DNA of 35,254 nt from an uncultured Caulobacter sp. (GTDB lineage Bacteria > Pseudomonadota > Alphaproteobacteria > Caulobacterales > Caulobacteraceae): contig CAZZZR010000002.1 in NCBI GenBank assembly GCA_964658605.1, positions 1 through 35,254 of the forward strand, written 5' to 3'. Of the stretch, positions 1-35,254 are shown piece by piece (the first letter of the stretch is position 1; every line of letters begins with the position of its first letter). Position numbers and translations under genes: made by a program. The notes under the pieces are model-generated. The model ran no database searches, was not told where the DNA came from, and was given only the letters and a program-made list of their open reading frames with translations.

Positions 1-22
1 CCGACGCTGCGCCGACGCTGCG
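1..22. repeat. Perfect tandem duplication of the 11-mer CCGACGCTGCG at the window edge, inside coding sequence
   Basis: Read directly: positions 1-11 and 12-22 are identical. Confidence 0.6.
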
Positions 23-2780
23 CCACCTTCTCACTGGCGAGGAACTCCCCCTCGAGACGCCGTACACCGGCACGAAGAACGCCGTCACGGAGGGGGAGCG
101 GATCGCGATGGGCTTGCCTGAGGTCGACGCGCTGGCCCGGAAGAGCAGCGGCGAGAACTGGGCGGAGGCGCGGCAGCTCTTCAACGAGGACCCCGACCAC
201 GCTCGCCTGCTCGCGCAGCGGATGGTCGAGAAGCCCCGAGCGTTGACTCCTGTCGAGCGCGACCTGCTGCTGCACGACCGGATGCGGTTGACGCTCGACC
301 ACCGCGCCGCCCTCTCCGACGAGCTGGCCGCCCACCAGGCCGGCGACCCCGAAGCCGTGGCGATGGCGAAGATGCGGCGGCAGTCGATCGAGTCCGCCTT
401 CAACACCAGCAACACCGCGCTCCGACAGGCCGGCTCTGAGTCGGGTGCATCCCTCCAGGCGATCCAGAAGCTGATCTCGGAGGACTACAGCCCGCTCTAC
501 CTGCGCGACCGCCTGACGAACGCGGTGCACGAGAGCGGGGCGCCCGAGATCCCCGGCGCTGCCGACCGCCTGACCGAGATCTCCCGCCAGCTCGAGGAGG
601 CCCACGCCCAGCTCGCCACCTACGAGCAGCGGTTGAGCGAGACGCAGGCGGCCGGCAAGGTGCGCGCGGTCCAGGCGGACGTCGCCGCGGCCGACCGCGC
701 CGGCGTGCGCCGCGCCGCCAAGGAGTCGCTGGACGCCGAGTACCAGGATCTCGCCGCCCGCCTGGAGGCCAAGGCTCGGAAGAACCAGAGCACGGTGAAC
801 ATGTCGGGCGGGCTCGACCCGGAGACGGTCGCCATCATCGGCCGCATGGCCAAGAACCGCGTGCAGGCCGGCGCCCGCGGCCTCGCCGACGTCGTCGACC
901 ACGTCTACCAGACCGTTCGCCCCCACATCGAGGGGCTCGAGCCCTCCGAGGTGCGCGACGCCATCTCCGGCTACGGCACTGTCCGCCCCCAGATGGCGCG
1001 CTCCGAGGCCGTCCAGGAACTTGCCCGCATCCGGCAGGAGGGGCGCGTGCTCGCCGCCCTTGAGGACGCGCGTGCCGCCGGCCGCCCCGCGCGCGAGGTC
1101 GCGCAACTTGAGCGGCAGGCGGAGCTTGTTGCCGACCGCCATCTCCCTGTAGGCCGCGGCCCACTCTCGGACGCAGAGCATCTCGCCGCCACGAAGAACC
1201 GGCTGGCGCGCCGCGAGGCCGAGCTGACCCAGCACATCGCCGACGACTACTTCCCGAAGCGCACCCGCCGGCCCGTCGCCCTCGATTCCGACGCGATCGC
1301 TCTCCAGGGACGGGTGAACGGCCTGAAGCGCCAGGCGGATCTCATCATCCGCAAGCAGGAGCTGGCCGGCCGCACGGCCACGGAGAAGGGGCTCGACCTC
1401 ACCGCGGGCTGGGGGCGGTTCCTGAAGCTCACCGGCACGTCGACCCTCCAGAAGATTAGCTCGGCCGCCGCCGAGCGTGCGCTCGTCTTCCGGCCCATCG
1501 AGGAGTTCCTCGGCGCCGGGATCTCGAAGCTGCCCGTGGTGAAACATTTCGCCGCCGAGGCGCCGATCGAGGGCGGCGGGAGCCTGGGGGCCGTCGCCAA
1601 GGCGTACGGCGGTTTCTTCGGCAAAGCGGCCCGCGAGGAGCTGGCCGCCCACTTGGCAGGCCGCGAGGGCAACCTGGAGCTGGCCCTTGGGAAACCCCAC
1701 CTCGGAGGCGAGACGCCCGCGTGGATGTCCTACCCGGGCCACGTGCACGCCGGCCTCAAGGCGCCGGCCAAGATCGCCGGGTACGAGTACGCCTTGGAGA
1801 AGCAGGCGGCCCACTACCTGAAGCGCGGCCAGCCCGAAATGCTCAACCCCGAGTTGAACCCGGCCGCCGTGCAGGAGATGAAGGCGCGCGCCTGGGAGTA
1901 CGCGAACCGGGACATCTTCATGGGCGACAACGCCGCGGTGGACTCCATCAACAAGGCGCTCGCCGACAAGCCGGGCCAGTCGACAGCGGCGAAGTTCGGG
2001 AAGACGATCGGGCACACGCTGGTGCCCATCGTCAAGGTCCCCACCAACTACGCCCTCGAGGCGACCGACTACCTCGCCGGGCTCCCCAAGGCGGGGCTGG
2101 GGATCGAGAAGACGCTGCGCACCGGCCGCGCCGCCCTGGCCAAGACCCCCGAGGCAGACCAGAACCTCGCCGCCGTGGTCAAGGCGGGCCTCGAGCAGCT
2201 CCCCGACGGCCAGGCCGAGCGGATCATGCGGCAGCTCAAAAAGGGCTCGCTTGGCGCCGGCCTGATCGCCCTCGGCGCCACGGGCGCTGTCGAGGTCGGC
2301 GGCTACTACGACGGCCCGCGGCGCGACGGCGAGCTCGAGCCGGGCCAGATCCGGATCGCCGGCCACGCCGTGCCGCACATGATCCTGCACCACCCGGCTC
2401 TCGAGGCGCTCCAAGTGGGCGGCTCCGTCTACCGCGCCAAGACGGTGGCGGGCGGGCTCGGTACCGCGGCGAAGGGACTGGCGGAGAACATCCCGTTCAT
2501 CGAGACGCCCGTGTCGCTCGCCCGCGACCTCTGGGGCCGGGAGCCCACCAAGGCGGTCGGCTCCTTCGTCCGCGGCATGACGATCCCGCCGGACGCCCAG
2601 CGCCTCGCCCGCGTGCTCGACCCGAAAGGCCAGCAGCTCTCCCCTGGCGAGCAGGCGCTCCAGCAGGCCGGCTGGCTGGACATCCACGCGAAGAAGCGGA
2701 AGCCCCGCGGCTCGCCCCTGCGCAAGATCTTGCAAGAGGAAGAGCTAGGCATCCCCGGTCTGCGGGAAAACGTGAGGTGA
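3..2780 (+). CDS. Large virion-associated protein, 5'-truncated by the window edge (at least 925 aa); coiled-coil-rich N-terminal half; candidate internal virion, ejection or tail protein
   Basis: The listed ORF 108-2780 has no upstream in-frame stop back to nt 3, and codons 3-107 keep very high GC3. A GGAGGGGGAG motif 9 nt before ATG 108 makes an internal start possible. Long Ala/Glu/Arg-rich heptad-like N-terminal half. Function is inferred from size and position only. Confidence 0.75.
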   Translation, partial: DAAPTLRHLLTGEELPLETPYTGTKNAVTEGERIAMGLPEVDALARKSSGENWAEARQLFNEDPDHARLLAQRMVEKPRALTPVERDLLLHDRMRLTLDHRAALSDELAAHQAGDPEAVAMAKMRRQSIESAFNTSNTALRQAGSESGASLQAIQKLISEDYSPLYLRDRLTNAVHESGAPEIPGAADRLTEISRQLEEAHAQLATYEQRLSETQAAGKVRAVQADVAAADRAGVRRAAKESLDAEYQDLAARLEAKARKNQSTVNMSGGLDPETVAIIGRMAKNRVQAGARGLADVVDHVYQTVRPHIEGLEPSEVRDAISGYGTVRPQMARSEAVQELARIRQEGRVLAALEDARAAGRPAREVAQLERQAELVADRHLPVGRGPLSDAEHLAATKNRLARREAELTQHIADDYFPKRTRRPVALDSDAIALQGRVNGLKRQADLIIRKQELAGRTATEKGLDLTAGWGRFLKLTGTSTLQKISSAAAERALVFRPIEEFLGAGISKLPVVKHFAAEAPIEGGGSLGAVAKAYGGFFGKAAREELAAHLAGREGNLELALGKPHLGGETPAWMSYPGHVHAGLKAPAKIAGYEYALEKQAAHYLKRGQPEMLNPELNPAAVQEMKARAWEYANRDIFMGDNAAVDSINKALADKPGQSTAAKFGKTIGHTLVPIVKVPTNYALEATDYLAGLPKAGLGIEKTLRTGRAALAKTPEADQNLAAVVKAGLEQLPDGQAERIMRQLKKGSLGAGLIALGATGAVEVGGYYDGPRRDGELEPGQIRIAGHAVPHMILHHPALEALQVGGSVYRAKTVAGGLGTAAKGLAENIPFIETPVSLARDLWGREPTKAVGSFVRGMTIPPDAQRLARVLDPKGQQLSPGEQALQQAGWLDIHAKKRKPRGSPLRKILQEEELGIPGLRENVR

Positions 2781-2783
2781 TGG

Positions 2784-3122
2784 ATGTCCCCTGGTAGTCG
2801 CCAGCCCGCCCAGCAGCCGCCCGCGTCCGACGGGCAGTTCGCCAACTTCGGCCGGTTTCGAGACTGGTTGCTCGCCTTAGTGGTGGCGCTCTTGCTTGGT
2901 CTCGTTGGATGGATCGCACAGGACAAAATCGGAAGTTCCGCGAAATTGGAGATCGAGATTCAAGAACTTCGAGAGCGGATGAATGTGGAATATACGGCTA
3001 CGGTTCGCACGCAAGGCGACTATGGCGAAAGACTTGGGCGACTAGAAACCAGAATTTCGATTCAAAACGAAGAGATTCTAAAGCGCCTCGACCGCATCGA
3101 ATCGCAGCATCCGGCGAAATAG
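2784..3122 (+). CDS. Single-pass membrane protein with C-terminal coiled coil (holin, i-spanin or exclusion-like architecture)
   Basis: GAGG 6 nt upstream of the ATG. Hydrophobic helix WLLALVVALLLGLVGWIA followed by a heptad-like segment LEIEIQELRERM...LGRLETRISIQNEEILKRLDRIE. Region is AT-richer than its flanks (about 47% GC in a hand-counted 100 nt). Confidence 0.75.
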   Translation: MSPGSRQPAQQPPASDGQFANFGRFRDWLLALVVALLLGLVGWIAQDKIGSSAKLEIEIQELRERMNVEYTATVRTQGDYGERLGRLETRISIQNEEILKRLDRIESQHPAK

Positions 3123-3159
3123 GAGGAATACCCATGGAGCTTCGGCGAAGGAGATCATC

Positions 3160-3504
3160 ATGGCAAGCACGCGCCAACGCAGTTCATCCCGCCCAGCCGA
3201 TCTCGACCTGACCGGGGGGTTTCGCCTTGACCTGAAATCCATCATCTTGATCGCAGGCGTGCTTGGGAGTTGGTATAGCCAGAGCGGAAAAATCGATGCG
3301 ATCACCGCCCGGCTGGACCTTGAGGCGAAGGCTAGCGCCACGATCAAGGCGGCCGAGAACGATGCTGCAAAAGCCCGCGGCGAGCTCGCTGCTGAGCAGC
3401 AGCGCGCTCTCGCCGAGAGTCTGACGAAGCTAGAGGGCCAGTTGAAGGTGACCTCGATGGACGTAAGCGACCTAAAAATCCTGACCGCAAAAGGAAGGAG
3501 CTAA
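3160..3504 (+). CDS. Second single-pass membrane protein with C-terminal coiled coil
   Basis: GAAGGAG SD 7 nt upstream. TM segment IILIAGVLGSWY, then an Ala/Glu/Lys-rich coiled-coil-like tail. Same architecture as 2784-3122. Confidence 0.75.
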   Translation: MASTRQRSSSRPADLDLTGGFRLDLKSIILIAGVLGSWYSQSGKIDAITARLDLEAKASATIKAAENDAAKARGELAAEQQRALAESLTKLEGQLKVTSMDVSDLKILTAKGRS

Positions 3505-3506
3505 AG

Positions 3507-3689
3507 ATGGCAGGAAACCAACAGCGCTGTTGCATTCTCGGAGTCTGTTGCCCGCCGCCTGAGCAGCGCATCCAAATGAAGGCGTGGCTGCTCTCCAATC
3601 TTCACCGCGACCTCGGCCTGCACGCCAGCCAGACGGAGCCGATAGTCGAGCAGTGGATGGCCGAGCTGTTCACCGCCGAGGAGCCCTGA
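3507..3689 (+). CDS. Small Cys-rich protein (CCILGVCC motif), unknown function
   Basis: Strong GGAAGGAG SD. The ATG lies 2 nt after the preceding TAA. 60 aa. Confidence 0.6.
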   Translation: MAGNQQRCCILGVCCPPPEQRIQMKAWLLSNLHRDLGLHASQTEPIVEQWMAELFTAEEP

Positions 3690-3769
3690 TGCTCTCCGCC
3701 ATCCTCGTCGTGCTGGTCGTCGTGGTCGTCGTCATGTGGCTCGCCGGCGTCGGAATGCGGCTTCGATAG
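3689..3769 (+). CDS. 26-aa hydrophobic peptide MLSAILVVLVVVVVVMWLAGVGMRLR (not in the 60-aa ORF track as such)
   Basis: TGATG stop-start overlap with 3507-3689. Encoded by a GTC/GTG-rich quasi-repeat. One predicted TM helix. The small size keeps confidence low. Confidence 0.4.
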   Translation: MLSAILVVLVVVVVVMWLAGVGMRLR

Positions 3770-3779
3770 CTCCTCTCCC

Positions 3780-3812
3780 GAGAGCGTAGCGCCGGCTTCG
3801 TGTTACGCTCTC
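3780..3812 (+). terminator. Hairpin GAGAGCGTA-N15-TACGCTCTC after the end of the late operon
   Basis: 9-bp perfect stem read directly, followed by CTTTGCG. No strong U-tract. Confidence 0.4.
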
Positions 3813-3852
3813 CTTTGCGAGATTCACCTCGCAATGTCTCGGGAGGTCAGCC

Positions 3853-4068
3853 ATGCCCGCACCGCCTTACCCGCTCGAAAACAACTTCACTTACCACGCC
3901 CCGAAGGGAGACCAGCAGGCGCGGTACGTCGCGATCCGCGATTCCGCAAAGGCGCACGCCGCCCTGCTGCTCGAGAAGTGCCCGGAGAGCCGCGAGCGCT
4001 CCGTGGCGCTGACTGAGCTGGAAACCTCGGTCATGTGGGCCAACGCCGCGATCGCGAGGAACGAGTGA
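3853..4068 (+). CDS. Small conserved-looking phage protein with motif FTYHAP...Q..Y..IR...SRE.S.A.T.LE...MWANAAIA; function unknown
   Basis: GGGAGG SD 6 nt upstream. From memory, the motif resembles a widespread small phage protein family of unknown function; no search was run. Confidence 0.75.
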   Translation: MPAPPYPLENNFTYHAPKGDQQARYVAIRDSAKAHAALLLEKCPESRERSVALTELETSVMWANAAIARNE

Positions 4069-4661
4069 TGGGCGCTTTCGATCACCTCGCAGGAGCCCCG
4101 ACCATCGCGAAACTTGCGAGCGCGCCGGGCGGTCACATCTTCGGAACCTTCAAACCCAACCTGCCGCTCGTCCCGCTGTGGACGGCCGACGGCAATTGCC
4201 GCATGGGCTTCACCCAGCAGTTCAACGGCTACGTGCGCGGCCCCGAGAACACGTCCTTCGACATGTTCCAGAGCAGCGTCCGGCTCGGGCAGATCCCCGG
4301 CGTCCCGCACGACGCCGCGGTCACCCCCGAGGACTACTACGACTCGATGTATCTGGCGGCTGGTGGCACGTCGATCTTCGACCGCTACGTGCATCTGCCG
4401 GAGGAGCACCCGGCCCCGGCTCCGCCCGATGCTCCGCCGTCCGCGAACAGCGACGCGGCCACGATCGCGGCGCTCAACCTCCAGGTTGCCGGCCTCCAGG
4501 GCCAGGTGAAGACGCTGCAGACCAGCAACAACAAGGCGCGGAAGCTGGCGCAGGCGTTTCTCGACCAGTACCCGGCCCGTGGCGGCGGCTCCTGGGTGCA
4601 GCTCGGCAAAACCAGCTTGCCGCCGATCATCGACGCGCTGGCCACCGGCGCGTCCTCCTAG
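4068..4661 (+). CDS. Hypothetical protein (197 aa) with C-terminal coiled-coil segment
   Basis: ATG overlaps the upstream TGA (TGATG). High GC3. LNLQVAGLQGQVKTLQTSNNKARKLAQ heptad-like stretch. Confidence 0.75.
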   Translation: MGAFDHLAGAPTIAKLASAPGGHIFGTFKPNLPLVPLWTADGNCRMGFTQQFNGYVRGPENTSFDMFQSSVRLGQIPGVPHDAAVTPEDYYDSMYLAAGGTSIFDRYVHLPEEHPAPAPPDAPPSANSDAATIAALNLQVAGLQGQVKTLQTSNNKARKLAQAFLDQYPARGGGSWVQLGKTSLPPIIDALATGASS

Positions 4662-4674
4662 AGTAGCCTCGGCT

Positions 4675-4707
4675 CGGGCGGCCCCCGTCTGGCCGCCCGT
4701 CTTTCTC
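4675..4707 (+). terminator. Rho-independent terminator CGGGCGGCC-N7-GGCCGCCCG followed by TCTTTCTC
   Basis: 9-bp GC stem, 7-nt loop and T-rich tail, 14 nt after the TAG at 4659-4661. Confidence 0.6.
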
Positions 4708-4765
4708 GCCGCGAGGTGTACAATCGAATCAGCGCAACTCTGCGCGCAAACCGGGGAGACCTAAA

Positions 4766-4978
4766 ATGATGGATCGCACCATTGGAACGTGCGGGAATTG
4801 TGGCGGCCCCGTGCGCTTGCCGGGGCAATGGATGAGCACTCAACCGCCTCGACCGACCTGCGAAAACTGCGGCGCCCAGGCCCGAGAAGATCATGGACCG
4901 ATCATTATCATGGAAAAGCCGTCGGTTTTTTCTGGAATAAAGGCGCTGGTCGACCGCGAAACCCGAGGGGGTTCGTGA
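4766..4978 (+). CDS. Small Zn-ribbon protein (CGNCGG...CENCG)
   Basis: GGGGAG SD upstream. Two CxxC pairs. A TACAAT -10-like hexamer lies at 4719-4724. Confidence 0.65.
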   Translation: MMDRTIGTCGNCGGPVRLPGQWMSTQPPRPTCENCGAQAREDHGPIIIMEKPSVFSGIKALVDRETRGGS

Positions 4979-5829
4979 TGCCGCAAAAGGAATCCGACCT
5001 CATCCCCCGCATGATCGCCTACCTGCGGGCGCATCTGCACGACGCCGCGCCGACCACTGAAGAGCCGCCGATCTGGTGGAAGAACGAATCTCCCCAGGCA
5101 CCGGACGGATCAGCGAACATCCGCTGGCTCGCCCGCGCCTGCTGGCTTCTCTGGCAGCCGGCCGAGGCGTTGGAGTCCTGCATCGCCGAGTACCAGCGCG
5201 AACTCCAGATCGGCCACCGCGGCTTCGAGGAGATGACGGTGAGCCACGATGGCCAGTGGCTCGGCGCGCATTACGCCATCCGGACGTGGTGCCGCGGCGG
5301 CGATCCAGGAGGAACTCTTTCAAACCTCAACACCGCCTGGTGCGGGGCCGAGATCGCCCTGATGCGCGAGTTCTATTTGCCAGAGATCGGCGTGCTCTGC
5401 CCGGCGGCGCGCTTCGAGGGGGTGCTGGTGAGCCCTCAGCGGAGCGTGATCGCCGCCTGGGATGCTGGTCGGTGGGCGGGCAAAAACACGCTCGGAATCC
5501 GCCCAAAAAAGGCGTTCAACGATACGTTTTGTCTCGAGCTGGCCGCCGACCTCGCGACCGCCGGCGATGATCTCGGCCGCAGCGCCGCCAAGCTGCCGAC
5601 GCTCGCCTTCCCGCTGTTCGTCGAGCTGAAGTCGGAGAGTATCCGGGCCTACTGGAACCCGGGGCACAACGTGCTCAAGCCGGTGTACTACGTGACTTGG
5701 CCCTGGACCGGCTCGCAGGGAGGAGCCAACGAAGTCTTCCAGACGAATGGACTGCCGAAGGGCAAGCCGGCGATGGGTCTGATGGGACCGCCGACGATCT
5801 CGGGCGGCGACTTCAAGCAGATCGGCTGA
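4978..5829 (+). CDS. Hypothetical Trp/Cys-rich protein (283 aa)
   Basis: Internal Met of listed ORF 4789-5829, chosen because its ATG overlaps the upstream TGA (TGATG). Protein-like composition. No motif recognised. Confidence 0.75.
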   Translation: MPQKESDLIPRMIAYLRAHLHDAAPTTEEPPIWWKNESPQAPDGSANIRWLARACWLLWQPAEALESCIAEYQRELQIGHRGFEEMTVSHDGQWLGAHYAIRTWCRGGDPGGTLSNLNTAWCGAEIALMREFYLPEIGVLCPAARFEGVLVSPQRSVIAAWDAGRWAGKNTLGIRPKKAFNDTFCLELAADLATAGDDLGRSAAKLPTLAFPLFVELKSESIRAYWNPGHNVLKPVYYVTWPWTGSQGGANEVFQTNGLPKGKPAMGLMGPPTISGGDFKQIG

Positions 5830-5836
5830 GGAAAGA

Positions 5837-5861
5837 GGGCGCCGGGGGGAGACCGGCGCCC
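5837..5861. terminator. Bidirectional hairpin GGGCGCCGG-N7-CCGGCGCCC between convergent genes
   Basis: 9-bp perfect stem between the stop at 5829 (+) and the stop at 5868 (-). Confidence 0.55.
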
Positions 5862-5867
5862 GGCTGG

Positions 5868-6251
5868 TCACGCTTTCTGCCGGCGGCTCCCCTCGATCGC
5901 CAGTCCTTCCAGGAAGCAGCCGCGCTCGTGCCTCTCCCACCGCTCCCACCCGCGCAGCTCGACCGGCGTCATGATCGCGGCGGCCCACGCCGGCGGGTCG
6001 CCGTTGCCGTTTTTGCCGTTCCTTTTTGGTTCCTCGTAGAGCCCGGTGTACTCGTTGCTCCGGCTCCACTTCACCGCAGCCATGGCGCGCTCCGGCCCCA
6101 TCGCCACCATGCGCTCGACGAGATCCGCCAGCCCCTCGGCCGTCTTGTAGGACTGGCGGCGCTTCGCCTTGTAGGCCAGCCACGCCTCGACGGCGGGCTG
6201 GATCTCTTCCGGGATGGGGACCTCGGGGGCGAAGAGGCGGGGGGCTCTCAT
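5868..6251 (-). CDS. Hypothetical early protein (127 aa)
   Basis: Internal ATG chosen because of its ATGA overlap with the upstream gene. Protein-like sequence AWLAYKAKRRQSYKTAEGLADLVERMV. Last gene of the leftward operon. Confidence 0.7.
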   Translation of the reverse strand: MRAPRLFAPEVPIPEEIQPAVEAWLAYKAKRRQSYKTAEGLADLVERMVAMGPERAMAAVKWSRSNEYTGLYEEPKRNGKNGNGDPPAWAAAIMTPVELRGWERWERHERGCFLEGLAIEGSRRQKA

Positions 6252-6454
6252 GGACGGCGAGCACCGCAGATCGGGCAGATCGTCTTCCTGGTGGCAACCG
6301 GACGCGCCGGCCGTTCCCTGCGCGCGGCGTTCGCCAGTCTCTCCGCGGGTCCGGCCTTCCTGAACGGATAGAACGTCTCCGCCTGCCAGCGGGGCATGAG
6401 AAGGATTTTCCCCTCCTTGTGGTTGTATCCGCACTTGATCCCCCAGAGTCTCAC
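6248..6454 (-). CDS. Small protein with C-terminal CPIC motif
   Basis: GTG start forms a GTGA overlap with the upstream stop. The alternative ATG at 6397 would give 49 aa. Confidence 0.5.
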   Translation of the reverse strand: MRLWGIKCGYNHKEGKILLMPRWQAETFYPFRKAGPAERLANAARRERPARPVATRKTICPICGARRP

Positions 6455-6627
6455 TCCTCTCTCCTTTCCGGCACCGGCGCCGGCAACTTGCGCCCGCACC
6501 CGATCGCCTTGCCGGTCATCTCCCGGCCTCGGCAGGTTGAATGCTGATGGTTCTCCGGCGCGGTCGTGTGCCACTCGATCCCGCAGCCGGAGCAGAACAT
6601 GACGTAGCGGGGCTCGGCGGTGCTCAT
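6451..6627 (-). CDS. Small Zn-ribbon-like protein (CSGCG...C...C)
   Basis: The ATG at 6627 overlaps the stop of the unlisted upstream ORF (ATGA). The longer TTG-started version (to 6741) has poor GC3. Confidence 0.6.
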   Translation of the reverse strand: MSTAEPRYVMFCSGCGIEWHTTAPENHQHSTCRGREMTGKAIGCGRKLPAPVPERREE

Positions 6628-6779
6628 TTCTCGTAAACCGCGCTGATCCGCAGCCAGTATGGCTTTCCCCTCATCGGGGCTGTGACCTTGGCGAAGCGAC
6701 CATCCGCCGAGATCTCCAGCACTTTGACCGACCACATACAACCGCCGCCTCGACGCCCTCCGCGAGACTGCACCTTCAC
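6624..6779 (-). CDS. Unlisted 51-aa ORF (VKVQSRGGRRGGGCMWSVKVLEISADGRFAKVTAPMRGKPYWLRISAVYEK)
   Basis: Found by hand translation. Fills the gap between 6794 and 6627. Its stop overlaps the next ATG (ATGA). GC3 is higher than the competing frame. Start uncertain: GTG 6779 or ATG 6737. Confidence 0.45.
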   Translation of the reverse strand: MKVQSRGGRRGGGCMWSVKVLEISADGRFAKVTAPMRGKPYWLRISAVYEK

Positions 6780-6793
6780 GTAGTCGCCGACCT

Positions 6794-7255
6794 TCACCAG
6801 TACACCGCCCCGACCGCCGCCTGGCCGATGATGGGGCCGAAGCGCGGCACGGCCTTAGGAGGCCACTGCGGCGCCTCGGGCATGAACCGCCCCCTGCCGT
6901 CGCGGAGCTTCGTGTAGAAGGCGTGCAGGGCGCCGTGGAACTCGGCCAGGGATACCTCGAGGTGCTCAGGCTCGACGCACCAGCGGGAAAGGCAGACGTG
7001 GTGCGCGTGCTCGTTTGGCAGGAGCACCTCGCCGGTCAGCTCCCAGACGATGAAGCGGGAGCACCACTGCCAGCCGCCGGCGTTGGCCGCCGGATGGACC
7101 CACTGCTCGCGGGAGGTCCGCCGGCCGTAGAGCACGCGCCGCCAGCCGTCTACCGGCCGCGCGGAGGTGCCGAGGAAGACCCGGGGCCGATCGCGGCTGT
7201 CCACCGTGACCGGCCCCGGCCATGTCCTGCTGTCGTGGCGGGCGCAGGCGTTCAC
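6794..7255 (-). CDS. HNH_3-type endonuclease-like protein
   Basis: Motif NEHAHHVCLSRWCVEPEHLEV matches the H-x-C...C-V-N/E-P-x-HL signature of HNH_3 homing-type nucleases. GTG start with GTGA overlap to the upstream stop. Confidence 0.65.
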   Translation of the reverse strand: MNACARHDSRTWPGPVTVDSRDRPRVFLGTSARPVDGWRRVLYGRRTSREQWVHPAANAGGWQWCSRFIVWELTGEVLLPNEHAHHVCLSRWCVEPEHLEVSLAEFHGALHAFYTKLRDGRGRFMPEAPQWPPKAVPRFGPIIGQAAVGAVYW

Positions 7256-7758
7256 CCCTTGAAGTTCTCCCGGATCGAGATCTCCAGAGCGGCCCGTTGC
7301 GTTTCGTCGCCGCGGGTAACGCCGTCGGCGCCCTCGAGGTCCACGCCGGCCCACACCAGCAGGTCGGTCGTCGTCGGCTCCTGCACGACCTCCGTCTCCG
7401 TTCCCGGGATCTTGGCCTGCCGCTCGCTCTCCCCGAGCTCGCGGAGCTGGACGAGCTCGCCGGTGTCGTCCCGGCGGAGATAGGCGGTGCTGGCCGTGTA
7501 GAGCCAGGTGCAGCGCACCTCGCGCGTCTCCAGGCCGCTCTCGACGATCTCGCCCAGGTCGACCGTCTGCTGGTGGGCGATGTAGATCTTCGCCTTCTTC
7601 GCCTTCGCCGCCTCCTTCATGGTGCTCTCCCAGGCGGCGAAGGATTCCCGCTCCTCCTCCTCCTCGCGCACCGAGTCGGCCAGCTCCTGCGCCTTCCTGG
7701 CCAGCTCCTCCTCGCTCAGCTTGACCGGCAAGTGCCGGGTGTCCGTTGTCGCTCTCAT
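7252..7758 (-). CDS. Hypothetical acidic protein with N-terminal coiled coil
   Basis: The ATG (Met9 of the listed ORF) gives an ATGA overlap with upstream gene 7755-7952. LSEEELARKAQELADSVREEEEERE segment. Confidence 0.7.
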   Translation of the reverse strand: MRATTDTRHLPVKLSEEELARKAQELADSVREEEEERESFAAWESTMKEAAKAKKAKIYIAHQQTVDLGEIVESGLETREVRCTWLYTASTAYLRRDDTGELVQLRELGESERQAKIPGTETEVVQEPTTTDLLVWAGVDLEGADGVTRGDETQRAALEISIRENFKG

Positions 7759-7952
7759 CCTCCCGTCCTTTCCCCCGGGCAAGCCGGGGCGTTATGGGTG
7801 ACTTTTCCCGCCAGTTCGTAGACCGCCCGGAAGTACGCTCCGGCCGGCTCCCGCGTCTTCGTGCAACCGCACCGCTCGCAGGTCCGGACGGTGATCGGCG
7901 CCGACTGCCACGGCACCTCTCGCGTCCCGGTCTCCTGCCAGCGGTGTCTCAA
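7755..7952 (-). CDS. Small Cys-containing protein (CERCGC...C)
   Basis: TTG start in a TTGA overlap with the upstream stop. 65 aa. Confidence 0.55.
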   Translation of the reverse strand: MRHRWQETGTREVPWQSAPITVRTCERCGCTKTREPAGAYFRAVYELAGKVTHNAPACPGERTGG

Positions 7953-8179
7953 TCGAAAATCAACTCTGCGCCAGGAAGGCGCGGCCCGATGTTCCGTCCC
8001 AGAATCATCGCTGTCGGCTTCTCGCCTACGAGTTTCGGCCCTCCTGGCGGGTGATCACGGACCCAGCCGGCCATCTCTTGCGCCCGCGTGAAAGCGCTCC
8101 CGAGATCGTGGTCGCCTTCCAGATCCGGCAGGACCGCGAGGATGCCGTCGGCCTGCCGCCCCACCCGGTAGCCGCTCAT
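7949..8179 (-). CDS. Hypothetical protein (76 aa)
   Basis: ATGA overlaps at both ends. Protein-like composition. Confidence 0.6.
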   Translation of the reverse strand: MSGYRVGRQADGILAVLPDLEGDHDLGSAFTRAQEMAGWVRDHPPGGPKLVGEKPTAMILGRNIGPRLPGAELIFD

Positions 8180-8445
8180 GGCCCCTCCGTGCGGTTGATG
8201 GCGCTGCGGTGCTGCTGGAGGGCCACCTCGGCCTCGCCCCAGCGCTGCAAGAGGGCCACGTAGGCGTCCTCGAGGGGGTCCGGCACCACCTCCCGCGCGA
8301 TCGGCCGGTCGTAGGCGTCCAACTGCTCGGCGATCACCAGGCGGAAGAGACCGCCACGGACGGCCAGCTCGTACACCCGTCCCTGGATCTCCACCTCGGC
8401 CACCTTACGGGGCGGCTCCTCCTTCTGCACGTCGGGGGCGATCAC
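8176..8445 (-). CDS. Hypothetical protein (89 aa)
   Basis: GTG start in a GTGA overlap. Protein-like composition. Confidence 0.65.
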   Translation of the reverse strand: MIAPDVQKEEPPRKVAEVEIQGRVYELAVRGGLFRLVIAEQLDAYDRPIAREVVPDPLEDAYVALLQRWGEAEVALQQHRSAINRTEGP

Positions 8446-8831
8446 TTCGGCCCCTTCGCCAGCTCGACCTTAAGGTTTATGTGCCATTGCTCCCAGAGCC
8501 CCTTAAAACCGTTGTCGATTGCCTTCACGAGTCCTTCGGCCGCAACCCGCAGCCCGGGGTAGGCGTTGTAGCGGTCTTTCGCTGCCGCATAGATCGCAAA
8601 GTGTTCCTCGCGGGTCCTTGGCCGGAAATCGCCCTCCGAATAGAGGTGGCAGTTGAAGTTCCCGCCGCAGTCCACCGCCGGGCCGTACGAGATCCGCTCG
8701 GGCAAGCGCACCGGCTCCGGAGCGAACTCCAGGCCGGCGCGCTTGGCGAGCTCGACGGCCGCGTCTTCACCGTTGCAGGCGACCTCCAAATGGAAGGCAC
8801 GTCGGTACTCTGTTTCCGTCATCATCTTCAC
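8442..8831 (-). CDS. Hypothetical protein (about 127-129 aa)
   Basis: GTG 8831 overlaps the upstream TGA. ATG 8825 lies 5 nt after GGAGGAG and may be the true start. Confidence 0.7.
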   Translation of the reverse strand: MKMMTETEYRRAFHLEVACNGEDAAVELAKRAGLEFAPEPVRLPERISYGPAVDCGGNFNCHLYSEGDFRPRTREEHFAIYAAAKDRYNAYPGLRVAAEGLVKAIDNGFKGLWEQWHINLKVELAKGPK

Positions 8832-9910
8832 TCCTCCTCGCCCGGCTCCCGCTCGCGCATGCTCGCCAGGCCGTCAAGGTTCTTCGTGAGGGTCGCCAGC
8901 CCGATCTTGAGCTGGTCGACCGGCATTCCCTTCAGCTCCTCCCAGACGCTCGTCCCGAACGCCTCCAGCCGGGCGCCAGAGCGCAACGCGGCCACCTCCT
9001 CGGTGATCCCCTGCGGCCCGCGGGGGAAGTGCCGCCCCAAGACGGAGGTGATCTCCTTCAGGAGGCCCGCGGCCTCGGGGGACTCGGCGGCCCGAGCGAC
9101 CGGTGGCGGCGAAGTGGGCGGCTGCAGGCGGCCGGCGGGGGGCGGCGGCTCTCCCCCAGTGGCCCACTGCGCGAGCTGCGCGCCGAGGTCCTCGTCGAGA
9201 GTGGCGCCGGCACGGAGCATCTGCCGGAACTGCATAGGCACCTTGACCATGGCGCGCTCGCCGATCTCCCCGGGCTGAAGAGACGGCACCCCGTTCGACC
9301 CCGGGGGGAGGAAGAGGTTGAGCGTCATCTCGTAGGCGAACTCGTCGCCGACGATCGGCTGGAAGCCAAGGAACTCCGGCTCCTTCCCCTTCACCGGCTT
9401 GAGCTTCTCCTTCGCCCGGAGGCAGAAGACGAAGTTGCAGTTCACCGAGAGAATGTAATTGATCAACCGCCGGCTCTCCGCCTTCGGCTTGATCCACCCG
9501 GTTATCTTCACCCGCTCGCGCTTCGCGAAGTCCTGCCCGGCCATGCGCTCGACCTCGGCCTCGTGCATCTCCAGGATGCCCCCCGCGCCCTCCCAGACGT
9601 GCGAGAACGAGTCGATGATGATCTGCCCCGCGCCGCCCTTCACGCAGTGGGCGATGGCCGCCATGTAGTCGCCGGGGGCGAACGGCGCCACGAAGGGGAC
9701 GTGGCGAAACTTGAAGACGTCGGCGTAGTGGAGCGCCCGATTGCTCTCGGTGTCGATCCAGAAAGTCGGCTTCTTCGTGACGCGCTCCATCCCCGCCGTC
9801 AGCCGGCCGGCGGTGAAGCTCTTCCCGCTGCCGCTGGGGCCGAAGAGCCCCGTCAGGGTGGGGACCTGCCGGCGGACGGCGACGAAGTCCTCAAAGGTGC
9901 GGCCGGCCAT
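8828..9910 (-). CDS. AAA_24 / Sak4-like RecA-fold ATPase (recombination or replication accessory)
   Basis: Walker A GPSGSGKS near the N-terminus. Hydrophobic strand plus Asp (IIIDSFSHVWE) as Walker B. Overall layout is typical of phage AAA_24 proteins. Pro/Ala-rich linker plus extra C-terminal domain. GGAGGG SD. Confidence 0.85.
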   Translation of the reverse strand: MAGRTFEDFVAVRRQVPTLTGLFGPSGSGKSFTAGRLTAGMERVTKKPTFWIDTESNRALHYADVFKFRHVPFVAPFAPGDYMAAIAHCVKGGAGQIIIDSFSHVWEGAGGILEMHEAEVERMAGQDFAKRERVKITGWIKPKAESRRLINYILSVNCNFVFCLRAKEKLKPVKGKEPEFLGFQPIVGDEFAYEMTLNLFLPPGSNGVPSLQPGEIGERAMVKVPMQFRQMLRAGATLDEDLGAQLAQWATGGEPPPPAGRLQPPTSPPPVARAAESPEAAGLLKEITSVLGRHFPRGPQGITEEVAALRSGARLEAFGTSVWEELKGMPVDQLKIGLATLTKNLDGLASMREREPGEEE

Positions 9911-9913
9911 CTC

Positions 9914-10225
9914 TCAGCCCTCCGCCTTGAGGCCGATCAGGCCCGCGGCGAAGGTCCACAGGGCTTCGGCGCCGCCATCGGATGGCGCGCTCGACTCCCA
10001 GGCGGCCAGTCTCCCCGCGGAGGCGTCCAGTTGATCCAGCCGCGCCGCCTCCGCGATCAGCGCCTGCCGGATCTCGGTCTGCGCGTAGACCCGGCCGGCT
10101 TCGAAGTCGCGGCCCTCCAAAAGTTTCTCGATCGCTTCTGCCGCCACAAGGATGGCAAGATGCCCGCGATCGCTGAAAAAGTGCTCGGCGATCGCCAGCG
10201 CAACGTCGGGCCGATCAGTCGCCAT
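9914..10225 (-). CDS. Hypothetical protein (103 aa)
   Basis: Internal ATG with a GGAGG SD 7 nt upstream. The sequence upstream of it in the listed ORF is Arg/Ser-rich junk. Confidence 0.65.
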   Translation of the reverse strand: MATDRPDVALAIAEHFFSDRGHLAILVAAEAIEKLLEGRDFEAGRVYAQTEIRQALIAEAARLDQLDASAGRLAAWESSAPSDGGAEALWTFAAGLIGLKAEG

Positions 10226-10502
10226 CGGAGACCTCCACGCCCGCAGACGCCAGGGCCGCGTCGAGCTTAGACAGCAAAGCTTCCTGGTGACAAGGGTAGC
10301 CTGTGAGCGCGAAGATGATCTCGAAATAGATTTGGTTCCGCGCATCCAGGCACGCGAGCGCCAGCGCGGGCGCGGCGGCGGCCAGCCTCATTCCCTCTTC
10401 GTCGTCCAACTCAGGCGCGTAGATGAACGGCCCACCACTCCCGTTGGCGCCCCCGTCCTCGCCCGTGTGCCACTCCAACCGCTCCAGCTCTTCACGCTTC
10501 AT
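10215..10502 (-). CDS. Hypothetical acidic protein (95 aa)
   Basis: Its ATG overlaps the end of the exonuclease gene. Acidic N-terminus. Confidence 0.65.
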   Translation of the reverse strand: MKREELERLEWHTGEDGGANGSGGPFIYAPELDDEEGMRLAAAAPALALACLDARNQIYFEIIFALTGYPCHQEALLSKLDAALASAGVEVSDGD

Positions 10503-11472
10503 GCTCCCCTCCTTCGGCCTCGTCCTCGGCCCGTCGCTGCATTTCCCGCTCGAACGCCCACGGCTCGACCTCGGCCACAGTCGCCCTCGGCCCCGGCCAC
10601 ACGCCAGAGCCCAGGCACCGCGACCACATCGCCAACGCGCGGTTCAACCTGTCGTCGCCGAGCTGCCGCATCCCCCGGCCAACCGGAATCGCCAGGACCG
10701 CGTACGGCGGCTCGATCTCGACCCGCAGGAAGACGAACTGCGTCCGCCCGGCGAGCTCGGGGTGGACCGCCTCGAAGCCCCGCAGGTACATGGCCGCCTG
10801 CATCGCGTGACTCGACCGCTCGCTGTTCATCTCGCGGATGAACGGTTCGGCTACGGCGTACCCTTTCGTCACGATTTTTAGGTCAGCGAGCAAGCCGACG
10901 GAAACAAGTGAGAGGTCGAGACGTGCGCGACAGCGGACTAGATCTCCGGACACCATCTCGACGCCGGCCTGGGCATTCCAGACTCGTTCCCTGGAATCCT
11001 CCTCCCACCACAGGCAGGTCACTTCCTTGGCGAGGTCGCGCCAGGCCAGCCCCAACGTCTCGCCCACGAGGTCTGCCAAGATAGCCAGGATCTCGTCCTG
11101 AAGCCTCGAAGTGATCCGCCTGACGTGGTCGTACTCTGGGCGGCAGATCGGCACCAGACCCGCCGCCAGCGCCGCGTCTCGCTTCTCCTGCGCGGCCTTG
11201 GTGCGGAAATCACCAGCTTCGACGATCGCCAGCGACTCCTCGCCACCAAGCAGCAGCGCGTGGACGAGCGAGCCTGTGTCCATCGCCTTTGTGGTCCGGC
11301 GCCGCTTCTCGCCGGGGATCCGCGGGTGCTCTGCCGCAGCGTGCTTCGGCGAAACGGTCAGGAGCGTGTGCAGGCAGCTCCTGGAGGCAGTTGGCACTTC
11401 GCCGAACGAATCGGCGTGATAATCGGCCGCCGGGACGTTGTGCAGCAGCGAGGCTTTGTCGGGCCAGTTCAT
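10492..11472 (-). CDS. PD-(D/E)XK (RecB/Cas4/YqaJ-like) exonuclease
   Basis: Motif order matches this superfamily: GSLVHALLLG, then RARLDL, then LLADLKIVTK (D...D/E-x-K), then QAAMYLRG (Q-x-x-x-Y). Confidence 0.8.
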   Translation of the reverse strand: MNWPDKASLLHNVPAADYHADSFGEVPTASRSCLHTLLTVSPKHAAAEHPRIPGEKRRRTTKAMDTGSLVHALLLGGEESLAIVEAGDFRTKAAQEKRDAALAAGLVPICRPEYDHVRRITSRLQDEILAILADLVGETLGLAWRDLAKEVTCLWWEEDSRERVWNAQAGVEMVSGDLVRCRARLDLSLVSVGLLADLKIVTKGYAVAEPFIREMNSERSSHAMQAAMYLRGFEAVHPELAGRTQFVFLRVEIEPPYAVLAIPVGRGMRQLGDDRLNRALAMWSRCLGSGVWPGPRATVAEVEPWAFEREMQRRAEDEAEGGEHEA

Positions 11473-11636
11473 CGCGAAGCTCCCTCTTCTCTGACGAGAG
11501 CATTCCTGAGTCGGTTTACCAGTGTTTGCACAAAATCTAGATCTTTTCTCGCGCCAGGATTCCGGTTTCCGATCTGGATCAACTCGCCCTTTATGACCGC
11601 CTCCAGTTGATCAGAATTCATGTCCTTGCTCAGCAT
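11469..11636 (-). CDS. Unlisted 55-aa ORF (MLSKDMNSDQLEAVIKGELIQIGNRNPGARKDLDFVQTLVNRLRNALVREEGASR)
   Basis: Hand translation. Its stop overlaps the exonuclease ATG (ATGA). AT-richer than its surroundings with only moderate GC3. Confidence 0.4.
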   Translation of the reverse strand: MLSKDMNSDQLEAVIKGELIQIGNRNPGARKDLDFVQTLVNRLRNALVREEGASR

Positions 11637-11908
11637 CCCTTCGCCTCCCGCAAAACGCGAAGCACCGCCAGCGCCTCGCCGATTGTCCGATAGCCCAGCG
11701 CCTCGACCTCGCGCTGTAGCTGCTTCGTCTCGCGCACCATCTGGTCAACGACGTGGCGGTCGGGCAAGTTCATGCGCTTGCCCACCGCCTTGAGATAATT
11801 GCGCGTCTCCAGGGAGAGGACCAGCTTGACCTGCGGAGCCTCCCGCTTGCGCTCCTCGGACCTCTGCCGCGAGGGCGCGGCCATCTTCGCGGTCGGCTTG
11901 CCGTTCAT
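11630..11908 (-). CDS. Small ribbon-helix-helix-like protein
   Basis: ATGA overlap with the upstream gene. VKLVLSLETRNYLKAVGKRMNLPDRHVVDQMV resembles a beta-strand plus two-helix RHH pattern (inference). Confidence 0.55.
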   Translation of the reverse strand: MNGKPTAKMAAPSRQRSEERKREAPQVKLVLSLETRNYLKAVGKRMNLPDRHVVDQMVRETKQLQREVEALGYRTIGEALAVLRVLREAKGC

Positions 11909-12135
11909 CGCGCCGGCCTCCCCTCGAATTTCTCGCAGGTCTCGGCCGTCTTGATCTTGGAGGCGAAATCGGACTCGTCTAAGATGTCGAAGCCGCTCCA
12001 AATGTTCTTCATGCAGCCGAAGGAAAGGTCAGAGCCAGGAGTCCAACTAGAGTATCCCGGCGATCCGGGACTGAAGTTGAAATACCTGCACTCGTAACAG
12101 AACTTCGGGGCCTCTACCGGCTCGCTTGCCGCCAT
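11905..12135 (-). CDS. Small Cys-rich (CYEC...C...C) protein
   Basis: Strong AGGAGG SD 9 nt upstream of the ATG. 76 aa. Confidence 0.65.
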   Translation of the reverse strand: MAASEPVEAPKFCYECRYFNFSPGSPGYSSWTPGSDLSFGCMKNIWSGFDILDESDFASKIKTAETCEKFEGRPAR

Positions 12136-12170
12136 TGGTTTATCCTCCTGACCGCAAGCCTACGCCCGGC

Positions 12171-12539
12171 CTACGCGGAAGTCAAGCGCTTTTGGCGGAT
12201 CTCGCGAAGGTTGTCGGTCGCTTCGCTAGGGCCGAGCTTGAGCGATTTACCGTAGAACTCGGCGGACTCGTGGCAGGCGTCGCAAACGACGAAGAGGCGA
12301 TCTGGCCGCTTGCCGTCCAGCGTGTCGCGATCGTAAGCGGAGTGGTGGACCTGCAAGCAGCCGGCCTTGCCGCATGCCCAGCAGATTGCGGCCTCTTCGC
12401 GGATCTTTGCGAGACGGATGCCGCGCCAGAGGTCCGATTGCAAATAGGCGTCGTAGTCGTGGTACCCCATCGCCCGCAAAACGTTGAGGCGCTGCCGATA
12501 ACTGCGCAGCGCCTCGGAGGACATGCGGGGCTTGGGCAT
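12171..12539 (-). CDS. HNH-like zinc-finger protein
   Basis: CWACG...LQVHH..Y......L..VCDACH pattern (CxxC...HH...CxxCH) is typical of small HNH-fold phage proteins. Alternative ATG at 12524. Confidence 0.6.
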   Translation of the reverse strand: MPKPRMSSEALRSYRQRLNVLRAMGYHDYDAYLQSDLWRGIRLAKIREEAAICWACGKAGCLQVHHSAYDRDTLDGKRPDRLFVVCDACHESAEFYGKSLKLGPSEATDNLREIRQKRLTSA

Positions 12540-12540
12540 G

Positions 12541-12807
12541 CTACCCCGCGAAGAAGTTGGGTAGTTTGCCCTTCTCGTCTGCGGTAAGCTTTGGCAGCTC
12601 CGCCAGCGGCTCGGGGGCTCCGCCTGACCCTGCGGGGTGCCGTCCGCGACCGAACCACTCTTCCCGCCGCTTCGTCGCGATCGCGTAGGCACCGAGACAG
12701 CCGACGATGAACTGAGCCAGCAGGAAGTCGGGCGTCTCGGCGAAGTTGTCCTCGCTGTACTTGTTGATCAGGGCGGACAGCTCGGTCTCGAAAGTTTGCG
12801 CTGCCAT
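12541..12807 (-). CDS. Hypothetical protein (88 aa)
   Basis: AAGGAG SD 7 nt upstream. The rest of listed ORF 12541-13281 is junk. Confidence 0.65.
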   Translation of the reverse strand: MAAQTFETELSALINKYSEDNFAETPDFLLAQFIVGCLGAYAIATKRREEWFGRGRHPAGSGGAPEPLAELPKLTADEKGKLPNFFAG

Positions 12808-12809
12808 CG

Positions 12810-13124
12810 CTACTCCTTCGGCCCCGCGATCGGGATGCCGCCGTCCGGAGTGGTCTGCGATGCGGGCGGCTTCGGTCCCATCCCGTCGAGCTTCTCGCGG
12901 ACCTTGCCTTTCAGGTAGACCATGAAGAGCGGGACCGCTCCCCGGTTGCCGTCGCTCTCGAGGTACTTCTGAAACTCCTCCTCGAGCTGCGCCTTGCTCT
13001 TGAGCCCCAGCAAGTAGCCCAGCTCTCCCGCGTCGGCGACGTCGGCGGGAGTGCCCAGCTCCAAGGTGAAGCCTCGCGGCTCTGCGGCCTTGCGGGGCGG
13101 CTTCGGCGTGGTGGTGTCGGCCAT
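12810..13124 (-). CDS. Hypothetical protein (104 aa)
   Basis: AAGGAGAGG SD upstream of the ATG. Protein-like composition. Confidence 0.65.
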   Translation of the reverse strand: MADTTTPKPPRKAAEPRGFTLELGTPADVADAGELGYLLGLKSKAQLEEEFQKYLESDGNRGAVPLFMVYLKGKVREKLDGMGPKPPASQTTPDGGIPIAGPKE

Positions 13125-13135
13125 CGTCCTCTCCT

Positions 13136-13417
13136 TTATAGAATCCCCAGCGCGACCAAATACGCGCGGGCTTGGTCTTCGGTGAAGTCGAGCTTGCCCC
13201 GTTCCATCTCGGAAAGGGTGCTCTTGGGAATGTCCAGCTCGCGGGCCATCCGTCGCAGGGACTCCGGACCCCACGCCGCAATGCGCTCCGCCCGCATCAC
13301 CCGCCCCGCGAAGAATTTCTCGGTGCACTCGCCGCACGTCTTGCACCGCCGCGTGGCGATGTAGTCGGCAAGGATGTGCGGGCCTCGGTAGCCGGCGGGA
13401 ATCGCGGTGACGCTCAA
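13136..13417 (-). CDS. XRE-family helix-turn-helix protein with N-terminal CxxCxxC segment
   Basis: LRRMARELDIPKSTLSEMERGK fits the HTH_XRE pattern. TTG start in a TTGA overlap. The internal Met41 is an alternative start. Confidence 0.65.
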   Translation of the reverse strand: MSVTAIPAGYRGPHILADYIATRRCKTCGECTEKFFAGRVMRAERIAAWGPESLRRMARELDIPKSTLSEMERGKLDFTEDQARAYLVALGIL

Positions 13418-13644
13418 GGGTAGACCCTCGCGTGCTTCACCGAGAACCCCGCCGGCAACTCGCCCAGCTTCTGGTCTAGTGCCGCAAGCGCGGTCTCAAT
13501 CGTCTCCCCGTGCCCTTCGTATTCCTGGCGCGGGTAACCCTCTTCGTTGCTCAGCTCTGCGTCGAAACCGTCCACGACGTAGAGCAGTTTCAGCCGCTGG
13601 TGAAGCCCGAGCTGTTTGTCGAGGTTGGGGTACTTTGTCGCCAT
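13414..13644 (-). CDS. Small protein with HicB/UPF0150-like signature (low-confidence fold call)
   Basis: GGAGG SD. YVVDGFDAELS....GHGETIETALAAL resembles the G-x-G-x-T-x-E-E-A-L motif of HicB-type domains. Judged by eye only. Confidence 0.6.
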   Translation of the reverse strand: MATKYPNLDKQLGLHQRLKLLYVVDGFDAELSNEEGYPRQEYEGHGETIETALAALDQKLGELPAGFSVKHARVYP

Positions 13645-13678
13645 GATGCCTCCAGCATACGGGAAAAACCGGACAGGT

Positions 13679-13870
13679 TCAAGCGGGCGGACCGATGCCG
13701 AGCGCTTCCGCTACGTCGCGAACGTCGCCGAGCACGATCACCAGAAAGCCGGTGATCTTCGAATAGAGGACGCTGCACCCTGGCAGGCCGCTCGGGGTGA
13801 CGTGAGAGATGAACTCTGGATCTACGAGGACGTCAAGCCCTCGGTCGCTCTTCAGGTAGACTTTTTTCAT
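13679..13870 (-). CDS. Hypothetical small protein (63 aa)
   Basis: AAGGAG SD. AT-richer N-terminal codons. Confidence 0.55.
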   Translation of the reverse strand: MKKVYLKSDRGLDVLVDPEFISHVTPSGLPGCSVLYSKITGFLVIVLGDVRDVAEALGIGPPA

Positions 13871-13876
13871 TTCGCA

Positions 13877-14401
13877 CTACTCCTTTCTCGCCTTCTTCCA
13901 TCGCACTTTGCTCGCCTTGCTGGTCGCCTCGCTGCGCTCTTGCGGGGTACGGGACGCAGCGAGGGCCTTGCCGCCGGCGCTGTGCATCCAGGCCGGCATT
14001 CCGGCCCGGGCGTGGACCTTCCGCAGCTCGTCGGGGTCGTATTGGTCGGTGCGATGCTGGCCGACGCTGAGGGCCAGGGCGAAGCTGTTGAGTGCCCACG
14101 AAGCGATCACGCCAGCGTGCTCGTACGTGCTTGGGATCGGCACGGTGCCAGCTTCCAGTCCAGCAGCCTGCGCCCGCGCCATAGTGATGACGAGCGCCTC
14201 GCAGTCGGCGAAGCCCTGGAGAACGGCGGCGTCCCGGTCGGGAAGCGCGGACAATGGGCCGTAACCGCACCGATCCTGCTCAGCGGTGCAGCCGTGGAGC
14301 TCGCAGGAACCGCAGAGCGCAGGTACCAGTTCTCCTCCTGTGCGCCGACCGGCCAGTGGCGAGGCATCGCATCCTGGACAGGAGCAGATCGGAATGCTCA
14401 T
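13877..14401 (-). CDS. Hypothetical Cys-rich protein with basic C-terminus (174 aa)
   Basis: ATGA overlap with the upstream gene. CSCPGC...CGSC...C cluster at the N-terminus. Confidence 0.65.
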   Translation of the reverse strand: MSIPICSCPGCDASPLAGRRTGGELVPALCGSCELHGCTAEQDRCGYGPLSALPDRDAAVLQGFADCEALVITMARAQAAGLEAGTVPIPSTYEHAGVIASWALNSFALALSVGQHRTDQYDPDELRKVHARAGMPAWMHSAGGKALAASRTPQERSEATSKASKVRWKKARKE

Positions 14402-14904
14402 CGTCCCGCTCCCGGTTCCGCCGTCGCCAAATCTTGGCAAACCCGCCACGCCTGACCGCACAAGCTTTCATCTTCCGCCGGTTCGTCGGTCGGCGCGGGC
14501 GCAAACGAGCACGCCATGTAGTAGCCCGCCGCCGGGTTGGTGAAAATGGGGTCGTTGGTCGGCCGGTCGTCTTCGACCCAGGCGCAGGCGTGGGCATCCT
14601 CCGGCGACTTACCCGTGACTTTGAACCGGCAGAGCGACCAAGCGGCGTCGCAGGCGCGGACGGCTTGGCGCTCGGCTGCTCGGACGACTTTCCCTCGAGC
14701 TCCGATCTGCGCTAGGTTCGTGCCTACCAGAACCAGCAGGGAGGCCGCCAGGGCGCCCCGAAGGCTCCTGCGCAGCCGGCGGTCGTACCGTGCTGACTCC
14801 TCGGCCTCTTGCTCGGCGCGCAGCCGCATCTCGCGTTCCGCGTCGATCGTCCCTTCCATCGCCTCGCGATCGGCGGCCCAGTCTTCGTAGCCGTAGGTGC
14901 TCAT
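14398..14904 (-). CDS. Membrane-anchored protein with Cys-rich extracytoplasmic domain
   Basis: ATGA overlaps at both ends. Charged coiled N-terminus, TM segment ALAASLLVLVGTNLAQI, then a domain with 7 Cys (hand count). Confidence 0.7.
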   Translation of the reverse strand: MSTYGYEDWAADREAMEGTIDAEREMRLRAEQEAEESARYDRRLRRSLRGALAASLLVLVGTNLAQIGARGKVVRAAERQAVRACDAAWSLCRFKVTGKSPEDAHACAWVEDDRPTNDPIFTNPAAGYYMACSFAPAPTDEPAEDESLCGQAWRVCQDLATAEPGAGR

Positions 14905-15224
14905 GGTTTGATCTCCTTGGAGAAAGTGTTCGACCAGGGGAAGGCGGTGTCTGGTGACTTGCGCTGGATGCGATATTCGCGCATCCCATCCGGAACCCCG
15001 AACCGCAACCGCGGGTTCTCCATCTCCCAGATGCCGTAGGGCTGGGCGGCGATGCGCCAACGTATTTGACTCTCGATGGCGTCCGCCAAGGCTAAGCGGC
15101 GCTCTTTATTGAGCCACGTGTGACGGCCCTTCTGCCAACTCTGCTCCTCGTGAAGCTCAATCATGCTGAGCCCGCCGAAACCCTGCTCGGCCCTCGTGCG
15201 CTCGCGGCGCTGTGAAAGCGTCAC
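14901..15224 (-). CDS. Hypothetical protein (107 aa)
   Basis: GTG start with GAGG 8 nt upstream, 5 nt after the preceding stop. ATG 15164 is an alternative. Confidence 0.6.
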   Translation of the reverse strand: MTLSQRRERTRAEQGFGGLSMIELHEEQSWQKGRHTWLNKERRLALADAIESQIRWRIAAQPYGIWEMENPRLRFGVPDGMREYRIQRKSPDTAFPWSNTFSKEIKP

Positions 15225-15228
15225 GGCG

Positions 15229-15426
15229 TCACCTCGTTTCCGTGTCGTCGAGTTGGTTGAAATGCGTGCCGTTGAAGACTGCGACCTCTTCCGGGGCGCG
15301 CTTGAGAAGTAGTGGGTGTAACTCGCGAGCCCTACGGTAGGCAGCGAACTCGCCAACCGCCAAGACGTGTTCGGTTAGGATCGTTCCGTCTTCCGCAGCC
15401 CAAACTACCGTGTATTCGTTGTCCAT
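15229..15426 (-). CDS. Hypothetical small protein (65 aa)
   Basis: AAGGAG SD 7 nt upstream. The remainder of listed ORF 15229-15783 is junk. Confidence 0.65.
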   Translation of the reverse strand: MDNEYTVVWAAEDGTILTEHVLAVGEFAAYRRARELHPLLLKRAPEEVAVFNGTHFNQLDDTETR

Positions 15427-15506
15427 TTTTGTCTCCTTACCGAGCAGAAGCGCTCGAAACGGAGCCGGAAAGTTCCCTCCGGCCCTGCCTCCAGCTCTCC
15501 AGCTCG

Positions 15507-15929
15507 TCAGAGTTGAATCCGGCGCGGTTCGCCACCTCCCGACATGTCGAAACCGTTCTGAGCAGCTTGCTTTGCCCACTGGTCGTACTCGTCGGGGCGG
15601 AACTCCAGCCAGTGGACGCGCACCCAATCCTGGCCGTTGGCATCCCGGGAGAGTTGCAGGCGGTACCCCAGGCCCTTGAGCGCCCGATAGACGACGGGCT
15701 CGGGCTGTTTGATGTCGAGCCACATGATGCCGGCCAGGGCGGTATACTTGATCGCGTCCACGATCCCAGAGATAACACCGCACTGCTCGGGCGTGATCTC
15801 CCCCTCGTTCATCACGCCGAAATCCCTGCGGTGCCAGCGGGCCAGTTTGTACGCGTCTTCGGCGGTCGTGAGCCTGGAAAGGTCGGGCTTAAGGCGAAAT
15901 TGCACGGTGCTGCGGTCGCTGTCGGACAT
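15507..15929 (-). CDS. Hypothetical early protein (140 aa)
   Basis: GGGAGAA SD. Protein-like composition. Second gene of the leftward operon. Confidence 0.7.
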   Translation of the reverse strand: MSDSDRSTVQFRLKPDLSRLTTAEDAYKLARWHRRDFGVMNEGEITPEQCGVISGIVDAIKYTALAGIMWLDIKQPEPVVYRALKGLGYRLQLSRDANGQDWVRVHWLEFRPDEYDQWAKQAAQNGFDMSGGGEPRRIQL

Positions 15930-16003
15930 GTAGGTTCTCCCGTAAGTCGAGCATGAGCGCTCGCGGCGAAGTCGGGCAAGGCGCCCGACCCTACCGTGAA
16001 AGC

Positions 16004-16300
16004 TCAGACCTGGCTGGCGGGCTGGAAGCTCCAGCCGGTGAGGCCGTGCGCTTCGTACTCGGCGATCACCTCGGCCGCGTGGTGCTCGCATTGCGGCGAG
16101 ATCCGCCGGCCTTCCGACATGAGGTAGCCGGTCGCGCGGTGCTCGGTGCGGTAGCCCTGGTTGTCGATGCAGTTGCCGGAGACGGCGGGCGCCGGCTCGT
16201 CCAAGTGCGTCCTTCCATCCAGGCCTTGCAGAAGAGCGGCGGCCGGGTTGAGCGTCGCGAAGTCGGCGGATTCGATGTCCTGGTGCGTTTCGTGATTCAT
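16004..16300 (-). CDS. First gene of the leftward early operon; His/acidic-rich 98-aa protein
   Basis: Strong GGGAGGAA SD immediately upstream of the ATG. Confidence 0.65.
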   Translation of the reverse strand: MNHETHQDIESADFATLNPAAALLQGLDGRTHLDEPAPAVSGNCIDNQGYRTEHRATGYLMSEGRRISPQCEHHAAEVIAEYEAHGLTGWSFQPASQV

Positions 16301-16350
16301 GTCGTTCCTCCCGGTTCGGCCCGGGCTTCACTGCCCTCGACCGTGAAACC

Positions 16351-16379
16351 ATCATAGGCGCACCTGCGCGCATTGTCCA
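16351..16379 (-). promoter_or_regulatory. Leftward early promoter candidate: TGGACA-N17-TATGAT
   Basis: Read on the minus strand. -35 is at 16379-16374 (5/6 match to TTGACA), spacer is 17 nt, -10 is at 16356-16351 (TATGAT). It lies about 50 nt upstream of the first early gene. Confidence 0.5.
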
Positions 16380-16387
16380 GTGGTTTT

Positions 16388-16416
16388 CGGACAATCCGGG
16401 GCGAATTTCTTATAAG
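16388..16416 (+). promoter_or_regulatory. Rightward promoter candidate: CGGACA-N17-TATAAG
   Basis: The -35-like CGGACA (16388-16393) is the mirror image of the leftward -35. Together they form ATTGTCC-N10-GGACAAT (16372-16395). The -10-like TATAAG (16411-16416) sits in the palindrome CTTATAAG. Confidence 0.4.
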
Positions 16417-16482
16417 TCGTTGATTCCAAAGCGATTTTTCTTGATGCGCCAACCCTGCAAGCGGACGCCGAGATGGGCGGGT

Positions 16483-16499
16483 TGTTACCAAAGGTAACA
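16483..16499 (+). promoter_or_regulatory. Perfect palindrome TGTTACC-AAA-GGTAACA (operator or 5'-UTR hairpin)
   Basis: Read directly. Lies in the putative 5' leader of the rightward transcript. Confidence 0.35.
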
Positions 16500-16628
16500 G
16501 GACTTGACCGGCGTCTTGGCTGGTGGCATGCTCGGTAGGTCGGCGCGGAGTGGTATCGAGGTTCGCGTTGTACCAACCTCAGCAAGTGGGCCGGGAGATC
16601 CCGGGCGCCGACGTTCCAGGGGAGGCCG

Positions 16629-16796
16629 ATGGACGGACCCGACCAGCTTGTCGTCTGCGAGTGCGGACATCCCTTCTTGGCAGTGGCGCAAATGATCTGC
16701 GTCGAGCTGTTCGGGAGCTGCCCAGAGTGTGGCAGTTGGGATAACCTGCCCTTCATCGACGACCCGAGCGTCATCCTGCCAGACCCTCCCTTCTGA
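16629..16796 (+). CDS. Unlisted 55-aa Zn-ribbon protein (MDGPDQLVVCECGHPF...CPECGSWDNLPFIDDPSVILPDPPF)
   Basis: GGGGAGG SD 5 nt upstream of the ATG. High GC3 by hand count. CxC...CxxC. Below the 60-aa cutoff of the ORF track. Confidence 0.65.
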   Translation: MDGPDQLVVCECGHPFLAVAQMICVELFGSCPECGSWDNLPFIDDPSVILPDPPF

Positions 16797-17593
16797 CAAG
16801 TACCAGACCGGACCCCGCCCGCAGTGGAGCCGGTTGGACCGCGAGCAGGTTCGGGCTCCTCCAGTGAACGGGGGACGACAGGACCGATAGGACGATGCGG
16901 GCACGTAGCCTGAGGACGGAGCTGGTAGGCGCGCGGCGGCGTTGGTTCTAAGCCGTGTGGCAGCTTCACACCGCGGGCTCTAGGCTTCCGGGTTGCCAGG
17001 TGGGCGGCGTCGGAGCCTTCAGGGGAGGTCAGGCAGCGGATGCCCACGCAGGGGCGCCCACTCGCCCCGTTAGCCGCCGGCTACTGAGTACCTGGTCTCC
17101 TCTGAGGGCTTCTTCCGGAAGCGCGGCGAGGGGCAGGCGGAGGCATCCGACCGGCCGGGAGCGCCGTCCCACCAACCCGAGGTGCAATCCCTCGAGAACC
17201 TGCCCGGCGAGACTCCCTGACTCGAAGCCTCAGCGACTCGGCCCAGCTCCCGTGATGCGCGGGAGGCACCCCCACAAGGGGAGGATCGAAGGGCACGACG
17301 TCTGGACCGACGCTGAGACTTGGGGTTAGGGGGCTCCCTGCGCCCTCATCTCCCCGCAGCAAGGCCCGCCAACAACCCTCCAGAACCGGCCCCGCACCGA
17401 CCGCGCCACGGTCGCCCGACAGACCGCCTCCTGCCCAGCAGACCCGCCCCAGATACCGACGTCCCCGTACAGAGCCGATAGGCGAGCCTCCAACTACCCA
17501 GGTAGGACTACTAGAAGCTCAGTCAATCATTGACGCCGACAAGTAATCGTCCTGCGATACTGTCGTGTCGCGATACATCCTCCGACGCCTCTG

Positions 17594-17613
17594 TTATCCA
17601 CAGCTTTTCCACA
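17594..17613. promoter_or_regulatory. Two tandem DnaA-box-like 9-mers, TTATCCACA (17594-17602) and TTTTCCACA (17605-17613), 11 bp apart
   Basis: The first is a perfect match to the consensus DnaA box TTATCCACA; the second has one mismatch. They sit in an AT-richer island (about 17500-17720) with other palindromes and repeats. Confidence 0.5.
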
Positions 17614-17664
17614 GCCGGCCGACAACCGCCCGACCATGTAAGGAAGACACGTCGCGGTGTAAGG

Positions 17665-17694
17665 TTGACGCGACGGTATGGGAATGGGTGTTAT
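17665..17694 (+). promoter_or_regulatory. Promoter candidate TTGACG-N18-TGTTAT
   Basis: -35-like at 17665-17670 and -10-like at 17689-17694. The GTCGCG/CGCGAC inverted repeat (17651-17656/17669-17674) overlaps the -35. A weak call. Confidence 0.3.
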
Positions 17695-17900
17695 GTTAAG
17701 ACGTAAGTCTCTGCAAAAGGAACAACTTACGAGGCAACCACCGGGCAGGACGTACACCATGCCACCTCCCCCGTCGAAGCACCCCTGCCACCCACCCACC
17801 CCTCGGCACCATCCCCAGTTCGGCGTAGGGGGGGGTGTCCCGGCAGGCCCCGGCCCCTGTAGCGGCGGATCTGGTCCCTCCAAAATGCGAGAAGACAGGG

Positions 17901-17914
17901 CTCTTCATGAAGAG
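17901..17914. promoter_or_regulatory. Perfect 14-bp palindrome CTCTTCATGAAGAG, 53 nt upstream of the 17967 gene
   Basis: Read directly. Operator-like symmetry. Confidence 0.4.
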
Positions 17915-17966
17915 TTGGCTAAAGTAGGGCAAGCAGTGTGTCGCTGTCGGGCTGACTTGGAGTAGG

Positions 17967-18194
17967 ATGGCGGGCATGGTGATCGACTGCCGTAACCCGC
18001 CGGGTGAGCTGAAGAAAAAGGGGCGCATCTTCGCTCGCTGGTTCATCTTCGGCCAGTCCGTAGATGCCGTGGATATCTCGGACGGCGAGGAGGACGTGCT
18101 TCAGCATCTGCCGCGCGAGAAGGCCGCCGAGGTGCTGGCCCTCCGTGAAGCCTTCGTCGACGGCCTGGAAAAGATCCTGCAGTTGGCGGAGTGA
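17967..18194 (+). CDS. Hypothetical protein (75 aa)
   Basis: GGAG 6 nt upstream. Protein-like composition. Confidence 0.65.
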   Translation: MAGMVIDCRNPPGELKKKGRIFARWFIFGQSVDAVDISDGEEDVLQHLPREKAAEVLALREAFVDGLEKILQLAE

Positions 18195-18230
18195 TGCAAC
18201 CGGAGTAGGATCTTCGCGAGGAGGTGATCG

Positions 18231-18407
18231 ATGGCGGACGACGGGCGATTCGACATATACCCGAGCAAAGACCAACGTGCGGTAGGGAGGGGTCCGTACG
18301 TGCCAGCCACCGCGTCCCCCACGGGTACGGTCACCCTCCAGTACTACCGCGGGCGGGATGACACCCATGACGCGGCTTTCCTGCGGTCGCTGGGGATCGC
18401 GCCGTGA
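18231..18407 (+). CDS. Unlisted 58-aa ORF (MADDGRFDIYPSKDQRAVGRGPYVPATASPTGTVTLQYYRGRDDTHDAAFLRSLGIAP)
   Basis: Strong GAGGAGG SD. High GC3. Its stop overlaps the GTG of the next gene (GTGA). Confidence 0.6.
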   Translation: MADDGRFDIYPSKDQRAVGRGPYVPATASPTGTVTLQYYRGRDDTHDAAFLRSLGIAP

Positions 18408-19501
18408 CGTTCAAGGAGGAGATGGCCCACCTGGAAGGCCGCGTGGTTCGGCTCTCGAAGGAGCGCAGCCGCGAGTTGATGGCGGCTGCCGCGGCGCAGT
18501 CCGGTGGTATCCTCATCCCAGACGATCGTCAACCTCTACCGCAAGGAGACCGCCCCATGCAGACGCCTCACGAAGCCGCCGTCGACCGCCTGAAGACGCT
18601 GATCCGCGCCAATCACCCCGAGCTCGAGCAGGTTCTGGCCCTCGTCGGCCACTACCCGGTGGCGGTGCAGGTCGCCTGCGAGGCCGCCATCAAGCGCGGG
18701 GACGATCCGGCCATCCTGCTCCCGGTCAAGGCCGTGGCCGACCAGCAGGCCGTCGAGATCCAGGAGCTGCTCGACGCCCTGACGACGGCGCTGCCGATCC
18801 GGACGGACCTCCAGCGCGCGGCCGAGCCCTCCCTTGCCGACCGGCAGGCGGCCCCGCAGTCGCCGTTCCTCCCGGGGACCTCGGATGACGCCGCCTGGCT
18901 CGAGACCCAGCGCCGCGCCGGCTGGATCGACCCGAACCGCCGCATCTTCGGGACCGCGGCCGACCCGCTCGACCCCACCCAGCCGGCCGGCCCGGTGTCG
19001 CCGACGCTGCCGAAGCACCCCGGCGACCCGGACCCGAACCTGCCGGACGGCTCGCCGGCCTTCCTCGTCGAGGACCGCGGTACCCCTTTCACCCACAGCG
19101 GTTCCGTCCCGGACCCGCAGAGCGGGCGGTCGGGGCTCGACACGAGCCAGGCGGCGGCTCCGTTCGTCGACCCGGCGCTCCCGGTGGTGCCGCTGCGCAA
19201 GGGAGAGCCGTTGCCCGGCGGCATCCCCGTCTTCGGAGTCGAGGCGGAAACCGCCGTCATGGCCGCCAAGGCCGCGCACCCGGCGCTCTTCCCGCACGAG
19301 GTCGCCGTCGGTTCCGAGCCGCTTGGCGTCGGCAACCTGGACGAGGCCCTGGCGGCGGAACGTGCCACCGGCGGCACCGCCATCGACCCGACCGACAAGC
19401 CCGCGACCGAGGCGGCCGACCCGACCCCCGCCTGGTGGGAGTCCTCCTCGCCCGGAGAGCCCGAGACGGCGCCCATGGTGCCGCACACCATCACCTCGTA
19501 G
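18404..19501 (+). CDS. Pro/Ala-rich hypothetical protein (365 aa), largely low-complexity C-terminal half
   Basis: GTG start coupled to the upstream stop (ATG 18422 is an alternative). High GC3. No motif recognised. Confidence 0.7.
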   Translation: MTFKEEMAHLEGRVVRLSKERSRELMAAAAAQSGGILIPDDRQPLPQGDRPMQTPHEAAVDRLKTLIRANHPELEQVLALVGHYPVAVQVACEAAIKRGDDPAILLPVKAVADQQAVEIQELLDALTTALPIRTDLQRAAEPSLADRQAAPQSPFLPGTSDDAAWLETQRRAGWIDPNRRIFGTAADPLDPTQPAGPVSPTLPKHPGDPDPNLPDGSPAFLVEDRGTPFTHSGSVPDPQSGRSGLDTSQAAAPFVDPALPVVPLRKGEPLPGGIPVFGVEAETAVMAAKAAHPALFPHEVAVGSEPLGVGNLDEALAAERATGGTAIDPTDKPATEAADPTPAWWESSSPGEPETAPMVPHTITS

Positions 19502-19512
19502 GTGAGTGTCTC

Positions 19513-19544
19513 GCCCCGGGGCGTCCTCCCCGGGGCTCTTCTTC
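19513..19544. terminator. Bidirectional terminator GCCCCGGGG-N6-CCCCGGGGC followed by TCTTCTTC
   Basis: 9-bp stem between the convergent 18404-19501 (+) and endolysin (-) genes. Confidence 0.65.
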
Positions 19545-19962
19545 AGCCCTCCCGCATCATCTTCGCCAGCCGCACCGCGCGGTCGCCGACCTGCTCGGCC
19601 CACTTCGAGGACAGCATGTGCGCCGCGGCTTCCTCGTAATTCCCGTGATCGAGGCTGTCCAGCGTGGCCACGAACCCCATCAGCCCGCCCACCCCGAGGT
19701 TGAAGGCCATGTTGAGCAACACCCGCTGCCGGGCGTCGCTGAGGTTCCTCCACCACGGCAGACGCCGGTCGAGCTCGATGGCTTTCTCCTCGATCGACTC
19801 AGCGAGCATGAACCGGCTCGCCGCCTGCGAGATCCGCCCGCCGGCGCGCGCGTCGATGAGCTGGCCCACGCCGATCGTCCAGTACCCGCGGCTGTCCTGG
19901 TAGGCGTGGAGCACTTCGCCCTCGTCTCCCACCAGCTCTTCCTTCAGCTTCTCGATGTCCAT
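19543..19962 (-). CDS. Endolysin, T4-type lysozyme (glycoside hydrolase family 24)
   Basis: DEGEVLHAYQDSRGYWTIGVGQL aligns by eye with T4 lysozyme [22 protein letters not shown], including the catalytic Glu, Asp and Thr positions. AGGAGG SD. Confidence 0.85.
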   Translation of the reverse strand: MDIEKLKEELVGDEGEVLHAYQDSRGYWTIGVGQLIDARAGGRISQAASRFMLAESIEEKAIELDRRLPWWRNLSDARQRVLLNMAFNLGVGGLMGFVATLDSLDHGNYEEAAAHMLSSKWAEQVGDRAVRLAKMMREG

Positions 19963-20040
19963 TTCGGCCTCCTTGGTTGATGTGTGCTTCGATTCTACGC
20001 CTACTTGACGGGCATAGCGTCATTGAGGGATAGTGACGGC
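19963..20040. promoter_or_regulatory. Divergent intergenic region between endolysin (-) and the start of the rightward late block
   Basis: The minus strand shows a -10-like TAGAAT (plus coordinates 19992-19997). The plus strand shows TTGACG (20005-20010). No complete promoter could be assembled with confidence. Confidence 0.3.
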
Positions 20041-20238
20041 ATGAGCAATCCTGAATACAAATCAGAGTGGGTAGAAGCCAAAAAGTCGACCCCGTCTCGC
20101 AAGCCCTTTTCTGACGAGGAGCTGCAGGTGCTTCGAGTGCGATTCGATTCGTCGCACACGACCATTGCAGCAGAGCTTGCGGTTGTCATCTGGACCCTCC
20201 TCGACATGCTCGAAGAGCAGCGCGGGTGGAAGCCGTGA
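20041..20238 (+). CDS. Hypothetical small protein (65 aa), lower-GC
   Basis: ATG with GAGGGA about 10 nt upstream. The listed ORF starts earlier (19984) at a non-ATG codon. Confidence 0.55.
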   Translation: MSNPEYKSEWVEAKKSTPSRKPFSDEELQVLRVRFDSSHTTIAAELAVVIWTLLDMLEEQRGWKP

Positions 20239-20402
20239 GCCGCGCCGAGATCTTGGCGGTGGCGCGCATGCTCTGCGGCGACACCCGGGACGAGGTCCCC
20301 GAGGCTGTGCGCGTTACCCGCTGTCCGCGTTGCCAGGTGATCGTCTTCACCGACGAGCTGCCGGCCGGGAACGATACGCACCGGTGCGGAGGTGCAGTGT
20401 GA
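20235..20402 (+). CDS. Unlisted 55-aa Cys-containing ORF (VSRAEILAVARMLCGDTRDEVPEAVRVTRCPRCQVIVFTDELPAGNDTHRCGGAV)
   Basis: GTGA overlaps at both ends. High GC3. CxxC motif. Confidence 0.5.
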   Translation: MSRAEILAVARMLCGDTRDEVPEAVRVTRCPRCQVIVFTDELPAGNDTHRCGGAV

Positions 20403-20746
20403 AAAGCGTCGCTCCCTTCTCCGAGCCGGTGGACGGCGCGAAGCCGGCGCCGTCGTCGGACCCGATCGCGCTGCTCAACTTCGCCCTCCAGAACTGCAAG
20501 TCGGCGGTGCACCTGGTCGACTTCGCGAAGATGACGTCCTTGTCCGTCTTCCCGCCGGGCGCGGAAGTCGACGGCCACTGCCTGGTGGAGATCAGCATGC
20601 CGGCCGACGTGGCGCGCAACATCGCCGGCCCGCCCGAGCTCCAGGACGCCTACGTGCTGATCCACATCGAGCGGCGCGCCGTCGACGAGATGGACGAGCC
20701 GCGGCCGGCGCTGATCCTGCCGCCGCACCTCCGGAGGTCGTTTTGA
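20399..20746 (+). CDS. Hypothetical protein (115 aa)
   Basis: GTG start in a GTGA overlap. The remainder of listed ORF 20165-20746 upstream is junk. Confidence 0.6.
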   Translation: MKSVAPFSEPVDGAKPAPSSDPIALLNFALQNCKSAVHLVDFAKMTSLSVFPPGAEVDGHCLVEISMPADVARNIAGPPELQDAYVLIHIERRAVDEMDEPRPALILPPHLRRSF

Positions 20747-21213
20747 GATACGAGTGGAAAAATCCTGAGGGGCGGACCTTCTACGTGGAAGGAAATGCCG
20801 TCGAAGTCACCGAGACTACCGCTGGCCCCGACGATCTCGAGGCGCACAAGGAGCTGTTGCGCGTCGAAGCGGATCGCCAGCGGCTGGTTCAAGAGATCGA
20901 GCAGTTGAAGCTCGCGCTGGCTCGCAGCGAGGATGGCGAGCACGCCTTCGGCTGGAGCGCGTCTTTCCGAGATGGTGAAAACGTCCGCGTAGATCTCATC
21001 TACCCGCGCATCCAGCCGGCAAAGGCCGTGATCGTTGGCCTGGAGGACGTTCGCGCGGCCGACGAGATTCTGGTCCGCTACGATTTCGACCGTGACGGAT
21101 GGTCGATTTCTCAGCCTTCAGTGTCGCAATGGGCTGCTGACGATGAGGTTTGTGACCCTCAGTGGAAAGAGGTAGCTTTTGTCCGCGCGTGGGCGCAGGA
21201 CGAGAACAAATGA
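20743..21213 (+). CDS. Hypothetical protein (156 aa) with central coiled coil
   Basis: TTG start in a TTGA overlap, with GGAGG 5-6 nt upstream. Protein-like sequence from LRYEWKNPEGRTFYVEG onward. Confidence 0.65.
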   Translation: MRYEWKNPEGRTFYVEGNAVEVTETTAGPDDLEAHKELLRVEADRQRLVQEIEQLKLALARSEDGEHAFGWSASFRDGENVRVDLIYPRIQPAKAVIVGLEDVRAADEILVRYDFDRDGWSISQPSVSQWAADDEVCDPQWKEVAFVRAWAQDENK

Positions 21214-21428
21214 GCTTCAATAGCAACGAGTGCGTGAACGAGGCCGGCGTCCGCCGGAAGCTCGAGACGACTCTCCGCCACCTCGAGAAGCTGAACACGC
21301 GCGCGCGGTTCGCGGCGTCCTACTGGGCGACGAAGCGGCCGGAGGAGTCGCGGCTCAACACCCTGCGATCCGAGGGGTACGACCGGGCCATCGGGGCGCT
21401 ACGAAATTTCATCGACACCCGCCTATGA
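21210..21428 (+). CDS. Hypothetical small protein (72 aa)
   Basis: ATGA overlaps at both ends. Confidence 0.65.
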   Translation: MSFNSNECVNEAGVRRKLETTLRHLEKLNTRARFAASYWATKRPEESRLNTLRSEGYDRAIGALRNFIDTRL

Positions 21429-22063
21429 TCGCCGCCCTCTACGTCCTTCCCGACGGTCCCTACTCCGGTCGCGAGGATGTCGACCTTTGGCCCGAGTTCC
21501 GCGACGCTCGCCTCTACGCCGGCCCGCATGCTGTGGTCGCGCACCCGCCCTGCGAGCGCTGGGGCCGCTATTGGGGCGGCGGCCCGATGCTGCACGGCAC
21601 ACCCCGGCAGAAGGTGCTTGGCGACGATGGCGGGTGCTTCGCTGCCGCGCTCTCGGCCGTCCGGCGCTTCGGCGGCGTCCTGGAGCACCCGGAAGCATCC
21701 GCGGCGTGGCGCTGGTTCGGGCTCGTGCCGCCGCCGAAGCCTGGCGGCTGGTTCCCGGCGGACCTGCTTGGCGGCTGGACGTGCTGCGTCGAACAGGGGC
21801 ACTACGGGCACGCCGTCCGAAAGGCCACCTGGCTCTACGCGTTCGGTATCCCTGGCTCTGAGCTTCCCGCACTGAGCTGGGGCCCAGCCGAAAGCCCCGA
21901 CCGCGTGCGTCTCGACCTGGGGTTCCACTCCCGCGAGGAGCGCATCGCAGCCGGCCGCGCGGGCCGGGATCAATCTTTCCGCCGACTGGGCAAGCGGGCG
22001 CGCACCATCACCCCCGAGCCCTTCGCTGACCTCCTCCTCGGTATTGCAGCCCTCGCCGGTTGA
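21425..22063 (+). CDS. C5-cytosine-methyltransferase-like protein lacking a recognisable SAM-binding motif I
   Basis: AHPPCERW (motif IV-like PC), VLEHPEAS (motif VI-like), VEQGHYGHAVRKATW (motif VIII-like) and TPEPFADLL (motif X-like) occur in MTase order. No FxGxG at the N-terminus. Confidence 0.7.
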   Translation: MIAALYVLPDGPYSGREDVDLWPEFRDARLYAGPHAVVAHPPCERWGRYWGGGPMLHGTPRQKVLGDDGGCFAAALSAVRRFGGVLEHPEASAAWRWFGLVPPPKPGGWFPADLLGGWTCCVEQGHYGHAVRKATWLYAFGIPGSELPALSWGPAESPDRVRLDLGFHSREERIAAGRAGRDQSFRRLGKRARTITPEPFADLLLGIAALAG

Positions 22064-22545
22064 CGGGCGCGCCATTCTGGCGCTACCCTCTCTGCATGCC
22101 CTGGACTGTACGCCCCGAGGGGACGAAGGCAAATCTGCACTGGCAGCCGGACGATCCCGAAGGGGAGCCGGCCTGGTCAGGGTGGGTCGAGCTGTTCCGC
22201 GGAGCGCCGAGCTGGGAGGACGCACCCGAGCTGTTTCACGGCTTGAAGGCTCTCCAGAACGCCGCGCTGCACCAGCACTTCCTCTCCGCCTGGACCTGGG
22301 ACCTGCCCGACGTCTGGGAGGGCCACCAGAACAGCGGCGACGGCCGGAAGTACCTGCTGCTCCACGGCGGCCGGCTTGCCTGGTCGCTCGTCCTCCGCTT
22401 CAGCCCCCACGCGCCGACGTTCGCCTTCCGCGAGCTCGCCCGCGGCTTCAACGCCAAACCGATGGAACGCGCGCCGGTCAAGGCGCCGAAAGGATCGACA
22501 TGGAAGGCAAAGGCCCGAACGCCGTCCCCAAGCCCCTCTCCTTGA
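22060..22545 (+). CDS. Hypothetical Trp-rich protein (161 aa; alternative ATG at 22096)
   Basis: TTG start in a TTGA overlap. Coding signal in this frame fades after about 22500. Confidence 0.6.
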   Translation: MTGAPFWRYPLCMPWTVRPEGTKANLHWQPDDPEGEPAWSGWVELFRGAPSWEDAPELFHGLKALQNAALHQHFLSAWTWDLPDVWEGHQNSGDGRKYLLLHGGRLAWSLVLRFSPHAPTFAFRELARGFNAKPMERAPVKAPKGSTWKAKARTPSPSPSP

Positions 22546-22628
22546 ACAAGGGCAGCGTGCCCGCTCCGCCGAAGTCGCCCCCGGAGGCGGCCAAGGACGG
22601 CTGGAACTCCCTGAAGATCGGGCGGTAA
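22500..22628 (+). CDS. Unlisted 42-aa ORF (MEGKGPNAVPKPLSLNKGSVPAPPKSPPEAAKDGWNSLKIGR) overlapping the end of 22060-22545
   Basis: Very high GC3 in this frame from 22500 onward. Weak GGA SD. Confidence 0.4.
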   Translation: MEGKGPNAVPKPLSLNKGSVPAPPKSPPEAAKDGWNSLKIGR

Positions 22629-22635
22629 GAGCGCC

Positions 22636-23559
22636 ATGGCCGCGAATCCAATGGCGAGCAGGAGCGCGGCCCTGGCCGGCGCCGCGCAGGCGATGAACAA
22701 GCCCAAGGTGCCCGGCGGCGACTTCCGCCAGAACCTCGCCGGCGCGACCGGCGGAACGATCAAGGGCGCCAACGGCGGCACCCAGCAGCTCGGCCCGAAC
22801 GCGATGAAGCGGATCGCGGCCTCGGGACCGCCACCCGGTACGCCGTCCATGCCGGCGCCGCAGGTGCGCACCCCTCCGATCATGGACCCTTCCCAGAAGC
22901 CTTCGCTTCCGGGCTTCGGGGCCTCGCCGGGGATGACTCCCTACATGCCGCCCGGCGGCGCGGGCTCCGGCTCTGTGGCTCCCGGGACACCTGGCGACGC
23001 CGCAGCGAAGCTCAGCCAATTCGGCGCGGGCGGCATGTCCGCTGCCCAGCCAGGCCCGGGCATCGTCCCCAATCTTCCCGGCGCGCCGCCCGACATCAAC
23101 GGCAGCAGCTCCGCCGACCCGAGCGCCTCCCTGATTTCCCGCCTCAACAACGGGATGATGCAGACCAACGCGGCCGGTCAGCCGCCGGAGACCTTCCAGG
23201 CCAAGCCGCTGCCCGGCTTCGCTTCGCCTCCTGGTGGTGAGCCGTTCGGTGGTTCCGACCCTGGCTTCAGCACCCTTCCGGCGATGGCGAACGTCCATCC
23301 CGGGAGCCCTGGCGGCTCGCCGGGGATGATGGGCGGCGCGATGCCTCCCCCTGCTCCGTTCGGCAAGGAGCCCATGCCCGCTCCGGCTCCCGGCGGCCAG
23401 TTCGGCCCCGCCGGCGTCCGCCCGCCGATGAACACCAAGCCGCTGCCCGGTCTGCCGGCGCCAGGACCTGGCGATATCTGGGGCAAGATCGCCGGAGGCG
23501 CTTCTGGCGGTGGCGCAGCCGGTCCCAAAGCGCCGCGGAACCAGATGGCGAGCTACTGA
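22636..23559 (+). CDS. Met/Pro/Gly-rich low-complexity protein (307 aa)
   Basis: Uniformly high GC3 and no stop for 924 nt. Sequence is dominated by P, G, A and M with recurrent PG..P..PG and MM motifs. No fold recognised. Confidence 0.7.
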   Translation: MAANPMASRSAALAGAAQAMNKPKVPGGDFRQNLAGATGGTIKGANGGTQQLGPNAMKRIAASGPPPGTPSMPAPQVRTPPIMDPSQKPSLPGFGASPGMTPYMPPGGAGSGSVAPGTPGDAAAKLSQFGAGGMSAAQPGPGIVPNLPGAPPDINGSSSADPSASLISRLNNGMMQTNAAGQPPETFQAKPLPGFASPPGGEPFGGSDPGFSTLPAMANVHPGSPGGSPGMMGGAMPPPAPFGKEPMPAPAPGGQFGPAGVRPPMNTKPLPGLPAPGPGDIWGKIAGGASGGGAAGPKAPRNQMASY

Positions 23560-23942
23560 TGCCGCGGAAGGTCGTCATGCCGGCCCACCTGGAGGCTTTC
23601 CTCGTCGCCCTGGAGGCTCAGGACCCGCGGGAAACCGACCGACTCGCCGCGCTCGACGCGGCGGAGAAGGCCGGCGGCATGCAGATCTCCCTCACTGATG
23701 CGCAGAAGCGCTATCCCGACTTCAAAAAGCGTTACGGCCGGTGGGAGGAGCGCCTGCGGCTCGCCATGCAGGATGCCCAGATCGGCCGCGTGATGGCCGG
23801 CAAGTCCTCCGCCACGCCGCTGATCGCCGCCCTCGAGATGAACCGCGCCGCCGACACCACCGGAGGCAACGGGCGTTCCGACGGGAGGCCCGCGCTCGGC
23901 CGGCACCACGCCGGCCGCAAGGCCGACTACAGCCGGTGGTGA
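23559..23942 (+). CDS. Terminase small subunit candidate
   Basis: Position immediately upstream of the large terminase, size of 127 aa, and TGATG coupling. No motif-level support. Confidence 0.5.
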   Translation: MPRKVVMPAHLEAFLVALEAQDPRETDRLAALDAAEKAGGMQISLTDAQKRYPDFKKRYGRWEERLRLAMQDAQIGRVMAGKSSATPLIAALEMNRAADTTGGNGRSDGRPALGRHHAGRKADYSRW

Positions 23943-23946
23943 GCCG

Positions 23947-25854
23947 GTGGACTACGCCGACCTTCCTGCCAGCCCTGACGACCCTCGCTACTTCCGACGC
24001 ATCAAGAACGTCACCTCCTTGCTGAAGGCGAAGCAGGATCGCCTCGTCGAGGAGGGGATGCTGATGGACCGCTTCACGGCGGAGGACGACTTCTACTGGT
24101 TCCTCCTGCGGTTCACCAGCTTCGCCGATCCCGCCATCCGCAACCCGAGCGCCAAGGGCTTCCGAATCACCGAGCGCGGCCACCCGCTGCGCGGCAAGCT
24201 CTGGATTGAGCACCCGTTCATGTTCTGGTACGCCCGCGAGCTTCAGCGGATCATCGCCGAGCCGCCAGACGGCCCGGTGTGGATCTGCATGCACCGGATC
24301 GCCTACAAGTCGACGTTGATGCAGCTCTTCATTCCCTGGCTGCACACCCGCGACGAGACCGAGACGTGCGCGCTCTGGACGCACTCCGTCGACAAGATCG
24401 GCAGCAACATGGGCCGCGTCGTGCTCGACCTGGCGCAGAGCCCTTTGATGGTCGCTCACTGGCCCCAATTCGAGATGCGCGAGGCAAAGAACCTCGGCTA
24501 CATGCTGGACCGGCCGCCCGGCCCGCGCGACCAGAGCTTCTCCGTCTACTCCATCGTCGGCTCGATCGAGTCCATTCACCCCAACTGGTTTTTCCTCGAC
24601 GACGTTGTAACCCAGGCGCTGCGCGGCAACGTCGAGCAGATCGCCAAGATTTCCCAGCGTGTCTCGGCGATCGCCGCGGCGATGCCGCCGGACGCCGCCA
24701 TGGTCTGCGCGAACACGCCGTGGGACGAGAGCGACCCGCTGATGACTCGGGCGAAGGATGGCTGGTTCGGACGCATCATTGAGCAGTGGGCGACCGAGGG
24801 CGGCCGGGTGCTGGAGAAGATCGGCGGCGAGATGGTAGAAGTCGGGCCGGCGTTCACCCGCCGCGGCAGCGCCAACCTGCACACCCAGAGCTATTTCGAG
24901 GGCCAGCGCGTCAAGATCAACGACGATTCGATCTTCTACCCGCAATTCGAGGGAAAATTCTTCAAGTCGCCGACGGTCCTCTTCGACTGGAACACGGTGC
25001 GCGTCTACGAGGAGGACCCTCTCGTCCTGGCGAAGGCGTCCCCGTTCATTCACATCATCGTCGACGGCGCTGGCGGCGGAAAGGGAGCCGACTTCTGCGC
25101 GATCCGCGTCATGACCTGGACCGCGAACGACGCTTTCGCCAACCTCGACCTCATCCGCGAGCGCATCGGCCAGACGTTCGCCCTCCAGCTCCTCCTCGGC
25201 CGCGACGAGACGGATGCGAGCTCGGAGTGGATTCCGGCGACCTACCCGCGGTACGGCAAGGTGGGGATCGTCGAGTACTGGATGGCCGTGGACCCGCAGC
25301 TCGTGGTGTGGTTCGACGACAACACCGCGGCCGGCTGGGCGGCGGCGTTCGCCGAGCACAAGCGCCTGCGCCGCATTCGCTTCGGCGGCGACGGTCCCCT
25401 GGTGCGGAAGTGGCCCGAGGTCCACATGAACCGCCGCGAGGGCGCCAGCACGAAAGAATGGCTGATCCGCGGCCTCGAGAGGTGGTACGCTCAAGGTCGC
25501 ATTGCGTATCCGAAGCTGGTGAGCGCGGGCGGTAAGGGCTTCGGCCACGGCTCGCGGTTCGGTCTGACCGGGAGCTCCGACGACCGCGATACCGGCGACC
25601 AGTTCAAAAGCGACGAGTTCTCGCGGATGGATCTCGGCAAGCTGCCGCCGTTCGACGACATGCTCGACACCGAACGCGTCCCGACCATGGAGAAGGTGAT
25701 GACCCAGATGCGACGGCCAGCGCCAGGTGGCGGCTACACCTTCGGCGAGAAGACCTTCCCGGCGCCGACCATTCAGAACCCGTGGGGCTTCCCGCGCACC
25801 TGGTTCAAACAGGATCGTCGCGAGGAACAGAAAGCGGGCTGGCTCTCTTGGTGA
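23947..25854 (+). CDS. terL: Terminase large subunit
   Basis: Deviant Walker A (HRIAYKST), Walker B-like WFFLDDVV, and C-terminal nuclease signature IIVDGAGGGKGADFCAIRV (RNase H-like first Asp motif). Lies upstream of portal. GTG start. Confidence 0.8.
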   Translation: MDYADLPASPDDPRYFRRIKNVTSLLKAKQDRLVEEGMLMDRFTAEDDFYWFLLRFTSFADPAIRNPSAKGFRITERGHPLRGKLWIEHPFMFWYARELQRIIAEPPDGPVWICMHRIAYKSTLMQLFIPWLHTRDETETCALWTHSVDKIGSNMGRVVLDLAQSPLMVAHWPQFEMREAKNLGYMLDRPPGPRDQSFSVYSIVGSIESIHPNWFFLDDVVTQALRGNVEQIAKISQRVSAIAAAMPPDAAMVCANTPWDESDPLMTRAKDGWFGRIIEQWATEGGRVLEKIGGEMVEVGPAFTRRGSANLHTQSYFEGQRVKINDDSIFYPQFEGKFFKSPTVLFDWNTVRVYEEDPLVLAKASPFIHIIVDGAGGGKGADFCAIRVMTWTANDAFANLDLIRERIGQTFALQLLLGRDETDASSEWIPATYPRYGKVGIVEYWMAVDPQLVVWFDDNTAAGWAAAFAEHKRLRRIRFGGDGPLVRKWPEVHMNRREGASTKEWLIRGLERWYAQGRIAYPKLVSAGGKGFGHGSRFGLTGSSDDRDTGDQFKSDEFSRMDLGKLPPFDDMLDTERVPTMEKVMTQMRRPAPGGGYTFGEKTFPAPTIQNPWGFPRTWFKQDRREEQKAGWLSW

Positions 25855-25866
25855 GGAGAAAAAACG

Positions 25867-26340
25867 GTGAGCTTTAAACTGACTGACGCAGAGCGGAAAC
25901 TATTTCACTGCCTGCTCGAGCGTAAGTCCTCTGGTTGCCTGGAATTTGTCGGGCTACGCGATCGTGATGGCTACGGGATATTCTTTCTCCGCCGCAGCGG
26001 AAAACGGATTAAGGTCAGGGCTCATCGTGTCGCGTTTGTCGACTCGGGAGGCTGTTTTTCTGCCGGAAAAAACGAAATTTTGCATTCTTGCGATAATCCC
26101 TCTTGCTGCGATGTCAATCACTTGTCCTCCGGCAGCTCGCTTGACAATCATCGCGACATGGCCCGGAGGAACCGAGGGACCAAGGCACCCGAGCGGCCTC
26201 TTGGAATCCGTTTCCATTTCAACCGTTGGGAAGCGCAGGTCAAGATCGCCGGACGCTCTGTTTACTTGGGCCGATTCACATTTTGGCAAGAAGCGGCTGC
26301 CCTGGCCGCTTTCCGCAGAAACGAGGCTCTCTTCGCATGA
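25867..26340 (+). CDS. HNH_3 + AP2-domain homing endonuclease (free-standing, low-GC insertion)
   Basis: GYGIF...RAHRVAF...HSCDNPSCCDVNHL..GS...N is the HNH_3 signature. GIRFHFNRWEAQVKIAGRSVYLGRFTFWQEAAALA is AP2-like. GAGGAG SD 7 nt before the GTG. About 53% GC in a hand-counted 100 nt, against much higher flanks. Confidence 0.85.
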   Translation: MSFKLTDAERKLFHCLLERKSSGCLEFVGLRDRDGYGIFFLRRSGKRIKVRAHRVAFVDSGGCFSAGKNEILHSCDNPSCCDVNHLSSGSSLDNHRDMARRNRGTKAPERPLGIRFHFNRWEAQVKIAGRSVYLGRFTFWQEAAALAAFRRNEALFA

Positions 26341-28775
26341 TCAATTCGCCCAACGACTTCGGCGGGCCGCCCGCCGGCGACGAACCGGAGGGCTCGCAGC
26401 CTCCGGTCGCGAAGGGCTTGACCGACCAGGACGTGCTTCGGCGCTACAAGCGCTCCATGGCCGACGCGCAGAGCGAGCACAAGCGCGTGGTGAGCGAGAT
26501 CGAGGATCTCTTTTCCGCGTACGGCCTGAATTCCTTCAAGCGCGGCGACTTCGCCGACATGAAGGAGACCTGGAAGGACAATCCGCCCGAGATCGGCATC
26601 CTCCTCTCGGCCGTGAACACGTTCTGGGGCTCGCTGATCGCCTCCCGCCGCGAGCCGGCGTTTCCTGGCTTCGACATGGGGACTGCCGACGCCGTCCTGG
26701 GCGAGGCGTTGACCCAGCTCATCAAAGCGGGGCGCCGCTGGGCGAGCTCGGACGACGTCGACGAGGACGTCGTGCTCGACGCCATCCTCTGCGGGTACGG
26801 TTTCGCTCGCCAGTCGCTCGAGACCGAGACCCGGCCGCCCTTCCACCCGGACGAGGAGTACGTCAGCGCCGATCGCGTGTGGTGGGACCCGGGCGGCCAC
26901 GGGAAGAACTGCGCCGACGCCCAGGAATGGATCGTCCGCGACTTCTACAGCCTCGACGAGGCCGAGGCGCGCTTCCCCGAGCAGCGGGACCTCTTCGCGG
27001 GGCTCCGACTGGCCCTCGGCGGCGACAGCGGCGCGGCCGGCAACGCCGCGCGCGACGGCGTCCAGCAGATGGGCGGGAAAAACATCCAGGTCAGCATCAA
27101 CGCGATCGACGGCCGGGAGTCCTCCAGCGGCGCGACGCCGCGGCGGCTGCGCGAGGTGCCCGTCGACGATTTCCAGTTCAAGGTGTGGGAACAGATGGTC
27201 GGCTGGTACGCCCCCGACGAGGAGAGCGGGAAGTCCCGCTGGCACGAGGCGCGCCAGGCGGACTTCCAAGCAGGCCTCGAGGCGATGCAAGCCGAAACCG
27301 AGACGTCCGGCCAGCCCTTCGATCCGCCGCAGGTCAACGAGTACCCCTCCGCCACCTGGTACCGCGCGCGCATCCTCGCCAGCACCGCCGCCGGCGAGCC
27401 GAAGGTGATCCAATCCGCCGAGCCGATCGACGGCAACCAGCGCCTGGTGCGCCCGATGACCGGCTACAAGGAGCGGTACAACCCGGAGGGCTCGGAGGAC
27501 ACGCTCCGGACCCGCTATTTCGGATTCGGCCGCGTGCTCGTGGGTCTCCAGCGCCTTTTCTCGGTGGCGATGCGGCTCTACATCGAGCAGGAAGCTCGTC
27601 GGAATCGAGATGGGTGGGACGTCGAGCGCAGCGCCTTCGGAGGCGACGAAAACGCGATGCAGACGTTCATCAACTCGCGCCGCATTCCGGGCTCGGTGAA
27701 CATCATCCCCGACGGCGCCTACGAGAAGCTCCACAAGAGGGACGAGCAGCCGAAATCGAACACCTCCGAGATCCAGGGCATGTTCTCGTTCCTCGCCAAC
27801 GACCTCGTGAGCTACTCGCTCGGCGTTTCGGACGTTTCCCGTGGAACGTTCACCGAAGACCGGTCGGCGAAGTGGGTGTCGGCGCTCAACCAGTCGAGCC
27901 TCCAGATGCAGCAGATGTTCACCCAGTCGTTCACCTCCTACCTCGAGGAGGGGGCCGTCACCCAGGCGCGGTTGATGCTCCTCCATCTGGACCCTGAAGA
28001 CCTGGACCGCCTGCTGGGAGACCAGCCGCTGCGCAAGGGGATCACCGGCCAGGTGGGCCAGGACGGCAAGACGCTCGAGCCCATCATGGTCGACGACGAG
28101 ACGACGCCCGGCCAGCAGGTTCCGATGACGATGGGTCGGTACCTCAAAGAGAACATGCGCGAGGTGATGGACAATGACGTTGCCTTTGGCCTGCGGCCGA
28201 GCGCGGCGACGGAGCGTATCGCCAATGCGCAACTTATGCTGCAGCACGGCATCTACAAGGATATCGCCGACCTTTTGAGCGACATTCCCGAGGCGAAAGA
28301 GATTCTGGCGCCGGTGGTGCTCCGCGCGAGCTTCGCCGAGGGCTCCGACTACGCCGACGTGGCCGACAAGCTCGAGGCGCTGATTCAGCAGAAGCAGGAG
28401 GAGCGTGCGCAGCAACAGGCGGAGCAGAGTGACCAGGGCTGGCTCGGCGTCATCCAGCAGATGGCCCAGAGCGACCCTCAGCACGCGCAACAGCTCCTCC
28501 AGCAGGCCCAGCAGGCGCTCGGCGGCGGCCAGGGCCAGCCGGGAGACTCGCAGGGTGCCCAGAATGGCCAGCCAGGCGCTTCCGCCGGCCGCCAGCCGTC
28601 AATGCAGATCAACTTCAAGGACTTGACCGACGCCGAGCGCGCGCAGATGCTCGCGAAGGTCCAAATCCAGGCCGATCCGACCCCGCCGCCGATGCCGATG
28701 CCCGGGATGCAGCCCGGAACTCCGCCGGCGCCCCAGATGCCCATGCAACCCCCTCCAGGAGGACCGACGCAATGA
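26337..28775 (+). CDS. Portal protein candidate (812 aa) with Gln/Pro/Met-rich C-terminal tail
   Basis: Position between terminase and scaffold. Size. ATGA overlap with the HNH stop. No motif-level confirmation. Confidence 0.75.
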   Translation: MINSPNDFGGPPAGDEPEGSQPPVAKGLTDQDVLRRYKRSMADAQSEHKRVVSEIEDLFSAYGLNSFKRGDFADMKETWKDNPPEIGILLSAVNTFWGSLIASRREPAFPGFDMGTADAVLGEALTQLIKAGRRWASSDDVDEDVVLDAILCGYGFARQSLETETRPPFHPDEEYVSADRVWWDPGGHGKNCADAQEWIVRDFYSLDEAEARFPEQRDLFAGLRLALGGDSGAAGNAARDGVQQMGGKNIQVSINAIDGRESSSGATPRRLREVPVDDFQFKVWEQMVGWYAPDEESGKSRWHEARQADFQAGLEAMQAETETSGQPFDPPQVNEYPSATWYRARILASTAAGEPKVIQSAEPIDGNQRLVRPMTGYKERYNPEGSEDTLRTRYFGFGRVLVGLQRLFSVAMRLYIEQEARRNRDGWDVERSAFGGDENAMQTFINSRRIPGSVNIIPDGAYEKLHKRDEQPKSNTSEIQGMFSFLANDLVSYSLGVSDVSRGTFTEDRSAKWVSALNQSSLQMQQMFTQSFTSYLEEGAVTQARLMLLHLDPEDLDRLLGDQPLRKGITGQVGQDGKTLEPIMVDDETTPGQQVPMTMGRYLKENMREVMDNDVAFGLRPSAATERIANAQLMLQHGIYKDIADLLSDIPEAKEILAPVVLRASFAEGSDYADVADKLEALIQQKQEERAQQQAEQSDQGWLGVIQQMAQSDPQHAQQLLQQAQQALGGGQGQPGDSQGAQNGQPGASAGRQPSMQINFKDLTDAERAQMLAKVQIQADPTPPPMPMPGMQPGTPPAPQMPMQPPPGGPTQ

Positions 28776-29986
28776 GCGCAGACCTGATTTCCATGGACAG
28801 CGCCCTCGAGGGCGCCGATTCCGCCCCGGACACCGGCACCGACAGCGCCGGGGGCGACTACGGGCTCTCCGGGCTGGAGCAGGCCCTCGACAGCACGTCG
28901 ACGGGCGAACAAGGCGGCGGCCAGCCGTCCGCGCCGCCGCCGCCAAGCTCCGCGCCCTCCGGGTACCAGCGTGCCGACTTCACCGGCCGCCGCGGGAGCT
29001 ACCAGCAGGCGCAGGGCTCGTGGAAGAGCCGCCAGATGCAGCGGCAGCAACAGCTGGAGAGCGCCCGCCTGGAGCGCGAGGGCTTCAAAGAGCAGATGTC
29101 GCAGATTGCGGATCTGATGAAGCAGACCGTGGCGCTCACCCAGAAGCCCGGCGAGCAGGAGCCGCCGCCGGACCCCTTCACCGACTGGGCCGGGTTTCAG
29201 GCGTGGCAGGCGAAGCAGCAGGACGCCCTCCTCGACGCCAAGCTGAAGCCCGTCATCGAGTACTACAAGCAGACCCGCGAGCGCGACGAGCAGGTCGCGC
29301 AGCAGCAGTACCACTCCCAGCAACAGCAAGAGCAGATCACCCACACGACCAGTGCGCTCCAGGAGGCCCACGCGTCCTACGCCCGCGACTACCCGGAGCT
29401 CGCCCACGGCGCCGAGGAGCGGATCACCTTCGGCCTCGAGGCGCTGACGAACGTCCTGTCGAACGGGCTCGGGTGGACGGAGCAGGGCGCGCAGCTCGCC
29501 GGCACGATCACGCTCTCGATCGCCAAGTACGCGGCGGCCGGCGGCGAGAACCCCGCCGCGGCGGTCGACGCCTTCTACACGAACCTGACCCAGGAAATCG
29601 GGGAGAGCATCCGGAGCCACTACGCCGCGCTCGGGTACGACCTGCCGGAGATCATGCCGGCGGCGCCGGGCGGGTATCAGGAGCAGGGCGGTGGGTACCA
29701 GCAGCCGATGTACCAGCAGCCGCAAGTCGACCCGGCCGCGCGGGAGAATGCCCGGCTTCAGGCCGTCCGCCAGCGCTCGCAAGGCGTCGCCTCGCCGCGC
29801 CCGCGCCAGCCCGCCCGCGGCAACTACGCGCAGCCCGGCAGCCGCGCCCATGCTCTCGCGAACGACTACCGTCGCGCCGGCCGTGACGTCGACTGGAACC
29901 AGGTCACGCGAGTGGCAAAGGAGGAGGCGGGAGGCAACTTCGCGCTCGCCCAGAAGATCATCCAGGCCATCCCGCGGGAAGCCTGA
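28772..29986 (+). CDS. Scaffolding protein candidate (404 aa, Gln-rich, helical or low-complexity)
   Basis: ATGA overlap with portal. Position before the capsid gene. Q/E-rich helical composition. Confidence 0.65.
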   Translation: MSADLISMDSALEGADSAPDTGTDSAGGDYGLSGLEQALDSTSTGEQGGGQPSAPPPPSSAPSGYQRADFTGRRGSYQQAQGSWKSRQMQRQQQLESARLEREGFKEQMSQIADLMKQTVALTQKPGEQEPPPDPFTDWAGFQAWQAKQQDALLDAKLKPVIEYYKQTRERDEQVAQQQYHSQQQQEQITHTTSALQEAHASYARDYPELAHGAEERITFGLEALTNVLSNGLGWTEQGAQLAGTITLSIAKYAAAGGENPAAAVDAFYTNLTQEIGESIRSHYAALGYDLPEIMPAAPGGYQEQGGGYQQPMYQQPQVDPAARENARLQAVRQRSQGVASPRPRQPARGNYAQPGSRAHALANDYRRAGRDVDWNQVTRVAKEEAGGNFALAQKIIQAIPREA

Positions 29987-29995
29987 AAAAACTAG

Positions 29996-30017
29996 GGCCC
30001 GCCGGTGAGGGCGGGCC
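29996..30017. terminator. 8-bp GC hairpin GGCCCGCC-GGTGAG-GGCGGGCC just after the scaffold stop; an A6 tract precedes it on the plus strand (equivalent to a T6 tail on the minus strand)
   Basis: Read directly. The geometry is canonical for a minus-strand intrinsic terminator, or for a tail-less plus-strand hairpin. Confidence 0.45.
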
Positions 30018-30553
30018 AGGGGAAAGGACAGGTGCCATCCGGGCGGGGCGGCACGAAGATCCTACCAGCACCTCCTTCCCCTGGTCAAATCCCCAACCGC
30101 GGCGCCGCCGACAAGGCGCGCACCGTGAATCTGTGACGCGCCCCGCAGTCTGGCGAGGACGCGGACGGCCGCCAGGTACAACCGCCGTTCGGGTAACGAT
30201 TCTTTGGCAACTGCAACACCGAGCCCCTGAGCGCCAGGGGTGTGCCGCGGAACGGGGAGTAATCGACTCCTCCTCTCTTCGGAGGGGATCACGGGCGACG
30301 TCGCGGTCGTATGTGAATCAGGCGTAAGCAGCACCCATCGGTGGCAAACAGGCCGGACGTCACGAACCCGGTGCCAAGGAGAGAAGATTCACGAGAGGAC
30401 GCCCGTGTGCCCGGACGATGCGGTAGAATGGCGGGTACCGGGAGAGGCTGGGCCTCGACAATCTGGCGCTCGCGGTAGACAGGGGTTAAGCCGCCCGTCC
30501 GTGCGACGCACGTAGCGGTGGGAGTCGAGAGCGCCCACCGTAGGCATTTTTGA
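30016..30553 (+). ncRNA. Candidate large structured RNA body (helix-rich, ORF-free); class unknown
   Basis: Multiple strong local and nested helices, including a cUUCGg tetraloop (details in the findings). No protein-like ORF. Strand is assigned only from the downstream tRNA-like module. Confidence 0.3.
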
Positions 30554-30635
30554 AGCGGGTACGGCCAGAGCGCCGGTGCGCTTGGAGGGCTCATATCCCT
30601 CCCCGAGCTGGGTTCGACTCCCAGGCCCGCCACCA
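30554..30635 (+). tRNA. tRNA-like element: CAU anticodon-type loop, canonical T-arm, acceptor stem with 1:72 mismatch, encoded CCA, aberrant D-arm (possible pseudo-tRNA, TLS or attP fragment)
   Basis: Anticodon-type arm GAGGG-CTCATAT-CCCTC. T-arm CTGGG-TTCGACT-CCCAG. GCCCGCC-A-CCA pairs with AGCGGGT. The D region is 8 unpaired nt plus the AGCGC-CGGT-GCGCT hairpin, which is not canonical. Confidence 0.5.
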
Positions 30636-30646
30636 ACCTTCTCCGC

Positions 30647-30676
30647 TTGACACTTCGGCCATTCTGGCACTACCCT
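30647..30676 (+). promoter_or_regulatory. Promoter candidate TTGACA-N18-TACCCT for the capsid gene
   Basis: Perfect -35 hexamer at 30647-30652. TAnnnT-type -10 at 30671-30676. Followed by a 5' leader of about 145 nt with the hairpin GCTCCGC/GCGGAGC (30711-30717/30726-30732) and an AGGAGG SD. Confidence 0.45.
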
Positions 30677-30827
30677 TTCTTCAAGCACATCGCTTTCCGG
30701 CTCGCCTGAGGCTCCGCAACCCCGCGCGGAGCTGTATCACGCAGGCGACGCCGAGGGTAGCCGGGCCTGGACTTCCTGGTGTGGGGAAACCACGAGGGGC
30801 GCACAGCGCTCCCGCAGGAGGCCCAAG

Positions 30828-32003
30828 ATGCCCACCGCAGTCTACCCGGGCGGATATCTCGATCAGAAACGGTGGAGTCCGACCGTAACGCTCTTCACGG
30901 AGAGCCAGACCGTCGTCGCGCACCTGATCGGCACCGACGACAACGCCGTGATCCACGCGGACATGAAGCAGATCGAGGCCGACGTCCGCGGCTCTCAGAC
31001 CGAGTTCAAGTACGGCGACCGCTTCCGCGGCTCGCAGCTTGGCCCCAAGCCGCTCGGCACCACGAAGTTCGGCTCGGAGACCGGCCAGCGCCCGCTCTAC
31101 AAGCAGACGCTGAACCTCCTCCCGCAGGAGCTGGCGACCGCCGGTTTCTTCGCGCTGTGGAGCGGCCAGCAGTACACCGACGTGCCGATCGACCGGCACG
31201 ACCTCCGCGCCGCCGGCGCCGAGGCCGCAGAGATCTACTCGCGCTCGATGTACTACCACCTGGCGGGGATCACCGCCTACAACACGCCGGCGTACAACTC
31301 CAACTGGTCGAGCCCCCCGATGGGGAACCTCGTCCGCGAGCTCGACGCCAGCCACCGGTACTTCTGCAACGGCAACACGACCGACGCGGGCGTGGCGGCG
31401 GACGGCTCGGCGAACCTCACCATGGAGTTCCTCGAGAGCATCGCCACCAAGCTCTCCAGCCACGCCTACGTGCAGAGCCCCGGCGCCATCCCCAGCACCC
31501 CGTGGGGCGACTTCATCATCTTCATCTGCGACCCCGAGGGGAATCAGCAGCTGCAGACGCACTCGACGTCCAACAGGTACATGAGCCTGACGCTTTCCGA
31601 GCTGAACGGCGGCGCGAGCCTCGACAAGGTCGGCGCGTTCATGAAGCTCAATCAGGGGTTCGTGGGCACCAAGCAGATCCTCGTGCTCGTCGATGACATG
31701 ACGCCGTTCGGCCAGTCGGGCAGTACGGCGGACGATGTCACGGCCGGCACCCAGATCGGCAACGTGCGCCGCGGGATGCTCCTCTTCCGCCGGGCCATGG
31801 AGGTCCAGTGGGGGCAGGGCTTCACCAGCGACACCTCGCACGTCATGGCCAGCTACTTCCAGGAACACGAGTGGGAGAGCTGGAAGCTCTTTACCCACTG
31901 GGGCGGCCTCGCGACGCGCCCCGACGCCGCCACCGGTTCGGGCCAGCGGTTCGGCTCGGCCACGGTCAGCTACCACGTCGGGGCCGGAACCCCGATCTAC
32001 TAG
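30828..32003 (+). CDS. Major capsid protein candidate (391 aa)
   Basis: AGGAGG SD 8 nt upstream. Position after the scaffold gene. Size and composition typical of major capsid proteins. No motif-level proof. Confidence 0.75.
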   Translation: MPTAVYPGGYLDQKRWSPTVTLFTESQTVVAHLIGTDDNAVIHADMKQIEADVRGSQTEFKYGDRFRGSQLGPKPLGTTKFGSETGQRPLYKQTLNLLPQELATAGFFALWSGQQYTDVPIDRHDLRAAGAEAAEIYSRSMYYHLAGITAYNTPAYNSNWSSPPMGNLVRELDASHRYFCNGNTTDAGVAADGSANLTMEFLESIATKLSSHAYVQSPGAIPSTPWGDFIIFICDPEGNQQLQTHSTSNRYMSLTLSELNGGASLDKVGAFMKLNQGFVGTKQILVLVDDMTPFGQSGSTADDVTAGTQIGNVRRGMLLFRRAMEVQWGQGFTSDTSHVMASYFQEHEWESWKLFTHWGGLATRPDAATGSGQRFGSATVSYHVGAGTPIY

Positions 32004-32012
32004 GAGACGACC

Positions 32013-32483
32013 ATGGCGAACTTCTTCGGCTCGCGCTACTACAACTCTGACGGTACGGTGAAGACGCCGACCGTCACCGCCTCCAACCTCGGCGTCCAGG
32101 TGCCGACGGTGAGCCAGGCGATCACCACTACCATGCTCGGCACGGCGACGAACCGCGTCTACCTGGTGCCTCTGCCGGCGGCAGGCCCGCGCAACTTCCT
32201 GGGGACCTTCATCCAGGCCACGGACATGGACAGCGGCTCGAATCTGGCGGCCAACCTCGTCCTCATCTACAGCATCAACGGCGTCGAGCAGACGCCGATC
32301 ATCGTCGTGAACCTGGCGACGCTGGGCATTCCCCTGACGTCCGCCGTTCCCTTGACGTGGGTCGACATCGCGCAGCAGATGCCCAACAACGCCGATGGTC
32401 CCATCCACCTCGTGCTGCTCATCAACACGGCAGCGGCCACGGCAGTGGCAGGCACCCTGACGCTGATTCCGTTCTACCAGTAG
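32013..32483 (+). CDS. Virion structural protein (156 aa, beta-rich; decoration or head-fibre candidate)
   Basis: AGGAGA SD. Immediately follows the capsid gene. Thr/Val/Asn-rich beta-like composition. Confidence 0.65.
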   Translation: MANFFGSRYYNSDGTVKTPTVTASNLGVQVPTVSQAITTTMLGTATNRVYLVPLPAAGPRNFLGTFIQATDMDSGSNLAANLVLIYSINGVEQTPIIVVNLATLGIPLTSAVPLTWVDIAQQMPNNADGPIHLVLLINTAAATAVAGTLTLIPFYQ

Positions 32484-32487
32484 GCCC

Positions 32488-33213
32488 ATGGCTGGCGACT
32501 TCCAGAGCGTGCAAACGGCCTGCGTGGCCCAGGTGCTCAACTCGCACCCGAGCACACCCGGCCTCATCGCGCTCGCGATCGTTCGCCAGCTTCTCACCCT
32601 CCAGCCCGAGGCCACCACGTTCATGGAGACCTCGGGCTCGTGGGTTACCTCCGCCGGCGTCGCGGCCTACGGCCCCACGACGACGGGCTTCCCGAAGTCC
32701 CTCTTGCGCTTCGAGCGGATCTACTACGACCTCGGTAGCTACACCATCGAGATCGTGAACACCGACCGCACCGAGATCCGGCGCCTCCAGGAGTTGGGGG
32801 CGATCACCTACCCGTACCGCGCGGCGTGGATCGGCGACCGGCTCAACTTCGGGCCGCCCCCGGCCGGGACCTTCGTCATCAAGTACGACGGCACCCTGGA
32901 CGCCACGAAGGACCTCGAGACGGGCGACCTCATCGATGGCACCGTGGGCACGGCGTCCAACCCCTGGTTCACCACCGGCGTGGTCGCGCTGCAGCACCTG
33001 ACGCTGGCCGACTACTTCGCCACCAGTCCGGACCCCCGGCCCGACCTCGCGTCCGCCCACCAGCAAGGGGCGGCCCTCGCCATCAATTCGTACCGCCAGA
33101 CGGGCGCCCAGCGCCTCCAGCTGGGCGGCATCTACCAGATTCCCAGCGCCTTCGTGCGCAACATGCCCGCGTCCGAGCGGCGGCAGCTCGTCTTCCCGGG
33201 CGCGCCGATCTGA
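32488..33213 (+). CDS. Virion structural protein (241 aa; head-tail adaptor candidate)
   Basis: Position in the morphogenesis block. High GC3. Confidence 0.65.
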   Translation: MAGDFQSVQTACVAQVLNSHPSTPGLIALAIVRQLLTLQPEATTFMETSGSWVTSAGVAAYGPTTTGFPKSLLRFERIYYDLGSYTIEIVNTDRTEIRRLQELGAITYPYRAAWIGDRLNFGPPPAGTFVIKYDGTLDATKDLETGDLIDGTVGTASNPWFTTGVVALQHLTLADYFATSPDPRPDLASAHQQGAALAINSYRQTGAQRLQLGGIYQIPSAFVRNMPASERRQLVFPGAPI

Positions 33214-33223
33214 GGAGCACTCG

Positions 33224-33583
33224 ATGGCGACGATGCAGCCCCTGGTCTCGAGCTTCCCCGGCCTCGCCGGCTCGCTCCCCGTGCTCCCGTTCCCGCTGTG
33301 GGTGAACAACCGCGTGGTGACCGGCGCGGAGGACGAGACCGTGCCGCTCAACGGGAAGTACGTGATCATCTCGCCCGACGCCGACGTCTGGATCTCGAAC
33401 GGCCACGGGAGCGCTACCGTTCCCTCCGGGGACGTCTCAGACGGCACGGGTAGCGCCTTTTTCCAGGCCGGCGTGATGTCCCCTCCGTTCCGCGTGCAGC
33501 CCGGGCAGATCCTGTCCATTGTCGCTGCCAGCGGCACGGCCAACGTCTCGCTCTGGTACTACTCCAGCGTGGGGGCGGCGTGA
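33224..33583 (+). CDS. Virion structural protein (119 aa)
   Basis: GAGGAG SD. Position in the morphogenesis block. Confidence 0.65.
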   Translation: MATMQPLVSSFPGLAGSLPVLPFPLWVNNRVVTGAEDETVPLNGKYVIISPDADVWISNGHGSATVPSGDVSDGTGSAFFQAGVMSPPFRVQPGQILSIVAASGTANVSLWYYSSVGAA

Positions 33584-33735
33584 GCCGGCCGTATTCCGGC
33601 CTCCCGCTGCACCGCTCTGGCGGTGCTTCCGGTGGCGGCGCACCGGCCTCTGGCGGCTGGCTCCTGGAGTCCGCCACGCTGCCCGCCCCCACTTACTGGC
33701 TGACCGAGGACGGCGGCCGATGGCTCACGGAGTGA
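33580..33735 (+). CDS. Unlisted 51-aa ORF (VSRPYSGLPLHRSGGASGGGAPASGGWLLESATLPAPTYWLTEDGGRWLTE)
   Basis: GTGA overlap with the upstream stop. Ends 3 nt before the next ATG. High GC3. Repeated W-L-(L/T)-E motif. Confidence 0.5.
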   Translation: MSRPYSGLPLHRSGGASGGGAPASGGWLLESATLPAPTYWLTEDGGRWLTE

Positions 33736-33738
33736 CCT

Positions 33739-34488
33739 ATGGGCTCTGACCTCAAGATCTCCGGCGCGCCGGCCGCCACCACGCCGCTCTCGGGCACCGA
33801 GCTTGTCCCGGTGGCGCAGGGCGGCGCGAGCAAGGCGACGACGACAGGCGCCATCGCGGCACTCGCCCCCGCTGGCACGATCGGCGGCACCACGGGCACC
33901 ACCGCCAACGTCGTGCCGCGGGCGAGCGGCACCGGCGGCTCCACGCTCAAGGCCAGCGACTTGGTGGTGAACGATCCCGCCAGCGGCTGGCTGGGGGTGG
34001 ACACCGTCGACGGGGCCACCATCCAGTTCCTGAAGCAGATCGGCTTCCCCAACGGCACGCTCTCGGTCCCCGGCCTCGTTTTCGCCCCCGGCAGCGGCGT
34101 GAACTCCGGCATGCTGTGGGACCCGGCGACCGGATCGGCCATCTACGAGATCAACGGTGAGGCGCGGTTCGGGATCGAGGTCGGCAGCTACCGGCTCCGG
34201 CTGAGCACCGCCTGGGAAATCGCCTGGTCGGCCTCCTCCGTGGCGACGGCGAACCCGCCCGACACCGGCCTGAAGCGCTCCGCCGCCGCCAAGCTCGTCG
34301 GCACCGATGGGGCAGGCGGCATCGGCAGCCTGAACGGCCTCCGGCCGCCGACCTCGGCCGCCAGCGCGGCGAGCACTACCCAGCTCCCCAACTCGGGCGA
34401 GTGCTGCATCCACAAGAACACGTCCAGCGGCGCCGTCCACCTCGCCTACAACGACGGCGGCGTCATCAAGAGCGTACAGCTCGCGTAG
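33739..34488 (+). CDS. Tail-fibre or fibre-like protein candidate (249 aa)
   Basis: N-terminal LSGTELVPVAQGGASKATTTGAIAAL resembles, from memory, the conserved N-terminal motif of many podovirus fibre and appendage proteins. Gly/Thr/Ser-rich. Confidence 0.55.
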   Translation: MGSDLKISGAPAATTPLSGTELVPVAQGGASKATTTGAIAALAPAGTIGGTTGTTANVVPRASGTGGSTLKASDLVVNDPASGWLGVDTVDGATIQFLKQIGFPNGTLSVPGLVFAPGSGVNSGMLWDPATGSAIYEINGEARFGIEVGSYRLRLSTAWEIAWSASSVATANPPDTGLKRSAAAKLVGTDGAGGIGSLNGLRPPTSAASAASTTQLPNSGECCIHKNTSSGAVHLAYNDGGVIKSVQLA

Positions 34489-34497
34489 GAGCGGACG

Positions 34498-34863
34498 ATG
34501 GCCCACGACTTCTTCGGCTACGGCTCGGCCAGCTCCTCGACCTCGGGGGCGACCACGACCACCCTGCTCAGCGTTCCCGTACCTGCGGTCGGCAAGGTCA
34601 TGCGCCTCGAGGGACGCTTCGTCGGTCGGGAGGCGAACGGCGACGGTGTGACCCTTATGAAGGTGGTGCTGTTCAAGAACGTCGGCGGGACGGTGTCGCG
34701 CATCGGCTCCATCCTGGACGTCGTCGCGGCTGTCGCGGACCTCGCGCTCACCGGCGTGTCGGTCAACTTCGCGATCAACGGCACGAACATCGACATCACG
34801 GCCACCGGCGTCCTCACCAAGACGATCGCCTGGTACGTCGACCTCAACCAGTGGGCGGCTTAG
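34498..34863 (+). CDS. Virion structural protein (121 aa)
   Basis: AGGAG SD. Beta-rich composition. Confidence 0.65.
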   Translation: MAHDFFGYGSASSSTSGATTTTLLSVPVPAVGKVMRLEGRFVGREANGDGVTLMKVVLFKNVGGTVSRIGSILDVVAAVADLALTGVSVNFAINGTNIDITATGVLTKTIAWYVDLNQWAA

Positions 34864-34866
34864 CCG

Positions 34867-35235
34867 GTGGCGAACGAGATCACCATCCGCGGGCTGCTCG
34901 CCTTCGCGAAGGGCGACGCGGCGAAGTTCGACCAAGGGGAGATCTCGGTCAGCATGAACGGCGCGAAGTGGCTGGAGGCGCGGCAGACGGTGGGCACGAC
35001 GGCCGAGGCGCTGAACCTCGGCGAGGTCTCCGCCGGCTCGGCCTGGCTGATCATCGTGAACCGCGACCCTTCGAACAAGGTGCTGGTGCTGCCGGCGAGC
35101 GGCGGAGTGGCCATGATCGAAGTGCAGGCCGGAGAGACTTCCGGCCCGTTTCGTTTCGCGTCGACCGTCACCGCTCCTTTCGTGCAGGCGGTGACGGCTG
35201 CCGTCGACATCTCCTACCTGCTGGTGAGCGCGTGA
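34867..35235 (+). CDS. Virion structural protein (122 aa)
   Basis: GTG start 3 nt after the preceding TAG. High GC3. Confidence 0.6.
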   Translation: MANEITIRGLLAFAKGDAAKFDQGEISVSMNGAKWLEARQTVGTTAEALNLGEVSAGSAWLIIVNRDPSNKVLVLPASGGVAMIEVQAGETSGPFRFASTVTAPFVQAVTAAVDISYLLVSA

Positions 35236-35254
35236 TCCTACGGGCAGGCGCCCG

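What the first reader, a model, noticed from the sequence alone, without database searches (positions are those of the whole stretch)
29987..30680. About 0.65 kb of ORF-free, helix-rich sequence between scaffold and capsid genes, ending in a tRNA-like module (CAU loop, canonical T-arm, encoded CCA)
About 840 nt separate the scaffold stop (29984-29986) from the capsid ATG (30828). Every six-frame ORF here is Arg/Gly/Pro-rich junk, and no frame keeps the flanking genes' GC3 bias past about 30262.

The 3' end folds like a tRNA:
- Anticodon-type arm GAGGG-CTCATAT-CCCTC (30585-30601). The loop reads CU-CAU-AU, with three G:C pairs next to the loop as in initiator tRNAs.
- A short variable region.
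- A textbook T-arm CTGGG-TTCGACT-CCCAG (30608-30624).
- 3' acceptor strand GCCCGCC, discriminator A and an encoded CCA (30625-30635).
- AGCGGGT (30554-30560) supplies the 5' acceptor strand: 6 bp plus an A:C mismatch at 1:72.
- The D-arm is non-canonical: 8 unpaired nt, then AGCGC-CGGT-GCGCT (30569-30582).

Upstream are strong, partly nested helices:
- CCAGGGGAAAGGA/TCCTTCCCCTGG (30016-30028/30072-30083).
- GGCGCGCAC/GTG-a-CGCGCC (30115-30123/30133-30142).
- CCCCTG/CAGGGG (30224-30229/30235-30240).
- TCCTCTC-TTCG-GAGGGGA (30271-30288), a cUUCGg tetraloop.
- CACGGGCG/CGCCCGTG (30290-30297/30400-30407), enclosing GTGAATC/GATTCAC (30313-30319/30386-30392).
- GGCGCTC/GAGCGCC (30465-30471/30529-30535).
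- CGGTGGG/CCCACCG (30516-30522/30534-30540).

A TTGACA-N18-TACCCT promoter follows directly.

Hypotheses:
(a) A large structured phage RNA with a tRNA-like 3' handle. Large ornate RNAs such as GOLLD and ROOL are known to neighbour tRNAs in phages, but I cannot assert homology.
(b) A degenerate phage tRNA-Met/fMet next to a decayed gene.
(c) An attP-type copy of the 3' half of a host tRNA gene.
Basis: partly seen in the sequence, partly recalled or inferred. Interest (0 to 1): 0.8.

Follow-up and report, generated by a model that had tools for sequence, protein, structure and literature searches.

The report
New pseudoknotted phage RNA cassette
The gap between the scaffold and capsid genes holds a swappable, protein-free cassette with a previously uncatalogued, intricately folded RNA of about 420 bases that four other soil-phage sequences share, followed by an odd tRNA-like gene found only in this phage; the RNA's function is unknown.

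Summary
The spacer is non-coding, but it is a mosaic, not one RNA with a tRNA handle.

1. **Conserved module, 29987-30432.** It recurs in four other distinct metagenomic phage sequences, always between scaffold and capsid genes. Nine other relatives lack it, including the three closest (capsid 81-95% identical).
   - It has no Rfam 15 match and no conserved ORF.
   - Eleven helices, three of them long-range pseudoknots, are 97.7% paired. Twenty-two pairs carry compensatory changes (0 of 500 shuffles reach this). A column-shuffle control of my own helix picking gave 0 of 200.
   - The left end carries a conserved minus-strand promoter and intrinsic terminator. Together they predict an sRNA of about 65 nt.
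   - The strand of the ~320-nt core is unresolved.
2. **Window-only stretch, 30436-30553.** It follows a conserved TAGAAT element.
3. **tRNA-like gene, 30554-30635.** ARAGORN calls it tRNA-Met(CAU), but Rfam scores it below threshold and its D-arm is deviant. Only the window has it.
4. **Capsid promoter, 30647-30676.** It is conserved in relatives.

Best reading: an accessory, horizontally exchanged ncRNA module of a new family. The structure is well supported; the mechanism is inferred. The attP and decayed-gene hypotheses are not supported.

The parts
29987..30432 (.). Conserved non-coding module (new RNA family). It is shared with L006/L007, L056, L148/L161 and L168.
   Evidence: blastn and MAFFT. 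A leave-window-out nhmmer profile hits 29996-30413 at E=1.6e-42, the only copy in the window. It is absent from L001-L005 and L085-L088.
29986..30017 (-). Intrinsic terminator on the minus strand: 8-bp G+C stem 30017->29996, then CTAGTTTTTT. The T-run abuts the scaffold stop codon.
   Evidence: Terminator scan. The same hairpin plus T-run occurs in all homologs and closes the minus-strand ORF cassette of L001. A.C cells in L006 and L148 become G.U only on the minus strand (direct reading of alignment A6).
30059..30088 (-). Sigma-70-type promoter on the minus strand: TTGACC, 18 nt, TAGGAT, with TG before the -10.
   Evidence: A TTGAC-17/18-TAnnnT site lies at the same alignment column in all five sequences. 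It is the only promoter-like site on either strand apart from the capsid promoter.
29987..30052 (-). Predicted sRNA of about 65 nt: a 5' hairpin, a C/U-rich single-stranded stretch (CCUUUCCCCUGG) and the terminator.
   Evidence: Inferred from the promoter and terminator. Folds of the five versions share the layout. Ends were not mapped.
30100..30413 (.). Core of the structured RNA. It has multiple pseudoknots. Strand unresolved.
   Evidence: 70 pairs in 11 helices are 97.7% paired. 22 pairs have changes on both sides versus 7.5+-2.1 in shuffles (0/500); slid controls give 0-5. Column-shuffle control of the helix picking: 7 helices with >=2 double changes versus a mean of 0.005 (0/200). G.U versus A.C counts are 11 versus 8.
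30115..30142 (.). Hairpin GGCGCGCAC/GTG-a-CGCGCC. Its 9-nt loop (30124-30132) forms pseudoknot A.
   Evidence: 6 of 9 pairs have double changes (helix 1).
30385..30393 (.). 3' partner (AGATTCACG) of loop 30124-30132 (CGTGAATCT). This is a 9-bp long-range pseudoknot.
   Evidence: Paired in 5 of 5 sequences, with CU/AG changing to UC/GA (helix 2).
30200..30222 (.). 5' strands of three stacked long-range helices. TTCTTTGGC pairs with 30373-30381, CTG with 30349-51, and CACCGA with 30338-43.
   Evidence: (helices 4-6).
30223..30241 (.). Hairpin GCCCCT/AGGGGT. Loop GCGCC (30231-35) pairs with GGCGT (30321-25), forming pseudoknot B.
   Evidence: 4 of 6 stem pairs and 2 of 5 loop pairs have double changes (helices 7 and 8).
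30245..30306 (.). Helix CCGCG/CGCGG (30245-49/30302-06). It encloses hairpin 30254-72, the variable hairpin 30271-88 and the 5' strand of the next helix.
   Evidence: helices 9 and 10. The variable hairpin is 17 to 78 nt long in the five sequences.
30290..30407 (.). Long-range helix CACGGGCG/CGCCCGTG (30290-97/30400-07). It crosses the other long-range helices, forming pseudoknot C.
   Evidence: CG/CG, CA/TG and TG/CA covariation (helix 11).
30422..30429 (+). GGTAGAAT, invariant in all five sequences. Probably the -10 of a rightward promoter for the cassette's variable cargo.
   Evidence: In L006, L056 and L148/L161 an ATG follows TAGAAT by 5-7 nt (read directly from the alignment). This is an inference. 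The distance to the core varies from 0 to 45 nt.
30436..30553 (+). Window-specific stretch. It ends in hairpin 30516-30540 followed by TTTTT (30546-50).
   Evidence: No homolog in any locus. Fold z = -0.54. Its helices cannot be tested.
30554..30635 (+). Deviant tRNA-like gene. It has a CAU anticodon, three G:C pairs next to the loop, an A1.C72 mismatch, a canonical T-arm, A73 and an encoded CCA. The D-arm is abnormal and U8 is missing.
   Evidence: ARAGORN. Nothing reaches an Rfam gathering score; the best match is tRNA-Sec at 30.8 bits against a threshold of 47. No relative has a tRNA here.
30647..30676 (+). Capsid promoter TTGACA-N18-TACCCT. Homology with relatives that lack the cassette resumes at about 30641.

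Best explanation
**What it is.** The spacer is a cargo slot between two head-gene transcription units. In this phage the slot holds a horizontally exchanged, protein-free RNA module plus a window-specific tRNA-like gene.

**Parts of the module (29987-30432).**
- A folded RNA of about 320-420 nt with at least eleven conserved helices and three pseudoknots.
- A small gene on the opposite strand at the module's scaffold-proximal end. It has its own host-type promoter (30088->30059) and intrinsic terminator (30017->29986), and it predicts an sRNA of about 65 nt rich in CCUCC-like sequence.
- A conserved TAGAAT element at the right end. In other phages it sits 5-7 nt before the ATG of a small cargo ORF. 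Here it precedes about 120 nt of unique sequence and the tRNA-like gene.

**Proposed mechanism (inferred, not shown).**
- The large RNA is made on the plus strand by read-through from the portal-scaffold operon late in infection.
- It acts in trans as a folded RNA that binds or sequesters a host or phage factor. This would be an accessory, moron-like function of the arms-race type.
- The constitutively promoted antisense sRNA pairs with the 5' domain of the large RNA and limits its accumulation or folding. The geometry is the same as ColE1 RNA I/RNA II and Sok/hok.

**The tRNA-like gene.** It is separate cargo. It is either a specialised initiator-like tRNA or only a processing signal.
For: **Shown**
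- Homologs exist at the same position in four other distinct phage sequences. Two groups of these have capsids only about 26% identical to the window's.
- The closest relatives (capsid 95, 86 and 81% identical) lack the module. Their homology stops at 29976 and resumes at 30641-30751.
- The slot varies from 243 to about 3000 nt and holds other cargo, including a minus-strand three-ORF cassette with the same kind of terminator.
- The RNA's similarity pattern is decoupled from the capsid's. L006 and L056 capsids are 97% identical, yet their RNAs are 70% identical.
- Covariation: 22 of 70 pairs have double changes (0/500 shuffles). Slid controls give 0-5. The column-shuffle control gives 0/200.
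- There is no ORF and no GC3 signal.
- No Rfam family matches at E<=10 in the window or in the homologs.
- The minus-strand promoter and terminator are positionally conserved in 5 of 5 sequences.

**Favouring the plus strand for the core**
- Invariant internal G.U pairs occur in two helices.
- The variable hairpin has a cUUCGg tetraloop and is more stable on the plus strand in 4 of 5 sequences.
- No promoter for a long minus-strand transcript was found.
Against: - The strand of the core is not settled. G.U versus A.C cells are 11 versus 8 overall and 4 versus 4 internally. Alifold and MFE values are similar on both strands. The only recognisable terminator is on the minus strand.
- No plus-strand promoter or terminator flanks the RNA.
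- Only five distinct sequences are available, so some helices rest on one or two substitution events.
- The constant position between scaffold and capsid genes, even in distant phages, could instead point to a cis role in head-gene expression.
- No data bear on the trans target. sRNA pairing with the capsid ribosome-binding site was tested and found no better than chance.
- No expression data exist.
Confidence: 0.45

Rival explanations
1. **Cis-acting element of the head operon.** The folded RNA is part of the late transcript, as a 3' UTR of scaffold or a distal leader of capsid. It would control processing, stability, termination or read-through, and so the scaffold-to-capsid ratio. The antisense sRNA would tune it.
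For: The module always lies between scaffold (or a small post-scaffold ORF) and capsid, in the same orientation, even in phages whose capsids are about 26% identical. It starts within 10 nt of the upstream stop codon in all five sequences. An SD-like GGGAGG plus a GUG sits inside the 3' strand of helix 30400-07.
Against: The closest relatives do without it. They carry the same capsid promoter and 5' UTR, so capsid expression does not depend on it. In three of five homologs another ORF lies between the RNA and the capsid gene. Eleven helices and three pseudoknots are far more than known processing or terminator elements need.
Confidence: 0.25
2. **Single minus-strand ncRNA gene.** The whole module would be one gene of about 450 nt on the minus strand, ending at the conserved terminator. 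The internal promoter would add a short 3'-coterminal sRNA. This matches the minus-strand cassettes of relatives.
For: The only intrinsic terminator is on the minus strand, and it is conserved. L001 and L002 carry minus-strand cargo in the same slot. Tandem A.C next to two helices, and A.C cells in the terminator hairpin, become G.U on the minus strand. MFE is slightly lower on the minus strand in 4 of 5 sequences.
Against: No promoter-like site lies to the right of the core on the minus strand in any of the five sequences. Invariant internal G.U pairs in helices 30254-72 and 30200-08/30373-81 would become C.A mismatches. The variable hairpin favours the plus strand in 4 of 5 sequences.
Confidence: 0.2
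3. **First reader's hypothesis (a) as written.** One large RNA of about 650 nt whose 3' end is the tRNA-like module, related to the GOLLD/ROOL type.
For: In the window the structured RNA and the tRNA-like gene are adjacent and co-oriented. GOLLD and ROOL are phage or prophage RNAs often found near tRNAs (PMC12286853).
Against: The tRNA-like part and the 120 nt before it are absent from all four homologs. A conserved TAGAAT element and a terminator-like hairpin lie between them. No GOLLD or ROOL match appears at E<=10.
Confidence: 0.05
4. **Remnant or attachment site.** Either a decayed protein gene beside a degenerate tRNA (hypothesis b), or an attP copy of a host tRNA (hypothesis c).
For: The tRNA-like gene is deviant and scores below Rfam's threshold. 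The right boundary of the cassette lies about 6 nt after the CCA.
Against: Compensatory changes, indels that are not multiples of three and the lack of any conserved ORF rule out a gene remnant upstream. No integrase is adjacent (scaffold lies to the left, the capsid promoter and gene to the right). The element is a full-length cloverleaf, not a 3' half. No close tRNA was found in the phage or plasmid collections.
Confidence: 0.03

Closest known systems
GOLLD and ROOL (large ornate phage or prophage RNAs of unknown function)
   Same: They are large, multi-pseudoknotted and protein-free. They are encoded by phages and patchily distributed. In the window the RNA lies next to a Met-type tRNA-like gene; GOLLD env-38 lies downstream of a Met-tRNA (PMC12286853).
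   Different: There is no sequence or structure match to either Rfam model at E<=10. This RNA is about half the size or less. The tRNA association holds in only one of five members. This RNA has a fixed position between scaffold and capsid genes and an antisense sRNA gene. Oligomerisation was not tested.
ColE1 RNA II / RNA I (and Sok/hok) cis-antisense pairs
   Same: The geometry matches my recollection of these systems. A short, terminator-ended antisense RNA is encoded opposite the 5' end of a long structured RNA. On the long RNA's strand the shared hairpin is preceded by an A-run, which is the terminator's U-run on the other strand.
   Different: There is no Rfam RNAI match. No replication origin is evident. 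There is no toxin ORF. No promoter for the long RNA was found. The setting is a high-G+C soil phage rather than an enterobacterial plasmid. Only the architecture is alike; membership is not claimed.
Morons (autonomous promoter-to-terminator units between phage structural genes)
   Same: The unit is inserted between head genes and is present or absent among close relatives. It carries its own host-type promoter and factor-independent terminator. Alternative cargo occupies the same slot.
   Different: Classical morons encode proteins. Here the conserved cargo is RNA only.
Bacterial initiator tRNA-fMet and phage-encoded tRNAs
   Same: It has a CAU anticodon, three consecutive G:C pairs closing the anticodon stem, a mismatch at 1:72, A73, a GTTCGA T-loop and an encoded CCA.
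   Different: The mismatch is A1.C72, not C1.A72. U8 is missing. Either about 9 nt lie between the acceptor and a 5-bp/4-nt D-hairpin, or the D-stem has two standard pairs and a wobble pair out of four positions. Rfam scores it below threshold, and the tRNA-Sec model gives the best score of its clan.

Membership tests
Canonical tRNA (Rfam RF00005 / cloverleaf) | Score at or above the curated covariance-model threshold | tested here: not met
   No hit at gathering thresholds in the whole window. The best match in the clan is tRNA-Sec at 30.8 bits against a threshold of 47.
Canonical tRNA (Rfam RF00005 / cloverleaf) | Cloverleaf with acceptor stem, anticodon arm, T-arm and 3' CCA or discriminator | tested here: met
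   ARAGORN reports tRNA-Met(cat), 77 nt. The T-arm is CTGGG-TTCGACT-CCCAG, followed by A73 and CCA.
Canonical tRNA (Rfam RF00005 / cloverleaf) | Canonical D-arm (4-bp stem, U8, A14, G18G19) | tested here: not met
   ARAGORN's D-stem has only two standard pairs and one wobble pair out of four positions. Position 8 is A or C, not U. The alternative is a 5-bp/4-nt hairpin preceded by about 9 unpaired nt.
Bacterial initiator tRNA | Three G:C pairs at the base of the anticodon stem and a 1:72 mismatch | tested here: inconclusive
   GGG/CCC next to the CUCAUAU loop is present. The mismatch is A.C rather than C.A. There are no homologs to test conservation.
GOLLD / ROOL / OLE / raiA / HEARO, tmRNA, RNase P, group I/II introns (Rfam 15) | Match to the family covariance model | tested here: not met
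   Nothing at the gathering threshold. Nothing from these families at E<=10 in 29700-31000 or in four homolog loci. ARAGORN finds no tmRNA.
attP-type tRNA fragment | Adjacent integrase and identity to the 3' part of a host tRNA gene | tested here: not met
   The neighbours are the scaffold gene and the capsid promoter and gene. Only generic T-arm similarity appears in the phage and plasmid collections.
Conserved structured RNA (general criterion) | Compensatory base changes above controls in independent homologs | tested here: met
   22 of 70 pairs against 7.5+-2.1 (0/500). Slid controls give 0-5. The selection-aware column shuffle gives 0/200. Caveat: five sequences.
Cis-antisense sRNA pair (ColE1 RNA I/II, hok/sok type) | Promoter and terminator defining a short RNA opposite the 5' part of a long RNA | tested here: met
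   Met at sequence level only. TTGAC-17/18-TAnnnT and a hairpin plus T-run are conserved in 5 of 5 sequences. Transcription was not tested.
Cis-antisense sRNA pair (ColE1 RNA I/II, hok/sok type) | Toxin ORF (hok type) or replication origin (ColE1 type) served by the long RNA | tested here: not met
   No conserved ORF on either strand. No Rfam RNAI hit. Origin function cannot be tested with these tools.
Moron | Autonomous promoter-to-terminator unit, variably present between structural genes of related phages | tested here: met
   Presence or absence among relatives. Own promoter and terminator. Expression in lysogens cannot be tested.

The most novel reading that the evidence does not exclude
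This is a new class of ribozyme-sized, multi-pseudoknotted phage RNA with its own antisense control sRNA. It would be an RNA-only accessory system, for example an RNA decoy or sponge against a host defence or translation factor, an RNA-only toxin-antitoxin-like pair, or a self-assembling RNA particle like ROOL or GOLLD. It spreads horizontally into the scaffold-capsid slot of unrelated soil phages.
Probability: 0.3. Interest if true: 0.85.

Novelty: new variant of a known kind. Interest (0 to 1): 0.66.

Why it matters
Few large bacterial or phage RNAs with many conserved helices and several pseudoknots are known. Those that have been characterised turned out to be ribozymes, ribonucleoprotein cores or, recently, RNA nanocages.

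This one is new to Rfam. It is compact enough (about 320-420 nt) for structural work. It travels between unrelated phages as a cassette. It also comes with a predicted antisense sRNA, which gives a built-in experimental handle.

Showing what it binds or does would add a new functional RNA class to phage biology. It would also test whether 'morons' can be RNA-only.

The neighbouring initiator-like but deviant tRNA is a second, smaller curiosity.

Tried and rejected
- **Known RNA families.** Rfam gathering and E<=10 searches on the window and on homolog loci returned only a sub-threshold tRNA-Sec hit and noise.
- **Cultured phages and plasmids.** No blastn match for the window spacer or for the L161 version.
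- **Collection scans with conserved blocks.**
  - IMG/VR gave only L056 as a true hit. The other hits from those three scans (22, 54 and 60 stretches) were chance or coding sequence.
  - The genome-collection scan gave two chance hits, so no host or prophage was identified.
  - The metagenome scan gave three true hits among 24.
- **Protein-coding reading.** No conserved ORF on either strand. Pfam and PHROGs found nothing for the neighbouring small ORFs or for the relatives' cargo ORFs, or for ten other window ORFs.
- **Linkage to the downstream 73-aa ORF.** This ORF is 88% identical between L006 and L168. Its other homologs sit in unrelated phages or tightly packed contigs without the RNA.
- **sRNA targeting the capsid ribosome-binding site.** Duplex energies were no better than shuffled controls in 4 of 5 sequences.
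- **Strand assignment.** G.U/A.C counts, alifold and MFE were all undecided.
- **Helix 30016-28/30072-83.** Cognate and non-cognate arms pair equally well.
- **Group I/II intron, RNase P, tmRNA, IS605-type and ssDNA-origin readings.** These were considered from memory and dropped for lack of any defining feature.
Full report
**1. What is at the coordinates**

The window is a divergent, 67% G+C tailed phage. It has a large terminase (23947-25854), a P22-type portal (26226-28775), a scaffold-position gene (28772-29986) and a capsid gene (30828-32003). The scaffold stop and the capsid ATG are 841 nt apart.

Third-codon-position G+C (GC3) is 0.9-1.0 in frame in both flanking genes. It is flat, at 0.6-0.77, in all three frames across 30000-30800. 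No ORF is conserved among homologs on either strand.

**2. Known families**

- ARAGORN reports one gene in the window, tRNA-Met(CAT) at 30555-30631.
- Rfam 15 gives nothing at gathering thresholds in the whole window, not even tRNA.
- With permissive filters on 29700-31000, the only notable match is tRNA-Sec at 30.8 bits against a threshold of 47, over the tRNA-like element. There is no GOLLD, ROOL, tmRNA, RNase P or intron match at E<=10.
- Four homolog loci gave no family either.
- Cultured phages and plasmids have no similar DNA.

**3. Relatives show a cassette slot**

Capsid homologs gave access to related contigs.

- In the three closest (capsid 95, 86 and 81% identical; L001-L003), nucleotide homology with the window stops at 29976 and resumes at 30641, 30666 or 30751. 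Window 29977-30640 is therefore replaced.
- L001 has 1124 nt there, with three small minus-strand ORFs. L002 has about 555 nt and L003 about 243 nt.
- Across 13 relatives the scaffold-capsid distance ranges from about 243 to about 3000 nt.
- None of the relatives has a tRNA.
- Downstream of the slot, all relatives examined share the promoter TTGACA-N18-TA(C/A)CCT (window 30647-30676) and a 5' UTR of about 150 nt. The capsid gene therefore has its own transcription start, independent of what sits in the slot.

**4. The left 420-445 nt are a conserved element**

- blastn found window 30088-30262 and 30381-30408 in L006, a phage whose capsid is only 56% identical.
- Pattern scans built from shared blocks then found:
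  - L056 in IMG/VR;
  - L148, L161 (RNA identical to L148's) and L168 in JGI soil or rhizosphere metagenomes.
- All other pattern hits were chance.
- A profile built without the window sequence hits window 29996-30413 at E=1.6e-42. That is the only copy in the window.
- The element is absent from L001-L005 and L085-L088.
- L148/L161 and L168 belong to very distant phages (capsid and portal about 26% identical), yet the element again lies between the scaffold region and the capsid gene.
- L006 and L056 have 97% identical capsids (90.5% at DNA level), but their elements are only 70% identical.
- The window copy is about 60% identical to the others. The others are 70-79% identical to one another.

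The element is thus patchy among close relatives, shared among distant ones and mosaic in its flanks. That is the behaviour of a horizontally exchanged module.

**5. It is a structured RNA**

I scanned alignment A6 (5 distinct sequences) for runs of columns paired in all five.

- Eight helices carry at least two double compensatory changes.
  - 30115-23/30133-42
  - 30224-29/30235-40
  - 30290-97/30400-07
  - the hairpin site at 30271-88. Every homolog has a hairpin there, but of different sequence and length, from 17 to 78 nt.
- The scan also gave three long-range pairings that cross other helices:
  - loop 30124-32 with 30385-93 (9 bp; CGUGAAUCU/AGAUUCACG versus CGUGAAUUC/GAAUUCACG);
  - loop 30231-35 with 30321-25 (GCGCC/GGCGU, GCCGC/GCGGU, GCGGC/GCCGC);
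  - 30290-97 with 30400-07, which crosses 30200-22/30338-81 and 30245-49/30302-06.
GATTCAC belongs to the first pseudoknot.

On the curated structure (70 pairs, 11 helices), 97.7% of cells are paired and 22 pairs have changes on both sides. Shuffles give 7.5+-2.1 (0 of 500 reach the observed value). Sliding the 3' partners by 1-3 columns gives 0-5.

I had picked these helices from the same alignment, so I repeated the picking on 200 column-shuffled alignments. The real alignment has 14 helices of at least 5 bp paired in all five sequences, 7 of them with at least two double changes. The shuffled means are 0.155 and 0.005, with a maximum of 1.

Single-sequence folding energy is unremarkable (z = -1.29). 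The case rests on comparison, and on only five sequences.

**6. A conserved minus-strand promoter and terminator**

- The hairpin just after the scaffold stop (29996-30017) is preceded on the plus strand by an A-run. On the minus strand it is a textbook intrinsic terminator, an 8-bp G+C stem followed by CTAGTTTTTT.
- All homologs have the same arrangement.
- L001 has one too, at the end of its minus-strand ORF cassette.
- I scanned the five aligned sequences on both strands for TTGACA-like and TAnnnT hexamers 16-19 nt apart. Exactly one site is shared. It is on the minus strand at the same column in all five: window TTGACC-18-TAGGAT (30088->30059), and in the others TTGACG/T-17/18-TAAGGT or TAGCGT. 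The only other hit is the window's capsid promoter.
- Promoter and terminator together predict a minus-strand RNA of 62-70 nt. It has a 5' hairpin, a C/U-rich unpaired stretch (CCUCC-like) and the terminator.
- The invariant 'GUCAAC' and 'CUUAC' blocks that first looked like RNA motifs are explained as the -35 and -10 hexamers.
The two arms are complementary in all five sequences, but cognate arms pair no better than non-cognate ones, so I leave it open.

**7. The right end**

GGTAGAAT is invariant (window 30422-29), at 0 to 45 nt from the last helix. In L006, L056 and L148/L161 an ATG follows TAGAAT by 5-7 nt and opens a small ORF (direct reading of the alignment). This is the pattern of a leaderless-mRNA promoter. 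That is an inference.

The ORFs differ between phages. One of them, 73 aa long, is 88% identical between L006 and L168. Elsewhere it occurs without the RNA.

In the window the same element is followed by about 118 nt found nowhere else. That stretch ends in hairpin 30516-40 plus TTTTT. The tRNA-like gene comes next.

**8. The strand of the core**

This could not be settled.

- In helices selected symmetrically, G.U cells (plus-only) and A.C cells (minus-only) number 11 and 8, and 4 and 4 at internal positions.
- Alifold and MFE values are similar on both strands.
- For the plus strand:
  - invariant internal G.U pairs occur in 30254-72 and 30200-08/30373-81;
  - the variable hairpin has a cUUCGg loop and is more stable on the plus strand in 4 of 5 sequences;
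  - no minus-strand promoter lies to the right of the core.
- For the minus strand:
  - the only terminator is on the minus strand;
  - tandem A.C next to two helices would be G.U there;
  - relatives carry minus-strand cargo in the slot.

I favour the plus strand, through read-through from the scaffold operon, at roughly 55:45.

**9. The tRNA-like gene**

- The anticodon arm (GAGGG-CUCAUAU-CCCUC), the T-arm (CTGGG-TTCGACT-CCCAG), the 6-bp acceptor stem with an A.C mismatch at 1:72, A73 and the encoded CCA are all there.
- The three G:C pairs and the 1:72 mismatch recall initiator tRNA, although the mismatch is A.C rather than C.A.
- ARAGORN's cloverleaf needs a shifted acceptor stem, a D-stem with only two standard pairs and a wobble pair out of four positions, and a 4-bp T-stem.
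- The alternative reading is about 9 unpaired nt followed by a 5-bp/4-nt hairpin. This is why the tRNA-Sec model scores best.
- U8 is missing.
- The MFE fold is not the cloverleaf, and z is -1.24.
- blastn finds only generic T-arm similarity to phage tRNAs.
- There are no homologs, so I cannot say whether it decodes, serves as a processing signal or is decaying.
- It is not part of the conserved RNA.
- The attP idea has nothing for it beyond the cassette boundary lying about 6 nt after the CCA.

**10. How it most likely works**

Shown:
- a mobile, protein-free, highly structured RNA module of a family not in Rfam;
- conserved promoter-like and terminator-like signals for a short antisense RNA at one end.

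Inferred:
- The large RNA is a trans-acting accessory RNA made late in infection.
- The sRNA, whose geometry relative to the long RNA resembles ColE1 RNA I/RNA II and Sok/hok, restrains it.

The main rival is a cis role in head-gene expression, suggested by the constant position. Against that rival, the closest relatives lack the module but keep the same capsid promoter and leader.

A ColE1-like origin and a type I toxin-antitoxin system fail on defining features: no origin is evident and there is no toxin ORF.

**11. Novelty and score**

The kind of object is known: large ornate phage RNAs, cis-antisense pairs and morons. This family, its fold with three covarying pseudoknots, its fixed slot between scaffold and capsid genes and its pairing with an antisense sRNA gene are not described in Rfam 15 or in the papers I could search.

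It is rare. I found five distinct copies, all from soil or related metagenomes. Its function is unknown. Interest is 0.66.

Noticed in passing
window 30647-30827; L001 3311-3500, L002, L003, L004 (alignment A7): The capsid gene has its own promoter, TTGACA-N18-TA(C/A)CCT, and a 5' UTR of about 150 nt. The UTR has blocks invariant across relatives whose capsids are 60-95% identical (for example GAGGG..., CTGG...GGGGAA). It may be a structured leader in its own right.
   Followed up: partly
L001 2187-3310: The closest relative fills the same slot with three small minus-strand ORFs (129, 77 and 63 aa; no Pfam or PHROG match). They end at a minus-strand terminator next to the scaffold stop. The slot therefore accepts autonomous cassettes in the antisense orientation.
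   Followed up: partly
L006 2959-3228; L168 2289-2071; L161 1295-1603: A small helical ORF follows the RNA in three homologs and is 88% identical between L006 and L168, two otherwise distant phages. Its other homologs (P0037-P0043) lie in unrelated ~70-kb phages next to Macro-domain genes, without the RNA.
   Followed up: yes
L056 about 8535-8560 (minus strand of the locus): In L056 the loop of the hairpin in the 5' domain reads CGUGAAUUC. This is identical to the pseudoknot-forming loop further downstream. This copy therefore has two candidate partners for GAAUUCACG.
   Followed up: no
window 30400-30432 and the homologous positions: An SD-like GGGAGGA, then 5 nt, then GUG lies inside the 3' strand of helix 30400-07. 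It opens short ORFs that are not conserved. In L006 and L056 they stop exactly at the UAG of GGUAGAAU. This could be chance or a sequestered upstream ORF.
   Followed up: partly
window 30516-30551: The hairpin CGGTGGG...CCCACCG followed by TAGGCATTTTTG looks like a weak plus-strand terminator just before the tRNA-like gene. If it is one, 30436-30551 could be a separate small transcript.
   Followed up: no
window 1-23900: Ten long ORFs outside the head region gave no Pfam hit at E<=0.001. The phage group is essentially unannotated. It is absent from INPHARED, and IMG/VR holds only five contigs with a related capsid gene.
   Followed up: partly
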